A stretch of DNA of 64,000 nt from Nitrospinales bacterium (lineage in GTDB: Bacteria; Nitrospinota; Nitrospinia; Nitrospinales; JAJDAT01): contig JBHHYO010000007.1 of NCBI GenBank assembly GCA_046757665.1, positions 1,173 through 65,172 on the forward strand, written 5' to 3'. Under the pieces are notes generated by a model that made no database searches, was not told the DNA's origin, and worked only from the letters and a program-made list of their open reading frames with translations. The position numbers were made by a program, and so were the translations under genes. This document shows, in pieces, positions 1-64,000 of the stretch (within the stretch, counting starts at the first letter, position 1; every line of letters starts with the position of its first letter).

Positions 1-310
1 CCTCAAGTACCGCATGGAAGGGGTCCTTCCGAGGATTTCCATCAAGGGGTTTCCCCATGAAGACGGGTTTTGGAATATTTGCGTCAAGGATAATGGCGTC
101 GGTTTTGATGAGAAATATTATCACCGGATTTTTCAACCGTTCAAACGGCTACACGATAAACAGAAATTTGATGGAACGGGAATGGGTTTGTTCGTATGCA
201 AAAAAATTGTGGACAGACATTGCGGCAAAATTTCCGTCAAAAGCCAGGCCCGGCACGGCACGACATTTTCCATCCTCCTTCCTGAAAAACATCGGCCAGC
301 GACTTCATAA
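1..310 (+). CDS. Sensor histidine kinase, C-terminal HATPase_c fragment (5' end lies outside the window)
   Basis: The frame is open from base 2. The tail NICVKDNGVGFDEKYYHRIFQPFKRL...GTGMGLFVCKKIVDRHCGKISVKS carries HATPase_c ATP-lid boxes. Stop at 308-310. Confidence 0.8.
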   Translation, partial: LKYRMEGVLPRISIKGFPHEDGFWNICVKDNGVGFDEKYYHRIFQPFKRLHDKQKFDGTGMGLFVCKKIVDRHCGKISVKSQARHGTTFSILLPEKHRPATS

Positions 311-362
311 TATCCGTGAAGGTTGTTCGCGGCGGCAGGCGTCCGTCGGCAACGGATCGGAA

Positions 363-1181
363 TTATTTCTTCATCAAGTCCTTTTTTTCCCGTTCGTACT
401 CAGCGTCGTCAATCAGGCCTTTTTCGCGCAGGTGTTTCAGGAACCGGAGCAACTCGCGTTTATCCGTGGCCCCGGTTTTGCCCGCGGAGGAGGAGGCCGG
501 TTCGCTTCTCATGCTTTTGACGGGCTTGCGGCTTGGCCGGGGCGGGAGCAAGTCGGCAACGATCCAGTTTTCCCGCGGTTTTTTCCCGAAATCGGTTTTT
601 ATGAAGTAGTAACGCTGGCCTTGTTGCGGCGCCAGTTTCCAGGTTCTCTTGCGTATTCCCAGGGGGTCGTTGGAATAATCGACGCCGTTGATTTCCGTAA
701 ACACCCAGTGAATTTTCCGGTCGCCGGCAAACACCTCTCCGGCGGTTGCGCCTTTTGCGGCGGCGAATTCGAAGTGGATGTACCGGTCCCGGCGCGCCCG
801 GTTGAGCGCCTTGGCCAGCAGGCGGCTTATCTTGCCGGCGTCCTTCGGCGTAAAGACGGCTTTCCTTCCGCCTCCGGAGCCGGGTTTTCCGTACCGCAGT
901 GAGAGGAGATGGCGTCGCATCGTGTCTTGTGAAATACGAGCCGGATGTTGCAGTGGCATCGTGTCGATATCCGGGAAAATACGGTTGACACTGCGGTAGG
1001 TGAGGGCGAGACCGTCTTTTTTCAGTGTCTGTTCGCCGCTGAACGCGCCGCCGCATCCCTGCATCAGCAGAACCATCGACCAGAAAACAACCGGCAAGAC
1101 AAGTCTGCCGCCCGGGAAGTTTTCCGAGCGCGGGTAAGAATCCGGGGGCTTTCTTTTGAATCTTTTATTCTCTAAAATCAT
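363..1181 (-). CDS. Putative lipoprotein with SHOCT-like C-terminal helix
   Basis: Lies in ORF 363..1322. The internal ATG at 1181 precedes a hydrophobic segment ending LLMQGC (lipobox-like). The C-terminus LLRFLKHLREKGLIDDAEYEREKKDLMKK resembles the SHOCT motif. Confidence 0.5.
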   Translation of the reverse strand: MILENKRFKRKPPDSYPRSENFPGGRLVLPVVFWSMVLLMQGCGGAFSGEQTLKKDGLALTYRSVNRIFPDIDTMPLQHPARISQDTMRRHLLSLRYGKPGSGGGRKAVFTPKDAGKISRLLAKALNRARRDRYIHFEFAAAKGATAGEVFAGDRKIHWVFTEINGVDYSNDPLGIRKRTWKLAPQQGQRYYFIKTDFGKKPRENWIVADLLPPRPSRKPVKSMRSEPASSSAGKTGATDKRELLRFLKHLREKGLIDDAEYEREKKDLMKK

Positions 1182-1357
1182 CCCATCATTATAATGAAAG
1201 CCCGGCAAGAAAGCACCGGCTTGGTGCGCGATGTTTGCCGGGCAATTCATTCTTTCGTCCTCCCGGCTTTTTTGCGGGGAGGAAGATTTGAGCGAGGCGC
1301 CGGGCGGGTTCGCCCGTGGCAACTATTTTTAACCTGTTGATTTGGGGAGGACCTTTC

Positions 1358-1771
1358 ATGAGAAAGCTGTTTTTGATGTCAGGTGTTTTGTGGATGTTTC
1401 TGTTCGTTTTGACTGTCTCCGGCGCCCTTGCCGCCAACGCGGTGACCATCGTCAAACCGCTGAATGGAGCCACCGTGAGCGGCCCGGTGGAGGTTTGCAT
1501 GGAAGTTTTCGGAGTGCAGGTGGAACCGGCAAAAAACGGCGTGAACGCCGGCAAGGGCCATCATCATTTGCTGATTGACGTTGACTTGCCGGCCAACCTG
1601 GGCAACGCCATCGGCAAGGATGCCAACCACGTTCACATGGGTGACGGCTCCACGTGCAAAACGCTGACTCTGGGTTCGGGCAAGCATATCATTCGCGCCC
1701 TGTTTGCCCAGGGCAATCATGTGCCCTATAACCCGCCTCTCTCGGACACCATTGAGATTACCGTGAAATAA
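1358..1771 (+). CDS. Secreted DUF4399-like protein
   Basis: GGAGG sits 8 nt upstream of the ATG at 1358. Signal peptide MRKLFLMSGVLWMFLFVLTVSGALA. The GKGHHHLLIDVD motif matches what I remember of DUF4399. Confidence 0.55.
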   Translation: MRKLFLMSGVLWMFLFVLTVSGALAANAVTIVKPLNGATVSGPVEVCMEVFGVQVEPAKNGVNAGKGHHHLLIDVDLPANLGNAIGKDANHVHMGDGSTCKTLTLGSGKHIIRALFAQGNHVPYNPPLSDTIEITVK

Positions 1772-1786
1772 GAACGGCGCGGTTTT

Positions 1787-1828
1787 CCCCCGTTCCCGCT
1801 TTTGTGCGGGGACGGGGTTTTTTATTTT
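1787..1828 (+). terminator. Rho-independent terminator after the DUF4399-like gene
   Basis: A 12-bp GC-rich stem (ccccgttcccgc / gcggggacgggg), loop ttttgt, then TTTTTTATTTT. Confidence 0.7.
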
Positions 1829-1831
1829 CGC

Positions 1832-2770
1832 TCAGCGCGACCCGCCGTTGACCCGCGTCAGGATATCCTTGTCGGAGAAGCGCGCCGCCTTTTTTTCCGC
1901 CCGGCGTCCCGCCAATGCCCGTGGAAGCCGCCCCAGCGCCATGAAAAAAGCGATCCAGAACCGGCCCTTCAGCCGCAACAGGTCGCGCACCAGAAACAGA
2001 GGAATGAAAAACAGAAACGATACCGTCATCGCCGGGTCGAGGATGTTTTTCCAAACGAAGAGATAATTGTTGCGCGCCGAGATCAGGCCGATGCGCCGTT
2101 GTTTTTCCTGCCTGCCGATAGTGCCCCGCACCTTGTGATAGGCGATGGCCCGCGGTTCGTAGCGCACTTCCCAGCCCCGCTTGAGCGCCCGGTAGGAAAG
2201 GTCGATCTCCTCGTAATACAGAGGATGATACATGGGCTCGAACCCGCCCAGTTGCAGGTAGCGCTTGCGGTCCACCATGAACGCGCCGCCGCAGGCGAAG
2301 AGGGTCTGGCTGTCGTCGTCCGGAGGTTTCTCGTAAAGATGGAAATGTCCGCGGCGAAAAAAACCGCCCCGGTTGCCGTAGAGAAAAGTTGTGCGGTCGA
2401 AATCGAAAAATTTTCCGCTGACGGCGAACACCTCGCCGTCGTCGAAATGCGCGGCCAGATGAAACAGCGCGCGTTCGTCGAGCTTGATGTCGTTGTTCAT
2501 CGGCATCACAAGGCGCGACCCGGCCAGCTTCACCGCGTAGTTGTTCGCTTCCTGGAAGCCGAGGTTGCGGGGCGTGCGTTCCCCGCGGACCGCGGGGAAC
2601 TCCCGGGCCAGCATCTCCAGACTGCCGTCCGTGCCGCAATCGTCGATCACCATGATTTCATAACTGTGGGCGGTGTCGCGCTCCACCGCCGCGATGATCG
2701 AAGGCAGGCATTCCCGCAAGAGATCGACGCCGTTCCAATTGGTGATGATGAGGGTGATGTCCGGAGTCAT
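1832..2770 (-). CDS. Family 2 glycosyltransferase
   Basis: N-terminus ITLIITNWNGVDLLRECLPSI...IMVIDDCGTDGS is typical of the GT2 (GT-A) fold. 312 aa. Confidence 0.8.
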   Translation of the reverse strand: MTPDITLIITNWNGVDLLRECLPSIIAAVERDTAHSYEIMVIDDCGTDGSLEMLAREFPAVRGERTPRNLGFQEANNYAVKLAGSRLVMPMNNDIKLDERALFHLAAHFDDGEVFAVSGKFFDFDRTTFLYGNRGGFFRRGHFHLYEKPPDDDSQTLFACGGAFMVDRKRYLQLGGFEPMYHPLYYEEIDLSYRALKRGWEVRYEPRAIAYHKVRGTIGRQEKQRRIGLISARNNYLFVWKNILDPAMTVSFLFFIPLFLVRDLLRLKGRFWIAFFMALGRLPRALAGRRAEKKAARFSDKDILTRVNGGSR

Positions 2771-2825
2771 AAATAACGTATCGGCTGTTTTGGCGCAAAA
2801 CGTAGGGATCGGACCTGCCCGATCC

Positions 2826-5663
<2,838 letters not shown>

Positions 5664-5707
5664 CGACGGGGGGTGGTCTTATTGTGGGAAACGGGTGCGT
5701 CCGTTTC

Positions 5708-7528
5708 CTATTCCTGCCCGAAAAGCCGGCGCCATTTTTCGCTGACGCGGGTTTTGATCTCCGGCGACATGGCGATTTCCTCCGGCCATCTCTGCGTGTA
5801 GCCTTTCTCCCCCTGTTTTGCGGTGGCGTCGATGCCGATGCCGCCGTCCTTGAAATGGAAGTCGCGCCCGGGGTCGAGGTTGGCGAACAATTTCCACGCC
5901 ACCGCGGAGTAATCCGTTAGTTTAACATGTTCTTCCAGGACGATGAGAATCGAAAATGTTTCCGGGGGAGTGTCCTTGAAGAAAGCCTTGATGAACTCGA
6001 CGGCCTGGCCGGGCCGCGTTTTCTCGAAAGCGGCCAGTATCACCGGATGGCGGACGTTCAGCGCCGGGATGTGGCAGTCCCTGACTTGCTTGAATTTCGC
6101 CGATATCGTTTCGAGCCGGATGGGCGGCGTTGTCCGGCCCGGCGGCGTCTGGCCGAACCCCGGTTCGCCCGCAACCCTGGCCGTGGCGTCGATTCCCAGT
6201 TTGGAGCCGTAAAGCGCCCGGTCGGAGGCGTGATTCAATACGTCCAGAATCCCCTCGGCAAAGAACAGGTCGTTTTGGAAGTCGACCTGGTTTAACAGGA
6301 TATTGACGATTTCCCCGACGTTGTGGACGTCGGTTCCGGCATCGACGACGACAATGGTTTTGACGAAACTCATCTGCCCCAGGCCCCACAGGGCGCTCAT
6401 CAGCCTGCGCGCCTGCATGGGAAACCGTTTGTCGATGGAAACGATGACGCAGTTGTGGAACACGCCCTCCAGCGGCATGTTCATATCGACGATTTCGGGC
6501 AGGTGCAGGCGCATGAGGGGCAGAAAAATCCGCTCGGTGGCCTTGCCCAGATAAAAATCCTCCTGCGGCGGTTTGCCGACGATCGTCGTCAGATAAACGG
6601 GGTTTTTGCGATGGGTGATGGCGGTGACGTGGAATACCGGGTAATCGCCGTCCTGCGAATAGTAGCCCGTATGGTCGCCGAACGGCCCCTCGGTGCGCGC
6701 TTCCGCCGGATCGATAAATCCTTCGAGGACGATTTCCGCCTCGGCGGGCACCGTCAAATCGACGGTTTTGCATTTGACCAGGGGCACCGGGGTCTTGCGG
6801 ATGAATCCCGCCAGCAGAAATTCGTCCACGCCGTAGGGCAGGGGGGCGGAGGCGGCGTAGCAGGTTGCCGGGTCGCCGCCGAGGGCCACCGCCACCTGCA
6901 TGGTTTGCTTGTGCCGCTTGAACTCGTGGAAAAAATGGGCGCCGTCCTTGTGAATATGCCAATGCATGGCCGTGGTTTTTTTGTCGAACACCTGCATCCG
7001 GTAAAGCCCGACGTTGCGGATGCGGCCGTCGAGACTGCGGTTGATCACCATGGGGAAGGTGATGAACCGTCCGGCATCGCCGGGCCAGCACTGGAGGATG
7101 GGGATGCGTTCCAGATCGACCGCCTCTCCCGTCAGCGCCACTTCCTGGCAGGGCGCGCCGCCGCTCACTATTTTCGGGGGAAAATTGGCGGCCTCCAACA
7201 GCATCGGCAACATCTTGATTTTGTCGGCGAGCCCGGAGGGTGGTTCCAGTTTCAGGAACCGCTCGATGTCCTGGGCGACCTTTTCGATATCGTTGACTCC
7301 CAGCGCGAGGTTCATCCGTTTGCGACTGCCGAAGGCGTTGATCAACACCGGCATCGTGCTTCCCCGCACCTGTTCGAAGAGCAACGCCTTGCCGCCGCCG
7401 GGGCTTTTGGACACCCGGTCGGCGATTTCCGCGATTTCCAGAATCGGCGAAACCGGTTCCCGAATTCGGATCAACTCGTTTTCCGATTCAAGCCGTTCGA
7501 TGAATTCCCTCAGGGAATGGTAAGCCAT
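5708..7528 (-). CDS. UbiD-family (prenyl-FMN dependent) decarboxylase, long ~606-aa form as seen in futalosine-type menaquinone pathways
   Basis: Start taken at [26 protein letters not shown] (ATG at 7528). UbiD-like core throughout. The upstream part of ORF 5708..7693 looks non-coding. Confidence 0.85.
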
Positions 7529-7700
7529 ATGATTCCAGGGTTGAGTTACGACAATCGCAAGGACGCCGGATGGCGGGAAGCGGTGAAAACGCATTATATA
7601 GCACACCGCCGCCGTTCCGCGAAAAAATTTGCGAACCGGATTGCATTCCCGCATGATGTTGAATAAAATTATTTTTGTGTGAACAGGCTTCAAATGGATT

Positions 7701-8444
7701 ATGAAAATGCGATTGTTATCAAACCGTTTGATGGCCCTGGGTTTCGGGCTTTTTTTGTTTTTTCTGCTGGTGGCGGCGTCGCCTCCCGGCAGTCAGGAAG
7801 CCATGGTTCTGATCCCCGGAGGCCAGTTCCACATGGGATCGAACGATCATGGCTTGGATGAGAAGCCCGTCCACGTCGTTCGCCTCGACTCGTTTTATAT
7901 GGACAAATACGAAGTGACGCAAAGGGACTTTGAGCGGGTGATGGGCAAGAACCCGTCGCGTTTCAAGGGGGCCGACCGGCCGGTGGACCGGGCGACGTGG
8001 TTTGCGGCGAAAGCCTATTGCCGCAAAGTGGGCAAGCGTCTGCCCACCGAGGCGGAATGGGAATACGCCATCCGGGGAGGAAGCAAGGGTGGCGGCTTTG
8101 GCGGATTTTGGTTCAAGGGCAACTCCAACAAGCAAACGCATCCCGTGGGCCTGAAACAACCCAACGCCCTGGGCTTGTACGATATGCTGGGCAACCTTTG
8201 GGAATGGGTGGAGGATTGGTACGGCGAGGATTATTATAAAACCGGTCCGCCGGAGAACCCCAAGGGGCCGCCCGCGGGAGAGTTCAAGGTGTTGCGCGGC
8301 GGTTCCTGGAAACTTCAAGCCAGCCTCGTCCGCCCCGCCAACCGCCTCCGGGGAACGCCCGGCAAACTCAATTATAATTACGGATTCCGCTGTGTCCGCG
8401 ACGTTACGCCGCTCAAGCACGCCGCGAGCGGCGGCAACCGGTGA
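7701..8444 (+). CDS. FGE-sulfatase (SUMF1/formylglycine-generating enzyme-like) domain protein, paralog 1
   Basis: Signal peptide, then MVLIPGGQFHMGS...FYMDKYEVTQRDFERVMG...RLPTEAEWEYA...YDMLGNLWEWVEDWY...VLRGGSW...GFRCVRD. Confidence 0.85.
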   Translation: MKMRLLSNRLMALGFGLFLFFLLVAASPPGSQEAMVLIPGGQFHMGSNDHGLDEKPVHVVRLDSFYMDKYEVTQRDFERVMGKNPSRFKGADRPVDRATWFAAKAYCRKVGKRLPTEAEWEYAIRGGSKGGGFGGFWFKGNSNKQTHPVGLKQPNALGLYDMLGNLWEWVEDWYGEDYYKTGPPENPKGPPAGEFKVLRGGSWKLQASLVRPANRLRGTPGKLNYNYGFRCVRDVTPLKHAASGGNR

Positions 8445-9538
8445 TTGCTTTGTTTATGCGCCGCGCTTGCATTCTGACCGTTTGTTTCCTGCTGACGTCC
8501 GCGCTTGCCGGTTCCCCGGCATGGGCGGCGGTCAGTAAAGTCGACGTGCCGCCCAAACAACAGTATCGTCAGTTGAAAAAACAACTGCTCAAGCAGATCA
8601 GGGCCAAGGACTATGCGGAAACCCTCAAGGCGCTGGAGGCAATCGGCAAGCTCAACATGCCCATTTCGGCGGCGTTGATTTTCGTCAAGGGCGAGGCTCT
8701 GCTACGCACCGGCAAGCCCGCCGAGGCGAAAATCATGTTGGAAAAGTACATCGGCAAGGTGGGCGATAAGGGAAAATTTTTCAACAAGGCCAGAAAACTG
8801 CTCGTCGAGGCGGAAAAAGAGGAAAAGCGTTTGCAGGCCCGGTTGCGGCGCAAAAACCAGGAACCCATGGTGTTCATCGAGGGCGGAACGTTCCAGATGG
8901 GTGAGGAAAACATGGGAAGCGTCGACAACCCTCTCCATACCGTTAGCGTCGATTCGTTCTATCTGGACCGGTACGAGGTGACGCAAGAGGAGTTTGAGCG
9001 GGTCATGGGCAGAAATCAATCCTATTTCAAAGCGCCCGACCGGCCGGCGGAACAGGTGAACTGGTTCGACGCCGCGGAATACTGCAAAAAAGTGGGCAAG
9101 CGCCTGCCCACCGAGGCGGAATGGGAATACGCCGCCCGGGGAGGCAAGAAAGGCGGCGACCCCGGTGGGTTTTGGTACCGGGATAACTCCGGAAAGGAAT
9201 CGCGACCCGTCGGTTTGCTGGAGCCGAATGCCCTGGGATTGTATGATATGCTGGGCAACGTCTGGGAATGGACGGCGGACTGGTATGACGCGGAGTACTA
9301 CCGCACCGGTTCCACCAGCAATCCCAAGGGCCCTGTCGTGGAAGAATCCAGGGGTTTGCGCGGCGCCATGCCATCCGACACGCTCGAACTGGGCCATCCG
9401 ATCAGCGTGAAGTACAAGGTTCTGCGCGGCGGGTCGTGGCGCAACAAAAAAGAGTTCGTTCGACCGGGGTTCCGCGATTACTACACGCCGGACTACCGCC
9501 GTAGCATCAGCGGCGTGCGTTGCGCCAGGGATAAATGA
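8441..9538 (+). CDS. FGE-sulfatase domain protein, paralog 2, with ~130-aa helical N-terminal extension
   Basis: The GTG at 8441 overlaps the upstream TGA (GTGA); an alternative ATG is at 8456 (MRRACILTV... signal peptide). Same FGE motif series, including RLPTEAEWEYA and YDMLGNVWEW. Confidence 0.85.
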   Translation: MIALFMRRACILTVCFLLTSALAGSPAWAAVSKVDVPPKQQYRQLKKQLLKQIRAKDYAETLKALEAIGKLNMPISAALIFVKGEALLRTGKPAEAKIMLEKYIGKVGDKGKFFNKARKLLVEAEKEEKRLQARLRRKNQEPMVFIEGGTFQMGEENMGSVDNPLHTVSVDSFYLDRYEVTQEEFERVMGRNQSYFKAPDRPAEQVNWFDAAEYCKKVGKRLPTEAEWEYAARGGKKGGDPGGFWYRDNSGKESRPVGLLEPNALGLYDMLGNVWEWTADWYDAEYYRTGSTSNPKGPVVEESRGLRGAMPSDTLELGHPISVKYKVLRGGSWRNKKEFVRPGFRDYYTPDYRRSISGVRCARDK

Positions 9539-9667
9539 TCCGTCTATTTTCCAAGGGTACGGTACAGTTTTCCGATAAATGTTTGGGTGTATGTCTACGG
9601 TAATTTGGTGAGGGCAGAACCTTAAAGCTTTGGTTGAATTTTGGAGAAAGCGTAATGAAAGGGCTTT

Positions 9668-10369
9668 ATGAATAAATTGGTTCCTGAAGTAATCTTTGAC
9701 CGATTTGCTTCCCGGCTTCGTGAAAAGGAAAACGACTTGCGATATATAATTTATGCCCCTGGTGGATGGGAGAAGTGGGCACAGTGGGAAATGTATCTTT
9801 GTTTTAAAGATTGTTTAATTCCTGTTGTCTATAACGGAGATTGGAAGGAACTCAAAAAGCAGAGCGAAGTTTTAGCGGATATTGGTCTTGAATATCCCTT
9901 TGGGGGAAGAAAAAGAAAAGGAAATATTAGACCGGATCTTTTTGTTGCCGCTGAACCGTTTTTGATAAATTGGGTAGATGTGAATAGCTGGCAGATTAAA
10001 GGTACGAATATGGAGGATCAACTTTGGGAAAAGTATGAGGAAGCCTATTGTCATTATATTGAGTTAAAAACCGAATGGTGGAATTTGAACGCTAGAAAAA
10101 AGAGCCCAAAGAAATTTTTAGAGGATATTGATAAAATTTCGAGGCAAAACTATGACACCCTCAGAAGCTATAAGCCAAAAACTTTTATGGCCATAAGCAT
10201 AGTCACCTTTTATTCTGGAAGCAAAAAACAAAAGGACGCGAAATTTGAGGATTTGATAAAAGAGATTAAAGGTTTGAAATCCAGTTTGCGCAGGTACAAG
10301 CGGCGCTATAAATTCCTCTACACCCATTTATTTGATCAAACTTTTCTCATAGGGGCCTATCGGTCATAA
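9668..10369 (+). CDS. Hypothetical protein, candidate PD-(D/E)XK nuclease fold, in low-GC islet
   Basis: 233-aa ORF at roughly 40% G+C. Motif order E35/E41 ... RPD90 ... IE132-L-K134 fits PD-(D/E)XK. I recognise no other family. Confidence 0.45.
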   Translation: MNKLVPEVIFDRFASRLREKENDLRYIIYAPGGWEKWAQWEMYLCFKDCLIPVVYNGDWKELKKQSEVLADIGLEYPFGGRKRKGNIRPDLFVAAEPFLINWVDVNSWQIKGTNMEDQLWEKYEEAYCHYIELKTEWWNLNARKKSPKKFLEDIDKISRQNYDTLRSYKPKTFMAISIVTFYSGSKKQKDAKFEDLIKEIKGLKSSLRRYKRRYKFLYTHLFDQTFLIGAYRS

Positions 10370-10380
10370 AAAAGTTCTTC

Positions 10381-10413
10381 TTGACATGGTTATCACTCAA
10401 TGATAACTATAGG
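10381..10413 (+). promoter_or_regulatory. Promoter-like TTGACA plus perfect 7-bp inverted repeat (GTTATCA-N5-TGATAAC), putative operator
   Basis: TTGACA at 10381-10386. Inverted repeat at 10389-10395 / 10401-10407, ending 8 nt before the ATG at 10416. Confidence 0.45.
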
Positions 10414-10415
10414 CT

Positions 10416-10790
10416 ATGAGCTATCAGGGACGCGATCGGAGCTTGGATACGCTTTTGGAGCTTGACGGTCAGGTTCTGGTTGTCGATCCGGCGGGCAAGC
10501 ACTGGGTGAAGTTTTCGGTCAAACAGGTTAACCCGTCCTCTGAAAAGCCGCACGGCTTGAACTATTCCTTGACCCTCCATGATGAAGCCGGACGGCGTTT
10601 GGTGGGTTTCGACAATGCTCACGCGGTGTGGTCCGGTTCGGGGCCGGGAAAGTGGGTGCGAAAACGCTACGATCACAAACACCGGTTGCGCAGGATCAAG
10701 CCATACGATTATACGAGTGCCGCCGCGTTGCTGGCCGACTTCTGGGACGAGGTGGACGCTGTTCTCAAGGAAAAAGGAATTATCGGATGA
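10416..10790 (+). CDS. DUF6516 / TumE-like putative toxin
   Basis: PHGLNYSLTLHDEAGRRLVGFDNAH...DHKH...PYDYTSAAALLADFWDEVD matches the motif pattern I remember for DUF6516. Confidence 0.65.
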   Translation: MSYQGRDRSLDTLLELDGQVLVVDPAGKHWVKFSVKQVNPSSEKPHGLNYSLTLHDEAGRRLVGFDNAHAVWSGSGPGKWVRKRYDHKHRLRRIKPYDYTSAAALLADFWDEVDAVLKEKGIIG

Positions 10791-11167
10791 GTACATTAAA
10801 GATTGGCATCGCGGGCTATGACGAGATGAAAGCCAGAACCCTGGCTATCGCACGCGGGGATCATAAACCCAAACGGGGTGAACCCAAGGTCTGGTTTACT
10901 TCCATGGAGAGTTTTGCCAAGGTGCTTTCGGACCGTAACCGGAGTCTGCTCGATTTAATCATAGCCACAAAACCGGATTCCATGGCCGAGCTTGCAACCC
11001 TTTCCGGCCGCGCTAAATCCAATCTTTCGCGGACTCTCCGCACCATGGAGCGTTATGGATTGGTGCGCCTGAAAAAGAATGCGGCCGGTCGGATTGTCCC
11101 TCGCGTCCTTTACACGGACATTGTGTTGGACGTTCCAATCGGTGCAAAAAAACCAGGTGCATCCTGA
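10787..11167 (+). CDS. Winged-HTH DNA-binding protein (HVO_A0114/MarR-like), putative cognate antitoxin
   Basis: ATGA overlap with the upstream gene. MSTLKIGIAGYDEMKARTLAIARG...WFTSMESFAKVLS...MAELATLSGRAKSNLSRTLRTMERYGLVRL. Confidence 0.65.
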   Translation: MSTLKIGIAGYDEMKARTLAIARGDHKPKRGEPKVWFTSMESFAKVLSDRNRSLLDLIIATKPDSMAELATLSGRAKSNLSRTLRTMERYGLVRLKKNAAGRIVPRVLYTDIVLDVPIGAKKPGAS

Positions 11168-11204
11168 ACATGCCGCTGGCAACAGGGTTTCGTAGAGGTG
11201 ATCG

Positions 11205-11945
11205 ATGAGAAATAAACGGCTATCGAAATTTTTGGCGGGCTGGGGGTTGATGGGTTATTTGGGCTTTTTTCTGTTCGCCGGGATTTCGTTTGCCGCCGAT
11301 GACGGCATGGTGTCGGTTCCGATGATATCGGTCCCGGCGGGGGAGTTCAAAATGGGCGGGCCGAAAAAGCATGACGGCAAGCCGATCCACACCGTGCGCG
11401 TCGATGAATTCAGAATCGACAAATTCGAGGTGACGCAGAAAGAGTTCGAGCGGGTGATGGGAAATAATCCCTCCAGGTTCAAGGGGGAAAAGCGTCCCGT
11501 GGACAGTGTGACCTGGAAAGAGGCAAACGAATACTGCGCCAAGGTGGGCAAGCGTCTGCCGACCGAGGCGGAATGGGAATACGCCGCCCGGGGCGGCGGC
11601 AAGGACGACGGTTTCGGCGCTTACTGGTACAAGGGCAATTCGGGAAAGGAAACGCATCCCGTGGGTGAAATGCCGTCGAACTCCCTGGGGATTTACGATA
11701 TGCTGGGCAATGTCTGGGAGTGGGTGGCCGACTGGTTTGACGCGGATTATTACAAGACCAGCCCGCGGGACAACCCCAAGGGGCCGGAGAACGGTACGCA
11801 ACGTGTGGCGCGTGGCGGCTCCTGGGGCGGCGCGCCGCTCAGCGTCCGCGTCTTTTTCCGCTTAAAGCTCGACCCGGCGACTCAAAACAGCGCCGTCGGT
11901 TTTCGTTGCGCCTCATCAGGCTCTTCCGGCGGTATGCTTCTGTAA
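11205..11945 (+). CDS. FGE-sulfatase domain protein, paralog 3
   Basis: Signal peptide, then the same motif series (FRIDKFEVTQKEFERVMG, RLPTEAEWEYA, YDMLGNVWEW, GFRCAS). Confidence 0.85.
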   Translation: MRNKRLSKFLAGWGLMGYLGFFLFAGISFAADDGMVSVPMISVPAGEFKMGGPKKHDGKPIHTVRVDEFRIDKFEVTQKEFERVMGNNPSRFKGEKRPVDSVTWKEANEYCAKVGKRLPTEAEWEYAARGGGKDDGFGAYWYKGNSGKETHPVGEMPSNSLGIYDMLGNVWEWVADWFDADYYKTSPRDNPKGPENGTQRVARGGSWGGAPLSVRVFFRLKLDPATQNSAVGFRCASSGSSGGMLL

Positions 11946-11984
11946 CCGGTTTGGGGTGGCAATCTCTTGACCTCCGGCAAATCC

Positions 11985-12902
11985 ATGGGGTTTTATTTTT
12001 TCAAGCGGGTGCTACAAGGCATCCCGGTACTGCTGACCGTCGCCACGCTGACCTTCTTCATCATGCGGGTGGTGCCCGGCGGGCCTTTCGACCGGGATAA
12101 AAAACTGCCGCCGGAAATCCTCGCCAACATCGAAGCCAAATACCACCTGGACCAACCGCTTTGGCGTCAGTACCTGCTTTATCTGAAACAGCTTTCCGTG
12201 GGCGATTTCGGCCCGTCCTACAAATATATCGGCAGGGATGTCGCGGACATCATCGGCGAGACCTTTCCCGTATCGCTGGCGCTGGGATTGTGCGCGGTTG
12301 CGGTGACTCTCGGTTTCGGCATCCCGGCCGGAATTTTCTCCGCGTACAAACAAAACACGGTGATCGACCGCGCCTTCATTTTTCTGGCGACGCTGGGGAT
12401 ATCGGTTCCCAGCTTTGTGCTGGGGAGTTTGCTGATTCTGCTGTTTTCCCATCACTGGCACCTGTTGCCGCCGGCGCTGTGGGAGAGTCCGCGCCATGCG
12501 CTGATGCCGGCCTTCGCGCTGGGCGCGGCTTATGCGGGGTATGTCGCCCGCCTGACGCGCTCCACGGTGCTGGAGGTGCTGGGTTCCGATTACATTCGCA
12601 CCGCCCGGGCCAAGGGGTTGAGCGAAGCCGCCGTGCTGTTCAAACATGCCTTGAAAAACGCCGTCGGCCCCGTTGTCTCCGTCATGGGGCCCATCGCCGC
12701 CGGATTGATTACCGGTTCTTTCGTGATCGAGTTTATTTTTTCGATTCCGGGAATGGGGAGCTTTTTCATCACCGCCGTGACCAATCGGGATTATCCGCTG
12801 ATCATGGGAGTGACGCTGGTGTATTCCGTGTTGATCGTTCTGGCTAATATCATCGTGGACATGGTTTACGTCTGGTTGGACCCCCGGGTTCGCATCAAAT
12901 AG
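11985..12902 (+). CDS. ABC transporter permease, OppB/DppB type
   Basis: MGFYFFKRVLQGIPVLLTVATLTFFIMRVVPGGPF... and the EAA loop YIRTARAKGLSEAAVLFKHALKNA. Confidence 0.9.
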   Translation: MGFYFFKRVLQGIPVLLTVATLTFFIMRVVPGGPFDRDKKLPPEILANIEAKYHLDQPLWRQYLLYLKQLSVGDFGPSYKYIGRDVADIIGETFPVSLALGLCAVAVTLGFGIPAGIFSAYKQNTVIDRAFIFLATLGISVPSFVLGSLLILLFSHHWHLLPPALWESPRHALMPAFALGAAYAGYVARLTRSTVLEVLGSDYIRTARAKGLSEAAVLFKHALKNAVGPVVSVMGPIAAGLITGSFVIEFIFSIPGMGSFFITAVTNRDYPLIMGVTLVYSVLIVLANIIVDMVYVWLDPRVRIK

Positions 12903-12910
12903 AGGGGCGG

Positions 12911-13735
12911 ATGATTAAAAAACTTTCCCTGTCGGCGAAGCTGAGCGCCATGACGCTTTTGGCGATTATCCTGGCGGCGGTTTTTGCTCCCTGGGTCGCG
13001 CCGCATTCCTATGAGAGCCAGGACACGCTGAACACGCTTTCGCTTCCCGGTGCCCGGCACTGGATGGGCACCGACCGGCTGGGGCGCGATTTGTTGTCGC
13101 GTCTTATCTACGGCGCCCGGGTGTCCCTGTTCGTGGGGTTTGCGACCACCCTGGTCGCCCTGTTCCTCGGCACCCTGTACGGCGCTTTTTCCGGTTACGT
13201 GGGCGGTAAAACGGATAACGTGATGATGCGGATCGTGGATGTCGTGTTCTCCCTGCCCGACTTGTTGTTGATCATCTTGATTACGGTGGTGATGGGGCGC
13301 GGCATGACCGGGATTTTTATTGCGCTGACCCTGGTCAGCTGGGTGACCGTGGCGCGGCTGGTGCGTGGCGAGGTGTTGCGCATCAAGGAATTCGCTTTCG
13401 TGGAGGCGTCACGCGCCCTGGGCGCCGGGCATGGCCGCATCCTGCTTCGGGAAATTCTGCCGAACGTTTGGGGGTTGCTGATCGTTACCTTGAGTTTCCG
13501 CGTTCCCGTGGCCATCCTGGCGGAATCGACCTTGAGCTTCATCGGCCTGGGGCTGGCCCCGCCTTTCAGCAGTTGGGGGACTCTGGCCAACGCCGGTTGG
13601 ACGGCGATCAAGTATTATCCCCACTTGATCGTGTTTCCCTCGCTGGCGATTTTTGTGACCATTTTGTCTTTTAATTTTCTTGGGGAGGGGCTGAGGGATG
13701 TTTTGGACCCTCAGTTGCGGCGGGAACGGGCTTAA
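12911..13735 (+). CDS. ABC transporter permease, OppC/DppC type
   Basis: HWMGTDRLGRDLLSRLIYGARVSL... and FVEASRALGAGHGRILLREILPN. Confidence 0.9.
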   Translation: MIKKLSLSAKLSAMTLLAIILAAVFAPWVAPHSYESQDTLNTLSLPGARHWMGTDRLGRDLLSRLIYGARVSLFVGFATTLVALFLGTLYGAFSGYVGGKTDNVMMRIVDVVFSLPDLLLIILITVVMGRGMTGIFIALTLVSWVTVARLVRGEVLRIKEFAFVEASRALGAGHGRILLREILPNVWGLLIVTLSFRVPVAILAESTLSFIGLGLAPPFSSWGTLANAGWTAIKYYPHLIVFPSLAIFVTILSFNFLGEGLRDVLDPQLRRERA

Positions 13736-13910
13736 CGGCGTTTATTAACTTTTTTTTAAAAGCCCGCGTCTCTCCGTGGTCATCTTATTTTCATAACCAC
13801 TTGGCCGATAAATCTAAAAAGAGGTGGGATGAGTGGGTTTCCCGGCGCGATGTTTTTATATCCTTTTGATTTTATTAGGATTATAATAGGGTGTGGGGAA
13901 AATAAAAAAA

Positions 13911-13939
13911 TTGACATCTGGAAATAATCGTTATAAAGT
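13911..13939 (+). promoter_or_regulatory. Sigma-70-like promoter candidate
   Basis: TTGACA at 13911-13916. TATAAA or TAAAGT follows 15-17 nt downstream. About 50 nt upstream of the ATG at 13990, in an AT-rich spacer. Confidence 0.4.
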
Positions 13940-13989
13940 AGCCCAATTTTATGTGCGGTTTTTTCGTGATCTTCTGAAGGAACGGCTTT

Positions 13990-14292
13990 ATGAGTCCGAT
14001 CAAAGAAGACCTGATAAGCGCCATCATTAGCGCTTCCCAAGCCAATCTTCTCGGCATTAACAAAGGGGCGGGCAAATCCTATTCCGACGAGCATGAGCAG
14101 GATGTGCTGGATTGGATCAAGGCCAACGCGGCGACTTACCGCAGGCATTTCGGCGCCCGTCTGCAATTGTTGCCCGAGAATGAACTGGGAATCATTTTAA
14201 AGCAAGTGACGTATTCGACGAAAGACGTCGGGGAAATTTTGCATGACGGCATGTTTTTCCCATCCGTAAAAAGGCAAAGAAGCCATCACTAA
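13990..14292 (+). CDS. Hypothetical protein (100 aa)
   Basis: ORF with AAGGA 8 nt upstream. Helical-looking sequence with no recognised motif. Preferred over the overlapping antisense ORF 13780..14166. Confidence 0.4.
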   Translation: MSPIKEDLISAIISASQANLLGINKGAGKSYSDEHEQDVLDWIKANAATYRRHFGARLQLLPENELGIILKQVTYSTKDVGEILHDGMFFPSVKRQRSHH

Positions 14293-14316
14293 AAAAGGAC
14301 GGCGTTTTCGTTGATC

Positions 14317-14847
14317 ATGGAAAAAACTTCGCCCCCCCCAAAAAGTTCTGACGATCAAGCCGCCACCCCTCCGCCAAAACCCGCGGCGGCCAAACCAGCC
14401 GCTGTCCCCAAAGTTGCAAAAAAACCAGCCAAACCCAAGGAACCGTTGATTGACAACGGCGACGGCACCGTTTCCGATCCCAACTCCGGCCTGATGTGGA
14501 AAAAATCCGATGCCTGGCTGGATACCAAGAAGTTTTATACCTGGCCCTCGCATCAGGAGTATGTGGACAAAATCAACAAGGAAAAATTCGCCGGATACGA
14601 CGATTGGAGGATTCCTTCCAAGGCCGAGGCGTTGACCCTGTTTGACAAGACCAAAAAATGCCTGGACAAAAACGGCAGTGAGTTTTTTGTCGATCCCGTT
14701 TTTGAAGCCGGCGGCGCGGGCAACACCTGGATCGTCGAGAGTTCCGATGAAAGTATTACCCGTTACGACTGGAAGACGGGCGTCGATACTTCTTACGGCA
14801 CGGCGGAAATCTGGGCTTCCATGCGGCTGGTGCGAAAACCCCAGTAA
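14317..14847 (+). CDS. DUF1566 (Lcl C-terminal domain) protein with Pro/Ala/Lys-rich N-terminus
   Basis: DNGDGTVSDPNSGLMWKKSD...YDDWRIPSKAEALTLFD is typical of DUF1566. ATG at 14317. Confidence 0.7.
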   Translation: MEKTSPPPKSSDDQAATPPPKPAAAKPAAVPKVAKKPAKPKEPLIDNGDGTVSDPNSGLMWKKSDAWLDTKKFYTWPSHQEYVDKINKEKFAGYDDWRIPSKAEALTLFDKTKKCLDKNGSEFFVDPVFEAGGAGNTWIVESSDESITRYDWKTGVDTSYGTAEIWASMRLVRKPQ

Positions 14848-14900
14848 GCGTTCCTGCCTTTTTCCCATCCATTGACAGAACACCCCGGCGGCCGATAGCG

Positions 14901-15815
14901 TTACTCATCGGTGACGCGGAATCTCACGATCAAATCGCCGCGTTTTTTCCCCCAGCGAATGGCCGCGCCCTGGCCGGCAATCCGCACTTCTTCTCCGGTC
15001 AGTGTTCCATCCTCTACATGGATGGTTTGCGTGGAATTGAGTGTTTGCACCGTCAGCGGCCCTCCGGTTTCGGCCAGGCGCGGAGAAATTTCGACCTCGG
15101 TGAGGATGTCGTTCTTGATCCGCTTGAATCGTGGATGAGGGAGAATGCAGACCTGGAGCAGTAAGTCGCCGGGTGGGCCGCCGTTTCGTCCCTCGCCGCC
15201 CTGCTTGCGGATACGCAGAGTGAACCGGTCGGCAACGCCGGGCGGGATATCCACTTCAGTATTGACCGGCAGGATGACCTGGCGTTTGCCCTTGCAGGCG
15301 AGGCAGTCTCCCTGGAGCCCGCCGGTTCCCTGGCAGGAAGCGCAGTTGACGTATTTGTCGTAGGTATATGTCATCTTGCCACCGAGCATGGCCGTGGAGA
15401 AGGGGACGTCTATCATCAGATTCAGATCGAAACCCTGGGTGGGCATTCCCGGGTCGACGGGGGGCTCCTCGTGAAACTCGGTGCGCGGTTCTTCATCGCG
15501 CCGGTCCCGGCGGCCTCCATGGGCTCCGTATCCGTAGGAGTCGCGGTATCCCCGGTAGTTTTTTCTACGCGGTGCGCCGCGCCGCGGCCGACTTCCTGCC
15601 CCGGCCCGGCTCCGGTCATAGGCCAGGCGTTTGCGCTTGTCCGCCAGCACCGTGTAGGCGGCGCTGATGGTCTTGAAAATCTCCTCCGATTCCTTGTTGC
15701 CCTGGTTGGTGTCCGGATGATGTTTTTTCGCCAGCTCCCGGTACTGTTTCTTGATCTGTTTCAGCGTCGCGTTGGATTCGAGGCCGAGCGTTTTGTAATG
15801 GTCCTGGGTCGTCAT
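14901..15815 (-). CDS. DnaJ-family co-chaperone (J domain, R/G-rich linker, single zinc centre, C-terminal substrate domain)
   Basis: DHYKTLGLESNATLKQIKKQYRELAKKHHPDTN (HPD). CASCQGTGG...CLACKGKR. Confidence 0.8.
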   Translation of the reverse strand: MTTQDHYKTLGLESNATLKQIKKQYRELAKKHHPDTNQGNKESEEIFKTISAAYTVLADKRKRLAYDRSRAGAGSRPRRGAPRRKNYRGYRDSYGYGAHGGRRDRRDEEPRTEFHEEPPVDPGMPTQGFDLNLMIDVPFSTAMLGGKMTYTYDKYVNCASCQGTGGLQGDCLACKGKRQVILPVNTEVDIPPGVADRFTLRIRKQGGEGRNGGPPGDLLLQVCILPHPRFKRIKNDILTEVEISPRLAETGGPLTVQTLNSTQTIHVEDGTLTGEEVRIAGQGAAIRWGKKRGDLIVRFRVTDE

Positions 15816-15884
15816 GGATACCGCCGTTCCGTCATGCGGGGAAAGGGTGCGGATGTGAGTCGTGGCGACAAGCGCCTGAAAGGC

Positions 15885-15913
15885 ATTTTATCGCCGTTTG
15901 GTGAAGAGTTCAA
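15885..15913 (-). promoter_or_regulatory. Sigma-70-like promoter for the dnaJ-like gene
   Basis: On the minus strand: TTGAAC (15913-15908), 17-nt spacer, TAAAAT (15890-15885). About 70 nt upstream of the start at 15815. Confidence 0.5.
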
Positions 15914-15975
15914 ATCTTCCCCGTCTTTCCGGGGCAAAGGGCGAGAACGGGAAGCGCCCGACCGAGGCCCTGGAA

Positions 15976-16692
15976 TTATGCCGGCTGACGCAACTGGAGG
16001 CGTGAAAACTCCTGGAAAATACGGTCCCGCGTGTCACGACTTTTGAAAGGATAAAACTGGTCTTTCAAAATAACCATGAGAGTTTCGGTGTGCAGGGCAG
16101 GAATGGGGTCTTTCAAGAAAATGCGGATTTTTTCGGAACTTTTTTTTTCCACGTGGGAGGCGCAAGCGCCATTGAATCGATGGTTCAGAAACACCCCGTC
16201 GAAAACAATCGTTTTGTCCTGCCAGCGCAGATACCCCGAATCCATAAAAACCGGCACCAGGCCCAGTCCCCAACCGATTCCCTTGCGAAATCCCAGACAC
16301 GTTACAAAGACCGACCGCGGATCGCTGGTCCGGACATTGGCATTCTGTTTGAGGATCAGATGCCGGTACAGGGCATGGGTGAAATTGAACCAGCGCAGGG
16401 AAACGGCGAAGCTGAAAATCAGGTTGAACAGGAAAAGATAGGTGTTCTCAAAAATCCAGTAGTTGACGAGATAGGCGAGCGCGAATGCGAGAAACAGGCT
16501 GATGAGGAAATTCGCGGCACTGGCCGCGGCGGAGAGAAAAATGGTTTTCCGGCCGCCCGCGGGCTGGAATTTCAGCAAAAGATATTTCCGGTAAATCAGG
16601 AAAACACCCATTACCGCCAGCGTGCCCCACAGAACGAATCGCGGAAAGATCAGCAGGATCAAAAGATAGACGACAAAGAGAAATTCCAGCAT
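15976..16692 (-). CDS. Membrane protein (about 4 TM segments plus a soluble C-terminal domain), unknown function
   Basis: 238-aa ORF with hydrophobic helices in the first ~110 aa. No motif recognised. Confidence 0.55.
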   Translation of the reverse strand: MLEFLFVVYLLILLIFPRFVLWGTLAVMGVFLIYRKYLLLKFQPAGGRKTIFLSAAASAANFLISLFLAFALAYLVNYWIFENTYLFLFNLIFSFAVSLRWFNFTHALYRHLILKQNANVRTSDPRSVFVTCLGFRKGIGWGLGLVPVFMDSGYLRWQDKTIVFDGVFLNHRFNGACASHVEKKSSEKIRIFLKDPIPALHTETLMVILKDQFYPFKSRDTRDRIFQEFSRLQLRQPA

Positions 16693-16790
16693 GGGGGGTT
16701 TTCTTTATTGGCTTTGAAAAAAAGAGTATAATCGAAGACGGTCAGGTCCGGCCTGAAACCATTCAATAAAGGGAAAGAAGGAATCCTTGC

Positions 16791-17324
16791 ATGGCTCTCC
16801 CGGAGTATTTGAAAAATTATAACCTGTATCGTTTGCTGGAGGTAGAGACTTTTTCCGACACCCGGCAAATAAAGAAAGGATACCGGGACCTCGCCTTGAA
16901 GTATCATCCGGACCGGTTTCCCACCGACAAGAATTCGGCGCTCAAATTCGAGTTGGCGACCACGGCCTATAAATTTCTGCTGAATACGGAAAACCGGTTT
17001 TCCCATGACCGGATGTTGCGCGGCAAGATGCGAGGCAGGTCAAGATTCAGGAACAAGGAGTTTGTTCTGCAAAGGCGCAAAACCCATAAAGGATTTTACA
17101 CCCGGCAGGGCACGTTTGACGGCGATTACCACAGGTTTATTGATGAATGCCGCGCCAATTTTATCCGGTTCATGCAAAACCCGTCCGGAATTGAGGCGCC
17201 GAGAAAAATTTATTCCGAGAAAGACATGGGCGGGCGGGATTTTGAAAATTTCGTGGATGGTTGCCGCAGTGATTTCCAAAGCTTTCTCAAAACCGTTCCA
17301 AGGGTGCGAAAAGAACGCTTATGA
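16791..17324 (+). CDS. J-domain protein (177 aa)
   Basis: YNLYRLLEVETFSDTRQIKKGYRDLALKYHPDRFP (HPD motif). The remainder is unique. Confidence 0.75.
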   Translation: MALPEYLKNYNLYRLLEVETFSDTRQIKKGYRDLALKYHPDRFPTDKNSALKFELATTAYKFLLNTENRFSHDRMLRGKMRGRSRFRNKEFVLQRRKTHKGFYTRQGTFDGDYHRFIDECRANFIRFMQNPSGIEAPRKIYSEKDMGGRDFENFVDGCRSDFQSFLKTVPRVRKERL

Positions 17325-17342
17325 TTTTTCCCGGTGGCGCCG

Positions 17343-17942
17343 ATGGAAAGTTTGCGAAAAAAAAATTGTTTTCCGCCGGAAATATTCCGGCTCAGCCTGG
17401 CGGCGTTGAGTCTTCTGGTTTTGGGGATGGTGGGTTGTTCACACCCGATTTCCGAAGAGTTGCGGCGCAGTATTGATTCCTCCATCACCTTTCCCCAGAT
17501 CGTTCAATCGACCGAAACTTACCGGAACAAACCTGTCATGTTCGGCGGAGAGATTGCCGAAGTCCGTAACCTTCCGGACCGCACCGAGATCGAAGTCATT
17601 CAGAAGGAGCTGGACAGTTACGGATGCCCCGACCATGGCGATGTCACCGGCGGACGGTTTATTTTCGTGAAAAACGGTTTTTTGGATCCGGACATCTTTG
17701 CCAAGGGACGCTACATCACCGGCGCGGGCAAGGTGAAAGGAAACGAAACCGGCAAGGTGGGCGGGCAGGAATACCGGTTTCCGGTCATCGAGGCGCAGGA
17801 ACTGCATCTGTGGGAACCGCGCGCCCATAGTCCTTATTACAGCAATTATTATAACGGCTTCTATGGCGGGCCGTTCGGGTATCGCGGCCTTTCCAGCTTT
17901 GGACGCGGCTTTTCGGGCTTCGGGTATCCCTATTATCACTGA
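17343..17942 (+). CDS. Slp-family outer-membrane lipoprotein, paralog 1
   Basis: Lipobox LGMVGC. YRNKPVMFGGEIAEVRNLPDRTEIEVIQKEL...GRFIFVKNGFLDPDIFAKGRYITGAG. An alternative GTG start is at 17334. Confidence 0.75.
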   Translation: MESLRKKNCFPPEIFRLSLAALSLLVLGMVGCSHPISEELRRSIDSSITFPQIVQSTETYRNKPVMFGGEIAEVRNLPDRTEIEVIQKELDSYGCPDHGDVTGGRFIFVKNGFLDPDIFAKGRYITGAGKVKGNETGKVGGQEYRFPVIEAQELHLWEPRAHSPYYSNYYNGFYGGPFGYRGLSSFGRGFSGFGYPYYH

Positions 17943-17961
17943 CGGCGCGGCAAGGACAAGC

Positions 17962-18450
17962 ATGACGCGGCATTTGCTTTTGATTGCGTTTCTGGGGTTG
18001 CTGGCGGGATGCACTTCCGTGCTGTCCCGGAGTGTCGTGGAGCAGAGCGACCGCTCCATCTCCTTTCAAAATTTGCGTCAGGATTCGGAAAAATTTTCCG
18101 GCAAGACGGTCCTCGTCGGCGGCAGTATCATTGCTTTCAGGAATCTTGAAACCGGAAGCCAGCTGGAGATCATGGAATGGCCGCTGGATTACCGGATGAA
18201 GCCCAAACCCTATGAAAGGACCGGCGGACGCTTCCTGGTCGTATCCGATAGCAAGCTGGACGAGCATGATTTTCATAGAGGCCGGGACATCACGCTGGCG
18301 GCGGAAGTGGTGGGGACAAAAGTCCAGCCACTGGGTCAGACCGAATATTCCTATCCTCTTCTGCGGTTAAAAGAATATCATTTGTGGCCGGAATATTCCC
18401 TCGCCTTTGAGGGGGATTCTTATGGGCTGGGAATGGGGTTCGGATTTTGA
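17962..18450 (+). CDS. Slp-family outer-membrane lipoprotein, paralog 2
   Basis: Lipobox LLAGC. FSGKTVLVGGSIIAFRNLETGSQLEIMEWPLD...GRFLVVSDSKLDEHDF. Confidence 0.75.
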   Translation: MTRHLLLIAFLGLLAGCTSVLSRSVVEQSDRSISFQNLRQDSEKFSGKTVLVGGSIIAFRNLETGSQLEIMEWPLDYRMKPKPYERTGGRFLVVSDSKLDEHDFHRGRDITLAAEVVGTKVQPLGQTEYSYPLLRLKEYHLWPEYSLAFEGDSYGLGMGFGF

Positions 18451-18466
18451 GTCTTTCGCGTCCTTG

Positions 18467-19258
18467 TTACGGGGACAGGGTGGCCTCGCCGCCGTCGAAG
18501 GCCATTTCACTGCCGGTGGCCAGCCGCACGACCAGCCGGCCTTGGCCGTCAAGGCGTTCCGCCGTGCCCTCGAAGAGGGAATCCCCCCGGCGAAGGGTTA
18601 TTTTTTTTCCAAACATTTCGGTGTGATCGGACCATTTTTTCACCAGGTCGGCAGTTCCCTTGAGTAGCCAGTTGTGGTATTCCCGGTCGAGATGAACGAT
18701 CAACGAGCGAATCAGTTCAACCCGGTCGATCGGGGCGCCGGTTTCCATTTGCAGGGAGGTCGCTTGCCCCGCCAGCGAGGGCGGAAAATCCGCGGCGCGG
18801 TGGTTCACGTTTATGCCGATGCCGATGACCAGCCAACCCGATTCCCCGCCACACCATTCGCACAGGATGCCGGCCAATTTTCCATTGTGGGTCAGAATGT
18901 CGTTCGGCCATTTCAGGAAAGGTTCAAAAGAAGGCCGGGCGACGAATGCCTTGAGAGCCGAAACACCGGCGACACCGGCCATCAGGGTCAGCGGCGCCGG
19001 GTGGGGCGTCGGCGGTTTCAACAGCGCCGAAAGATAAATCCCCAGTCCGCCGGGGGAATGCCAGGAACGCCCCGAACGGCCCTTGCCTTGAGTTTGCGCA
19101 TCAGCTATCAGGATCAGCCCCTCGCCACGACCGACATGGCGTTTGGCGAGATCGTTGGTTGATTCGACCTCATCAAATACCAGGACTTCCGCGCCGAAAA
19201 GACGGGTGCCGAGGTTTTCCTTTATCCGGGAAACGCTGAGGGTCGGTTGGAGAGACAT
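18467..19258 (-). CDS. birA: Biotin-[acetyl-CoA-carboxylase] ligase (no N-terminal HTH)
   Basis: ADAQTQGKGRSGRSWHSPGGLGIYLSALL and LKWPNDIL motifs. 263 aa. Confidence 0.85.
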   Translation of the reverse strand: MSLQPTLSVSRIKENLGTRLFGAEVLVFDEVESTNDLAKRHVGRGEGLILIADAQTQGKGRSGRSWHSPGGLGIYLSALLKPPTPHPAPLTLMAGVAGVSALKAFVARPSFEPFLKWPNDILTHNGKLAGILCEWCGGESGWLVIGIGINVNHRAADFPPSLAGQATSLQMETGAPIDRVELIRSLIVHLDREYHNWLLKGTADLVKKWSDHTEMFGKKITLRRGDSLFEGTAERLDGQGRLVVRLATGSEMAFDGGEATLSP

Positions 19259-19431
19259 GAAAAAAATTTGAATTTTGGGTATAATGTCCGGAAGCGTCTT
19301 TTGTGAATGATTGTAAAAGAAATCGGTTCTTAATAAAAATAAGTTTTCCCGTCAACGCATTTCTTTTTTACGCTGTTCCTTCCACACCAGTGATTTCCTG
19401 AACGGGTTTACGCGGCAAGGCGATCGATTTT

Positions 19432-19920
19432 ATGGAGACCATGAAAAGGATCGGAAAGTATTTTTATTATCGGTTTATTCGCATCCGGTCCAGTCCGCAG
19501 GAGATGGCCCGGGGAATGTTCATCGGTCTTTTTATAGCTTTTACGCCGACTTTTGGCGTGCAGTCGATTACCTCCATATTTTTCGCGGCGCTTTTCCGGG
19601 GCAACAAAATACTGGCGGGGCTGGCGCCGTTCGTGACCAATCCCTTGACGATGCCTTTTCTTTACGGCGGAACCTACCTGGCGGGAGCGGCTGTTTTGCA
19701 AAGTCCCGTCGATCCCGGTTTTCTCTCAAAACCCTCGCTGAAAGGATTATGGGAAGTCGGGGGCGATGTGTTTATGGCTCTTTGGGTGGGGGGCGTTCTG
19801 GTCGGATTTGTGGTGGGGTTGATGGGATATTTTTTGGCGCTGACCTTGGGTCCGAAAATTCAAAAGAGGTTTGCCCGCAATGGGAAACGGATTAAAAGCA
19901 GGAGCGGTTCTGTTGCGTGA
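19432..19920 (+). CDS. DUF2062 membrane protein
   Basis: SSPQEMARGMFIGLFIAFTPTFGVQS...TNPLTMPFLY is typical of DUF2062. Confidence 0.7.
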   Translation: METMKRIGKYFYYRFIRIRSSPQEMARGMFIGLFIAFTPTFGVQSITSIFFAALFRGNKILAGLAPFVTNPLTMPFLYGGTYLAGAAVLQSPVDPGFLSKPSLKGLWEVGGDVFMALWVGGVLVGFVVGLMGYFLALTLGPKIQKRFARNGKRIKSRSGSVA

Positions 19921-20066
19921 ACTTTCCGCGCCGGAAAGGAAAAACCGCCGGACGGATTAAAAAATTGATTGAATTGTCCGCAAAATATTGATAAAAAGCA
20001 ATGCCTGAACTTGGTAATGTGTTGGACTGTTGTTTATCGTGGAATGTCGTAAAAGGAGATAGGTGA

Positions 20067-20192
20067 ATGAAGAAGTTACTGGCTGTTTTGATCATGGGTT
20101 TGATTTTAATAAGTATCAGCGGTTGCCCGGAATCGAAATGTCCCCAGGGTCAATGCGCTCCGCCCAAGGACGCCGAAAAACCCGCTTCTTGA
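20067..20192 (+). CDS. Small lipoprotein (41 aa), absent from the supplied ORF track
   Basis: AAGGAG at 20053-20058. The ATG at 20067 translates to MKKLLAVLIMGLILISISGCPESKCPQGQCAPPKDAEKPAS (lipobox ISGC). TGA at 20190-20192. Confidence 0.5.
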   Translation: MKKLLAVLIMGLILISISGCPESKCPQGQCAPPKDAEKPAS

Positions 20193-20365
20193 ATTGGTTG
20201 CAATTGCTCTTTCCCCCGTTTTGGGGGGAGGGGCGGGCCGGTTCACGGCGGGTTTGCTAATCTTGATGCCATCGTTTTTACTCCCCACCCCTTTGCGGGC
20301 CAAAAATTTATCCCCCCCCCCCCATGGCGCTCCCGCCTCTTTCTGGAGTGTGGTCCGAAGGGGCC

Positions 20366-20839
20366 CTAAAAAAGGCATTTTTTCATACATTGGTAAAACT
20401 CGGGGGTTTCCTCGGCATAGAACCGGTCGGGAAACCTTGCGGCGTCCGGCGGCACGTCGATCAATTTAAAACACTCGGCCTGACACTGGGTCATGGTTCT
20501 GCTTTTCCAGTGCGTTGCCGTTAGCGACAGCGTTTGCATGGTCACCTGATCCGCCTGATGCTGTTGCAACGTCACTTCAAGGTTTTTCCCGTGGTGTCGG
20601 CAACGCAACAGGCCGCTGGTGTTTTTTCGGATAATCACTTTTCCGTCCACCGCCACCCGGATAGGATAAACAGGATGGCCGTCCGCCGGTGTCAGGGTGC
20701 AGGAAGGGTATTTCAGCACGGTTCCTTTTTCGTTCGTGAGAACCGTTTCGATTCGCTCGCCCGGGTTTTCCGCGGCGGCCGGGAAAATCCCGAATGCCAA
20801 AGCGGCCGCGGCAACAGATTGTAAAACAAATCTCCGCAT
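20366..20839 (-). CDS. Secreted hypothetical protein with 6 Cys
   Basis: Signal peptide MRRFVLQSVAAAALAFGIFPAAA. No family recognised. Confidence 0.5.
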   Translation of the reverse strand: MRRFVLQSVAAAALAFGIFPAAAENPGERIETVLTNEKGTVLKYPSCTLTPADGHPVYPIRVAVDGKVIIRKNTSGLLRCRHHGKNLEVTLQQHQADQVTMQTLSLTATHWKSRTMTQCQAECFKLIDVPPDAARFPDRFYAEETPEFYQCMKKCLF

Positions 20840-21005
20840 TTTGCCTCCCCGGTTATTCGTGTTTCGCCCTCGCCTTAATTATAAATCAAATCGTTTGCAT
20901 TGGAAGTCTCAAAACAGGTTGCGATTGACTGCCGGGTGAAATCCCAATAAAATAAAGCCATCCCATCGTGTTTAATATGAATTTGATTTTTTTGACTGGA
21001 ACGCC

Positions 21006-21335
21006 ATGACAAGAACCTCCGCAACCGTAGAGCAAGTCCGAGAGGGCCAGGAATATTTCAAAAAAGGCATGAACCTTCATGAAGCCAAGAGCTTCAAGGA
21101 GGCTATTGAGATTTTTAAAAAGTGCGCTTTGATCAACCCCTACGACCCCGCGCATGTGGACGAACTGACCCGGAAGCTGAAACAGGGTTCCTATAAACTG
21201 TTGCAGGAAAGCGTTGCTTATATGGGGTGCGCGGCGGTACACCTCAATAAGCTGATCGGTGAACTGGATGACCGGCAGAAAGAACAGGTCCCTCTGGACC
21301 CGTCGCTGAGCAAGGTTTTCAGCGACTGGGAATGA
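21006..21335 (+). CDS. Hypothetical protein (109 aa), TPR-like helical
   Basis: EGQEYFKKGMNLHEAKSFKEAIEIFKKCALINP resembles one TPR unit. Ends 7 nt before the radical SAM gene. Confidence 0.5.
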   Translation: MTRTSATVEQVREGQEYFKKGMNLHEAKSFKEAIEIFKKCALINPYDPAHVDELTRKLKQGSYKLLQESVAYMGCAAVHLNKLIGELDDRQKEQVPLDPSLSKVFSDWE

Positions 21336-21342
21336 GGCGGCC

Positions 21343-22545
21343 ATGACCCGGGAGAGCTTAAATGACGTTTTACTGCGGGAAATTTATGACCGCAAAATCC
21401 CCCTGAGCCTGGGAAAAACCTGTCCGGTGAAGTGCACTTTTTGCTATGAAAAAGACCACAGCTACCGGCAGACCTACGACGTTCCCCTGACCACCCAACA
21501 GCAGTGGGAGTTCATCCTGAATACCATCGAAAAAATCCCCACGCAAAAAGACGAGTCCTGGGTGTTGGGCGGCAATGAATACATGGAATGGACCGATATC
21601 TTTTTGCACCCTCGGGCGTTTGACTGGATGGAGGAGTTCCTGGCCGCGACGGACAAAAAACTCATCTTTTTTACGGTGGGTTACGTCGATCCCGTACGGA
21701 TCAACCGGCTGGTTGAGAAGTATCCGGGAAGGATCGATTTTGAACTGTCGGTCATCACACTGAGTTCCCATCGTAAAAAACTGATGCCTCATGCGCCTTC
21801 CGTGGATCAGGTGTTGAAGATCCTTGAGGGGCCTGCGGTGACGTCGGCAAACTTTTATTCCCTGGGGCCGGGAACTCTGTCGGAAGATGCCAAAACGATT
21901 TCCAGAGTGAACCGCGCCTGCGATTTGTGGGTCGGTTGCCTGACCCCGCTGAAGTACATTGACCCGGAGACGACCGCCTTGATGCGTCAGGGAGAAAAGT
22001 TTTTGCCGCAGGAAGCGCGGGAAATGTATTACGCCAACCTGCCCAACAACCAGTTGATTCATACCCAGTCTTATATCACCGCCTTTTTAAACAGAAAAAA
22101 AATCATCAAAACCTTCGACGCCTGCGAACTGGAAAAACACGATACGGTGGTGGTGTCCAAGAGCCTGTACCGGGTTTTGACTCTGTTGCGGCGCGGCCGC
22201 GCCCGGCTTCTTTATGTTCCCAATCATATGCTGGGCGGCGACTCCGATTGCGTCACCCTGCTCACCTTCGATGATATCGCCCGGCGGCTGACTTCCGAAA
22301 AGCGCGTGTTTTTGCCGAAAGTGATTATGGAAAAAACCTCCCGGGAAGAAGCGGATATCGCCGGAACGTCCTTCGAGGAGTTTAAGACCCGGTTTCCGCG
22401 GGTCCGGTTCAAAGTCCTGCACAAGGTCAACACGCGGTTTTCCAACCGGAAATTATATGAGAAGGGGTATGTCAAAAATTATGTTGAAGATTACCTGCAA
22501 AATCCGTTGGCAAAAAAATTCGAGGCCGTCCCGCTACCCAATTGA
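21343..22545 (+). CDS. Radical SAM protein with DUF512-like C-terminal region (no PDZ)
   Basis: CxxxCxxC cluster motif in GKTCPVKCTFCYE. The C-terminal VPNHMLGGDSDCVTLLTFDDIARRL resembles the DUF512 N-x-FFG...GLLTG-DI motif as I remember it. Confidence 0.7.
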   Translation: MTRESLNDVLLREIYDRKIPLSLGKTCPVKCTFCYEKDHSYRQTYDVPLTTQQQWEFILNTIEKIPTQKDESWVLGGNEYMEWTDIFLHPRAFDWMEEFLAATDKKLIFFTVGYVDPVRINRLVEKYPGRIDFELSVITLSSHRKKLMPHAPSVDQVLKILEGPAVTSANFYSLGPGTLSEDAKTISRVNRACDLWVGCLTPLKYIDPETTALMRQGEKFLPQEAREMYYANLPNNQLIHTQSYITAFLNRKKIIKTFDACELEKHDTVVVSKSLYRVLTLLRRGRARLLYVPNHMLGGDSDCVTLLTFDDIARRLTSEKRVFLPKVIMEKTSREEADIAGTSFEEFKTRFPRVRFKVLHKVNTRFSNRKLYEKGYVKNYVEDYLQNPLAKKFEAVPLPN

Positions 22546-22566
22546 TCGTTCGATAAAGGAGCTTCC

Positions 22567-22761
22567 ATGCAGTATTGGTTAAAAGTGATCTTTGTGGATA
22601 ATCAGGAATTGATGTTGGAAAATACCGAGAAACACTTTATCAGCGATGACCTGGAAGTGCTCGAGGTGACCACTACCGCCGAAGTTTATATGATCCCCGT
22701 CCGGCAGATTAAGTATATTTCGTGCGACGCGAAAATATTTAAAAAATTGACGGGGGCCTGA
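22567..22761 (+). CDS. Small hypothetical protein (64 aa)
   Basis: AAGGAG 6 nt upstream of the ATG. Starts 21 nt after the radical SAM stop. No motif recognised. Confidence 0.45.
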   Translation: MQYWLKVIFVDNQELMLENTEKHFISDDLEVLEVTTTAEVYMIPVRQIKYISCDAKIFKKLTGA

Positions 22762-22857
22762 TCGAGGAGATGAAGATGGTTTCCCCGGCATCCCGGCCTC
22801 CCGTGGCCGGGGAGAAGGAAGCCCCGATGACACTTGATGTTGCGCGGACGACCCGGG

Positions 22858-23160
22858 CTAAAACTTGATTCCGGCTTTTTTCAACCACAGGTTCTCGTCA
22901 AAATCCTCATCATGCGGTTTCAGCTTCCCGGATTGGCGCGTTTCGGGTTCTCCATCCGCCGGGCGGGAAGCGGAGTGAATCGACTCGGATAACTCCTCCA
23001 GGCTCAGTATGACATTCATAACCGCCATGCCGTCAATCCGTCCCTCGGATTGAAGCTCTCGCAAAAGTTCCCGTACTTCTCCGGAGGAAACAATGGCCTT
23101 CATAATGGCGTTATGCAGTTTTTCATAAATCCAGTTTGGCGATTCGTCAAGTGGGTTCAT
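22858..23160 (-). CDS. Hypothetical protein (100 aa)
   Basis: AAGGAGG 10 nt upstream of the ATG at 23160. The upstream part of ORF 22858..23346 is AT-rich and unlikely to be coding. Confidence 0.4.
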   Translation of the reverse strand: MNPLDESPNWIYEKLHNAIMKAIVSSGEVRELLRELQSEGRIDGMAVMNVILSLEELSESIHSASRPADGEPETRQSGKLKPHDEDFDENLWLKKAGIKF

Positions 23161-23415
23161 GGGGATACAGCCTCCTTGAAAATGGTGGACGGGCGGTTGG
23201 AACACCGTCAAAAAAATCTCTGAAGTCTGTAAACAGCAAGATATATGCCAACCGGCATGGTGTTTCCTCATTCCGCTCCCTGGGTCCTCAAATTTCAAGA
23301 TCATCCAAAAATTTTTTTGTTTTTCCCCGCTCCTTTTTCTTGCCATGGATTTGGCGCCATTTTATAACAAATTGAATTTATTGATATTATATCTATTTCT
23401 CAAAAGGCCGCTATT

Positions 23416-23431
23416 TGGTACGTGCGTTGCA
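23416..23431 (+). promoter_or_regulatory. Sigma-54 type -24/-12 promoter (TGGTAC-N5-TTGCA)
   Basis: tggtacgtgcgttgca. GG at 23417-18 and GC at 23429-30 give exactly 12-nt register. 44 nt upstream of the ATG at 23474. Confidence 0.5.
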
Positions 23432-23473
23432 AAGCTTATCCTGATTGTGTAGCAATTTATTTTTGCGGGGACG

Positions 23474-24556
23474 ATGGCGAGACGGGAAAATTCTTTGTTG
23501 TTCGTTTTCTGGGAAGCGACGACGGCTTGCAATCTGGAATGTGTGCACTGCCGGCGGCTTGAAATCGGAAAGAAGCTCTCCCGGGAAGACCTTGCCACCG
23601 AGGAAGTTTTTTGGTTGATTCAGGGGCTCGCCGCCGACTTTCACAAACCCCCCATAGTGGTTTTGAGCGGCGGAGAGCCTTTGATTCGCCCCGACATTTT
23701 CGACATCGCCGAATATGCCGAGCGGATGGGAGTTTCGATGGCCCTGGCGACCAACGGCACGTTGATAGACCGCGAGGTGGCCGGGAAAATTGCGGCGTCG
23801 GCCATCCGGCGGGTCTCCATCAGCCTGGACGGGGCCAACGCGGAAACTCATGACCGGTTCCGCCGGATGCCGGGATCGTTTGCGGCGGCCCTGCGCGGTA
23901 TCCGTCACCTGCGTACAGTGGGGGTTTCATTCCAGATCAATACGACTCTCACAAGGCAAAACCTGCGCTACCTCGACGAGGTGTATCGTCTCAGTCTGGC
24001 ATTGGGCGCCGATGCGTTGTATTTTTTTCTGCTTGTCCCCGTGGGATGTGGTCTGGAGATCAAGGAGGAAGCTCAGTTAAGCCCCGAGGAATACGAGGCG
24101 GCGCTCCAGAAAATTCATGGTTTGTCGCTTGAGGGAAAAATCCATGTCCGGCCTATTTGCGCGCCGCATTATTTCCGTGTTCTGGCGCAAAACAAAAGCT
24201 CGATCCCCAAAAGAAAAAATGTGTTGAACCGGATGTCCCGGGGATGTCTCGCGGGGACGGGCATCTGTTTCATTTCCCACAAGGGAGAGGTGTTCCCTTG
24301 CGGATACCTTCCGGAAATTTGCGGCAATGTCCGGGAACGAAGCCTCAAGCACATTTGGGAAAACGCCGCCGTTTTTTCGGCTTTGCGCGACCCGGAGCTT
24401 TTGCAGGGAAAATGCGGGCTGTGCCGGTTCAAGCGGATTTGCACCGGTTGCCGGGCACGGGCTTATGAGGAGTCGGGGAACTTCCTCGCCGAGGAGCCCA
24501 ACTGCCTTTATCAACCGCAATCCGGGCAGGTTTCAAGCAGGCCCGCCCTTCATTGA
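23474..24556 (+). CDS. Radical SAM/SPASM protein, AhbD/NirJ-like
   Basis: ATTACNLECVHCRR (CxxxCxxC), GGEPLIRPD, ICAPHYFR, and a C-terminal Cys cluster CGLCRFKRICTGC. Confidence 0.8.
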   Translation: MARRENSLLFVFWEATTACNLECVHCRRLEIGKKLSREDLATEEVFWLIQGLAADFHKPPIVVLSGGEPLIRPDIFDIAEYAERMGVSMALATNGTLIDREVAGKIAASAIRRVSISLDGANAETHDRFRRMPGSFAAALRGIRHLRTVGVSFQINTTLTRQNLRYLDEVYRLSLALGADALYFFLLVPVGCGLEIKEEAQLSPEEYEAALQKIHGLSLEGKIHVRPICAPHYFRVLAQNKSSIPKRKNVLNRMSRGCLAGTGICFISHKGEVFPCGYLPEICGNVRERSLKHIWENAAVFSALRDPELLQGKCGLCRFKRICTGCRARAYEESGNFLAEEPNCLYQPQSGQVSSRPALH

Positions 24557-24565
24557 ATCCCGGTT

Positions 24566-26581
24566 TTATCCTCCCACCGCGTGGCACCTGACGTAAGAAG
24601 TTCCCATGTCCGTTTGTTCCGGATAAGTGGATCGGCATTTTTGCTGTAGCGGCGAACCGTCGGGTTCACTCAGAAAAATCGGGCAACGGGGGTGAAAATG
24701 GCATCCGGACGGCGGGGTCAAGGGGGAGGGGACGTCTCCCACCAGGTTCTCGAAGGGTTTCCTTTCCTCCAGGCTGGGTACGGCCTTCAACAGCGAACGA
24801 GTGTACGGATGCCTCGGGTTGCCGAACAACTCCTCCACCGGGGCGTATTCGACAATGCGCCCAAGATACATGATAGCCACGGTGTCCGCCAGATAGCGCA
24901 CGGTACTCAGGTTATGGGTGATGAAAAGGTAGGTCAGATTTCTTTTTCCCTGCAACTCCCGCAACAGGTTGAGGACCTGGGCTTGCACGGAAACGTCCAG
25001 GGCGCTGGTCGGCTCGTCGAGCAGGATGAACTCCGGTTCGAGGATGAGAGCGCGGGCGATGGCGATTCTCTGGCGTTGTCCGCCGGAAAACTCGTGCGGA
25101 TAGCGGTCGGCGGCTGAGGCGCCCAGGCCGACCTCCCCAAGGGCGTCCGCCACCTTCTGGCGCTTTTCTTCTTCTCCCACGTCCGGAAAATGCACGTGCA
25201 GTCCCTCGCTGACGATATCCTGAATGATCATCCGCGGCGACAGTGAGCCGAACGGGTCCTGAAAAACGGCTTGCAAGTGCCGGCGCATTTTTTTTAACTC
25301 CTCGGTTGGCAGGCTCATCAGGTCGCGGCCGTTAAAGAGCACTTGGCCCCTGGCTTCGCGCGACAGGCGCAGGATGGATTCGCCGAACGTGGTTTTGCCG
25401 CAACCCGACTCGCCCACCAGGGCCAGGGTGGCGCCGCGTTTCAGGTCCAGGCTGACGTCGTCCACGGCTTTGACGTAGGCCGCCACCCGGCGCAGGATGC
25501 CCTTGCGGACGGGGAACCAGGTTTTTAAGTTTTTAACCGAGATCAGATTATCGGAGCCGATGGCGCGCGGCGGCGCGGGGATGCGTTCCTGGTCCGCCTC
25601 CAGAACGCTTGACCCGGCGTTTTCCAGCAGGTGGCAGGCGGCGAGGTGCCCCGAGGAAACCCGGTGCGCGGCGCTTTCCCGCGTCCGGCAGACCTCCATC
25701 GTGAAGGGACAGCGGTCGTGAAACAAACAGCAGTTGTCCACGTACTCCGTGGCCGACGGAACCATGCCCGGAATGGTGCGCAAATAATATTTCGCGTCGC
25801 CGGGTTTGGGAATCGAGTCGAACAGCCTGCGGGTATAGGGATGCGCCATGTGGCTGAAGATTTTTTCGCGGCTCCCCTGTTCGACAATCTTGCCGGCGTA
25901 CATGATGCAAATGTCGTCCGCCATCTGGTTGACGATTCCCATGTCGTGGGTGATCAGGAGAATGGCCATGCCGGTTTGCTGTTGCAGGTCGGCCATCAGT
26001 TTCAGAACCTGGGCCTGGATGGTGACGTCGAGGGCCGTGGTCGGTTCGTCGGCGATCAGCAGTTGCGGTTCGCACGCCAGCGCCATGGCGATCATGACCC
26101 GTTGTTTCATGCCGCCGGAAAGCTCGTGCGGAAAGTTGTCGATACGCTTGTCCGGGTCGGGGATGCCGACTCGTTGCAACAATTCGATCGTGCGTTGCCG
26201 TGCCTCTCCCTTCTCCATCCGGCGGTGCAGGCGCAGGGGTTCCTCCAACTGGTTACCGATGCGGTACAGCGGGTTGAGCGAAGACATGGGTTCCTGGAAG
26301 ATCATGCTGATGTCGTTGCCGCGGGTGTCCCGCATTTCCTCCTCGGAGAGCGTCGCCAGGTCCCGGTTGTTGAAACGGATTTCCCCGGACGGGTGCCAGC
26401 CGTTTTCGGCGATCAGGCGGATCAGGGAAAAGGCCGTCTGGGTTTTGCCGCAACCCGACTCGCCCACCAGGGCCAGGGTTTTGCCCTGCTCCAGATCGAA
26501 GGAAATCCCGTCCACCGCCTTGGCGGTGCGGTCGAACCCCACCCGGAAATAGGTGCGCAGGTTTTTAACGGTCAGGAGCAT
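24566..26581 (-). CDS. ABC transporter ATP-binding protein, duplicated ATPase (YejF/DppDF-fusion type)
   Basis: Two Walker A motifs (LVGESGCGKTQT, LVGESGCGKTTF), two signatures (LSGGMKQRV, FSGGQRQRI), and oligopeptide-type C-terminal extensions. Confidence 0.92.
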   Translation of the reverse strand: MLLTVKNLRTYFRVGFDRTAKAVDGISFDLEQGKTLALVGESGCGKTQTAFSLIRLIAENGWHPSGEIRFNNRDLATLSEEEMRDTRGNDISMIFQEPMSSLNPLYRIGNQLEEPLRLHRRMEKGEARQRTIELLQRVGIPDPDKRIDNFPHELSGGMKQRVMIAMALACEPQLLIADEPTTALDVTIQAQVLKLMADLQQQTGMAILLITHDMGIVNQMADDICIMYAGKIVEQGSREKIFSHMAHPYTRRLFDSIPKPGDAKYYLRTIPGMVPSATEYVDNCCLFHDRCPFTMEVCRTRESAAHRVSSGHLAACHLLENAGSSVLEADQERIPAPPRAIGSDNLISVKNLKTWFPVRKGILRRVAAYVKAVDDVSLDLKRGATLALVGESGCGKTTFGESILRLSREARGQVLFNGRDLMSLPTEELKKMRRHLQAVFQDPFGSLSPRMIIQDIVSEGLHVHFPDVGEEEKRQKVADALGEVGLGASAADRYPHEFSGGQRQRIAIARALILEPEFILLDEPTSALDVSVQAQVLNLLRELQGKRNLTYLFITHNLSTVRYLADTVAIMYLGRIVEYAPVEELFGNPRHPYTRSLLKAVPSLEERKPFENLVGDVPSPLTPPSGCHFHPRCPIFLSEPDGSPLQQKCRSTYPEQTDMGTSYVRCHAVGG

Positions 26582-27925
26582 TTAGATTTTTTTGGGGTCG
26601 AAGGCATTGCGGATTCCCTCGCCGAAAAAAGTCAGGAGCGTCAAGGTTGTCGTGAGCGCCAGGAACGTGGGCAGGATGATCCAGGTGGCTTGCAGGTTGG
26701 CCTTGCCTTGCGCCAGCAGTTCGCCCATGCTGGGAGCGGGGCTGGGAACGCCCAGGTTCAGGTAGTCCAGGGCAACGAGCGCCAGAATGCCCGCGGTGAC
26801 TTCAAAAGGGAAAAAGGTCACCACCGGCGTCAGGGAGTTGGGCAAAATGTGGCGGCGCATGATTTCAAAATCCGACACGCCCATCGCCTTGGCCGCCTTG
26901 ACGTATTCCATGTTGCGGGTTTTCAGAAACTCGGCGCGAATGTAGGCCGCAATGCCCATCCAGGCGGTCAGATTCAGGATAAGAAACAACAGCAACGCCG
27001 ATGGCACCAGGAAGGAACTGAGAATGATAAGAATGTAAAGCCGCGGAATGGAACCCCAGATTTCGGTCAGGCGCTGGCCGATCAGGTCCACCCAGCCGCC
27101 GAAATAGCCCTGGACGCCGCCGATCAGGCATCCCAGCAGGGTGCCGGTTATGGCCAGCGAGAGGCCGAAAATCAGGGAGATGCGGAATCCGTAGATCAGG
27201 CGGGCGAGAACGTCCCGCCCCCGGTCGTCGGTGCCCAGGTAGTGTCCGTCCTCCCAGGAGGAAGCGAGCGTCTGGCCACCTTCCGAGATGGAGTAAGGCG
27301 CCGCCAGCACCACCGTTCCGGTTTTGCTTTGCGTAGGGATATATTTGTAGTCGTAACGCACCGGCGGCCAGACGATCCAGTAATCCCGGGGAGCGCCGCG
27401 TGGTGCGTTGCCGGCGGCGTTTATCCGGCCTTCAGGTGTCGGGGCCGGGTCGGATGCTCCGGGCTCCTCCTCTTCCTCAAAGTCGTCCAGTCCAAGGTCG
27501 AAGGCCGGCGGTGGTTCCTTTGCGGTAGCGGATTCATCATCTTCAAAGTCGTCAATATCTAATGTAAAACTTTTATTATTATCTATTAACTTTCTATTAT
27601 TAAATGATAATTTCTTACCGCTGTTGTCCGTGGATTGATGGCTGTCCCTGCTCGCCGGGTTCCCCTCCAAAAGCCGGATAAACGTTTCCGATTTGTAATC
27701 GGGTTCGCTGGGCAGAGTGCCGCCGAAATCCTTTTCACTGTAGCGGAAGAAAATGGGGAAGTAAGGTTTTCCGTCCACGACCAGCAACAGGGGCCGTATG
27801 TTGCAAATCAACTCCGTGGGCAACGTGACGACAAAGGCGAACAGCAACAGCAAAAAACTGATGTAGGCCCTTTTGTCCTGCTTGAACTTTTGCAGTTTGA
27901 CTTCGATGTCCTTGCTCAGTTTCAT
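26582..27925 (-). CDS. ABC transporter permease (YejE-like) with ~90-aa low-complexity insertion in the first periplasmic loop
   Basis: HYLGTDDRGRDVLARLIYGFRISL, YVKAAKAMGVSDFEIMRRHILPN. 447 aa. Confidence 0.85.
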   Translation of the reverse strand: MKLSKDIEVKLQKFKQDKRAYISFLLLLFAFVVTLPTELICNIRPLLLVVDGKPYFPIFFRYSEKDFGGTLPSEPDYKSETFIRLLEGNPASRDSHQSTDNSGKKLSFNNRKLIDNNKSFTLDIDDFEDDESATAKEPPPAFDLGLDDFEEEEEPGASDPAPTPEGRINAAGNAPRGAPRDYWIVWPPVRYDYKYIPTQSKTGTVVLAAPYSISEGGQTLASSWEDGHYLGTDDRGRDVLARLIYGFRISLIFGLSLAITGTLLGCLIGGVQGYFGGWVDLIGQRLTEIWGSIPRLYILIILSSFLVPSALLLFLILNLTAWMGIAAYIRAEFLKTRNMEYVKAAKAMGVSDFEIMRRHILPNSLTPVVTFFPFEVTAGILALVALDYLNLGVPSPAPSMGELLAQGKANLQATWIILPTFLALTTTLTLLTFFGEGIRNAFDPKKI

Positions 27926-27931
27926 ATTCCG

Positions 27932-29071
27932 TTACCCTTGCGTTTCCTGGAAGGATATTCGCCGGTCGACGAGGACGTACGATAAATCGGTCAACAATTG
28001 TCCGAGCAAGCCGATCGAAGTGAAGATAAACAGTGCGCCCATGACGATGGGATAATCCCGCTGAATGACCGCTTCATAGGAAAGCAGGCCCAGTCCGTCC
28101 AGGGTGAAGATTTGCTCCAGCAGAAGGGAGCCGCTGAAAAACATGGCCAGGAAGCCGATGGGGAATCCCGTGATGAGGGGGATGAGGGAATTTTTCAGAA
28201 CGTGCTTGAAGAGCACGGTTTTTTCCGACAGCCCCTTGGCCCGGGCGGTCACCACGTACTGTTTTCGCATTTCCTCCAGGATGGCGTTTTTCGTCAACAT
28301 GGTCAGCGTGGCGAAACTGCCCAGCACGTAGCAAAACAGGGGCGCCGCGAGGTGGTGTAGGTAGTCGGTGAATTTGTGCCACAACGACCAGTCCTCGTAG
28401 CCCGGCGTGCCGGCGGACGTCAGGCCCGACAGGGGGATCAGGTGTGCGATGGCCCCGTCACCCGGCCCCAGGAAGACAATGAGAAAAATGGCGAGCACGA
28501 ATCCCGGCGTGCTGTAACCCAGGAGGACGATGACACTGCTGGTGGTGTCGAAGCCGGTGCCGTGCCGCACCGCCTTGGCGATGCCGAGAAGGATGCAGAC
28601 AAAATAGGACATGAAAAAACTGGTCACCCCCAGCGAGGCGGACACCGGGAGTTTCTCCAGGATAAGTTCGAGGACGGATTTGTTGCGGTAAAAAGAATCG
28701 CCGAACTTGAACACCAGAAAGCCTTCCCAGTTGCCGTAATCGAAGAACCTTTGCAGGAAGGGCGCGTCCGGGTTTTTCGGCGAATACCAGAGGAAAGTTC
28801 TCAGATAGCGTTCCCACAGCGGCCGGTCGAGGTTGTAGATTTTTTTTAACTGGTCCATGTATTTGGCGTCCAGTTCGCCGGCCCGCTTGGCGCCTTCCGC
28901 TAGGGCGCCGCCGCCCGCCTCGATCATCATGTCGCGGTGCCCCATGAGTAGCGCCTTCATCTGGTCGATCGGCCCCCCCGGAACGAATTGAATGACGATG
29001 AAGGTGATCGTGATGATCCCGATGAGGGTGGGAAACATCAATAAAAGGCGGCGGATGATGTAGCTAATCAT
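27932..29071 (-). CDS. ABC transporter permease (YejB-like)
   Basis: MISYIIRRLLLMFPTLIGIITITFIVIQFVPGGP, YVVTARAKGLSEKTVLFKHVLKNS. Confidence 0.88.
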   Translation of the reverse strand: MISYIIRRLLLMFPTLIGIITITFIVIQFVPGGPIDQMKALLMGHRDMMIEAGGGALAEGAKRAGELDAKYMDQLKKIYNLDRPLWERYLRTFLWYSPKNPDAPFLQRFFDYGNWEGFLVFKFGDSFYRNKSVLELILEKLPVSASLGVTSFFMSYFVCILLGIAKAVRHGTGFDTTSSVIVLLGYSTPGFVLAIFLIVFLGPGDGAIAHLIPLSGLTSAGTPGYEDWSLWHKFTDYLHHLAAPLFCYVLGSFATLTMLTKNAILEEMRKQYVVTARAKGLSEKTVLFKHVLKNSLIPLITGFPIGFLAMFFSGSLLLEQIFTLDGLGLLSYEAVIQRDYPIVMGALFIFTSIGLLGQLLTDLSYVLVDRRISFQETQG

Positions 29072-29126
29072 TTGTGGATTTCTTTCTTGAGGATTAACAA
29101 AAAGTTCGTCGAATAATCAAACGATG

Positions 29127-30992
29127 TCAGAGCAGTGGTTTGCCGGTGGCGCGGGCGGCCTCCAGTTTTCGCGCCTTGTCCTTGTCCCACCACCACCATT
29201 CGATGATGTTGTTGACGATCCCCGCCTGCGACGGATTGATCCTGGGCCACGAAAACTTATTCCAGTAAACCACACGGTCGTAGGAAATGTACCAGTGCGG
29301 CACGATATAGAACTGGTGCGTCAGAATCCGGTCCATGGCTTGCAGGGCGGTGATCAGGTCCTTGCGTTTTTTGGCGCCGACAATGAGGTCGATGAGCTCG
29401 TCGATGGCCGGGTTTTTAATTCCGGCGTAGTTGCGCGAGCCGGGTGTCTCTGCCGCCTTGCTACCCCACATGGAGCGTTGTTCGTTGCCCGGCGAGCGGC
29501 TTTGTCCGTAGCTGGCGACGATCATGTCGAACTTGAAGTTTCGCAGGCGTTCTTCGTATTCCGCCGCCTGCACGACTTTAATATCCATACTCACGCCGAT
29601 CTTGCGCAGGTTGTTTTTGTAAGGCTCCGAGATGCGTTGCCAGCTCGGCGCGCCCAGGAGCAGTTGAAACTGAAACCGCTTGCCGTTTTTGACGCGGATG
29701 CCGTCCTTGCCGACCTTCCAGCCGGCGGAATCCAGGAGGCGGTTGGCCATGTGGACGTTTTTTTCTAACGGAATACCTTCGCCGGGCGCGCCGACGGGCC
29801 TGGTCAGGGCCGTTTTGGGAACCTGGGTGCCGTATTTCTTTCGCAGGGTTTCCAGGAGCGCCTTCACTTCGCCGCGCGGCGGACCGACGGGTTTCATTTC
29901 CGGGTTATTGTCGAAATAGTCCTCGTTGCGGGTGTATTGGCCGTAGAACAGGTTTTTGTTGCTCCACTCAAAGTCGAAGACCATGGCCACCGCCGCCCGC
30001 ACCTTGCGGGACGCGAAAATTTCGTTGCGCGTGTTCATGGCATAGCCTTGCATTCCGGCGACCCGCTTGTGCGGAATCTCGGCGCGGATGTAGTACCCTC
30101 TCTTGACGAAATCTCCCTGGTAGTCCAGCGCCCAGTCGCGGGAACTGCCCACCGGTTGCACGTCGTATTCACCGCCCTTGAACGCCTCGCGCATGGTGAC
30201 CGGGTCGAGGTAAATCCGCCAGGTGATGAAGTCGTAATTGTACCGGCCGCGGTTGACGGGCACGTCCTTGCCCCACCAGTCGGCATTGCGCTTGAGGGTG
30301 ATGAATTTGCCGAACTCGAATTTGTCCACGACGTAGGGCCCGCTACCCACGGCAATCTCGTCGAAATCCGCACCGAAGGATTTCCCCGGCTGGCCGTAAA
30401 CGTGCCTGGGAAAAATCCGCATCTGCCCGGTGATCAGCGGCAGTTCCTGATTGTATATCCGGAAATGGTACTTTACCCGGTGGGTGTCGAGTTTCTCGAC
30501 GGTTTTGATGTCCTTGAAATATTCCTTGAAGATCGGGTGGTATTCCGGGTCCTTGAGCAGTTCCCAGGAAAATACGAAATCGTCGGCGGTGACCGGATGG
30601 CCGTCGGAGAAGCGGGCGTTTTTGCGGATGTTGTAGATCATGGACATGCGGTCGTCCGCCAGTTCGACGGTTTCCACCAGGTCGCCGTACTGCGAGAACG
30701 GTTCGTTGTCGTCCGACGAACTGTCCATGGCGGTTTGAAACACCAGGCCGATAACGCCCGGCGCGCCGATGCCTTTCAGCGATACCGGGTTCAGTTTGGT
30801 AAACGCGCCGAACGCGCTCAGCACCAGGTGGCCGCCCTTGGGAGCGGCGGGGTTGGCGTAGTCGTAGGGTTGGCCGGGCTTGTACTTCAATCCTTCGGGG
30901 CCGTACATCGACAAGCCGCGCAACTCCTTGCCCTCCAGCGGCGCGCCATGGAATATGACGAAAACGATTAAAAACCGTAGCAGAATGTTCAT
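29127..30992 (-). CDS. ABC transporter substrate-binding protein, family 5 (YejA-like)
   Basis: Start taken at MNILLRFLIVFVIFHG (ATG at 30992). SBP_bac_5-like sequence over ~620 aa. Confidence 0.88.
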   Translation of the reverse strand: MNILLRFLIVFVIFHGAPLEGKELRGLSMYGPEGLKYKPGQPYDYANPAAPKGGHLVLSAFGAFTKLNPVSLKGIGAPGVIGLVFQTAMDSSSDDNEPFSQYGDLVETVELADDRMSMIYNIRKNARFSDGHPVTADDFVFSWELLKDPEYHPIFKEYFKDIKTVEKLDTHRVKYHFRIYNQELPLITGQMRIFPRHVYGQPGKSFGADFDEIAVGSGPYVVDKFEFGKFITLKRNADWWGKDVPVNRGRYNYDFITWRIYLDPVTMREAFKGGEYDVQPVGSSRDWALDYQGDFVKRGYYIRAEIPHKRVAGMQGYAMNTRNEIFASRKVRAAVAMVFDFEWSNKNLFYGQYTRNEDYFDNNPEMKPVGPPRGEVKALLETLRKKYGTQVPKTALTRPVGAPGEGIPLEKNVHMANRLLDSAGWKVGKDGIRVKNGKRFQFQLLLGAPSWQRISEPYKNNLRKIGVSMDIKVVQAAEYEERLRNFKFDMIVASYGQSRSPGNEQRSMWGSKAAETPGSRNYAGIKNPAIDELIDLIVGAKKRKDLITALQAMDRILTHQFYIVPHWYISYDRVVYWNKFSWPRINPSQAGIVNNIIEWWWWDKDKARKLEAARATGKPLL

Positions 30993-31214
30993 TGGCGGTT
31001 TCTCCCTTGCGTCACCGGGACGGCAATTGCCCGGCTCATTAAAACTCAAACACGCGGACGTGATTTTCTATTTTATCACTATCTCCGTCAATTGGCCTAC
31101 GGCTTTTCCCGTCGATTGCCGTCAAAAGGCCGGTCCGTCTTCCCGCCAAAACATGGTAATCTTACCCGTCGGTGTTTCTCGCGATCTCCCGCGTCTATGT
31201 TAATCTGTGGCTGA

Positions 31215-34200
31215 TTGTTTATTAACCAACCTCTGTCCGTCTTGAAGAACCTTCGACCGCGATTCTGGGTTTTCCTGTTTTTTTTCCTCTCCGGCGTTAC
31301 CGGCCTCATCTATGAGGTGGTCTGGACGCGCCTGCTGACGCTGGTCATGGGCAACACGCATTATTCCGTGGCCACGGTGTTGACGGCGTTCATGGGAGGG
31401 CTGGCGCTGGGAAGTTTTCTTGGCGGACGGCTCATCGACCGCGGCTTCGATCCGCTCAAGGTGTACGCTTTCCTTGAGTTCTGCATCGGCGTGTACTGTT
31501 TTTTTGTCCCGGCGCTGACCGAACTGGCACTGCCGCTGTTCAAGTGGATTTACGCGCATTACCAGGACGTCTATCCGCGGGCCGCCGCGTTGCGGTTTCT
31601 GGTTTGCGGAGTCATCCTGTTGGTGCCGACGGCGTTCATGGGCGCCACTCTGCCCGCCTTGAGCAAGTTTGTGGCGAGGGATACGGCGTTCATCGGCAGG
31701 GATGTCGGCGGGTTGTATGCGGTCAACACTTTCGGCGCGGTTCTGGGCGCTTTGTCCAGCGCGTTTGTTCTGATGCCCTGGCTGGGCCTGCGCACGACCA
31801 TTGGGTTTGCGGCGGTGGTCAATATTGCCATTGCGTTGACGATTGTTTTGTTTGTCTCACGCGCCCGCGGCGGCGGCCGGCAACCGGCGGTCGAAAATCT
31901 TCCGGAGGTTGCGCGGGAAAACCCGGCGGGGGAGGGCGGGGCCGGACGGCAAGGACGGCTCATCCTGTGGGTCTTTGGTTTTTCCGGCGTTGCCGCGATG
32001 GTTTACCAGGTGGCGTGGAACCGGATTTTCTCTCTGGTGCTGGGCTCCTCGGTTTATGCGTTCAGCCTGATTGTCACCACCTTTGTTCTGGGGTTGGCGC
32101 TGGGCGCGGCGGTGTTTTCCCGGTTGTGCGGGCTGTTCGGCAACCGGGTCAAGGCGCTGGGTCTTTTACAAGTGGGCATCGGCGTGTCCGCTTTTGCGAC
32201 GCTTCCCCTGCTGGGCTCCGTTCCTCTTTTCAACCGCTGGGTCTATCAGAACTTCGGGGTGGAGTTTGCCCTGGTGCAGTGGAGCCATTTTCTGATCATC
32301 TTCGCCTTTCTTTTCGTGCCGACGTTCCTGATGGGCGGTCAGTTTCCCGTTGTCATCAAGATCGTGGCGGGGAGTCTTTCCCGCGTGGGCCGCGGCGTCG
32401 CTGACGCTTATGCCGCCAACACCGTCGGCGCGATTTTCGGATCGTTCGTCGGCGGGTTTATCCTTCTCCCCTGGATGGGCATTCAAAACTCGATTCTCGG
32501 CGCCGCCGGGCTCAACATCGTCCTGGGAGTTGTGTTGTTGTTATTCGCTTCCGGGCCGGCGTTCAAGCGGTACGTTCTTCCGCCGGCGCTGATTCTTTGT
32601 CTCCTGGGGGCGCGCGCGGTGCCCGCCTGGGACAAGGCCGTCATCTCCAGCGGCTCTTTCATGCCGTACCGGATAGGTGATTTGGACGAGGCGTTGCGCA
32701 AGACCAACAAAATTCTTTTTTACCGCGAGGGACTCCATGTGACGGTGACCACGGAGCTTGCCGTTTCGGGCAATATTTTTTTGCGGGTGAACGGCAAGAC
32801 CGACGCCTCGCTGGCTCTGGACATGCGCACCCAGTTGTTGTCCGGCTACCTGCCGCTGTTTTTTCACAAGCGGCCGGATTCCGTTTTGGTGATCGGGCAG
32901 GGAAGCGGCGTCACCCTGGGCGCGGTGGAGCAGTTCCCCGTCAAGTCCGTCGACCTGGTGGAAATCTCCGGAGCGGTGATCGACGGGTCGCGCTTTTTCG
33001 CGCCGTTCAACCATCACGCTCTGGACGACCGGCGGGTGCGCCTGATTCTGGAGGATGGACGCAACCATATTGCGCTGACGGACAAAAAATATGATGTGAT
33101 CATTTCGGAACCCTCCAACCCCTGGATTTCCGGTGTGGGCGCGCTGTTCACGCGCGAGTTTTTCGATTTGTCAAAAAAAAGGTTGAATCCCGGAGGAATC
33201 ATCTGTATCTGGGTGCATACCAATATGTCGCCGGACAATTTCAAATCGGTGACCGGGACATTTGCCGCCGTGTTCCCTTATGTCAGCATGTGGGAATCGA
33301 TTGTCGGCGATGATTATCTGCTCATCGGGTCGGAGGAGCCCTACAGGCTTCCTTACGCGAAAGTTCAGGCGCTTTTGCACGACAACCCGGTGATACGCAA
33401 GGACCTGGGCGGGATTGGGGTAGGCGATGTCCGCGACCTCATGAGTCTCATGGCCGTTTCCACCGAGGGGTTGAAAAAGTTCAGCCGCGGCGCGCCGATA
33501 CACACCGACGACAATTTGTTGCTGGAGTTCCAGGCGCCGCGGTATATCTATAAGGATGAGCGCGCGGTTCTTGTGCGGCAGATGACGCCGTTTTTTAAAG
33601 TGGACCCGGACCTTCTGGATTTTTCCGGGGCCGATGCCGCCACCCGCGAGCGGGTGTTGGGTGAGATGTTGGCGGTGAAGCGTTCCGAAAGCCAGGTGGG
33701 CGGCATCAAGCGCCGGGCGCGGATCGAAGTGTTGCTGGAGCAGGCGCTCAAGGCGTTTAACCAGGGCTCGCGGGAGCGGGCGCTCGAGATTTATTCCAAA
33801 ATTCTGGCGCTGGACCCGGAGCATGTAATGACCTGGCTCAATAGAGGCAATGTTTACCTGGACCTGGGGCGCTTCGCCGAGGCCGAGGCCGCCTACAAGA
33901 AAACCCTGGCGCTCAATCCGTATTATATTTTCGGCAGTATCGCCCTGGGGAAGTTGTATCTGCGTACCGGGCGTTTCGCCGAGGCGGAAGGGGTTTTGCG
34001 GAAGGTTAATGATTGGCACCCGCACGATGCTGAAGTCCGGGTTTATTTGGGGCTGGCGTATGTGTTTCAAAAGCGGATGGAGCAGGCCCTGGCGGAATTT
34101 GAAACAGCCGTCGCCTTGGACCCCGATCTGGCCCTGGCGCATTATTACCTGGGAATTCATTACCGCCGGCGAAAACCCGGCCGGGCCGAAAAACATTTGA

Positions 34201-34289
34201 AACGGTTCCTTCGTCTGGCGGGTTCCGTGCCGGGCGACGAGAAGCTGATTGCCAACGCCGAAAAATTGTTGCGGTCAATGGACAATTAA
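31215..34289 (+). CDS. Fused polytopic membrane / spermidine synthase-like methyltransferase-fold protein with C-terminal TPR repeats
   Basis: About 480 aa of TM helices, then VLVIGQGSGVTLGAV...DVIISEPSNPWISGVGALFTREFF, then 5-6 TPR units. The TTG start at 31215 is uncertain (an alternative TTG is at 31242). Confidence 0.75.
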   Translation: MFINQPLSVLKNLRPRFWVFLFFFLSGVTGLIYEVVWTRLLTLVMGNTHYSVATVLTAFMGGLALGSFLGGRLIDRGFDPLKVYAFLEFCIGVYCFFVPALTELALPLFKWIYAHYQDVYPRAAALRFLVCGVILLVPTAFMGATLPALSKFVARDTAFIGRDVGGLYAVNTFGAVLGALSSAFVLMPWLGLRTTIGFAAVVNIAIALTIVLFVSRARGGGRQPAVENLPEVARENPAGEGGAGRQGRLILWVFGFSGVAAMVYQVAWNRIFSLVLGSSVYAFSLIVTTFVLGLALGAAVFSRLCGLFGNRVKALGLLQVGIGVSAFATLPLLGSVPLFNRWVYQNFGVEFALVQWSHFLIIFAFLFVPTFLMGGQFPVVIKIVAGSLSRVGRGVADAYAANTVGAIFGSFVGGFILLPWMGIQNSILGAAGLNIVLGVVLLLFASGPAFKRYVLPPALILCLLGARAVPAWDKAVISSGSFMPYRIGDLDEALRKTNKILFYREGLHVTVTTELAVSGNIFLRVNGKTDASLALDMRTQLLSGYLPLFFHKRPDSVLVIGQGSGVTLGAVEQFPVKSVDLVEISGAVIDGSRFFAPFNHHALDDRRVRLILEDGRNHIALTDKKYDVIISEPSNPWISGVGALFTREFFDLSKKRLNPGGIICIWVHTNMSPDNFKSVTGTFAAVFPYVSMWESIVGDDYLLIGSEEPYRLPYAKVQALLHDNPVIRKDLGGIGVGDVRDLMSLMAVSTEGLKKFSRGAPIHTDDNLLLEFQAPRYIYKDERAVLVRQMTPFFKVDPDLLDFSGADAATRERVLGEMLAVKRSESQVGGIKRRARIEVLLEQALKAFNQGSRERALEIYSKILALDPEHVMTWLNRGNVYLDLGRFAEAEAAYKKTLALNPYYIFGSIALGKLYLRTGRFAEAEGVLRKVNDWHPHDAEVRVYLGLAYVFQKRMEQALAEFETAVALDPDLALAHYYLGIHYRRRKPGRAEKHLKRFLRLAGSVPGDEKLIANAEKLLRSMDN

Positions 34290-34368
34290 TCCCGTACACT
34301 ACGATGAAATTTGGTGAGCGGCGGCCGGCTTTGCCGCGGCTTGCTTCTGTTTTCAAAAAGAGGTGTTA

Positions 34369-35112
34369 ATGCCCACGAAAATAAAATGGTTGTGGAGCTT
34401 GTGCAGTTTGTTCGTCTTTTTCGGATTCATTTATGTATCCATAAAGATGGAGGTCGAAAAAGCCGGGGTCAGGCAGGCGCAGGAGCGCGCAACCCGGATG
34501 AAACAGTCCGCCTCGTCCGCCGAACGTCGTCAGAAAAAAACGTTTGACGCCGCCCGCGGGGTAAAGGACATGCGGGAGTTGATCGCAATGGGAAAACACG
34601 AGGATGCGGCGGATTTGGCGCGCAAGGTGCTCCAAAAGGACCCAGACAACGCCCGGGCCTACACCTGGTGGGGGATTTCCCTGGTCAAAATGAAACGTCT
34701 GGATGAGGCTATCGAAAAGTTTGGGCAGGCTTTACGATTGGACCCTCGTCAGCCGAGAACGTTTCTTTACTGGGGGCTCACGTTGAGTATGCAAAAAAAG
34801 TATCGGGAAGCCATTGCGAAATATCAAACGGCGATCGAACTGGACCCCGAAAACGGCAGTGCTTATGCCTATTGGGGCGGCGCCCTGGCGGGATTGCGGG
34901 AGTATCGGCAAGCCATTGATCAACTGCGAAAGGCCCTGGACATCAATCCCTTCAATGAAACCGCGTATGGCGTGCTGGTCGATTCCTATTACCATACCGG
35001 GCAATTCTCCAAGGCCTGGGAAACGGTTTTTGACGCCCGCAAGCGCAATATCCCTCTGGTTCCGGATTCTCTGGAGAGGCTCCGCCGGGCCATGCCCGAA
35101 CCGGCATCGTGA
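34369..35112 (+). CDS. TPR-repeat protein with N-terminal membrane anchor
   Basis: AGAGG 6 nt upstream of the ATG at 34369. Repeated A-x-x-x-Y/W...P motifs (DPDNARAYTWWG, DPRQPRTFLYWG, DPENGSAYAYWG). Confidence 0.7.
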   Translation: MPTKIKWLWSLCSLFVFFGFIYVSIKMEVEKAGVRQAQERATRMKQSASSAERRQKKTFDAARGVKDMRELIAMGKHEDAADLARKVLQKDPDNARAYTWWGISLVKMKRLDEAIEKFGQALRLDPRQPRTFLYWGLTLSMQKKYREAIAKYQTAIELDPENGSAYAYWGGALAGLREYRQAIDQLRKALDINPFNETAYGVLVDSYYHTGQFSKAWETVFDARKRNIPLVPDSLERLRRAMPEPAS

Positions 35113-35359
35113 AGAACCGTCATTTTTTTTGAAAGCAGTAAGGAAACGGTTGGGTTCCCGACTAAGCGCAAGGACGGGAAAGGCGGGCCGGCATGGTTCC
35201 ACGGAAGGCGCCGCAACCCGCTGAATCTAAACAATTGAATGACTTTTTAATCAATATTTGTTATATTACCAATCGAGTCAGGTCTTGTTTTGATCGTATG
35301 AAGTTCGTTGCCAATCACAAATTTCCAACCTTGATTTTCCTGTTCGAGAGGCATTCGAA

Positions 35360-36310
35360 GTGAACCGAAACTATTTCCGAATTTTATCCGCTACGTTTTT
35401 TTTCAGTCTTTGCTTGCAGTTTTTTGCCGCTCCCGGCGTTTCGCGCGCCAATCATCTTTTCTTCGATTCCGAGGATTCCGTTTATGCTTTCCAGGGCATA
35501 AATGCGTTTCATAAAGACAGTTCGGGGAAAGTGAAATTTACGCAAAGCAAGGAAGTCAATATTTCGATGGAGCAGAAGACTTCCGGCGATGCAACGGAGA
35601 AAGAGGGCGGAGATGCCGTCGCCGGCGATGAGCTTGATGAAGAGGGTTTGGACGACAGTTTCGAGGACCTGGAAGACCCCTTTGCAGAGGAAACGCCGGA
35701 GTACCCGGCTATCAATGATCCTTACGAAGGTTACAACCGCTTCATGTTCAACGTAAACGACAAGGCGTACACGTATGTGCTCAAACCGATCGCCACGGGT
35801 TACACAAAAGTGGTTCCCGAGCCGGTTCGTTTAGCGATTAAAAATTTGTTTCTGAATGTCCGTAGCCCGGTCAATTTCGTCAGTAGCGTTGTTCAGGGCG
35901 ATATGGACAAAACCGGCCGCGTGCTGAGCCGTTTGATTATCAACACTACGGTTGGGCTGGGCGGATTGTTCGACGTGGCAAGCAAGTTTGACATCGAACC
36001 CGTGGATGAGGATTTTGACCAGGCCCTGGGCCATCACGGCGTACCCACCGGCCCTTATATCGTTTTACCGCTTTTGGGCCCTTCTTCCGGGAGAAACGCC
36101 ATGGGCACGGTGGTGGATACGCTGTTGAACCCCACGACTTTTGTGTCGCCTTCCTTTGCGGTCGGCACGGGAATTACCTTCACCAACATCACCAACGAAA
36201 CGTCCTTCAATCTGGATGCGTATGACGACCTGAAGGAAAGCGCCGTTGACCCCTACATCAGCCTGCGCGATTTTAATCATCAGTATCGCGAGGGCCTGGT
36301 CAGAAAGTAA
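35360..36310 (+). CDS. mlaA: MlaA/VacJ-family lipoprotein
   Basis: NDPYEGYNRFMFNVNDKAYTYVLKPIATGY...NLFLNVRSPVNFVSSVVQGD...TVGLGGLFDVA. GTG start. Confidence 0.8.
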   Translation: MNRNYFRILSATFFFSLCLQFFAAPGVSRANHLFFDSEDSVYAFQGINAFHKDSSGKVKFTQSKEVNISMEQKTSGDATEKEGGDAVAGDELDEEGLDDSFEDLEDPFAEETPEYPAINDPYEGYNRFMFNVNDKAYTYVLKPIATGYTKVVPEPVRLAIKNLFLNVRSPVNFVSSVVQGDMDKTGRVLSRLIINTTVGLGGLFDVASKFDIEPVDEDFDQALGHHGVPTGPYIVLPLLGPSSGRNAMGTVVDTLLNPTTFVSPSFAVGTGITFTNITNETSFNLDAYDDLKESAVDPYISLRDFNHQYREGLVRK

Positions 36311-36324
36311 GCCTTTTCCGGCCG

Positions 36325-36349
36325 GCCCGTATTCGGGCGTTTTGTATTT
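36325..36349 (+). terminator. Weak terminator-like hairpin after mlaA
   Basis: gcccg-tatt-cgggc (5-bp stem) followed by GTTTTGTATTT. Confidence 0.35.
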
Positions 36350-36455
36350 CCCACCTGCTCCGACAGCCAGATGAATGGCGAATGCGGTTTTGCGGGGGCC
36401 GAGAATTTTTCTGCCTTTGCCGGCATTCCTTTCCTTTCTATTTCCCCCTGTGATA

Positions 36456-36522
36456 AGATTAAAGCATAGGATTAAAGAGAAGATTAAAGGGGTTTAATGT
36501 TTGTTTAATCCTCGTTTAATCT
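36456..36522. promoter_or_regulatory. Palindromic array of six GATTAAA heptamers (3 direct plus 3 inverted) upstream of htrA
   Basis: GATTAAAG at 36457, 36470 and 36482. TTTAAT(C) at 36493, 36504 and 36515 (11-nt phasing). Symmetry centre near 36490. 96 nt upstream of the htrA ATG. Confidence 0.6.
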
Positions 36523-36617
36523 GGAAACCCTATTATTGCATCATGGGTTATAGATGATTGCGAACCCGCTCAATATTTGGGAATTTATATAATTGAACCC
36601 TTAATCGGAGGTATTCA

Positions 36618-38060
36618 ATGTTTAAGAAAATCGTTGCGGTTTCCACTGCAATTGTCTTGTTTTTGCTGATGGGCTTCCCGTTCTCTTCAGGGACGCAAAG
36701 CGGTTTTTCGCCTGTTTTGAAACAGGCGGACGCTTTTACAGGCGGGCCTAACCCCGTAGGTAGCAATATTGTGGTTGAAATCGCCAAGAAAGAAAATCCG
36801 GCCGTTGTTTATGTCAGCACGAAGACCAAACGCAAGGAAGTGGCCCGGAACTTTGGCATACCGGGACTGCCCGATCCGTTTCGCGGTTTTGGTCCCCGCG
36901 GACCCCGCAGACCCCCTCGTGGCGGCACGGGTTCGGGTTTCATTATCGACCCGGAAGGTTTGGTCATGACCAACAACCATGTGGTGGAAGGCGCCGAGGA
37001 GATCAATATTAAACTCGAGAACGAAAAAGAATATAAAGCCGAATTGATCGGCACCGACAAAAAAACGGACATTGCGTTGCTTAAACTTATCCGCGACAAG
37101 GATGATAAGGGCCCCCTGCCTTATTTGCGAATGGGGGATTCGGATAAGCTGGAAGTGGGGGAATGGGTCGTTGCCATCGGCAATCCTTTTGGCCTGAGCC
37201 ATACCGTGACCGTCGGCGTGGTCAGCGCCAAGGGCCGCAATATCGGCGCGGGACCGTATGACGAATTCATCCAGACCGATGCTTCGATCAATCCCGGCAA
37301 CAGCGGCGGGCCCTTGATCAACATGAATGGAGAAGTGGTGGGAATGAATACCGCCATTCTTTCCGGAAACACCGGCGGCAATGTCGGCATCGGGTTTGCC
37401 ATTCCGATCAACCTCGCCAAGGGTATTCTCAAGCACCTCAAGAAAGAGGGGAAAGTTACCCGCGGCTGGCTGGGAGTCATGATCCAGAAAATCACGCCGG
37501 AACTGCAAAAGTCCTTCGGCCTGGCGCAAAAGGACGGCGCCCTGGTGGGCGATGTCATTCCCAACAGCCCCGCCTCTGCCGCGGGAGTCAAGCGCGGGGA
37601 CGTGATTATAAAATTCGATAACCATGAAATCAAAAAGATGGAAAACCTGCCCAAGGTGGTGGCCGGAACTCCTCCCGGAAAACCGGTTGAGGTGGAAGTG
37701 ATCCGTGATGGCAAAAACAAGATGCTCAGCATCACCATCGCCTTGTTGAAGGAAGATGAGGGTCGGCTGGCCTCGCTGGGTGACCCGCTCGGCCTGCAGG
37801 TTCAGGATATCACTCCCGAACTGGCCCAGTCGCTGAGTTTGGAAGATACCGAGGGAGTGCTGGTATCCAGCGTCAAGCCTGGCGAGCCGGCGGCGGAAGC
37901 CGGACTGCGCCGCGGCGACGTCATTGCCGAAGTGAACCGAAAGCCCGTCCGCAGTCTGGCGGAATACAAGGGGTTGATTGCCCACGTCAAGAGCGGCACG
38001 GTGTTGCTGTTGGTAAAACGCAACGGTTCCTCGATTTTTATTGCCGTGAAATTGGGATAA
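36618..38060 (+). CDS. htrA: Periplasmic serine endoprotease DegP/HtrA family with two PDZ domains
   Basis: GSGFIIDPEGLVMTNNHVV (His), TDIALLKL (Asp), GNSGGPLINMNGEVVGMNTA (Ser), two PDZ-like segments. Confidence 0.93.
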   Translation: MFKKIVAVSTAIVLFLLMGFPFSSGTQSGFSPVLKQADAFTGGPNPVGSNIVVEIAKKENPAVVYVSTKTKRKEVARNFGIPGLPDPFRGFGPRGPRRPPRGGTGSGFIIDPEGLVMTNNHVVEGAEEINIKLENEKEYKAELIGTDKKTDIALLKLIRDKDDKGPLPYLRMGDSDKLEVGEWVVAIGNPFGLSHTVTVGVVSAKGRNIGAGPYDEFIQTDASINPGNSGGPLINMNGEVVGMNTAILSGNTGGNVGIGFAIPINLAKGILKHLKKEGKVTRGWLGVMIQKITPELQKSFGLAQKDGALVGDVIPNSPASAAGVKRGDVIIKFDNHEIKKMENLPKVVAGTPPGKPVEVEVIRDGKNKMLSITIALLKEDEGRLASLGDPLGLQVQDITPELAQSLSLEDTEGVLVSSVKPGEPAAEAGLRRGDVIAEVNRKPVRSLAEYKGLIAHVKSGTVLLLVKRNGSSIFIAVKLG

Positions 38061-38077
38061 ACAATCTCAATCGACTG

Positions 38078-38105
38078 TTTCCCCTCCCCGTTTGGGGAGG
38101 GGGAA
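38078..38105. other. Very stable GC hairpin (CCCCTCCCC-GTTT-GGGGAGGGG) between htrA and the next gene
   Basis: A 9 bp perfect stem, extendable to about 12 bp, with loop GTTT. No U-tract on either strand. Confidence 0.5.
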
Positions 38106-38118
38106 AGTCCATCGGACC

Positions 38119-38421
38119 ATGAAAAAAATATTGCCGCTCGTTGTTTTCGTTTTCTTTCTTTTTCCGGCGATTGCCCTGGCCGGGAAAAACGTCAAGTGCA
38201 ATCCTCCGTATAACCCCACCAATATTTTTAAAATCATTTTCTTTTATAAAAAGACGCTGTCTTACATTACCAACGCGCCTTTTTCCTGCCAGCAACCATT
38301 TGCCATGAAGGTTGAGCAAATTGTCCGCTCGACAATGCTTTTTTCCGACCGTTGCGTCCAGGTGACGTTGCGGGACCTGGAGCAAGCCAGGGCACGGCGT
38401 TATAGCCGAAAAACTTCGTAA
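38119..38421 (+). CDS. Small secreted hypothetical protein (100 aa)
   Basis: Signal peptide MKKILPLVVFVFFLFPAIALA. 3 Cys. No family recognised. Confidence 0.45.
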   Translation: MKKILPLVVFVFFLFPAIALAGKNVKCNPPYNPTNIFKIIFFYKKTLSYITNAPFSCQQPFAMKVEQIVRSTMLFSDRCVQVTLRDLEQARARRYSRKTS

Positions 38422-38513
38422 GACAGTTTGCTATTTGCCGATGTTTTTAACCGCTCCGTCTGCCGTCCGCGGGCTTCCCTTGCGGCTTGCTTTCGGTTAA
38501 TCTTGACGGTACG

Positions 38514-39194
38514 ATGCCTCCGAAAGTTTCCGTTATTATTCCCGCTTATAATGAGGAAAAGTCGCTTCCGCTGGTTTTGCGCGACTTGCCTTCGGTTTAC
38601 GAGGTGATTGTCGTTGACAACGCTTCCAGCGACGGCACGGCCCGCGTGGCCCGGGAAAACGGGGCGAAAGTGGCGCGGGAAAACAGGCGGGGATATGGAA
38701 GCGCCTGCTTGAAAGGCATCGGCGAACTGGGTCATCCGGATATCGTGGTTTTTCTTGATGCGGATTACAGCGATTACCCGGAAGAGCTGACGCAACTGGT
38801 CGCGCCTATTGCCGCCGACGAGGCGGATTTTGTCGTGGGTAGCCGCATGATTCTGCATGAAAGCCGGCAGGCCCTGTTGCCGCAGGCCCGGTACGGCAAC
38901 CGGTTGGCCGTCTTTCTGGTGCGGTTGTTTTTTGGCGGATATTCTTTCACCGACCTGGGGCCGTTCCGCGCCATCCGCTATGAGTCGCTGAAGGCTATCG
39001 GCATGAGGGATACGAATTTTGGCTGGACCGTGGAGATGCAAATCAAGGCGGTGCGGCATGGTTTGCGCATCCGCGAGGTTCCCGTCCGTTATCGCAAAAG
39101 GGTGGGGGTTTCAAAAATCACCGGCACCGTTTCCGGCACCGTGAAAGCCGGGATTAAAATTATCTACACAATTTTTAAATATTTGTTAACGTGA
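38514..39194 (+). CDS. Family 2 glycosyltransferase (polyprenyl-phosphate sugar transferase-like)
   Basis: VSVIIPAYNEEKSLPLVLRDLP...VVDNASSDGTARVA...VVFLDADYSD. Confidence 0.85.
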   Translation: MPPKVSVIIPAYNEEKSLPLVLRDLPSVYEVIVVDNASSDGTARVARENGAKVARENRRGYGSACLKGIGELGHPDIVVFLDADYSDYPEELTQLVAPIAADEADFVVGSRMILHESRQALLPQARYGNRLAVFLVRLFFGGYSFTDLGPFRAIRYESLKAIGMRDTNFGWTVEMQIKAVRHGLRIREVPVRYRKRVGVSKITGTVSGTVKAGIKIIYTIFKYLLT

Positions 39195-39997
39195 AAAAGC
39201 AACCCCTTTCCCTTTTGGCTGATATGTGGTTTTTATCGAAGTTGATCCTTGTGGTTGTGGTTTTTTATCCCTGGTCCGCCGTGGCGCAGGACATGGCCGA
39301 ACTTGTGCAAAGCCGCTTGAGCCGGGACGGGCAAACCCTGGACCTGGGCGGGGCGCGCATCGGTCCGGACGGCGCCAAACAGCTGGCCAAAATGAAAGTC
39401 CTCGAAGGCGTCGTCAGCCTTTCGTTACAGGGAAACAAAATCCAGTATCCGGGAATCAAGGCGCTGGCCCGGTCGAAATATCTCGCCAATCTGAATCATC
39501 TTGATTTGTGGGGCAACGCAGTCGGCGATTTGGGTGTCAAGGCGCTTGCCGAGTCCCCGTATCTGCGCCATTTGAAAACCTTGAAGCTGTGGGCAAACGA
39601 AATCGGCGACGACGGGCTGGAACTGATGGCGCGGTCCGGCAACTTTCGGGAATTGAAAACTCTCTTGCTCAATGATAACTTTATCACCCTGGCGGGCGCC
39701 GCCGTGATTGCGGCATCGAAAAATTTTCCGCATTTGGAAACGCTGGGTCTTTTTAGAAATGAAATCGGCGATGAGGGCATCATGGCCCTTGCGCGGTCCG
39801 GAAACTTCCAGAACCTGGCCGCGCTTTACGTAGGGCAAAACGCCATTACCGACGCGGGAGCGGTGGCGATCATCCAGTCGCCGAACTTTCCCAAAATGAA
39901 ATTGCTCGACCTGACGCTCAACCCGCTGGGTGAGGCCACCTTGCGGGCGGTGTTCAAATACAATAAGGAAGGCAAAAGACAGATTGTTGTCCGCTGA
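39191..39997 (+). CDS. Secreted leucine-rich-repeat protein, ribonuclease-inhibitor (RI)-like 28-aa repeats
   Basis: Seven or more repeats of L-x-x-L-x-L-x-x-N-x-I-G-D-x-G-x-x-A-L-A-x-S. The GTG at 39191 overlaps the upstream TGA; an alternative ATG at 39224 gives the signal peptide MWFLSKLILVVVVFYPWSAVA. Confidence 0.8.
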   Translation: MKKQPLSLLADMWFLSKLILVVVVFYPWSAVAQDMAELVQSRLSRDGQTLDLGGARIGPDGAKQLAKMKVLEGVVSLSLQGNKIQYPGIKALARSKYLANLNHLDLWGNAVGDLGVKALAESPYLRHLKTLKLWANEIGDDGLELMARSGNFRELKTLLLNDNFITLAGAAVIAASKNFPHLETLGLFRNEIGDEGIMALARSGNFQNLAALYVGQNAITDAGAVAIIQSPNFPKMKLLDLTLNPLGEATLRAVFKYNKEGKRQIVVR

Positions 39998-40058
39998 CGC
40001 AGGCTTTTCAACCATTCGGGGCATTATTGCAGGCTGTGTCCTTTAGTCGAGAAACGAA

Positions 40059-41372
40059 ATGGGATCTTCAAACGTATCGCAAATAGCCGCCGCCGCTAAA
40101 ACCGCTTCCCTGGAGCTGGCGCGTCTTTCCGGCGAGGTGAGGAATGCCGCGCTGTGCGCCATGGCGTCGGCTCTGGAAGCAAACCGGGCCGAAATTCTGG
40201 AGGCGAACCGGCTGGACCTGGAATCCGCCAAACAGGAAAACCTGGCCGGCCCCCTGGTTGCCCGCCTGGCGTTGAATGAGGCAAAGGTGCAAGGCATGGC
40301 GGAGGGTATCCGAAGTGTTGCCGCGTTACCCGACCCGGTGGGCCGCCGGTTGTCGGTCATGGAAATGGACCAGGGGTTGATCTTGTATCGGGAGTCCTGC
40401 CCCATCGGCGTCATCGGGGCCATATTTGAGTCGCGTCCGGATGCCGTTCCGCAGATTGCCTCCCTGTGCCTGAAATCCGGCAACGCCGTTGTCTTGAAGG
40501 GCGGCAGTGAGGCGCGGCATTCCAACAAACTGATCGTGTCCTTGCTGACCGGGGCCGCCGGAGGCGTTGACGGCGTTCCGCAAACGGCGATTCAAATGAT
40601 CGAAACCCGGTCGGAAGTGGCGGAGATGCTGAAAGAAGATGAAACGATCAACCTGATCATTCCCCGCGGAAGCAACCGCTTTGTGCGCTACATTCAGGAC
40701 CATACCCGCATTCCCGTTTTGGGGCATTCCGAGGGTATCTGTCACGGCTATGTCGACCGGGCCGCGGAAATCGACAAGGCGTTGTCCGTCGTCCTGGACG
40801 CAAAGCTTCAGTACCCCGCCGCCTGCAACGCCATGGAGACTCTTTTGATTCACCGTGACATTGCGCCCAAAATCCTGCCGGCCCTGTTTGAGCGGTTCCA
40901 GCGGGAGCATGTGGAGCTGGTGGGCTGTCCGGCCACCTGCCGGCTGTTGCCGCAAATCAAGGCGGCTGAGGAAAGTGATTGGGACACCGAATACAATGAC
41001 CTGAAGTTGTCGGTCAAAACCGTGACCGACCTGGACGAGGCGATTCGGCATATCAACCGGCACGGCTCCGGCCATACGGACAGCATCATCACCGAGAACC
41101 GGGAGGATGCCGAACGGTTTTTGAACGAAGTGGATTCCGCCAGCGTGATGTGGAATGCCTCAACGCGCTTTGCCGACGGGTTTCGTTACGGGTTGGGGGC
41201 GGAGGTCGGCATCAGCACCAACAAGACCCACGCTCGCGGGCCGGTGGGGCTGGAAGGATTGATTATTTACAAATTCAAACTCATCGGCAACGGCCAAACC
41301 GTTGCCCAATATAGCGGCGAGAAGGCGCGCAAATTCACCCACAAACCGCTACCGGCAGAGAATCCGGATTGA
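40059..41372 (+). CDS. proA: Glutamate-5-semialdehyde dehydrogenase
   Basis: Full-length match to the ProA pattern (RLALNEAKVQGMAEGIRSVAALPDPVG, IPRGS, catalytic-region CNAMETLL). Confidence 0.93.
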   Translation: MGSSNVSQIAAAAKTASLELARLSGEVRNAALCAMASALEANRAEILEANRLDLESAKQENLAGPLVARLALNEAKVQGMAEGIRSVAALPDPVGRRLSVMEMDQGLILYRESCPIGVIGAIFESRPDAVPQIASLCLKSGNAVVLKGGSEARHSNKLIVSLLTGAAGGVDGVPQTAIQMIETRSEVAEMLKEDETINLIIPRGSNRFVRYIQDHTRIPVLGHSEGICHGYVDRAAEIDKALSVVLDAKLQYPAACNAMETLLIHRDIAPKILPALFERFQREHVELVGCPATCRLLPQIKAAEESDWDTEYNDLKLSVKTVTDLDEAIRHINRHGSGHTDSIITENREDAERFLNEVDSASVMWNASTRFADGFRYGLGAEVGISTNKTHARGPVGLEGLIIYKFKLIGNGQTVAQYSGEKARKFTHKPLPAENPD

Positions 41373-41373
41373 T

Positions 41374-42264
41374 ATGGACCGTTCATACCGAGAGCCGCCC
41401 ACGCCGGGTCCTTTCTCGGCAGACATCCTTGATCCGGGAAAAGAGGGCGCGTTGCCGCAACGGCCGCCGCTGGGCTGGAGACCCTGGCTGGTATTCTACG
41501 GCCTGCTGGCGGCCACCTTGTTCACCACGTTTCTGGCGGGCGGAATTTTGTTTGCCATAAGCCTGATCGGTATTCTGGGCGCGCACGAGTTCGGCCACTA
41601 CTGGGCCAGCAGAAAAAACCGGGTGAACGCCACACTGCCTTTTTTCATTCCCGCGCCGCCGATTTTTATCGCCGGAACGTTCGGCGCTTTCATTCAGATA
41701 AAGGACCCCATTCCCAACCGCCGCGTTCTCATGGAAATCGGCGCCGCCGGGCCCATAGCCGGATTCATTGTGGCGGTGCCGACTTTGATCGTCGGCCTGT
41801 ACCTCTCCAATGTGGCTCCCGCCGCGGATTTCTCCGGCATGACATTCGGCAGTTCGATTGTGCTGGAACTGTTTTCCAAGATCATCCTGGGTGTTGGGGT
41901 CTCGTCCACCGAGTTCAATATCGAACTGCATCCGGTGGCTTTTGCCGGATGGATCGGGTTGCTGGTCACGGCTTTTAACTTGTTGCCCATCGGCCAGTTG
42001 GACGGCGGGCATATTATTTATGCCATGTTCGGCGACAAATGCGATGTTGTGTCCAGATTATTTTTTGTTTTGTTGTTTCCCCTGGGATATTTTTGGAACG
42101 GCTGGTGGCTTTGGGCTTTGGTCATAGCTTTGTTCGGATTCAAACATGCGCCGGTGATTGACGATTCCGTTATACTGGCGAAAAATCACAGGATGATGGG
42201 GGTATTTTCCATCGTGATCTTTGTTGTTACCTTTATTCCCGTGCCCTTTGAGTTTCTCCCCTAA
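41374..42264 (+). CDS. Site-2 protease family (M50) membrane metalloprotease
   Basis: HEFGHYWASRK (HExxH) in TM context, with a downstream NLLPIGQLDGGH motif. Starts 1 nt after the proA stop. Confidence 0.85.
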   Translation: MDRSYREPPTPGPFSADILDPGKEGALPQRPPLGWRPWLVFYGLLAATLFTTFLAGGILFAISLIGILGAHEFGHYWASRKNRVNATLPFFIPAPPIFIAGTFGAFIQIKDPIPNRRVLMEIGAAGPIAGFIVAVPTLIVGLYLSNVAPAADFSGMTFGSSIVLELFSKIILGVGVSSTEFNIELHPVAFAGWIGLLVTAFNLLPIGQLDGGHIIYAMFGDKCDVVSRLFFVLLFPLGYFWNGWWLWALVIALFGFKHAPVIDDSVILAKNHRMMGVFSIVIFVVTFIPVPFEFLP

Positions 42265-42270
42265 TTTTCG

Positions 42271-42439
42271 TATAACTAATTGAAAAATAATGCTAAATGG
42301 TTAAATGTTCACGGGGAGCGCCGTCGTTTGCCCTGCTTTTTGCCGCAAAAAGTCAAAAAAATATAACTTATTGATAGGTAAGCGTTTATGCTAATGGATA
42401 AGGAATGGCGCAAAGAGGGCTATTATTATAACTAATTGA
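42271..42439. repeat. Three dispersed copies of the 13-mer TATAACT(A/T)ATTGA in an AT-rich spacer
   Basis: Copies at 42271-42283, 42362-42374 and 42427-42439. Each is followed within 6-13 nt by ATGCTAA(A)T or ATGTATAAT. Confidence 0.6.
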
Positions 42440-42500
42440 TTTTATTGTCATTATGTATAATTTTTGTGGGCAGGGCGGGGCGGCTCCGCCCAAAACTCTA

Positions 42501-42529
42501 TTGACACAAGGGTGGGCATATGCTAAATT
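42501..42529 (+). promoter_or_regulatory. Strong sigma-70 promoter with extended -10
   Basis: TTGACA (42501-06), 17-nt spacer ending in TGc, TAAATT (42524-29). Confidence 0.6.
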
Positions 42530-42543
42530 CACTTCATCCAATT

Positions 42544-42649
42544 GGGGGCACTGAACGCGAGTCCCGCTTGGGGCTGTTCCATTAAAAGAGTTTAAATTTC
42601 TTGGTTGCCATCAAGACCTCTTTTTAGGGTGTTCAGTGTCCCCTTTTGG
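42544..42649 (+). ncRNA. Candidate structured leader or small RNA closed by a 12-bp long-range stem
   Basis: GGGGCACTGAAC (42545-56) pairs with GTTCAGTG(T)CCCC (42631-43), followed by TTTTGG. Inner hairpin agtccc-gctt-ggggct. Sits just downstream of the promoter at 42501. Confidence 0.3.
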
Positions 42650-42708
42650 TATCATTTCCGATTGATCCCTCCCAAACCAAACCGGTTTGAAAGATTTTTG
42701 AAAGACTG

Positions 42709-43626
42709 GTGAGAGTTTCCCGTTTGAGAATCCAGACGCTAAAACGGTCCAAAAAAGCATTGCAAGACAACCGCAGAGCATTCCGCCGGATTCTGATGTG
42801 TCTTCTTGCGTCGATTCTCTGGAGTTTATCGGGCGTTTTTCCGCTTGCCCTTGCCGCCGGGAAAAAAGAGGTCAAACCTATTCCACCTCTGGCGGATACC
42901 TTGCAAATCGTTTTTAAGAATTTGGAATCGGTTTCGGAAAACCCGGGCCGGAACAATCTTCCTTCTCGCGTGGAAATTGAGAACCAGGTCAAACAGTTTT
43001 ATTATCAGATTCTTTTCAAAAGGGAACAACTCAAGATCGCGGAAGAGGTTAAGGGGCATTTTGAAAAGGCCCTTACCAAGGCGGAAGAAAAATACGAGGC
43101 GGGAGATGATGACGTCTCGCAGTCCAGTATCACCAAGTTGAAGCTTGGTTTGGCCGGTACGGAAAACGATATCGCCGGGTTGAAAGCCGATATGGAGTTG
43201 GCGCGGCTTTCGCTTGGGAGACTGATGGGCTGGGAAATCACCTCCGAAACCCCCATGGCGGAAAAAAAGATTCGCCCGGTGGATTTCCCCTTTGTTTTGT
43301 TCAAGGAATACCTGGAGGGACGAAATCCCGGCGGCGACCCGCAAACCGTTTCCGGGGAGAAAGAGTTTGACCTGCGGAAAGCTTTAATCCATGTGAACGA
43401 AGCCCGGGAGAAAATGAATCTGGCCGGAAAGATCAAAAAAATAACCCGCGCCCTGCTGGTCACCGAGGTGGCCAATTACGATTTTGGCATCGGCGATTCC
43501 AAGGACCTCTTCGAGGCTCTGATCATTTATACGCGGGTGCTGAAAGGTTTTTACGAAACGATTTATAATTTCAACATGGCGGTTGCCGATATGCACAAGA
43601 TAGAACAACTGCCTTCCGCTCGCTGA
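42709..43626 (+). CDS. TolC/OEP-like outer-membrane protein, unusually short (~280-305 aa)
   Basis: Signal peptide MCLLASILWSLSGVFPLALA (alternative ATG at 42796). OEP-like helical repeat pattern (QILFKREQLKIAEE...LKADMELARLSLGRLMG). Confidence 0.6.
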   Translation: MRVSRLRIQTLKRSKKALQDNRRAFRRILMCLLASILWSLSGVFPLALAAGKKEVKPIPPLADTLQIVFKNLESVSENPGRNNLPSRVEIENQVKQFYYQILFKREQLKIAEEVKGHFEKALTKAEEKYEAGDDDVSQSSITKLKLGLAGTENDIAGLKADMELARLSLGRLMGWEITSETPMAEKKIRPVDFPFVLFKEYLEGRNPGGDPQTVSGEKEFDLRKALIHVNEAREKMNLAGKIKKITRALLVTEVANYDFGIGDSKDLFEALIIYTRVLKGFYETIYNFNMAVADMHKIEQLPSAR

Positions 43627-43736
43627 AGTTCGTCCCTGCCTTGCGGCCTTTGCCCGCCAATTTTCGCTTGCCGATCATTCCCTAACCTGTTATACGAGAT
43701 GGGTTAAGACGCAAAGCGCCGCGCTCCTTCAACCAA

Positions 43737-44867
43737 ATGAAAATCCGCGTCATGGACGAACTGAAATACTGGGTTGCGCTGAATATGGTGTTGGGGGTCG
43801 GGAAAACGTTGTTCGCCCGCCTGTTGCGCCATTTCGGTTTGGTCGGCAATGTGTTTCGCGCCAGCGTCCGGGAATTGACGCAAGTGAACGGCATCGGCGA
43901 AAAAATCGCCGCGGAAATTTTAAATTTCGATCTCGAAAGAAATATAGAGCGCGAGTTTCGTTTGGCGGAAAAGCTGGACCTGCGAATCGTGACGCTGGCT
44001 TCGCCGGAATATCCGTATTTGTTGAAATTGATTTATGATCCGCCGCCGGTTTTATACTATCAGGGTAGTCCCCTGGCGAAGTATCCGGTGGCGGTTGCCG
44101 TGGTGGGCACCCGCCTGGCAACCAGTTACGGGAAACTGGTTGCCGAGAGAATCTGCGGCGATTTGGCGGCGCGGGGCATGGTCATTGTCAGCGGTATGGC
44201 GCGCGGCATTGATACGGTTTGCCATCAAAGCACCATCAAGGCGGGAGGGCAGACCATTGCCGTGCTGGGTTGCGGCCTGTCGCATACGTATCCGCCGGAA
44301 AACGGCCGTTTGAGACAGCAGATCGCGGAACATGGGACCCTCGTTTCCGAGTTTCCCATTTCCATGCGGCCGGATAAAAACAATTTCCCGGCTCGCAACC
44401 GGGTCATCAGCGGCTTGTCCCTGGGAACGCTTATCATTGAAGCCGGGGTCAAAAGTGGCGCGTTGATTACTGCACAGTTTGCGTTGGACCAGGGCAGAGA
44501 GGTTTTTGCGGTGCCGGGAAATATTTACTCCCCGAAAAGCCGGGGAGCGAATCATCTGGTAAAACTGGGAGCCAAACTGGTGGATGGCGCGGATGCGGTT
44601 GTCGAGGAACTGCCGGATTCCATTCGGGCGTTGCTGAAAGCTTCTCCCATTGTCAATGAAAAAAAGACAAACGCCGACAGCATCGGGCTGTCCGAAAAAG
44701 AACAAAACCTGATGTCTCTTCTCGCGTTGGAAGAAAAGCATATCGAAACGCTTATCGAAAACAGCCGATTGTCACCGGCGGTTGTTTCCGCTACACTAAC
44801 CCAGTTGGAATTGAGAGGCTTGATCCGGCAAAAAGAAGGAAAAATGTTTGTTTCCAATTGTCATTGA
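43737..44867 (+). CDS. dprA: DNA-processing protein DprA (Smf)
   Basis: VAVVGTRLATSYG...SGMARGIDTVCHQSTIKAGGQTIAVLGCGLSHTYPPEN. Confidence 0.9.
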   Translation: MKIRVMDELKYWVALNMVLGVGKTLFARLLRHFGLVGNVFRASVRELTQVNGIGEKIAAEILNFDLERNIEREFRLAEKLDLRIVTLASPEYPYLLKLIYDPPPVLYYQGSPLAKYPVAVAVVGTRLATSYGKLVAERICGDLAARGMVIVSGMARGIDTVCHQSTIKAGGQTIAVLGCGLSHTYPPENGRLRQQIAEHGTLVSEFPISMRPDKNNFPARNRVISGLSLGTLIIEAGVKSGALITAQFALDQGREVFAVPGNIYSPKSRGANHLVKLGAKLVDGADAVVEELPDSIRALLKASPIVNEKKTNADSIGLSEKEQNLMSLLALEEKHIETLIENSRLSPAVVSATLTQLELRGLIRQKEGKMFVSNCH

Positions 44868-44888
44868 GCGAAAATCCTTTGAGGTGTT

Positions 44889-47117
44889 ATGGCTAAATCC
44901 CTGTTGATTGTGGAGTCCCCGGCGAAAGTTCAGACGCTGAAAAAAATTGTCGGCAAAGATTTTATTATTAAAGCGTCCGTAGGCCACATCAAGGACCTGC
45001 CCAAGAAAAAGCTGGGGGTGGATGTGGACAACGATTTTGCGCCGAGTTATATCACCATCCGGGGCAAGGGAAAGGTGCTTGGAGATTTGAAGAAAGCCGC
45101 CAAGCAAGCCGATAACATCTATCTTGCTCCTGACCCGGACCGGGAGGGCGAGGCGATTGCCCATCATATCGAGGAGGAAGTGGTTAAATGCAGTAAGGGA
45201 AAAATTTATCGCGTTTCGTTCAATGAAATCACGAAAAAAGCCGTGAACTACGCCATCTCGCATCCCACTGAACTCAACGTTAATCGCGTCAATGCCCAAC
45301 AGGCGCGGCGCATTCTCGACCGGCTGGTCGGATACAAGATCAGCCCGCTTTTGTGGAAAAAGGTGCAACGGGGCCTGAGCGCCGGACGTGTCCAGTCGGT
45401 GGCTCTGCGGATCGTTTGCGACCGGGAAAAGGAAATCCAGGCTTTCAAGCCGGAAGAATATTGGAGCATCACCGCCCAACTGGAAGGGCCCGTTGCGCCT
45501 GCTTTTGAGGCCAAGCTGGCACAAGTTGACGAGGAAAAAGCCGAAATCCACAACCAGAATGAAGCGGATGCCATCCTGAAAAAAATTGAGGGCAAGGAGT
45601 TCGTTCTTAAAAAGATCACGCGCAAGGAAAGAAAGCGCAACCCGTTGCCGCCTTTCATTACCAGTACGTTGCAACAGGAAGCCTCCAGCAAACTGGGCTT
45701 TTCTCCTAAAAAAACCATGATGCTGGCGCAAAGGCTGTATGAAGGCGTGCCGCTGGGCGACAAGGGAACTGTGGGGTTAATTACTTATATGCGGACCGAT
45801 TCGACGCGCCTGTCGGATGAAGCGTTGATGCAGGTTCGGGATTATATCCCGACCCGTTATGGCGGGGAGTATCTGCCTGGCGCCGCGAATTTTTATAAAA
45901 GCAAAAAGTCCGCCCAGGAGGCGCATGAAGCCATTCGCACCACCGACGTTTCCCTGGATCCGCAATTCGTCAAGCCGTTTCTGGAGCGGGACCTGTTCCG
46001 CCTGTACGAGCTGATTTGGTCCCGTTTTGTTGCCTGCCAGATGGTGCCCGCGATTTTTGAAGCCACCCAGTTTTATATTTACTCCGAGACCTGCCTCTTT
46101 CGGGCCAATGGTTCCGTTCTCAAGTTTCCGGGTTTTTTGATCGGTTACAAGGAGAACCCGGACGACAAACTTTTGCCCTCGCTGGAAGAGGATAACATTT
46201 TAAAATTGCTGAAAATCACCCCTGAGCAACATTTTACGCAACCGCCGCCCCGGTACAGCGAAGCCGCGCTGGTCAAAACGCTTGAGGAGAAAGGGGTGGG
46301 CAGGCCCAGCACCTATGCGCCGATCATCAGCGTCATCAAGGACAGGGAATATGTGAAAAACGAGGAGAAAAAACTCGTCCCTACCGAATTGGGTGTTTTG
46401 GTGACCGATTTGCTGGTCGAAAATTTCCCCGATATCCTGACCACGGAGTTCACCGCCAACATGGAAACCAAGCTGGACCTGGTGGAGGAGGGGAAAACCG
46501 AGTGGGTGGATGCCTTGAAAGAGTTTTACGTGCCGTTCGAGAAGGACCTGAAAGAAGCGGAACAAAAAATGCGGAACGTCAAGGCCGAGGTTGAGGAAAC
46601 CGACGAGATGTGTCCGAAATGCAGTAAACCCATGGTCATCAAGCGCGGCCGGTTCGGCAAATTCATGGCTTGTACGGGGTATCCCGACTGCAAAACAACC
46701 CGGCAACTTTCCAGGGAATCCGGTGACGGCCAGCCGGCGGTTACGGAAGAAGTTGACGGCAAGTGCGACCAGTGCGATTCTCCTCTGGTCGTGAAAATGG
46801 GCCGGTTCGGCAAATTCATTGCCTGCTCCACTTATCCCGATTGCAAGTTCACCAAACCCATCAGCCTGGGCGTGGATTGTCCGGAATCGGGTTGCGGCGG
46901 GTACATTTCCCAGCGCCGCTCGAAAAAAGGCCGGACCTTTTACGGGTGTAGCAAGTATCCCGACTGCAAGTTCACCTCGTGGGACAAACCCGTGGCCGAG
47001 AGTTGTCCGGAATGCCGGGCGCCGTACCTGGTCGAAAAATGGAAAAAAGATCAGGGCAAGTCGATCATCTGCGTACGCGAAGGGTGTGGATTCAAAAGAA
47101 CCGGCGAAGCGGCTTGA
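44889..47117 (+). CDS. topA: DNA topoisomerase I
   Basis: Toprim LLIVESPAKVQTLKK, active-site region GLITYMRTDS, four C-terminal CxxC...CxxC zinc ribbons. Confidence 0.97.
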   Translation: MAKSLLIVESPAKVQTLKKIVGKDFIIKASVGHIKDLPKKKLGVDVDNDFAPSYITIRGKGKVLGDLKKAAKQADNIYLAPDPDREGEAIAHHIEEEVVKCSKGKIYRVSFNEITKKAVNYAISHPTELNVNRVNAQQARRILDRLVGYKISPLLWKKVQRGLSAGRVQSVALRIVCDREKEIQAFKPEEYWSITAQLEGPVAPAFEAKLAQVDEEKAEIHNQNEADAILKKIEGKEFVLKKITRKERKRNPLPPFITSTLQQEASSKLGFSPKKTMMLAQRLYEGVPLGDKGTVGLITYMRTDSTRLSDEALMQVRDYIPTRYGGEYLPGAANFYKSKKSAQEAHEAIRTTDVSLDPQFVKPFLERDLFRLYELIWSRFVACQMVPAIFEATQFYIYSETCLFRANGSVLKFPGFLIGYKENPDDKLLPSLEEDNILKLLKITPEQHFTQPPPRYSEAALVKTLEEKGVGRPSTYAPIISVIKDREYVKNEEKKLVPTELGVLVTDLLVENFPDILTTEFTANMETKLDLVEEGKTEWVDALKEFYVPFEKDLKEAEQKMRNVKAEVEETDEMCPKCSKPMVIKRGRFGKFMACTGYPDCKTTRQLSRESGDGQPAVTEEVDGKCDQCDSPLVVKMGRFGKFIACSTYPDCKFTKPISLGVDCPESGCGGYISQRRSKKGRTFYGCSKYPDCKFTSWDKPVAESCPECRAPYLVEKWKKDQGKSIICVREGCGFKRTGEAA

Positions 47118-47127
47118 GCGGGTTTTT

Positions 47128-48438
47128 ATGAGTACTCCCTTGACCATCATCGGCGCCGGGCTTGCGGGTTCGGAAGCGGCCTGGCAGGCCGCCCAGCGGG
47201 GCGTTCGCGTGATTTTGCACGAAATGCGGCCGCAAACCGCCACGCCCGTTCACAAAACCGGCGACTGCGCCGAGTTGGTGTGTAGCAATTCCCTGGGGTC
47301 CAACCTGCCCGGTTCGGCGCCCTTTTTGCTGAAGGAGGAGTTGCGTAATCTGGACTCCCTGGTGATCCGCGCCGCGGACCGCCATGCCGTGCCGGCGGGC
47401 GCCGCCCTGGCCGTTGACCGCAAACGGTTTGCCGACGAAATCACACGCGCCATCCTCGATCATCCCAACATCACGCTGGTTCGGGAAGAGGTGGTGGAGA
47501 TTCCCGCCGCCCGTCCGCTGATTATTGCCACCGGGCCCCTGACCTCGCCAAACTTGTCCCGGCAAATCATCGATTTGATCGGCCAGGACTACCTTTATTT
47601 TTACGATGCGCTTTCTCCCATCGTCGATGCCAACACCATTGATTATCAAAGTGCGTTTTTTGCCTCGCGGTACGACAAGGGCGACAAGGATTACCTGAAC
47701 TGTCCCATGAACAGGGAGCAGTACGGCAAGTTTGTCCATGAACTTTGCCACGCCGAGAAGGTGCCCTTGAAATCCTTCGAAAAGCCTCTCTATTTCGAAG
47801 GCTGTATGCCTGTCGAAGAACTGGCTCTGCGCGGGGAACAAACCCTTGCCTTCGGGCCCTTGAAGCCGGTGGGACTGCTCCATCCGGAAACCGGCGAGCG
47901 GTTCCACGCGGTGGTGCAACTGCGCCGGGAAAACAAGGAAGGGACGGCGTACAACCTGGTTGGGTTTCAAACCAAGTTGACTTACCCCGAGCAGAAACGG
48001 ATTTTCAAAATGATCCCGGGCCTGGAAAACGCGGAATTTTTCCGCTACGGCGCCATCCACCGGAACACGTTCATCAACACGCCGGATTTGCTGACCCGGA
48101 ACTTGAGCGTCAAGGCGCATCCGGGCATTTACTTTGCCGGACAGATTGTCGGTGTGGAGGGCTATGTGGAATCCTGCGCCATGGGGGCCATTGCCGGGTT
48201 GAGCGCCATCGGGAAACTCAACGGCGGGGACTTTGCTCCGCCGCCACCGGAGACGGCCATCGGCGCGTTGCTCAACCACGTCACCGAAAAGAAAAAAGGT
48301 CCTTACCAGCCGATGAACATCAACTTCGGCTTGTTCCTCGGCCAGGAAACGCGCGTCCGCGACAAGAAGCAACGTAACAAAATGATCATTCAGCGCGCCC
48401 TCGGCGCCCAGTCCCGTTGGCTGAAAGACGCCGTTTAA
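47128..48438 (+). CDS. trmFO: Methylenetetrahydrofolate-tRNA-(uracil-5-)-methyltransferase TrmFO (Gid)
   Basis: LTIIGAGLAGSEAAWQAAQRGVRVILHEMRP...ELVCSNSLGS. The ATG at 47128 is 10 nt after the topA stop. Confidence 0.93.
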   Translation: MSTPLTIIGAGLAGSEAAWQAAQRGVRVILHEMRPQTATPVHKTGDCAELVCSNSLGSNLPGSAPFLLKEELRNLDSLVIRAADRHAVPAGAALAVDRKRFADEITRAILDHPNITLVREEVVEIPAARPLIIATGPLTSPNLSRQIIDLIGQDYLYFYDALSPIVDANTIDYQSAFFASRYDKGDKDYLNCPMNREQYGKFVHELCHAEKVPLKSFEKPLYFEGCMPVEELALRGEQTLAFGPLKPVGLLHPETGERFHAVVQLRRENKEGTAYNLVGFQTKLTYPEQKRIFKMIPGLENAEFFRYGAIHRNTFINTPDLLTRNLSVKAHPGIYFAGQIVGVEGYVESCAMGAIAGLSAIGKLNGGDFAPPPPETAIGALLNHVTEKKKGPYQPMNINFGLFLGQETRVRDKKQRNKMIIQRALGAQSRWLKDAV

Positions 48439-48462
48439 TGTGTTGGGATGTGCGGCGGTGGG

Positions 48463-48918
48463 TCAAGGCTTTTTGTCGGGCCAGGGGGGACGGGTCCAAG
48501 CCAGCCAGTAGAAGCCCATCTCATTCAGTATTTCACTGAACTTTTCAAAAGAGAAGGGTTTGACCAGGTAGTTGTTCGCTTTTTGCTCATACGCTCTGCC
48601 GATGTCTTCCGCCGCCTCGGAAACCGTGAGGACGATGACCGGAGTTTTTGCCAGTAGCTTGGAGCTTCTTATTTCCTTGAGGACGTCCAGGCCGTCCACC
48701 TTGGGCAGGCGAAGGTCCAAAAGGATCAGGTGCGGCGGTGGGCGATGGGTGGGATCTTCGGCATCCCACTGGAAAAGATAATCCAGGGCCTGCTCGCCAT
48801 CGGAAAACCGCAGGACCCGGTTGGCCATCCGGTTATTTTCCAAATTTCGCATGACAAGCTCGGCCTGGGCGTCGTCGTCCTCAATGAGCAAAATCGTCAA
48901 AGGTTCTCCCTGCATCAT
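48463..48918 (-). CDS. Response regulator, receiver domain only (151 aa)
   Basis: ILLIEDDDAQAELV...LILLDLRLPKVDG...PVIVLTVS...NNYLVKPF. GAGGAG SD 8 nt upstream. Starts 4 nt after the kinase stop. Confidence 0.85.
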   Translation of the reverse strand: MMQGEPLTILLIEDDDAQAELVMRNLENNRMANRVLRFSDGEQALDYLFQWDAEDPTHRPPPHLILLDLRLPKVDGLDVLKEIRSSKLLAKTPVIVLTVSEAAEDIGRAYEQKANNYLVKPFSFEKFSEILNEMGFYWLAWTRPPWPDKKP

Positions 48919-48922
48919 GGTG

Positions 48923-50788
48923 TTACTCCTCGCGAGACAAAGTTTTTGGAGAGGGGAGGGAAATATAAAAAATGGCGCCTTTTTCCTGCCCATCGGACTC
49001 GATCCAGACGCGCCCGCCATGGGATTCAATAATCCGTTTCACAATGGCCAGTCCCATACCGACGCCTTCGGTGTGGGGTTCCAGTTTTTCAAATAGGCTG
49101 AAAACTTTTTGGTGATACTGGGGGTCAATTCCCATGCCGTTGTCTTTAACGTACCAGACGATGTTCCGGCCGTTTTTTTCAGCTCCGATTTCGATGCGCG
49201 GCTGGGGTTGGTCGCCCATATATTTAACGGCGTTGGAAATCAGGTTTTGCATGACATTGAGGAGCCGGGATTTGTCGCCGAAGATCAATGGCAGTTCGGA
49301 AGGTATGACGACTTGCGCTCCCCGTTTTAAAATTTGACCGGCGACCCGGTCCACCGCTTCGCGCGCCAGGTCTCCGAGGGCAATCTCTTCCGGGGAATGG
49401 GGAACGCGGCCGATTCGGATGAACTCGAGCAGTTCGTCCAGTTGTTGTTTCATCTTGCGCGTGGCGGCGGTGATGCGCTCGACATCCCTCTTCATATAGT
49501 CAAAATTCGCGGCGGCCGCATCTTTTTCCAGCAGGGCGACAAACCCGCTGATGGTCACGAGGGGGCTTTTCAGGTCATGAGAAATGGTGTAGGTGAATTG
49601 TTTCATCTCGGTATTTTTGTTCTTCAATTCCGTAATCAGCTTTGCCTGTTCCTCTTTGTAGCGTTTCAGGTACCGGTTCATTTTGTTGAAGGTTTGCCCG
49701 AGCTGTCCTATTTCGTCGCCCGATGTGATCTCGAGAGGCTTGGACGGATAATCCATGGAAATCTCGTTGGCGGCATCCGTGAGTTTGCGAATGGGGATAC
49801 TGATCCTCCCGGCGATGAACAGCGCCAGCAACACGCTGAACAAACTGATGATGACGCCCATGCCGATAAAAATGTTTTTAAGTTTTGTGACGACCGAAAA
49901 CGCTTCACGCGCTTCGTGCAGAATCAAAACCCCCCAGCCAAATCCCCCGAACTCCCGGTAACCTTTTGACCCGGCATAACCTGCCAGTATTTTTTCCCCG
50001 CTTGGATTGTACTCGATCAGGAATCCCTTTTGGCCCTGGAGGGCGAGTTTGGCCGATTGAAACCCAAGAGAAATTAAATTTTTGTCGGATAACCTTTCCT
50101 TGTTGCCTTCATCTTCCAGGATGAAGCCGGGGCCGGAGATGACGAACCCTTGTTTGTTTATCAACAGGGTATACCCGGAGGGAGTTTGCCCTTTTGTGCT
50201 GACCTTCACGGAGTTGGTGATTTCAAAAAGCTCGCTCCAGTTCAGCCGCGACGACAGAAAGCCAATCACGTTTCTCCGCTCCCGAGAGTCGAAAATCGGG
50301 GCGGTGAAGTCCAGGGCGAAACCTCCCACCAGGCCGGATTTTCGCAAATCCTTAACCAGAACCTGCCGTTTGCCGGCGGCCTCTTTAAACCATTGCTTCC
50401 CGGAAACATCGACGCCGATGGTCCCGGGATTGCTGGAAGCGATAATTTCTCCCTTAGCGTTTATACAAAAAATTCCCGAATAAATCCCGTATTTTTTTTT
50501 CAACTTCGTCAGGACATTCGTGATTCGGCCTTCGGGATCGCCAGCCGTGAGGCTCTGCATAACCTCCATGGAAGACCAGGCCTGGATGTCTTCTTTTGCG
50601 TTAAACAGCAAACGGTCGATTTTGTCGATTGTTTGAAACGCCAGCTCCTGCAGGTTTAAACCGATACTCCTTTTCAGGAATTTCTGGCCGCTGTCGTATG
50701 TTACGAGGGTCATTATCGCTATAGGCGACAAAGAGAGCAGGAGAAAACAGATCAACAGTTTTGTTTGAATGGATAATTTGAGCTTCAT
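48923..50788 (-). CDS. Sensor histidine kinase (TM, Cache-like periplasmic domain, TM, HAMP, HisKA, HATPase_c)
   Basis: FTYTISHDLKSPL (H-box), DNGMGIDPQYHQKVFSLFEKL, GVGMGLAIVKRIIESHGG. About 270 aa lie between the two TM segments. Confidence 0.88.
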   Translation of the reverse strand: MKLKLSIQTKLLICFLLLSLSPIAIMTLVTYDSGQKFLKRSIGLNLQELAFQTIDKIDRLLFNAKEDIQAWSSMEVMQSLTAGDPEGRITNVLTKLKKKYGIYSGIFCINAKGEIIASSNPGTIGVDVSGKQWFKEAAGKRQVLVKDLRKSGLVGGFALDFTAPIFDSRERRNVIGFLSSRLNWSELFEITNSVKVSTKGQTPSGYTLLINKQGFVISGPGFILEDEGNKERLSDKNLISLGFQSAKLALQGQKGFLIEYNPSGEKILAGYAGSKGYREFGGFGWGVLILHEAREAFSVVTKLKNIFIGMGVIISLFSVLLALFIAGRISIPIRKLTDAANEISMDYPSKPLEITSGDEIGQLGQTFNKMNRYLKRYKEEQAKLITELKNKNTEMKQFTYTISHDLKSPLVTISGFVALLEKDAAAANFDYMKRDVERITAATRKMKQQLDELLEFIRIGRVPHSPEEIALGDLAREAVDRVAGQILKRGAQVVIPSELPLIFGDKSRLLNVMQNLISNAVKYMGDQPQPRIEIGAEKNGRNIVWYVKDNGMGIDPQYHQKVFSLFEKLEPHTEGVGMGLAIVKRIIESHGGRVWIESDGQEKGAIFYISLPSPKTLSREE

Positions 50789-50849
50789 GCGAGCCCCGTT
50801 GTATGCCGCGGAAAATCAGTCGACAATACGCGCTTTTCGGTCAGGCGCC

Positions 50850-51305
50850 TCACTTGAGTTTGTAATTCTTTTCGCCCGGCAAGGCGCCGTCAATCCTGAT
50901 GACCTGGTCTTCATCGCCGATTTCGCTCAAATAGATATAACCGATGGCGTTGGGGATGCTGTACACCAGCCTTCTGGCGCCGAAGGATGATTTTGACGAC
51001 AGGGTTTTAAAAGGCAACGGCGAATCGGGCATAATGAATTCCTTACCCGGTTTGGATTTCAGCACGACTTTGTAGAAGCGGGCTCTGATCCTTGAGTTGA
51101 GCGGCCGGTTGATGACGAATATTCTTTGCCCGTCGGGCCATTTGACGATTTGGCCCTTGTAAATTTTTGCCAGCTCGCCCATGGAAAGGTTGGTGACATT
51201 GATGAGTTTGTTGACCAGAATAGCGATCGGTTCCGGTTCGGAAGCCCAGGACGGGGGCGCGGGACAAAGCGATATCAAAAAAATGAAAACGATCGTTTTT
51301 TTCAT
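50850..51305 (-). CDS. Small periplasmic PstS-like (PBP_like_2) single-lobe protein
   Basis: Signal peptide MKKTIVFIFLISLC. NLSMGELAKIYKGQIVKWPDGQRIFVINRPLNS...PNAIGYIYLSEI resembles one lobe of phosphate-binding proteins. Confidence 0.6.
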   Translation of the reverse strand: MKKTIVFIFLISLCPAPPSWASEPEPIAILVNKLINVTNLSMGELAKIYKGQIVKWPDGQRIFVINRPLNSRIRARFYKVVLKSKPGKEFIMPDSPLPFKTLSSKSSFGARRLVYSIPNAIGYIYLSEIGDEDQVIRIDGALPGEKNYKLK

Positions 51306-51322
51306 TTGATGTTGCCGGTTCC

Positions 51323-52642
51323 TCAAAAAGCGGCTGAAACCGAAGCGACGAATCCGTTGTTGTTGCCGCGTTCCAGGACCTCGTGGTCCGTCTGGTTAAG
51401 CTGATATTCGATTTTGAAAGCAAAGGGTTCGACCGGCCGGTAATTGAAGCCTATCGTCAAGCGACTCTCATCGTTGTCGCCCGTTCCGGGGTCGCCGTCA
51501 TCGTCAATCCGGGCCTCGCCGTATCGGACGATGGCGGTAAAGGTGGGGGCGCTGAAATTTCTGCCCAGAAAAGTACTGTTCAAAACGTCAAACCAAAAAT
51601 GATAATTGACCTGGACGTAGCCGCCGCTCAGGGTTTCCGGCACGGTCTGGGCGGGATTGTTCTTCTGAAACCCTTTTTCGAGATTGAAAAAGGCGTATTC
51701 GCCTATCAATTCCCAGGGGCCTGAACTGAAATCCCAGTCAACGTCAACGCCAAAGATATTCTTCCCTTTGTCGTTGTACTCCCCGTAATATCCGCTGATG
51801 CCGATTTCCTGATCGGAAAACGGTGAGAGACCGATGCGGCCGACAATCGCCTTGTTGTTGTTGGTGTCGGTTTTAAACGATCCCCGGGCATTTCGCGTGC
51901 CGGTGTCGTCCAGGTCGTCGGTGAGTCCGTTGATGAAGTAAAACTGGTAGTTGATGGTGAAATTGTTGAAGGGTTCCGGCAGGCGGTGGCCCGGGAAAGC
52001 GTCGCCCGTGAAGCCGGCCCCCGCTTCACTCCAGGTTGTCGGGATAACCCGCCGCATCGCAATGGGCCGGTCCGTCAGGTCCCGGAAAGGGTCGAAATGC
52101 TCCAGGTTGAACTTGCCGAAAGGAACCAGAATCACGCCGAAGCGGGGGTTGAAATAGGGATTGATGTTGTATTCAATCCATCCCTGTTCGATCTCTACCT
52201 CACCTTCCCGGGAACCGGCATGGGTCGTGGCGGTTCTCTCAAACTCTATTTCGGTAAATCCCCGGAGCCGGTCGGTAATGTTGGCATCGACGAAAAGTTC
52301 TATGTTCCTGGCATCAAATGTGGAATCCGCATTCGCGAAATCCTCGAATTTCAAGGTGCCGTACAGGTTTAATTTAATTCTCCGTTCGATTTTCTGTAAA
52401 AATGTTTCTTGCTGTTCCTGTAAAAAAGAAACCTCTTCCTCCAATTGCCGAACTTTTTGTTCCAGCGCTTTTTGATGTGCTTGTGATTTCTTTTTCTTGT
52501 TCCTTTTTCTTTCCAGGACGTCGACTTTCTTTTCCAATACCGATAGTTGTTTTTTCAGGTCGGCAAGATCATCCGACTGGGCCGTGCGAGCCAGGCAAAA
52601 GATCAAAACGAATGCAACGAACAAATGAAGGGCTATTTTCAT
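51323..52642 (-). CDS. Outer-membrane beta-barrel porin with N-terminal coiled coil (OprO/P-like)
   Basis: Signal peptide, then heptad-rich LADLKKQLSVLEKKVDVLERK...VRQLEEEVSFLQEQQ, alternating beta-strand pattern, and C-terminal ...VASVSAAF (terminal Phe). Confidence 0.65.
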   Translation of the reverse strand: MKIALHLFVAFVLIFCLARTAQSDDLADLKKQLSVLEKKVDVLERKRNKKKKSQAHQKALEQKVRQLEEEVSFLQEQQETFLQKIERRIKLNLYGTLKFEDFANADSTFDARNIELFVDANITDRLRGFTEIEFERTATTHAGSREGEVEIEQGWIEYNINPYFNPRFGVILVPFGKFNLEHFDPFRDLTDRPIAMRRVIPTTWSEAGAGFTGDAFPGHRLPEPFNNFTINYQFYFINGLTDDLDDTGTRNARGSFKTDTNNNKAIVGRIGLSPFSDQEIGISGYYGEYNDKGKNIFGVDVDWDFSSGPWELIGEYAFFNLEKGFQKNNPAQTVPETLSGGYVQVNYHFWFDVLNSTFLGRNFSAPTFTAIVRYGEARIDDDGDPGTGDNDESRLTIGFNYRPVEPFAFKIEYQLNQTDHEVLERGNNNGFVASVSAAF

Positions 52643-52826
52643 AACGTCGAACTCTTCTGGAGGCGCTTTCCCTGGTTTTTTCAGGAGCACGGCCCTCCGC
52701 GCATTCCGGTGCGCGACAGGCGGCCAGGAACCCTGGATTTTGAAAAAGAGGAACTGCCGCCGATCAAAGATATCATATTCCGGGCGGCAAACACAGGTGG
52801 GGATTGATTTTCTCGCGGGGTGATGG

Positions 52827-55700
52827 CTAAACGATGCAGACGGCCTGTACTTGCTTGAGGTCGCACTGGCCCTTGAAGATTTTCCAGATGCCGTCTTGTT
52901 TCAGGGTGGTCATGCCGTCCCGGATGGCTTGTTCGCGGAGGTCGTCGATCAGGTCCTTTTTCATGATCATGTTTTTCATGACGTTGGTTCCCTCCAGCAG
53001 TTCATGCAGGCCGGTGCGGCCCGCGTAGCCGGTGTTCATGCACTTTTCGCACCCGACGGCTTTGTTGAGGGTCAGGTCGTCGGTGTATTCGATTCCCAGG
53101 GCGGGGAATTCGTCCTTGCCGTATTCCCCCACCAGGATATCGAATTCCTCGCGGCTGGGATGATAGGCTTTCTTGCAATTTTTGCAAAGGGTGCGCACTA
53201 GCCTCTGGGCGAGAATCAACAACAGGGCATCGGCGAAGTTGAGGGGATTCATCCCCATGTCGAGCAGGCGGGTGATGGTTTCCGGCGCGGAGTTGGTGTG
53301 CAGGGTGCTGAATACGAGATGCCCGGTCAGGGACGCTTCCAGCCCGATGGCGCAGGTTTCGGCGTCGCGCATTTCACCGACCATGATGACGTCTGGATCA
53401 CAGCGCAGGAAAGACCGCATGGCGCGGGCGAAGTTCAGCCCGATCTTGTCTTGCATCTGCACCTGGCGCAAGCCCTTCTGGGTGATTTCCACGGGGTCTT
53501 CCGCGGTCCATATTTTCCTGTCGGGGACGTTGATATGCCCCAGCGCGGAATGGAGCGTGGTGGTTTTACCCGATCCCGTGGGGCCGACGACGAGAACCAG
53601 GCCGTAAGGTTTGGATATTTTTTCCTTGAGCAAGGTCAGGTTGCGTTCGGAGAAATTCATTTTGTCCAGCGGAATGGGCTTGCTGGCGGCCAGGATACGC
53701 AAGACGGCGTCTTCGTTGTTGCCGACGGTGGGACAGGTGGCGACGCGGAACTCGACTTCGTTTTTGCCGTACTTCATTTTGATTTTCCCGTCCTGGGGCA
53801 GGCGTTTTTCGGCGATGTCCAGTTTGGACATGATCTTGAGGCGCGACAAAAACGCCTGGCGATACATGGCTGGGATTTCCTCGTAAACCCGGCAGGCCCC
53901 ATCCTTGCGGTAGCGGATGGTCATGTTTTCCTTGCCGATGCCGGGTTCGATATGAATGTCGGAGACTCCCTGGTCGTAAGCGTCGGTCAGAATTTTGTTG
54001 ACCAGGCGGACGATGCCGCTGTCGCTGTCGCTGATGGCGCTTTCTTCCTCCTCGTCCATCACGGTCTGTATGTTGCCGTCCTCTTCCTTCTCTGCCCTTA
54101 GGGCGGACAACAGGGAGGAAATTTCCTCGGTCTCGCCTTCCTCGATGGCTTCCTCGATGGCCTCCTCGCCGTCTTCGGTGGTTTTCAGAAAGTCCAGGAT
54201 ATCCAGTTTCAATCCCACCTTAAACTCAACCTTTTTCCTCCGGAAAATGAGTTTGATGTTTTGGATGTTGCTCTCTGAACTGGGATCGTCGACAAGAATG
54301 ACGGCTTTTGTTTTGTCGTTTTGAATGGGCACCCAGAGATTTTTCAGGAGGTAATTTTTGTTCAGGCCGGTAAAGACTCTGGGGTCCAAAACGATGGAAG
54401 AGTTATAGCCGTAATAGGGGACGTTATAAAAGTGTTCCAGGGATTTGCCGACCTCCTCGCGTTTCACGTTGAAATTCCTTACCAGCACGGTTTCGGTGTC
54501 GAGGTTCTCTACTCTGGCCTTGGCGGTGGCGTCGGTCAACTCTTCTTCGGTGATAAGCCCCTTGTTCAGTAGCAGGCTGAACTTGGTGGGTTTGGGCGGT
54601 ACGAATTTGGTCTGGTTGTAAAAAGCCAGCGCCAGGGTTTCGGCCATGAGCAGGCCGTCTTCTTCGTCCAGAGCGTTGAACCATGCGCCGCTTTTCTTGT
54701 TGATCAACTGGAGGACGCCCATCAGCTTTTTTTGATGTATGAGCGGATAGACCAGCATGGACCTGGACTTGAACCCCGTTTTTTTGTCCCAGGAACTGTC
54801 GAAAGACAGGCTGGCGTGATATTTTTTTAACTCGTCCTCATTGTAAACATCGTTGATATTGAGAATTTTTTGTTTCCATGCCGCAAATCCGGCAACGCTT
54901 TTTGGGGAGATGGGAACGCGGATTTCCTCGATGGCTTCGCCGGTTTTGACTTTGGAGTAAATCTCGTTTTTTTCGGAGTCGAGGACGTAAATGGTAATGG
55001 CCTCGGCGTCAAACAACTCCAGAATGGATTTTTTTAGCTCGATGAGGATGCTGTCGACATTCTTTGCGGCATGGATTGCCTGGGTGATGGCGTGGGATTT
55101 TTCCGCGCGTTCGTATGTTTGTTTGGCCGGCCCTTCCATGGGCAGTTTTTCGAGGTCCAGTTTGATGAGCGCCAGCCCAAGGACGGGGGAGATCATTTTT
55201 GCCCGGTTCAAATCATCCGTCGTGAACTGTTCCCCGTTTTTCTTGTTTATGATCTCCATGATGCCCACCATTTTTTTGTTGTGGGGCAGGGGGATCACCA
55301 ATAGCGACCGTGTGCGGAAATTCAATTTTTGGTCCCAGGAGGAGTCGAAAGAGAGTTGCGGATGATGTTTGGACAGTTCTTCGGCGTTGTACGCATCGGC
55401 AATGTTGAGGGGTTTGCCGAGGGCCGCGACATAGCCGACGAGGTTGTCTCGGGAAATATTGAAGCGGATTTCCGGAACGTTGTCAGCGGCCGTATTCTCG
55501 GCATAGAGTTGCCGTTTTGCCCGGTCCAGCCTGAACAGGGTTACCACCTCGCAATCGAACAAATCCGTGAGCGCCTCGGTCAGCGGTTTGATCAGTTCGC
55601 TGATCTTGTTGCTCGATTGCACTTGCGCGGCAATCTTTTGCCACCGGGCCGCGGCTTCTTGAATTTTTTTGTCGGGAATTAATATGTCAGAAGTCGTCAT
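52827..55700 (-). CDS. GspE/PilB/MshE-type secretion ATPase with two N-terminal GAF-like domains and a GspE-N-like domain
   Basis: Internal duplication (...LSFDSSWDQKLNFRTRSLLVIPL... / ...LSFDSSWDKKTGFKSRSMLVYPL...). Walker A GPTGSGKTTT, VGEMRD, TGHLVFSTLHTN, tetracysteine CKNC...CEKC. Confidence 0.88.
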   Translation of the reverse strand: MTTSDILIPDKKIQEAAARWQKIAAQVQSSNKISELIKPLTEALTDLFDCEVVTLFRLDRAKRQLYAENTAADNVPEIRFNISRDNLVGYVAALGKPLNIADAYNAEELSKHHPQLSFDSSWDQKLNFRTRSLLVIPLPHNKKMVGIMEIINKKNGEQFTTDDLNRAKMISPVLGLALIKLDLEKLPMEGPAKQTYERAEKSHAITQAIHAAKNVDSILIELKKSILELFDAEAITIYVLDSEKNEIYSKVKTGEAIEEIRVPISPKSVAGFAAWKQKILNINDVYNEDELKKYHASLSFDSSWDKKTGFKSRSMLVYPLIHQKKLMGVLQLINKKSGAWFNALDEEDGLLMAETLALAFYNQTKFVPPKPTKFSLLLNKGLITEEELTDATAKARVENLDTETVLVRNFNVKREEVGKSLEHFYNVPYYGYNSSIVLDPRVFTGLNKNYLLKNLWVPIQNDKTKAVILVDDPSSESNIQNIKLIFRRKKVEFKVGLKLDILDFLKTTEDGEEAIEEAIEEGETEEISSLLSALRAEKEEDGNIQTVMDEEEESAISDSDSGIVRLVNKILTDAYDQGVSDIHIEPGIGKENMTIRYRKDGACRVYEEIPAMYRQAFLSRLKIMSKLDIAEKRLPQDGKIKMKYGKNEVEFRVATCPTVGNNEDAVLRILAASKPIPLDKMNFSERNLTLLKEKISKPYGLVLVVGPTGSGKTTTLHSALGHINVPDRKIWTAEDPVEITQKGLRQVQMQDKIGLNFARAMRSFLRCDPDVIMVGEMRDAETCAIGLEASLTGHLVFSTLHTNSAPETITRLLDMGMNPLNFADALLLILAQRLVRTLCKNCKKAYHPSREEFDILVGEYGKDEFPALGIEYTDDLTLNKAVGCEKCMNTGYAGRTGLHELLEGTNVMKNMIMKKDLIDDLREQAIRDGMTTLKQDGIWKIFKGQCDLKQVQAVCIV

Positions 55701-55939
55701 TACACAGGTCTTTCAGAAAACGTTACTCAACGATGCAAACGGTCAAGCTTTTTCGGTGTTACAGTTGTCCGTGGACCACCGCAGCGATTTCGTCTGTTTT
55801 AGGGTTGTCAAGCGGGTTGTTACGGTCCGCTGGCGGATATTTTCCATCAGGGCATTTTGCAGGATCAATCGTTTTATGTCGTCGGTTCATTTTTGAACTA
55901 AAAAACAGCAACTTTACCCTAGTTATTCTACTTTATCCT

Positions 55940-55968
55940 ACTATTCCGCTGGGCAAAACTCAAGTCAA
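55940..55968 (-). promoter_or_regulatory. Sigma-70-like promoter candidate for the ATPase gene
   Basis: On the minus strand: TTGACT (55968-63), 17-nt spacer, AATAGT (55945-40). This would give a ~230-nt leader. Confidence 0.35.
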
Positions 55969-55996
55969 AACAAGAGAAAACTATCCTAAACGTATT

Positions 55997-56034
55997 GAAA
56001 ATTCAAGCGTTAATTTCTTGCTTGAATTTTTTTT
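55997..56034 (+). terminator. Orphan terminator-like palindrome (11-bp stem plus T8)
   Basis: gAAAATTCAAGC-gttaatttctt-GCTTGAATTTTtttt. There is no plus-strand gene upstream for more than 7 kb. Confidence 0.5.
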
Positions 56035-56171
56035 CGCGTGTGCGCGGTTATTGCGTGGCGGTGGAGTCGATCCGGTTTTCCGGCGGCCCGAAAGATTAAT
56101 CTTGATTTTCCCGGCGAATAAAAACAGAATAACACTCCTTATTGAATGTCCAACCAACCGGTCATGCCAGG

Positions 56172-57236
56172 ATGAAAGGTCTTATTTTAAGCGGGGGCAA
56201 AGGGACCCGGCTACGGCCGCTAACGCATACCCAGGCCAAGCAGTTGGTCCCCGTCGCCAACAAACCCATTCTTTTTTACGGCATCGAGGCGCTGGCGGAA
56301 GCGGGTATCAAGGACATCGGCATCGTCGTCGGCGATACCAAGGCGGAAATCCGGCAGGCCGTCGGCAGTGGCGCCGGTATGGGACTGAAGATCACCTATA
56401 TCGATCAAAGCGCTCCGCTGGGCCTGGCACATGCCGTTAAAATCTCCCAGGATTACTTGAAGAACGATCCTTTTGTCATGTATCTGGGAGATAATATTAT
56501 TTTCGGCGGGGTACGGAACTTTGTGAAGAAGTTCCAAAAGGAAAAACCCAATTCCCAGATTTTGCTGGCTCATGTGCCCAACCCCAGGGAATTCGGTGTT
56601 GCCGAACTTTCCAGGGGACGGGTGGTGCGCTTGCAGGAAAAACCCAAACGGCCCAAGTCCGACCTGGCGCTGGTCGGCGTTTACCTCTTCGACCGTTCCG
56701 TCTTCGAGGCCGTCAACGCCATCAAACCTTCCAAAAGAAACGAATTGGAAATTACCGACGCCATCCAGTACCTGATCGAAAAAAAATACCATGTTCAATC
56801 CCATATCATCGACGGCTGGTGGAAAGACACCGGCAAGCTGGAGGACATCCTGGAAGCCAACCGGATGATCCTGGATGGCTTGACGGCGAGCATCCGCGGG
56901 AAGGTGGACAAGAAATCGAAAGTGGAATTCAAGGTGGTCGTCGAAAGAGGCGCGCAAGTGGTCAACAGCGTCATTCGCGGTCCCGCCATCATCGGCAAGG
57001 GCGCCCGGGTGATCGATTCCTACGTCGGCCCGTTCACCTCCATCGAACATGGCGTTTGCCTGGAAAAAGTCGAAATCGAACACAGCATCGTTTTGCAAAA
57101 CAGCGCCATCAAAAATATCGGCAAAAGAATCAGCGACAGCCTGATCGGCCGCAATGTTTCCATCGAACCGTCCAACGGGCGGCCGGAATCCTATCAGTTC
57201 ATGGTAGGCGACAACAGCAGTTTGATGGTGTATTGA
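56172..57236 (+). CDS. rmlA: Glucose-1-phosphate thymidylyltransferase, long form (nucleotidyltransferase plus left-handed beta-helix)
   Basis: MKGLILSGGKGTRLRPLTHTQAKQLVPVANKPIL. 354 aa with hexapeptide-repeat-like C-terminal third. Confidence 0.85.
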   Translation: MKGLILSGGKGTRLRPLTHTQAKQLVPVANKPILFYGIEALAEAGIKDIGIVVGDTKAEIRQAVGSGAGMGLKITYIDQSAPLGLAHAVKISQDYLKNDPFVMYLGDNIIFGGVRNFVKKFQKEKPNSQILLAHVPNPREFGVAELSRGRVVRLQEKPKRPKSDLALVGVYLFDRSVFEAVNAIKPSKRNELEITDAIQYLIEKKYHVQSHIIDGWWKDTGKLEDILEANRMILDGLTASIRGKVDKKSKVEFKVVVERGAQVVNSVIRGPAIIGKGARVIDSYVGPFTSIEHGVCLEKVEIEHSIVLQNSAIKNIGKRISDSLIGRNVSIEPSNGRPESYQFMVGDNSSLMVY

Positions 57237-57278
57237 CTTGGGACCCGCAAACGTCCGCAATATTTTCGGGGATACGCA

Positions 57279-58262
57279 TTGAAATTACTGATTACCGGTG
57301 GCGCGGGTTTTATCGGCGGCAACTTCATCCGCTACTACCTTCAAGCCCATCCCGGTTGCGCGATCGTCAATCTGGATAAATTGACTTACGCGGGCAACCG
57401 CGCCAGCCTCAAGGATATCGAGGACCAGCCAGCGTACCGGTTTGTCCAGGGCGATATTTGCGATGTGAACCTGGTGCGGGAGTTGATAGCGGACGGGGTG
57501 GATGTCGTGGTCAACTTCGCCGCCGAATCGCACGTCGACCGCAGTATCCATGACGCCGCCGTGTTCCTGGATACCAATATCCAGGGAACTTATAATTTAT
57601 TGAAATGCTCCCGCGATGCGGGGGTGGCCTTGTTCCTGCAAGTGTCCACGGACGAGGTTTACGGGTCGCTGGGCTCCACGGGGTTTTTCACGGAGCGTTC
57701 GACGATTCAACCCAACAGCCCCTACGCGGCGAGCAAGGCCGCCGCCGACCTCGTATGCCGCTCCTTGTATGAAACGTTTGGTTTCCCCGTCATCATCAGC
57801 CGCAGTTGCAATAACTTCGGTCCCTACCAGTTTCCGGAAAAACTGATTCCGCTTTTCATTACCAACCTGCTGGAGGACTGCCCCGTGCCGGTTTACGGCG
57901 ACGGCCTCAACGTCCGCGATTGGATTCACGTCGAGGATCACTGCCGGGCGCTCGACGCGATTCTGCAAAAGGGCCAGCCGGGCGAGGTTTATAACGTCGG
58001 CGCCAGGCAGGAAAAAACCAACCTGGAAATCACCACCATCATCCTGCGCGAGCTGGGCAAACCGGAATCGTACAAGAAATTCGTTGAAGACCGGCTGGGA
58101 CACGACCGCCGGTACGCCATTGATCCCGCCAAGCTCGAAAAGGAACTGGACTGGCGCCCCGCGTTCGGCTTTGAGCAGGCCATCAAGGATACGGTCGCCT
58201 GGTACCGCGACAACCCGGAATGGTGGAAACCGCTGAAGCATAAAACCGGGCAGACGGATTGA
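57279..58262 (+). CDS. rmlB: dTDP-glucose 4,6-dehydratase
   Basis: TTG start. LLITGGAGFIGGNF, TDEVYG, YAASKAAADL (YxxxK). Confidence 0.93.
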   Translation: MKLLITGGAGFIGGNFIRYYLQAHPGCAIVNLDKLTYAGNRASLKDIEDQPAYRFVQGDICDVNLVRELIADGVDVVVNFAAESHVDRSIHDAAVFLDTNIQGTYNLLKCSRDAGVALFLQVSTDEVYGSLGSTGFFTERSTIQPNSPYAASKAAADLVCRSLYETFGFPVIISRSCNNFGPYQFPEKLIPLFITNLLEDCPVPVYGDGLNVRDWIHVEDHCRALDAILQKGQPGEVYNVGARQEKTNLEITTIILRELGKPESYKKFVEDRLGHDRRYAIDPAKLEKELDWRPAFGFEQAIKDTVAWYRDNPEWWKPLKHKTGQTD

Positions 58263-58265
58263 GAA

Positions 58266-59156
58266 ATGAAAATACTGATCCTGGGGTCCCGGGGGATGCT
58301 GGGACACGATCTGCTCCGCGCCTTCGCAAACTCCGGCCATGAAACGGTCGGGGCGGAGCGGACGGACCTGGACATCACCGATGCGCGGGCCGTGTCCCGC
58401 TTCATTCAACATTCGCGGCCCCGGTGGGTGATCCTTGCCGCCGCCTATACCCGGGTGGATGACTGCGAATCGAATCGCGACCGGGCGTTTGCGGTCAACG
58501 CGCAGGGGCCGAAGCATGTCGCCGTCGCCTGCCGGGAAGCCAACGCCGGGTTGTGCTTTGTCAGCACCGATTACGTGTTCGACGGCGGCAAAAATTCTCC
58601 TTACACCGAAGAAGACTCCGCCAACCCGCAAAACGTTTACGGCGAGTCCAAGCTGGCGGGGGAAAAGAATGTCCAGGAATTTTCCGATGAGTTTTTGATC
58701 GTCCGCTCCTCCTGGCTTTATGGCCTTCACGGCAGGAACTTCGTGGAAACCATCCTGGCAAAAGCTCAATCGCAACCGGAACTGAAAGTTGTTGACGACC
58801 AGGTGGGAGCGCCCACCTGGACCGTGGACTTGGCCGCGGGCATCGTCTCCCTGGTTGAAAAAGGGACGGGCGGAATAGTCCATGTGACCAATGCGGGAAA
58901 CTGTTCCTGGCACGAGTTTGCCGAAAAAATCCTGGAATTGAACGGCGTGCGCGGGGTGGCCGTCCGGCCGGTTTCCAGCGCACAATTTCAAGCCCCGGCG
59001 CGCCGTCCCGCCTGTTCCCGGCTGGCCCTGGAGCGATTCCGGAAACTCACGGGCCATGCCTTGCAACCCTGGCCGCAAGCGCTCGCCCAATACCTGCAGG
59101 AAAGGAAAAAACAGGTGGAAACGGGAAAGTTTTTCCCCGCCGGAAGAAATGAATAG
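58266..59156 (+). CDS. rmlD: dTDP-4-dehydrorhamnose reductase
   Basis: MKILILGSRGMLGHDL, STDYVFDG, YGESKLAGE. Confidence 0.9.
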   Translation: MKILILGSRGMLGHDLLRAFANSGHETVGAERTDLDITDARAVSRFIQHSRPRWVILAAAYTRVDDCESNRDRAFAVNAQGPKHVAVACREANAGLCFVSTDYVFDGGKNSPYTEEDSANPQNVYGESKLAGEKNVQEFSDEFLIVRSSWLYGLHGRNFVETILAKAQSQPELKVVDDQVGAPTWTVDLAAGIVSLVEKGTGGIVHVTNAGNCSWHEFAEKILELNGVRGVAVRPVSSAQFQAPARRPACSRLALERFRKLTGHALQPWPQALAQYLQERKKQVETGKFFPAGRNE

Positions 59157-59247
59157 CATACCTTTGTTTGCGGAATCCAAAGAAGTGTGGTTGTAACTAC
59201 TTGAAATACAGGTGTCTGGTTTTTATTTTTCGCAAACGCGCATAGTC

Positions 59248-59263
59248 TGGCATACGATTTGCT
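59248..59263 (+). promoter_or_regulatory. Sigma-54 type -24/-12 promoter (TGGCAT-N5-TTGCT)
   Basis: ctggcatacgatttgct. GG at 59249-50 and GC at 59261-62 give exact 12-nt register. 92 nt downstream of the rmlD stop. Confidence 0.5.
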
Positions 59264-59272
59264 TTATAATCA

Positions 59273-59427
59273 GGCGAAGATTCGGACTGGCACACTCCTT
59301 ACCCGGATGGGTTCGCTTTTACCAGGGAGTTGAACTCATTCGGGGTGCCTCTGCTTTTTCTGGCGCGGCATTTGCCAATTTTCCCTATTTTTTTGCGACC
59401 GGAGTTTTTGAACTCCGGTTTTTTTTT
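59273..59427 (+). ncRNA. Candidate ~155-nt sigma-54-dependent small RNA (or 3'UTR-derived RNA of the rml operon)
   Basis: Bounded by the -24/-12 element and a strong intrinsic terminator. The only ORF inside is 8 codons with no SD. Confidence 0.3.
59398..59427 (+). terminator. Rho-independent terminator
   Basis: accggagtt-tttg-aactccggt (9-bp perfect stem) followed by T8. Confidence 0.8.
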
Positions 59428-59533
59428 GCCTGTTGCGTTGCCGGACAATCCTACCCCCTTTCATTCCCCAATCCCCCGTCTCAAAAGAGGTTCCACCGTC
59501 GCATACCTGCATTTCGCGCTATATGTAGGGGCA

Positions 59534-59561
59534 GTTGGCGGTTGACAGTTGACGGTTGGCG
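59534..59561. repeat. Tandem heptamer repeat (GTTGGCG GTTGACA GTTGACG GTTGGCG)
   Basis: Four contiguous 7-nt units with consensus GTTGRCR. Confidence 0.7.
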
Positions 59562-59604
59562 GAACAAACCGGAGACGGGAGGCCGGAGGCGGCCAACCGT
59601 GATC

Positions 59605-59710
59605 GTCATTGCGAGGCGGCTCAGCCGACGAAGCAATCCAGAAAGGACCCATTCCTACCGGGCGTGGCCCGACTGGATCGCCACGCCGCCGGTGGGCGGC
59701 TCGCGATGAC
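59605..59710. repeat. Imperfect ~106-bp palindromic (MITE/REP-like) element
   Basis: GTCATTGCGAG...GCAATCCAG at 59605-59639 mirrors CTGGATCGC...CTCGCGATGAC at 59673-59710, with one mismatch in each terminal block. Confidence 0.55.
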
Positions 59711-59756
59711 ACCGGGGCGGCGAAGAGCAAAAAATGCAAAGAACCCCCCCCCCAAA

Positions 59757-59784
59757 CCCCCTGCCTTGAAGGGGGCTTTTCTTT
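59757..59784 (+). terminator. Terminator-like hairpin next to the C10 tract
   Basis: ccccct-gccttga-aggggg followed by CTTTTCTTT. C10 homopolymer at 59744-59753. Confidence 0.35.
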
Positions 59785-60467
59785 GCGCTCCCTGCGGCTT
59801 TGCGGTGATTTCGGTATTGTAAATTTTAATCTTCAAAATGCGACATTCGGCATGGAAAAATATGTAATAAAAATAGTTTTTAATATTGATAAGTTAAGAA
59901 TAAATAATTAAACCTTTTTCTAGCACGGTTTTTCCGCGAAAATCGTTGATTTTTTACCTGACGGGAGAGCTGGAAAACCGGTTGCATGACAAGGGTTTTC
60001 CGGGTTTACAACCTGTCATTTAGACTATTTCGTTCCTCGTTTTAAAAAAAAATTTTTCTGCAAAAACCGGCTCCGGTCAGGTGCAACCGGCGGTGCAAAC
60101 GCTTGCAAGAGGATGGCGTGGCGGTCCCGGTCAGGGTTCCTGCGTCAAGCTCGGCTCCAGTTTGTATGGAACGGATGCGTGGTTTGTCTTGCCGGATGGG
60201 GTGGATCTAAAGCCGGCACGCTGAGCGGGACGTGTCATGGATGGCGGCCTCTGTGGGGGTCGATAGCCGGTTCGTTTGTCCGGAGTGGCTGGGCCGGGAA
60301 GCAACAGGTGGGCCGCGATTAACGTCTCATTGTTCTTGACCATGAGGGTTGTCTCCATTGGGTTGCGAATAGCTTTCTTATCGGATGGTTTTCGACGAGA
60401 CTTTATCAGTCAATGTCGAAATAAAAATGGAAGGGAAATGGGTCTTGTGAGGGCGGGCGAGAGCGGT

Positions 60468-62051
60468 TCAATTGATGGCTTCTACCAGAACAATGTTGTT
60501 GCGTACTTTTTCGATGAAAGCCAGCCGGGGGTTGTCCGTATCGGTCGGTTTGGGGATGATCCCCGTGGGCGTGATGAGAATTTCCGGGAGCAACGGCACC
60601 AGGTTTTTGATGAATGCCGATTTGATGGCGAAATTCACGTTTTGCGGCGGGTTGGAAAAAATCTGCGCGGTGTTGGCCGAATCGAGGGAGGAGGAAACGA
60701 GGCCCACCACCTCGCCTTTCTCGTTGAACAACGGCCCGCCGCTGTTGCCCGATTGAATGGGTACGCTGATTTGGAACGCCTTCGGGTCGTCTCCCACTCC
60801 GGACAGGGCGTTGATGACGCCTTCGGAGTATTTGGGTTGCCGGCCAAGAATGTTGCTCAGGGGAAAACCCAGGGTAAAGACTTTTTGACCGACCTTCATT
60901 TTTCCGGAATCGCCGAAAGTGATGTTCCTGACGGCGAGTTTCGGAAGACGCGCGGGTTTGAGAAAGGCAACGTCGTTTTGGGGATCCTTGACGGCAATGC
61001 CGGCGGAGACCGTGTCGCCGTCGAGAAACGTGACCCGGATTTGTTTCGCTTCTTTCACGACATGGTAATTGGTGACGATGTAACCGGAAGCCCCCAGGGA
61101 AAATCCGGTTCCGACAATTTGGGGGAGCTTGTTTTTCAGTAAAGGAGTCAGCCTGCGGTTGTGAAAATCGGGTTCTTGCGGGACGGCGGCAAATTCGAGG
61201 TTGGAGAAATCTTGCGGACGATAGCCGTATTTGCGGTAGTACTCGCGCAAACTTTTTCTGGCTTCCGCCAGCCCCTTGGTTTTCCTGTTCCGGAATTTTC
61301 CCGGAACGGCGGTTTGTTGTTCGTAGAGCGCCTTTGCCCGCAGTGTGTGGATAATGGCATTTCTGCCGTCATGGATCAGGTTGTATCCCAATCCAAGGCC
61401 CAGGTGTGCGGTGGCGTAATCGGGTTTGAGCTTGACGGCTTTTTTAAATTCCTCGACGGCGGCCTGGTTGCGTCCCATGTTTCCGTAAACAACGCCCAGC
61501 CCCAGGTGCGCGTCGGCATAATTCGGATCGATGCGCAATGCCTGCAAGTATTCGGCAATGGCTTCCTGATTGTGGCCCAGCTTGCGGTAGGAGACTCCGA
61601 GGTTGTAATGCGCGATGACGTAATTCGGATCGATTCGTAATGTTTCTTTGTATTCCTCTACGGCTTTCCGGCTTTGTTGCGTCAGCGAGTAGGCGAGGCC
61701 GAAACTGAAATGGGCATCGGCGTAGTTGGGGTCGAGTCTCAGGGCTTCTTCATATTCGGAGAAGGCTTCCTCGCTCAGGCCCATGTTGCAGTAAGCGTCT
61801 CCCAGCTTTTTGTGGGCCTCGGCGGATTGGGGATCCTGGTCTATGGCTCGCTGGAATGCCGAGACGGCTTGGTGATAGTCGCCCCGGTCGGCATAGGCGG
61901 TGCCCAGAAGAAGGTAGGCGGCGGGCCGGTTGGGATTTTCTGTTATAACCCGCTTGTACTCTTTAATCGTTGCATTGCCAGTCCCGAAAACCCCGGCCGG
62001 GCAGGCAAGAAAAATCGAGAGAATGCAGAACATGAAAAATTGTTTTTTCAC
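60468..62051 (-). CDS. Secreted TPR-repeat / trypsin-like (S1C) serine protease fusion
   Basis: GTG start. Signal peptide, about 6 TPR units (DPNYADAH repeated), and a C-terminal GNSGGPLFNEKGEVVGLVSS catalytic Ser motif. Confidence 0.8.
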   Translation of the reverse strand: MKKQFFMFCILSIFLACPAGVFGTGNATIKEYKRVITENPNRPAAYLLLGTAYADRGDYHQAVSAFQRAIDQDPQSAEAHKKLGDAYCNMGLSEEAFSEYEEALRLDPNYADAHFSFGLAYSLTQQSRKAVEEYKETLRIDPNYVIAHYNLGVSYRKLGHNQEAIAEYLQALRIDPNYADAHLGLGVVYGNMGRNQAAVEEFKKAVKLKPDYATAHLGLGLGYNLIHDGRNAIIHTLRAKALYEQQTAVPGKFRNRKTKGLAEARKSLREYYRKYGYRPQDFSNLEFAAVPQEPDFHNRRLTPLLKNKLPQIVGTGFSLGASGYIVTNYHVVKEAKQIRVTFLDGDTVSAGIAVKDPQNDVAFLKPARLPKLAVRNITFGDSGKMKVGQKVFTLGFPLSNILGRQPKYSEGVINALSGVGDDPKAFQISVPIQSGNSGGPLFNEKGEVVGLVSSSLDSANTAQIFSNPPQNVNFAIKSAFIKNLVPLLPEILITPTGIIPKPTDTDNPRLAFIEKVRNNIVLVEAIN

Positions 62052-62187
62052 GGTCTTGCCTCATGCAGAGTCTAATTACAGGTACACTTAAAACTATACA
62101 GAGTTTGGCTGATTTTTCAAGGCGATCAAGGAGGAAAACGCGGAAATGCGGCACGCCCGGTGCGGCCCCGATTCAACCGGAAAACGG

Positions 62188-62493
62188 TCAGGCCTTGGCC
62201 GAGTCTATTGTCTCCAGCGAAGAGGTTAAGACGACATATTCGGGCATCTCGGTTTTTTCCGTGGATGTTTGCGGAACGGGTGAGGATGTGAATGGAGGCT
62301 CAGCCATTTCCTGAATAAATTTTTTCGGAGACAATTTGTATTGTGTACAGATTCCGACCGCCTCCCGCCAGGTTTTGGCATAGGAAACTCCGGCGCCATT
62401 GGCGATTCGGTAGAAATAGCCTTTGAGGATCATGGCGTAATCCATGACATGTTCTTCGTGGGAATTGTCGATGTGAAGCCGTTTGATCAGCAC
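62188..62493 (-). CDS. Hypothetical protein (101 aa)
   Basis: ORF with protein-like composition and no recognised motif. Start uncertain. Confidence 0.35.
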   Translation of the reverse strand: MLIKRLHIDNSHEEHVMDYAMILKGYFYRIANGAGVSYAKTWREAVGICTQYKLSPKKFIQEMAEPPFTSSPVPQTSTEKTEMPEYVVLTSSLETIDSAKA

Positions 62494-62971
62494 GTTTGGA
62501 TCCTCTAGGTCAAAGGTTAGTTCAGTCAGTCGTGTTTGTCACAAGAACGGCATAATGGCCTTTATGCAATGGCCGTTGGGCGGCAATTTTAAACCTTCAC
62601 AGAAAAAGTCTGCCCAGGTTGAAAAATCTGGACAAATTTACGCTATCTGCTTGAAAAAAGTCAAGACAAAGCTTTGAATTTTTAGAATTAATAAAAACCG
62701 ATTGTGAAAAGACAGGGTGACTGCGATGCTGTTCTCCCGCAACAAGTCGGCCGATATTTGATTTTGTCAGGCGTAACCTTTTTAACGGATTGAAAGTCAT
62801 TAAAAGAGGTGGCGAAAACCGGTTTTTGGGAAGATGCGCTGAATGATTTTTAACAAACATGGTCAATTTTGTTTCGGTTTCGGGACTCAAATATAATATT
62901 AAATATTTAAAAAAAGTATTTTATCATAAATTTCAATGTGTTAGAATAAATTTGTTTATTCGTTTTTTAGA

Positions 62972-62987
62972 TGGTACAGAGTTTGCT
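62972..62987 (+). promoter_or_regulatory. Sigma-54 type -24/-12 promoter (TGGTAC-N5-TTGCT)
   Basis: tggtacagagtttgct. GG at 62973-74 and GC at 62985-86. Embedded in an AT-rich spacer about 100 nt upstream of the OmpA/Pal-like gene. Confidence 0.5.
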
Positions 62988-63087
62988 TTTTGAGAATTGC
63001 CTTGTACATCATGAAACGGGAGCATACTTAATTTGATATAAAATAGATATGAATTAGCCATTAATGACAAACCATACGGAGTTAATT

Positions 63088-63990
63088 ATGATGGAAATTA
63101 AACACTTTTTTCAACAAAGAATAGCGATTTTCACGATTTTATCGGTGGTGGCCGGATTGGGGATTACTGCCGGTTGTGCCAAGAAGCCTCTGGCGCTCCA
63201 CCCTCCGCAAGTGCAGTCAACAACGCAATCGGGGGGTGGCGCAAGTCAAACCGCCTCCGCCTCTGCCGCCAGGACGACCGGAGAAACTATGGACTCCGCG
63301 ACCGGCGGGCAGTCTGACCAGTGGTTGGTGGGGATAGAAGAGGAGACCTTGACGGAAAGCGGCGCTGTGGCTCCTTCTTCCGGTTCAAAAGACTCTTCGA
63401 GTAAAATGGCGATGACTGCCGACGGTTCGCGTTCCGGCGCCGGTGAAAGCTCCACTTTGGGCGCCGCGATGCGAGGCAAGGGTTCCCGATTCGGTGGTGC
63501 GGGAGCCCCGGTTGTGGGCAAAGGTTCCCGGTCCGGCGGGTTGGGCGATTTTGCGTCGGGAAGAGCGAAAAAAGGCGGAAAGGTGCGGATGAGCAAAATG
63601 TTGCCCTTCCGGTCGACGCGCGCGCTGGATGACGTGCATTTCCAATTTGACAAATACGATCTGGATGCAACGTCCAAGGCGATTTTGCAAAAAAACGCGC
63701 AGTGGCTCAAACAGCATCCGGGCGTCAAGCTCGAAATACAAGGCCATACTGATGAACGCGGCACCAACAATTATAATCTGGGCCTGGGAGAACGCCGCGC
63801 CCAAAGTGTCAAAAACTATTTGCTGGCTTTGGGTATCGACAAGAGCCGGCTGTTCGCAATCAGTTATGGAGAGGAAAAACCTTTTTGCCTGGAGAGCAAG
63901 GAAAACTGCTGGTGGCAGAACCGGCGGGGGCATTTCATGGTTTCCGCTCCTCGAAACAACCGGGGCGAGGTGTTCGGCATGTTGCCTTGA
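63088..63990 (+). CDS. OmpA-family peptidoglycan-associated lipoprotein (Pal-like) with ~150-aa Gly/Ser/Ala-rich linker
   Basis: GGAG 6 nt upstream of the ATG at 63088 (the ORF opens at 63064). Lipobox GITAGC. C-terminal FQFDKYDLDATSKAILQKNAQWLKQHPGVKLEIQGHTDERGTNNYNLGLGERRA. Confidence 0.85.
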   Translation: MMEIKHFFQQRIAIFTILSVVAGLGITAGCAKKPLALHPPQVQSTTQSGGGASQTASASAARTTGETMDSATGGQSDQWLVGIEEETLTESGAVAPSSGSKDSSSKMAMTADGSRSGAGESSTLGAAMRGKGSRFGGAGAPVVGKGSRSGGLGDFASGRAKKGGKVRMSKMLPFRSTRALDDVHFQFDKYDLDATSKAILQKNAQWLKQHPGVKLEIQGHTDERGTNNYNLGLGERRAQSVKNYLLALGIDKSRLFAISYGEEKPFCLESKENCWWQNRRGHFMVSAPRNNRGEVFGMLP

Positions 63991-64000
63991 TGAAAGCCCC

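Follow-up and report, generated by a model that had tools for sequence, protein, structure and literature searches.

The closest described counterparts of the gene considered here are the nucleases of the PD-(D/E)XK superfamily, including EcoRV, HincII and BglI, which have an acidic residue in the first helix, an aspartate at the start of a strand, an ExK motif on the next strand, and a helix-strand crossover. The spacing between the aspartate and the ExK motif in this superfamily is usually 10–30 residues. Small size, a single domain, rarity, AT-richness, patchy distribution and the E-D-ExK residues are typical of the Type II enzymes; Mrr and other stand-alone (Type IV-like) nucleases are autonomous, have no methyltransferase, and are found in defence islands. 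A second relevant system is the TumE-TumA superfamily, which has been defined and experimentally validated as a translation-targeting toxin-antitoxin system (PMC10584680). We describe here a 233-codon gene, ORF233, that lies beside such a toxin-antitoxin pair in the window, a 64-kb stretch of DNA from a Nitrospinales metagenome-assembled genome. Its product resembles the PD-(D/E)XK enzymes in the predicted placement of the helix-1 acid, strand-start aspartate, ExK motif and crossover, and in being a single domain of about 235 residues encoded by rare, AT-rich genes in mobile or defence islands. It departs from them in giving no significant sequence, profile or Foldseek match, in having a gap of 42 residues between the aspartate and the ExK motif with an inserted hairpin and helix, in its additional invariant residues E75, Q39 and D153, and in the lack of a cognate methyltransferase. 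With Mrr-like nucleases it shares an autonomous, methyltransferase-less organization, a location in defence islands and a presumed PD-(D/E)XK core, but it has neither a recognizable modification-reading or winged-helix DNA-binding domain nor similarity to Mrr-type Pfam or PADLOC models.

ORF233 (9668–10369, plus strand) is the single long open reading frame in an AT-rich stretch where windowed G+C content is 36–40% over approximately 9500–10400, compared to 55–62% on both sides. The gene itself is 37.7% G+C, against about 58% in the flanking genes, and its GC3 is 39%, against 73–75% in the FGE and permease genes; relative to all 702-bp windows of the 64 kb its z-score is −3.6, and equally low values occur in just 0.5% of those windows, all of them either here or at 62.4–63.1 kb. 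The first-pass annotation, made by reading the sequence, had described such a dip, a single 233-residue reading frame within it, and 24 G or C bases among the first 60 coding nucleotides, and the recount gives exactly 24, with windowed G+C, z-score and GC3 all bearing out the dip. The deviant composition is confined to 9539–10415 and includes an AT-rich leader (9539–9667, plus strand, 41% G+C), in which a search of the plus strand found no sigma-70-like match and which is without similarity to the regions upstream of ORF233 homologs.

The genomic setting is best appreciated by comparison with two metagenome contigs, L104 and L105, found in a homology search with FGE2, the flanking gene to the left, whose ortholog in both (P0047) is 85% identical. 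The window and both contigs have the same gene order, UvrA, UbiD, FGE1, FGE2, FGE3, two permeases, small ORFs, Lcl_C and DnaJ, where FGE1 (7701–8444), FGE2 (8441–9538, plus strand) and FGE3 (11205–11945, plus strand) are FGE-sulfatase paralogs. Pfam matches of the flanking genes (PF03781, E = 4e-51 for FGE2 and 7e-54 for FGE3; recorded as 1e-51 to 1e-57 for the flanking paralogs taken together) agree with the earlier placement of the islet between the second and third paralogs. By blastn, window positions 2001–9538 align to L104 2145–9667 at 89.5% identity and positions 11205–14874 align to L104 9723–13412 at 88.2%, with the same outcome for L105 and an overall nucleotide identity of about 89%. 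The alignment stops exactly at the FGE2 stop codon (9538) and restarts exactly at the FGE3 ATG (11205), such that an FGE2-FGE3 spacer of 55 bp in the relatives corresponds to 1,666 bp in the window. No remnant of the 55-bp spacer is present within 9539–11204, and inspection of the borders of this block revealed no direct or inverted repeats, tRNA, integrase, or Rfam element or structured RNA. Among GTDB species representatives seeded with FGE3, 80 loci were recovered with a best identity of 52%, none of them syntenic, and an exact-sequence look-up of FGE3 returned no match.

Since 1,666 bp of the window take the place of just 55 bp in the relatives, the inserted unit is ORF233 together with the TumE-TumA pair, and is larger than the islet first reported. 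The proposal that 9540–11204 might be an indel therefore holds, with the block from 9539 to 11204 absent from both relatives. The first-pass annotation was accurate in what it observed and largely right in what it took from this, although its islet, drawn at 9540–10415, was too narrow; that interval is a good boundary of composition but not of the unit, which runs on to 11204 and includes the toxin-antitoxin pair. The suggestion of horizontal acquisition is likewise upheld, since two syntenic relatives lack the whole block and the genes of the ORF233 family are uniformly AT-rich and reside in accessory islands. ORF233 is a genuine gene of horizontal origin, and the locus has the hallmarks of a genomic islet, being polymorphic for presence among syntenic relatives and deviant in the composition of ORF233. 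The block may nonetheless be composite or of mixed age, as just ORF233 and its short flanks are foreign in composition and the toxin-antitoxin genes are 53–56% G+C.

The module downstream had been noted as resembling a toxin-antitoxin system, and Pfam matches above the cutoffs identify its genes as a TumE toxin and a winged-HTH partner. The TumE-family gene (10416–10790, plus strand, 124 residues, 55.7% G+C) matches PF20126 with E = 4e-8 and 33.6 bits against a cutoff of 23.4, and the TumA-like winged-HTH antitoxin gene (10787–11167, plus strand, 126 residues, 52.6% G+C) matches PF25212 (HVO_A0114) with E = 8e-19 and 67.6 bits against a cutoff of 27.6, as well as MarR/IclR-type HTH models. The start codon of the antitoxin gene was derived from the frame of an ORF at 10628–11167, and the sequence ATGA joins its ATG to the TumE stop codon, a 4-nt overlap as in a bicistronic toxin-antitoxin pair. 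A TumE (DUF6516) toxin domain and an adjoining DNA-binding antitoxin in a predicted operon thus place this putative pair in the TumE-TumA superfamily. Between ORF233 and the toxin gene there is a TTGACA hexamer (10381–10386) followed by a perfect 7-bp inverted repeat, GTTATCA-CTCAA-TGATAAC (10389–10407), that ends 8 nt before the TumE ATG. We propose that 10381–10407 (plus strand) is probably the module's own autoregulated promoter and operator, in which case the short distance to the ATG implies that the transcript may be leaderless or have a very short leader. The pair differs from ORF233 both in having this promoter- and operator-like sequence and in its host-like G+C content. A three-gene ORF233-TumE-TumA module was considered and rejected because TumE is near no other member of the family, and ORF233 does not belong to the TumE-TumA system.

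ORF233 is identical to the NCBI entry 'hypothetical protein ACE5G9_02495 [Nitrospinales bacterium]', and all public copies of the family are called 'hypothetical protein'. Comparisons of ORF233 with Pfam, NCBIfam, PADLOC, PHROGs and PDB sequences gave zero matches, with none to the PADLOC-DB v2 defence models at E ≤ 1. An exhaustive profile search of 1.84 billion proteins identified just 37 representatives of the family, 26 of them at E ≤ 1e-10, and we aligned 26 full-length members that are 21–46% identical to ORF233. None of the 26 has a match in Pfam, NCBIfam, PADLOC or PHROGs, nor one to the Pfam PDDEXK clan even at E ≤ 10, and sequence and profile searches of the PDB with the family were empty. 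From these sequence comparisons we consider that ORF233 founds a rare, unnamed and previously undescribed family. The N-terminus and the full length are conserved throughout, and the genes are always AT-rich (26–41% G+C) and never GC-richer than their flanks.

Eight alignment columns are invariant among the 26 members (E35, Q39, P52, E75, D90, E132, K134 and D153) and H129 is almost so. Five of the eight are acidic and one is the lysine of the ExK motif, a pattern more suggestive of an active site than of a structural core. The first-pass annotation had picked out by eye a motif with E35 and E41, R88-P89-D90 and I131-E132-L133-K134, and all of these residues are found at those positions. E35, D90, E132 and K134 are indeed invariant, but E41, R88 and P89 are not. 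Homologs do exist, as the earlier reading needed, and the conservation of D90, E132 and K134 in 26 divergent members leaves that reading standing. The candidate catalytic codons, all on the plus strand, are at 9770–9772 (E35), 9935–9937 (D90), 10061–10063 (E132) and 10067–10069 (K134). We give almost no credence to the view that ORF233 is a frame that has arisen by chance in AT-rich DNA without coding function. Its annotation as just a hypothetical protein and the lack of a promoter-like site upstream are what such a frame would show, but full-length homologs at 21–46% identity in unrelated contexts, with invariant residues, conserved ends and a family alignment that yields a confident structure prediction, effectively refute it.

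An AlphaFold2 model calculated from the family alignment has a pLDDT of 88.5 and a pTM of 0.87; a model from just three sequences (pLDDT 54) was too poor and was discarded. In the model a helix at 34–44 carries E35 and Q39 and is followed by a strand at 72–74, immediately before E75, and a strand at 91–94, immediately preceded by D90. After an inserted hairpin and helix there is a strand at 127–139 containing E132 and K134, a helix at 148–159 containing D153, and a strand at 169–182. This order corresponds to the alpha-beta-beta-beta-alpha-beta core of the PD-(D/E)XK fold, and the invariant residues are predicted to occupy the expected elements, with E35 in helix 1, D90 at strand 2, and E132 and K134 in strand 3. 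No separate DNA-reading domain was recognized in ORF233.

Similarity searches with the model are less straightforward to interpret. Foldseek comparisons to the PDB and BFVD yielded nothing significant (none at E ≤ 1e-3), the best E-values being 0.17 and 0.013 respectively and the TM-scores 0.31 or lower. The sub-threshold PDB matches include EcoRV, HincII, BglI, the SFTSV L endonuclease and CidB, and those in BFVD include herpesvirus UL24, RecE-like and Exo V proteins and phage proteins labelled as 'PD-(D/E)XK superfamily', although many of the top ones are Rossmann-type methyltransferases and histidine-kinase ATPase domains. Alignment of the family profile by hhalign gave a probability of 0.2% with EcoRV (sequence identical to PDB 1eo3) and below 1% with both a 50-sequence T7 endonuclease I profile and lambda exonuclease. 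These negatives carry little weight, however, because the positive control, T7 endonuclease I against lambda exonuclease, both true PD-(D/E)XK families, failed equally at 0.6%. No usable profile could be built for either EcoRV, which has no viral relatives in IMG/VR, or lambda exonuclease, whose relatives there are all 98–100% identical.

These observations bear on whether the protein could instead be a metal-binding enzyme or binding protein with another, perhaps new, alpha/beta fold, in which the E...D...ExK pattern is coincidental and nucleic acids are not cut. That neither the PDB nor BFVD offers a structural neighbour to a confident model at E ≤ 1e-3, that methyltransferases and kinase ATPase domains are so frequent among its top weak matches, that neither profile searches nor hhalign link it to any PD-(D/E)XK family, and that its aspartate-to-ExK spacing is unusually long would all be in keeping with this. 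It accounts poorly for the location of the invariant residues on the PD-(D/E)XK core elements in the correct order, for the weak matches themselves, among which five distinct PD-(D/E)XK proteins recur in the PDB and at least four types in BFVD, and for defence and mobile-element neighbourhoods that suit a nuclease; and with profiles of such depth hhalign cannot connect even T7 endonuclease I to lambda exonuclease. We think another fold unlikely, and regard assignment of ORF233 to the PD-(D/E)XK nuclease fold as probable but short of established. It would most likely be a new sequence family within a very well-known superfamily.

Examination of 12 independent neighbourhoods of family members shows that they usually lie in islands of defence, toxin-antitoxin or integrative-element genes, with no partner gene conserved across the 12. 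One includes the Type I genes HsdM and HsdS together with HEPN-MNT and GIY-YIG genes; another has an integrase, a rolling-circle Rep, a GajB-like helicase, XRE and WYL regulators and a transposase; and others contain an integrase, RadC, a DUF87 ATPase and two ParE pairs, or ParB, a resolvase, a DinG-like helicase and SNase, or an ISL3 transposase and an M78 peptidase, or a zeta toxin. None of the contexts other than that of ORF233 has TumE. Next to the gene for P0002, the homolog nearest to ORF233 (45% identity), and separated from it by 146 bp, is a divergently oriented gene for a ThsB-like TIR-domain protein (PADLOC PDC-S66/ThsB; L001 131–2122 and L002 724–1680), and a two-gene system of TIR protein and nuclease was considered and rejected because the pairing is confined to this one lineage. 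Searches of curated phages, curated plasmids and IMG/VR contigs found no family members.

The idea that ORF233 might be a stand-alone defence or restriction component is therefore in part sustained, in that the neighbourhoods fit by guilt of association, but there is no cognate methyltransferase. In 11 of the 12 contexts no methyltransferase is adjacent, and in the window the neighbours are the FGE paralogs and the TumE and TumA genes. ORF233 could yet be an orphan Type II restriction endonuclease whose methyltransferase has been lost or is encoded elsewhere in the genome. In size (~235–260 residues), single-domain organization, rarity, AT-richness, patchy distribution and E-D-ExK residues the family looks like one, the weak Foldseek matches favour the lineage of EcoRV, HincII and BglI, and one member closes an island that also encodes a Type I methyltransferase and its specificity subunit. 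That methyltransferase, however, is the sole one near any member and already has a specificity subunit, as part of a Type I system. A Type II enzyme would also kill a host that had no protection from it, whereas the reading frame has stayed intact and is maintained throughout the family. An orphan of this type is in our estimation very unlikely.

Another set of observations concerns how the gene moves. In two loci, L100 and L098, the family member occupies a solitary low-GC islet amid plain housekeeping genes, flanked by genes for a radical-SAM protein and a Cys/Met PLP enzyme. Here a direct repeat of 43 nt, its copies 86% identical, encloses 912 bp of AT-rich DNA in which the family gene is the sole gene. 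The repeats, which contain the palindrome AGGTTCGAACCT, are at L100 2246–2288 and 3158–3200 and at L098 2844–2886 and 3756–3798, and may be an att-like duplication. Comparison of the islets of different members revealed no conserved termini. A selfish single-gene mobile cassette, with a nuclease that aids its own spread or retention in a homing- or addiction-like manner and has no part in host defence, would explain the solitary AT-rich islets between housekeeping genes in the window and in L100 and L098, the single-gene unit within direct repeats, the want of a conserved partner gene, and the proximity of the window copy to an addiction module. But the flanking repeat is found in one lineage only, the window copy has neither direct nor inverted repeats at its flanks, the islets share no termini, and most copies are in larger islands able to carry them passively, and we consider a purely selfish cassette of this kind to be quite unlikely.

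With some preference over its alternatives taken together, we favour ORF233 as a horizontally acquired, single-domain, metal-dependent nuclease of the PD-(D/E)XK type that is autonomous and takes part in genetic conflict; we infer its fold class, nuclease activity, substrate and biological role alike. The proposed active site is an acid/acid/lysine arrangement of the classic kind, in which E35 (core helix 1), D90 (where core strand 2 begins) and the strand-3 pair E132 and K134 would bind Mg2+ and activate water for phosphodiester cleavage, with E75 and D153 as possible additional ligands of metal or substrate. The protein would act alone, with neither a conserved partner gene nor a cognate methyltransferase. 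Its gene would travel by itself, as an AT-rich cassette, and settle in islands of defence, toxin-antitoxin and integrative-element genes, and here may have arrived with, or beside, the TumE-TumA addiction module in the spacer of the tandem FGE genes. The role in genetic conflict could be to cut invading DNA, or that of a selfish or abortive effector, and a housekeeping function is unlikely. We also entertain, more tentatively and as a doubtful proposition, that the family is a class of autonomous, methyltransferase-less nucleases forming a single-gene immunity or addiction cassette, an AT-rich mobile unit of ~0.9–1 kb, and that it is too divergent for structure and profile searches to place, whether as an elaboration of the restriction fold or as a new fold.

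If the assignment is true, the restriction-endonuclease-like nucleases gain one unannotated family, and one whose members, with a single domain of ~235 residues, are small enough for direct tests of anti-phage or anti-plasmid activity or of new cleavage specificity. Hypothetical nuclease-like genes are common in defence and accessory islands, and the finding is neither surprising nor demanding of a new mechanism. The locus offers a clean and dated case in which a tiny foreign cassette and a TumE-TumA pair landed together in the spacer of a tandem array in the Nitrospinales, marine nitrite oxidisers that are uncultured and for which few mobile elements have been characterised.

Several other features of these sequences are worth recording. 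Two large proteins, P0030 (1827 residues) and P0037 (1083 residues), each match the C-terminal part of the family profile (positions ~183–230, a helix and beta-hairpin) 13 times, and are probably unrelated repeat proteins. In L095 (5801–7980), two tightly packed genes of 366 and 360 codons without Pfam or PADLOC matches separate the Type I HsdS gene from the family member; they share its strand, with overlaps or short gaps, and may form an operon with it. The three tandem genes with FGE-sulfatase domains are kept as an array in the relatives (L104 7835–10448); FGE1 and FGE2 overlap by 4 nt, and FGE2 has an additional N-terminal region of ~140 residues with weak TPR similarity. The sole other stretch of the window as AT-rich as the islet, at 62200–63100 and as low as 35.8% G+C, holds just small ORFs (97–101 residues) and is situated between a gene for a TPR/trypsin-like protease and an OmpA-like gene. 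A further low-GC patch at 13700–14300 (40–42%) includes a 100-residue ORF (13990–14292, without a Pfam match) which, unlike ORF233, is kept in both L104 and L105; it is conserved in syntenic relatives and was therefore not recently acquired. Lastly, there is a second indel between Lcl_C and DnaJ, where 18 bp in the window (14875–14892) correspond to approximately 281 bp in L104 (13392–13709), and this longer segment of the relatives carries a 105-residue ORF on the minus strand that has no Pfam match.

Follow-up and report, generated by a model that had tools for sequence, protein, structure and literature searches.

A candidate sigma-54-type small RNA gene downstream of rmlD and its relatives in Nitrospinales

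GlmY and GlmZ of the Enterobacteriaceae are small RNAs (sRNAs) expressed from sigma-54 promoters which are activated by GlrR and have IHF sites; in E. coli, a sigma-70 promoter overlaps the sigma-54 promoter. GlmY acts by protein mimicry, and GlmZ activates glmS. The Qrr1-4 sRNAs of Vibrio depend on LuxO and sigma-54, and also on Hfq. Other well-described groups include the RsaE/RoxS-type sRNAs, which have C/U-rich seeds that pair with Shine-Dalgarno (SD) sequences, and the DapZ/MicL type, which are derived from 3' UTRs and have their own promoter. Nitrospinota includes the main marine nitrite oxidisers. Full-text literature searches found no regulatory RNA described for Nitrospinota, and nothing relevant on sigma-54, rpoN or small RNA in Nitrospina/Nitrospinae.

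The region which follows the rhamnose-sugar genes in the window (the whole 64,000-nt stretch of Nitrospinales DNA that was analysed) very probably holds a real gene of about 155 bases for a small regulatory RNA that has not been described before. The full model is that of a free-standing sRNA gene (59248-59428) which would be driven by sigma-54 and an activator, and which would most likely act in trans by pairing at ribosome-binding sites (RBSs); its probability is put at roughly 0.6. The narrower claim, that an sRNA gene is transcribed independently from a sigma-54-type promoter, can be held with good confidence. The RNA is, as far as the comparison reaches, a new sRNA family of a known kind, the sigma-54-dependent sRNAs, and is so far confined to Nitrospinales. 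The first-pass annotation had proposed an enhancer-dependent sRNA of ~155 nt as its main reading. Comparison with relatives favours this reading: the -24/-12 elements are invariant, conservation is bounded by the promoter and the terminator, substitutions keep the predicted hairpin, and there is no conserved ORF. The features of the locus are listed in Table 1.

Table 1. Features predicted at and around the small RNA locus; coordinates are positions in the window.
Feature	Coordinates	Strand	Remarks
Candidate activator palindrome (imperfect), GGGAAAGTTTTTCCCC	59123..59138	.	~144 nt upstream of predicted start; tentative
IHF-like site, TAACTACTTGAAA	59194..59206	+	YAANNNNTTG..., reverse of WATCAANNNNTTR; 54 nt upstream of TGGCAT
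Spurious ORF, 165 aa (judged)	59212..59709	+	GTG start; no Pfam match; no counterpart in L083
Sigma-54-type promoter, TGGCAT-acgat-TTGCT	59248..59263	+	GG at -24/-25, GC at -12/-13; exact consensus match
Predicted small RNA, ~155 nt	59274..59428	+	start predicted 12 nt past the -12 C; 3' end in the U-run
Conserved 5' single-stranded stretch, GAAGAUUCGGACU	59276..59288	+	invariant in 7 loci; largely kept in truncated L093
Bulged hairpin	59289..59349	+	stem GGCAC (59289-93)/GUGCC (59345-49); 8-nt bulge ACUCCUUA (59294-59301); long hairpin 59302-59344
Variable 3' half	59352..59396	+	small hairpin CUGC...GCGG, then A/U-rich linker CAUUUGCCAAUUUUCCCUAUUUUUUU; common only to L083
Intrinsic terminator	59397..59428	+	9-10 bp stem, loop UUUG, U9; -14.8 kcal/mol

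On the + strand, the predicted RNA gene is preceded by genes for a sugar-phosphate nucleotidyltransferase, RmlB and RmlD (58266-59156). A 1.3-kb non-coding stretch lies 3' of rmlD; beyond it is a convergent operon on the - strand which encodes a TPR-trypsin protein and a small ORF.

Homologues were found via the RNA body or via synteny, not via the promoter. GTDB species genomes scanned with RmlD gave 80 loci with a best identity of 54%; the RNA is absent from all 80, and there is no close relative among them. A protein database led to L083, a 68-kb ENA contig which has the same gene order and an RmlD 84% identical to that of the window. The window and L083 align at 86% over 59248-59444, an interval which opens with TGGCAT and closes ~16 nt beyond the U-run. 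On the 5' side, the 91 nt that separate the promoter from the rmlD stop are unalignable, as is most of the sequence after the terminator. No copy was found after rmlD in relatives with RmlD identities of 64-67%. An 18-mer from the RNA body, used to scan JGI metagenomes, recovered the L083 species once more and, in addition, a second, different locus (L088). The other four of the six 18-mer matches (L087, L089, L090 and L092) were set aside as chance; none has any resemblance beyond the 18-mer, and L087 and L092 score <=15 bits by the model of the RNA. Two matches to the invariant 17-mer in viral contigs were likewise due to chance.

The ENA assembly that contains L083 also has a contig identical to L088; this assembly, probably one organism, thus carries two copies. 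Copy A is linked to rmlD, and copy B is found between a PNP_UDP_1 gene and a convergent Kelch-repeat gene. Further B copies were traced through relatives of PNP_UDP_1, in L097 (GCA_036152755.1), L100 (GCA_046757265.1), L098 (a Logan assembly) and L104 (partial). The 76-nt 5' domain of the RNA recurs at the B locus in four or five other Nitrospinales lineages, and is present twice in one assembly. L102 has a divergent, poorly pairing B copy which looks decayed or remodelled. A shortened copy is present in the window's own MAG (L093, L094), with a protein accession 115 numbers away from that of the window RmlD. In L093 (3670-3745), the promoter (TGGCGT-cagggTTGCA) survives, as do the 5' 27 nt apart from five changes; CCCCUUACUUUUGGAAGGGG is found in place of the long hairpin, and the Kelch stop codon lies inside the CCUUAC core. 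This copy also looks decayed or remodelled.

In the window, L083, L088, L093, L097 and L100, the downstream neighbours are on the opposite strand, and no co-oriented ORF follows the RNA at any locus examined. A cis-regulatory leader, riboswitch or attenuator was therefore rejected, as at none of these loci does the RNA lie in the 5' UTR of a co-oriented gene. Large genes encoding GAF-GAF-MshEN-T2SSE ATPases are found upstream of the rml genes (window 52827-55700, - strand; L083 1-5598); there are two in tandem in L083.

The sequence c-TGGCAT-acgat-TTGCT is present at 59247-59263 on direct reading. It had been described as the best -24/-12 match in the window; it is indeed an exact match, but it is not the sole best, since an equally exact one is found at 23250-23235 on the - strand. 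Exact TGGCAY-N5-TTGCW thus occurs twice in the 64-kb window against 0.05 expected, and none of 100 shuffles reaches two. With one mismatch allowed, there are five -24/-12-like matches against 3.6 expected, which is not an unusual count. The second exact match (TGGCATatatcTTGCT, 23235-23250) is followed ~65 nt downstream by AAGGAGG and the start codon (ATG, 23160) of a ~100-aa ORF; because of this position it looks like an ordinary sigma-54 promoter of a gene. Counterparts of the upstream motifs of the 59-kb locus are not obvious there by eye.

Since the 18-mer was taken from the RNA body and the promoter was left out of the search, conservation of the promoter is an independent test. TGGC[AG][TC]-N5-TTGC[AT] is found upstream of the RNA domain in all of L088, L097, L100, L098, L104 and L093. 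In an alignment of eight loci anchored on the RNA start, every column of the 60 nt upstream varies except those of T-x-TGGC, TTGC and a TA pair. Six different five-base spacers occur (ACGAT, CAGGG, CAAGG, TAAGG, TTAGC and TTGGC), and the flanks are unalignable. Two marks of a sigma-54 promoter are found here: the consensus with exact spacing, and homologues which keep the -24/-12 elements rather than the surrounding bases. TGGC lies 28 nt from the conserved GAAGAUUCGG in seven of the eight loci, all of which have a purine at the predicted +1; in L097 the two are 43 nt apart. Because of this fixed spacing, the expected start is the purine two bases before the conserved RNA, G59274 in the window. 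A TATAAT box (59265-59270) abuts the -12 element in A copies only. It is not taken as the main promoter, since it lacks a preceding -35 element and went unused in a sigma-70 scan. A sigma-70 reading also fails to explain the conservation, as the box is absent from all B copies.

Further upstream, the IHF-like motif is in register (-54±1 from TGGC) in most of the eight loci, though the flanks are unalignable; in L100 it is at -54 in an anchored alignment. L097 and L098 have a degenerate form in which TTA or TTT replaces TTG. Motifs resembling GGGAA(A/T)nTTTTTnCCC, the candidate palindrome GGGAAnnTTTTTnCCC, are found at -125/-126 from TGGC in the window, L083 and L100, with a near-variant in L098. 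The L100 form, GGGAATTTTTTGCCC, is one base further upstream than that of the window (-126 vs -125). Related GGGAAAATTTTGAC motifs are found ~10 bp further up in other B loci, at about -135 in L088, L097 and L093, with a near-variant in L104. The pattern occurs once in the 64-kb window; it was defined post hoc, after the data had been seen, and the palindrome is tentatively considered a candidate enhancer only. The predicted enhancer, bend site and -24/-12 core are arranged as in textbook sigma-54 promoters, and from this arrangement we infer dependence on sigma-54 and an activator. Genes or motifs for rpoN, bEBPs (GAFTGA, RpoN-box), Hfq-like proteins, CsrA and IHF were not found in the window or in the related Nitrospinales loci, which are genome fragments.

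The candidate palindrome overlaps a 14-aa C-terminal extension of RmlD (QVETGKFFPAGRNE, window 59112-59156) which is common only to the window and its L083 orthologue. This tail is missing from another 84%-identical RmlD (P0003) and from all of the more distant RmlD relatives aligned. Because the palindrome lies inside a tail unique to these two, the comparison suggests that the end of rmlD received an insertion of the complete cassette (about 59112-59444). Such a cassette would account for the odd RmlD tail.

The + strand of the predicted RNA has a minimum free energy of -62.8 kcal/mol (z = -5.3); z is -1.9 for the - strand. The model scores 103-108 bits on the + strand and 10-21 bits on the - strand; these scores and the G-U pairs assign the RNA to the + strand. 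The consensus fold of the 76-nt 5' domain consists of a free GAAGAUUCGGACU, a GGCAC/GUGCC stem, the bulge ACUCCUUA on the 5' side, and a 19-pair hairpin. In some B copies, GAAGAUUCGGACU could pair with a CCGA(A/G) after the domain. In a three-sequence alignment (window, L083, L088), pairing is kept in every variable paired column (100% of cells); the changes are G-U to G-C, and one further pair occurs as G-U, A-U and G-C. L100 and L098 have an additional U-A to C-G exchange. With seven sequences, 93.5% of cells pair, and in two pairs both partners have changed; covariation scores 0.147, compared with 0.111 for shuffles, of which 6/500 reach the observed value. These figures are based on six or seven closely related sequences in an alignment fitted to the model. 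Because the sequences are few and very similar, the covariation is supportive but is not proof. A check of conservation and covariation in relatives had been proposed at the outset, and its outcome is positive, if only suggestive: the segment is kept in L083, and substitutions in the well-conserved copies keep the hairpin paired. No match at gathering score to Rfam 15, which includes the Qrr, GlmY and GlmZ families, was found in the window or in six related loci. The best match below threshold is ncS16 (23.4 bits vs a threshold of 48), and it is driven by the terminator.

The 3' halves of B-type copies are unrelated to those of A copies. The terminator described in the first-pass annotation, with stem accggagtt (59398-59406)/aactccggt (59411-59419), loop tttg and a T-run at 59420-59427, is present as described; the run is nine T long if 59419 is counted, and a terminator scan returned the same hairpin with ten pairs. 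It has the G+C-rich stem-loop and U-run of a Rho-independent terminator. Eight of the 18 stem positions differ from L083, and every pair still forms: three have both partners changed and two have one. L100 and L098 have strong terminators of their own, L097 has a weak one spanning the Kelch stop codon, and none was recognised by the scan in L088.

Several other blocks near the locus are conserved or repeated. A 30-nt block, GCATACCTGCATTT(C/G)GCGCTATAT(G/A)TA(G/A)GGG, is 82% conserved between window 59481-59531 and L083 9265-9315, and its flanks are not conserved. The short repeats which follow it differ: the window has GTTGGCGGTTGACAGTTGACGGTTGGCGG, and L083 (9318-9480) has three repeats of ~33 nt at intervals of ~75 nt. 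This block may be the promoter or leader of a small repeat array; alternatively, it may be another RNA. CATTGCGAGG-N11-ACGAAGCAATC (59607-59638) occurs once in the window. Position 59607 is exactly where both Logan contigs of this organism (L081, L082) end, which suggests that this element is repeated elsewhere in the genome or community. An AT-rich block with ttttacctgacggga (59821-60007) is 73% conserved with L083. The region 60153-60435 is 68% conserved with L083, and covers a small - strand ORF (60131-60358) downstream of the TPR-trypsin gene.

In the proposed mechanism, RNA polymerase with sigma-54 would bind TGGCAT-N5-TTGCT, and an enhancer-binding protein, probably on the upstream palindrome, would activate the promoter with the help of an IHF-type bend. 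Transcription from near G59274 to the terminator (59397-59428) would give the ~155-nt RNA, whose 5' domain would form a long hairpin leaving GAAGAUUCGGACU and the bulge unpaired. The A/U-rich linker and the terminator U-tail would serve as a chaperone-binding module. The most likely action would be base-pairing in trans at RBSs of mRNAs (complement UAAGGAGU), which would block translation. As a mode of action this is tentative, with somewhat less than even odds. It is favoured because the exposed bulge is anti-SD-like, and because the linker and U-tail are the usual chaperone-binding layout. The bulge is complementary to UAAGGAGU, and with its flanks (CACACUCCUUACC) to RBSs of the UAAGGAGUG type. 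The locus also appears to have the architecture of a trans-acting sRNA, with a promoter and terminator of its own, and neither a conserved ORF nor a co-oriented gene after it.

The candidate seeds show no variation and are predicted to be unpaired. There is a single target lead located at an RBS, in one species: orf83 of L083, which encodes an 83-aa putative lipoprotein (MRGVLRQAGGFLFGLVFGIMPYGC...). Its RBS, GGGUAAAAGGAGUGU, lies six bases before the ATG, and the predicted duplex has an energy of -29.4 kcal/mol. At L083 14506-14529, the orf83 RBS GGGTAAAAGGAGTGT (motif GGGUAA..AAGGAGUGU) forms 13 pairs with the sRNA bulge and flanks, with a 2-nt bulge. In the window's organism, the orthologue is expected just beyond the window end. 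No convincing target was found in the available sequence. Duplex energies for every candidate start in the window were too noisy to be of use in predicting targets. A scan for 9-mer complements gave TAAGGAGTGT at 56141-56132 (- strand); this was rejected as chance, with no credible start and no match in the L083 equivalent.

The main rival explanation retains a sigma-54-dependent RNA, but in this case the invariant bulged hairpin would bind or sequester a protein, in place of pairing with mRNA. The 76-nt domain, stems included, is almost invariant where flanking proteins are only 55-66% identical, which exceeds the need of a short seed, and the 3' halves are interchangeable. However, each RNA has one putative binding element, where known titrating RNAs have repeated motifs; the exposed sequence is a classic anti-SD-type seed; and neither locus has a linked gene for a partner protein. 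Titration of a CsrA-type protein in particular was rejected, since the 3-4 GGA motifs are, by our own count, at about chance level. Protein binding is on balance unlikely. Unlikely too, and somewhat more doubtful, is the idea that the RNA is a signal-induced anti-SD decoy, competing with ribosomes for many SDs, or the ligand of an unknown protein. The decoy idea arises because the bulged hairpin displays CACACUCCUUA, a look-alike of the 16S rRNA 3' end (CACCUCCUUA, which we take to be the E. coli form). If either the decoy or the protein-ligand reading were true, the RNA would act globally, not on particular genes, as a regulator controlled by an enhancer-binding protein in Nitrospinota. A cis-antisense regulator, reading into the convergent gene (Kelch at B loci, the TPR-protease operon at A loci), is improbable. 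The 3' part of the RNA does overlap the Kelch 3' end in B loci, the CCUUAC core extends over the Kelch stop codon in L093, and L088 is without a clear terminator; but in the window ~700 nt separate the terminator (59428) from the convergent operon, which ends at 60131, the terminators of L100 and L098 precede the Kelch gene, and it is the 5' domain, not the overlapping part, which is conserved.

The two remaining rivals do away with a separate regulatory RNA. In one, the rml operon simply has this hairpin and terminator as its 3' UTR and terminator, and the promoter match arose by chance. In its favour, the segment has the same orientation as rmlD, and -24/-12-like matches with one mismatch are no commoner than chance. 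The first-pass annotation had itself offered a terminator that ends the rml operon, with the promoter yielding a 3'UTR-derived RNA, as its alternative. The part concerning the terminator stands: as the sole + strand terminator between the rmlD stop (59156) and the 59397 region, it probably also ends rml transcripts. The rest does not, since the same promoter and 5' domain are found at a locus without rml genes, and the rmlD relatives at 64-67% identity are without the segment; the RNA is thus not an rml 3'UTR product by nature. The -24/-12 positions are also the only invariant ones upstream, and this rival as a whole is very improbable. In the other, the locus encodes a small protein, in the 8-codon ORF or in a longer one, for example the 165-aa ORF. 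The 76-nt core is open in two forward frames. Against this, the only ATG-initiated ORF inside is indeed the 8-codon one noted earlier, ATGGGTTCGCTTTTACCAGGGAGTTGA (59307-59333), which has no SD and loses its stop in L083. The doubt cast earlier on the 165-aa ORF is borne out, as it crosses sequence which is unalignable between relatives; the ORF which overlaps the conserved core in L088 reads a different frame. A six-frame chimera of the core had no match in any frame in a protein database of 5.8 billion sequences, and the substitutions keep base pairs. A coding function is extremely improbable, and the annotation of the 165-aa ORF can be corrected as unlikely to be real.

A free-standing sRNA gene of the sigma-54 type accordingly remains the preferred reading. 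With a complete predicted control region, a defined RNA body, a likely seed and two paralogous loci, the candidate would offer a way into a signal-dependent post-transcriptional circuit of an uncultured lineage.

One close parallel in gene organisation is GlmY/GlmZ. Both there and here, a stand-alone sRNA gene has a sigma-54 promoter, an upstream activator site (a candidate here), an IHF site in between (IHF-like here) and an intrinsic terminator; both have two paralogous copies per genome; and the overlapping sigma-70 promoter of E. coli recalls the TATAAT next to -12 in the A copies. In contrast to these parallels, there is no sequence or structure similarity, with nothing at Rfam gathering score, and nothing here points to protein mimicry or glmS activation. 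With Qrr1-4, the family shares multiple paralogous sigma-54 sRNAs with a near-invariant region, the rest being diverged, each apparently with a Rho-independent terminator. Its sequence is unrelated, has no Rfam match and comes from a different phylum; the conserved part is a structured bulged hairpin here, whereas in Qrr it is an open 32-nt stretch. As in RsaE/RoxS-type sRNAs, an exposed pyrimidine-rich ACUCCUUA is complementary to AAGGAG-type RBSs, which suggests RBS occlusion; unlike in these, there is a single motif in a helix bulge instead of repeated C-rich loops, the promoter is of sigma-54 type, and there is no homology. The A copy resembles the DapZ/MicL type in that it lies directly after rmlD, is co-oriented with it, and has a terminator probably common to the operon. 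It differs in that the promoter follows the stop codon rather than lying inside the CDS, with only the candidate activator site overlapping the extended RmlD C-terminus, and in that the family also exists outside the rml context.
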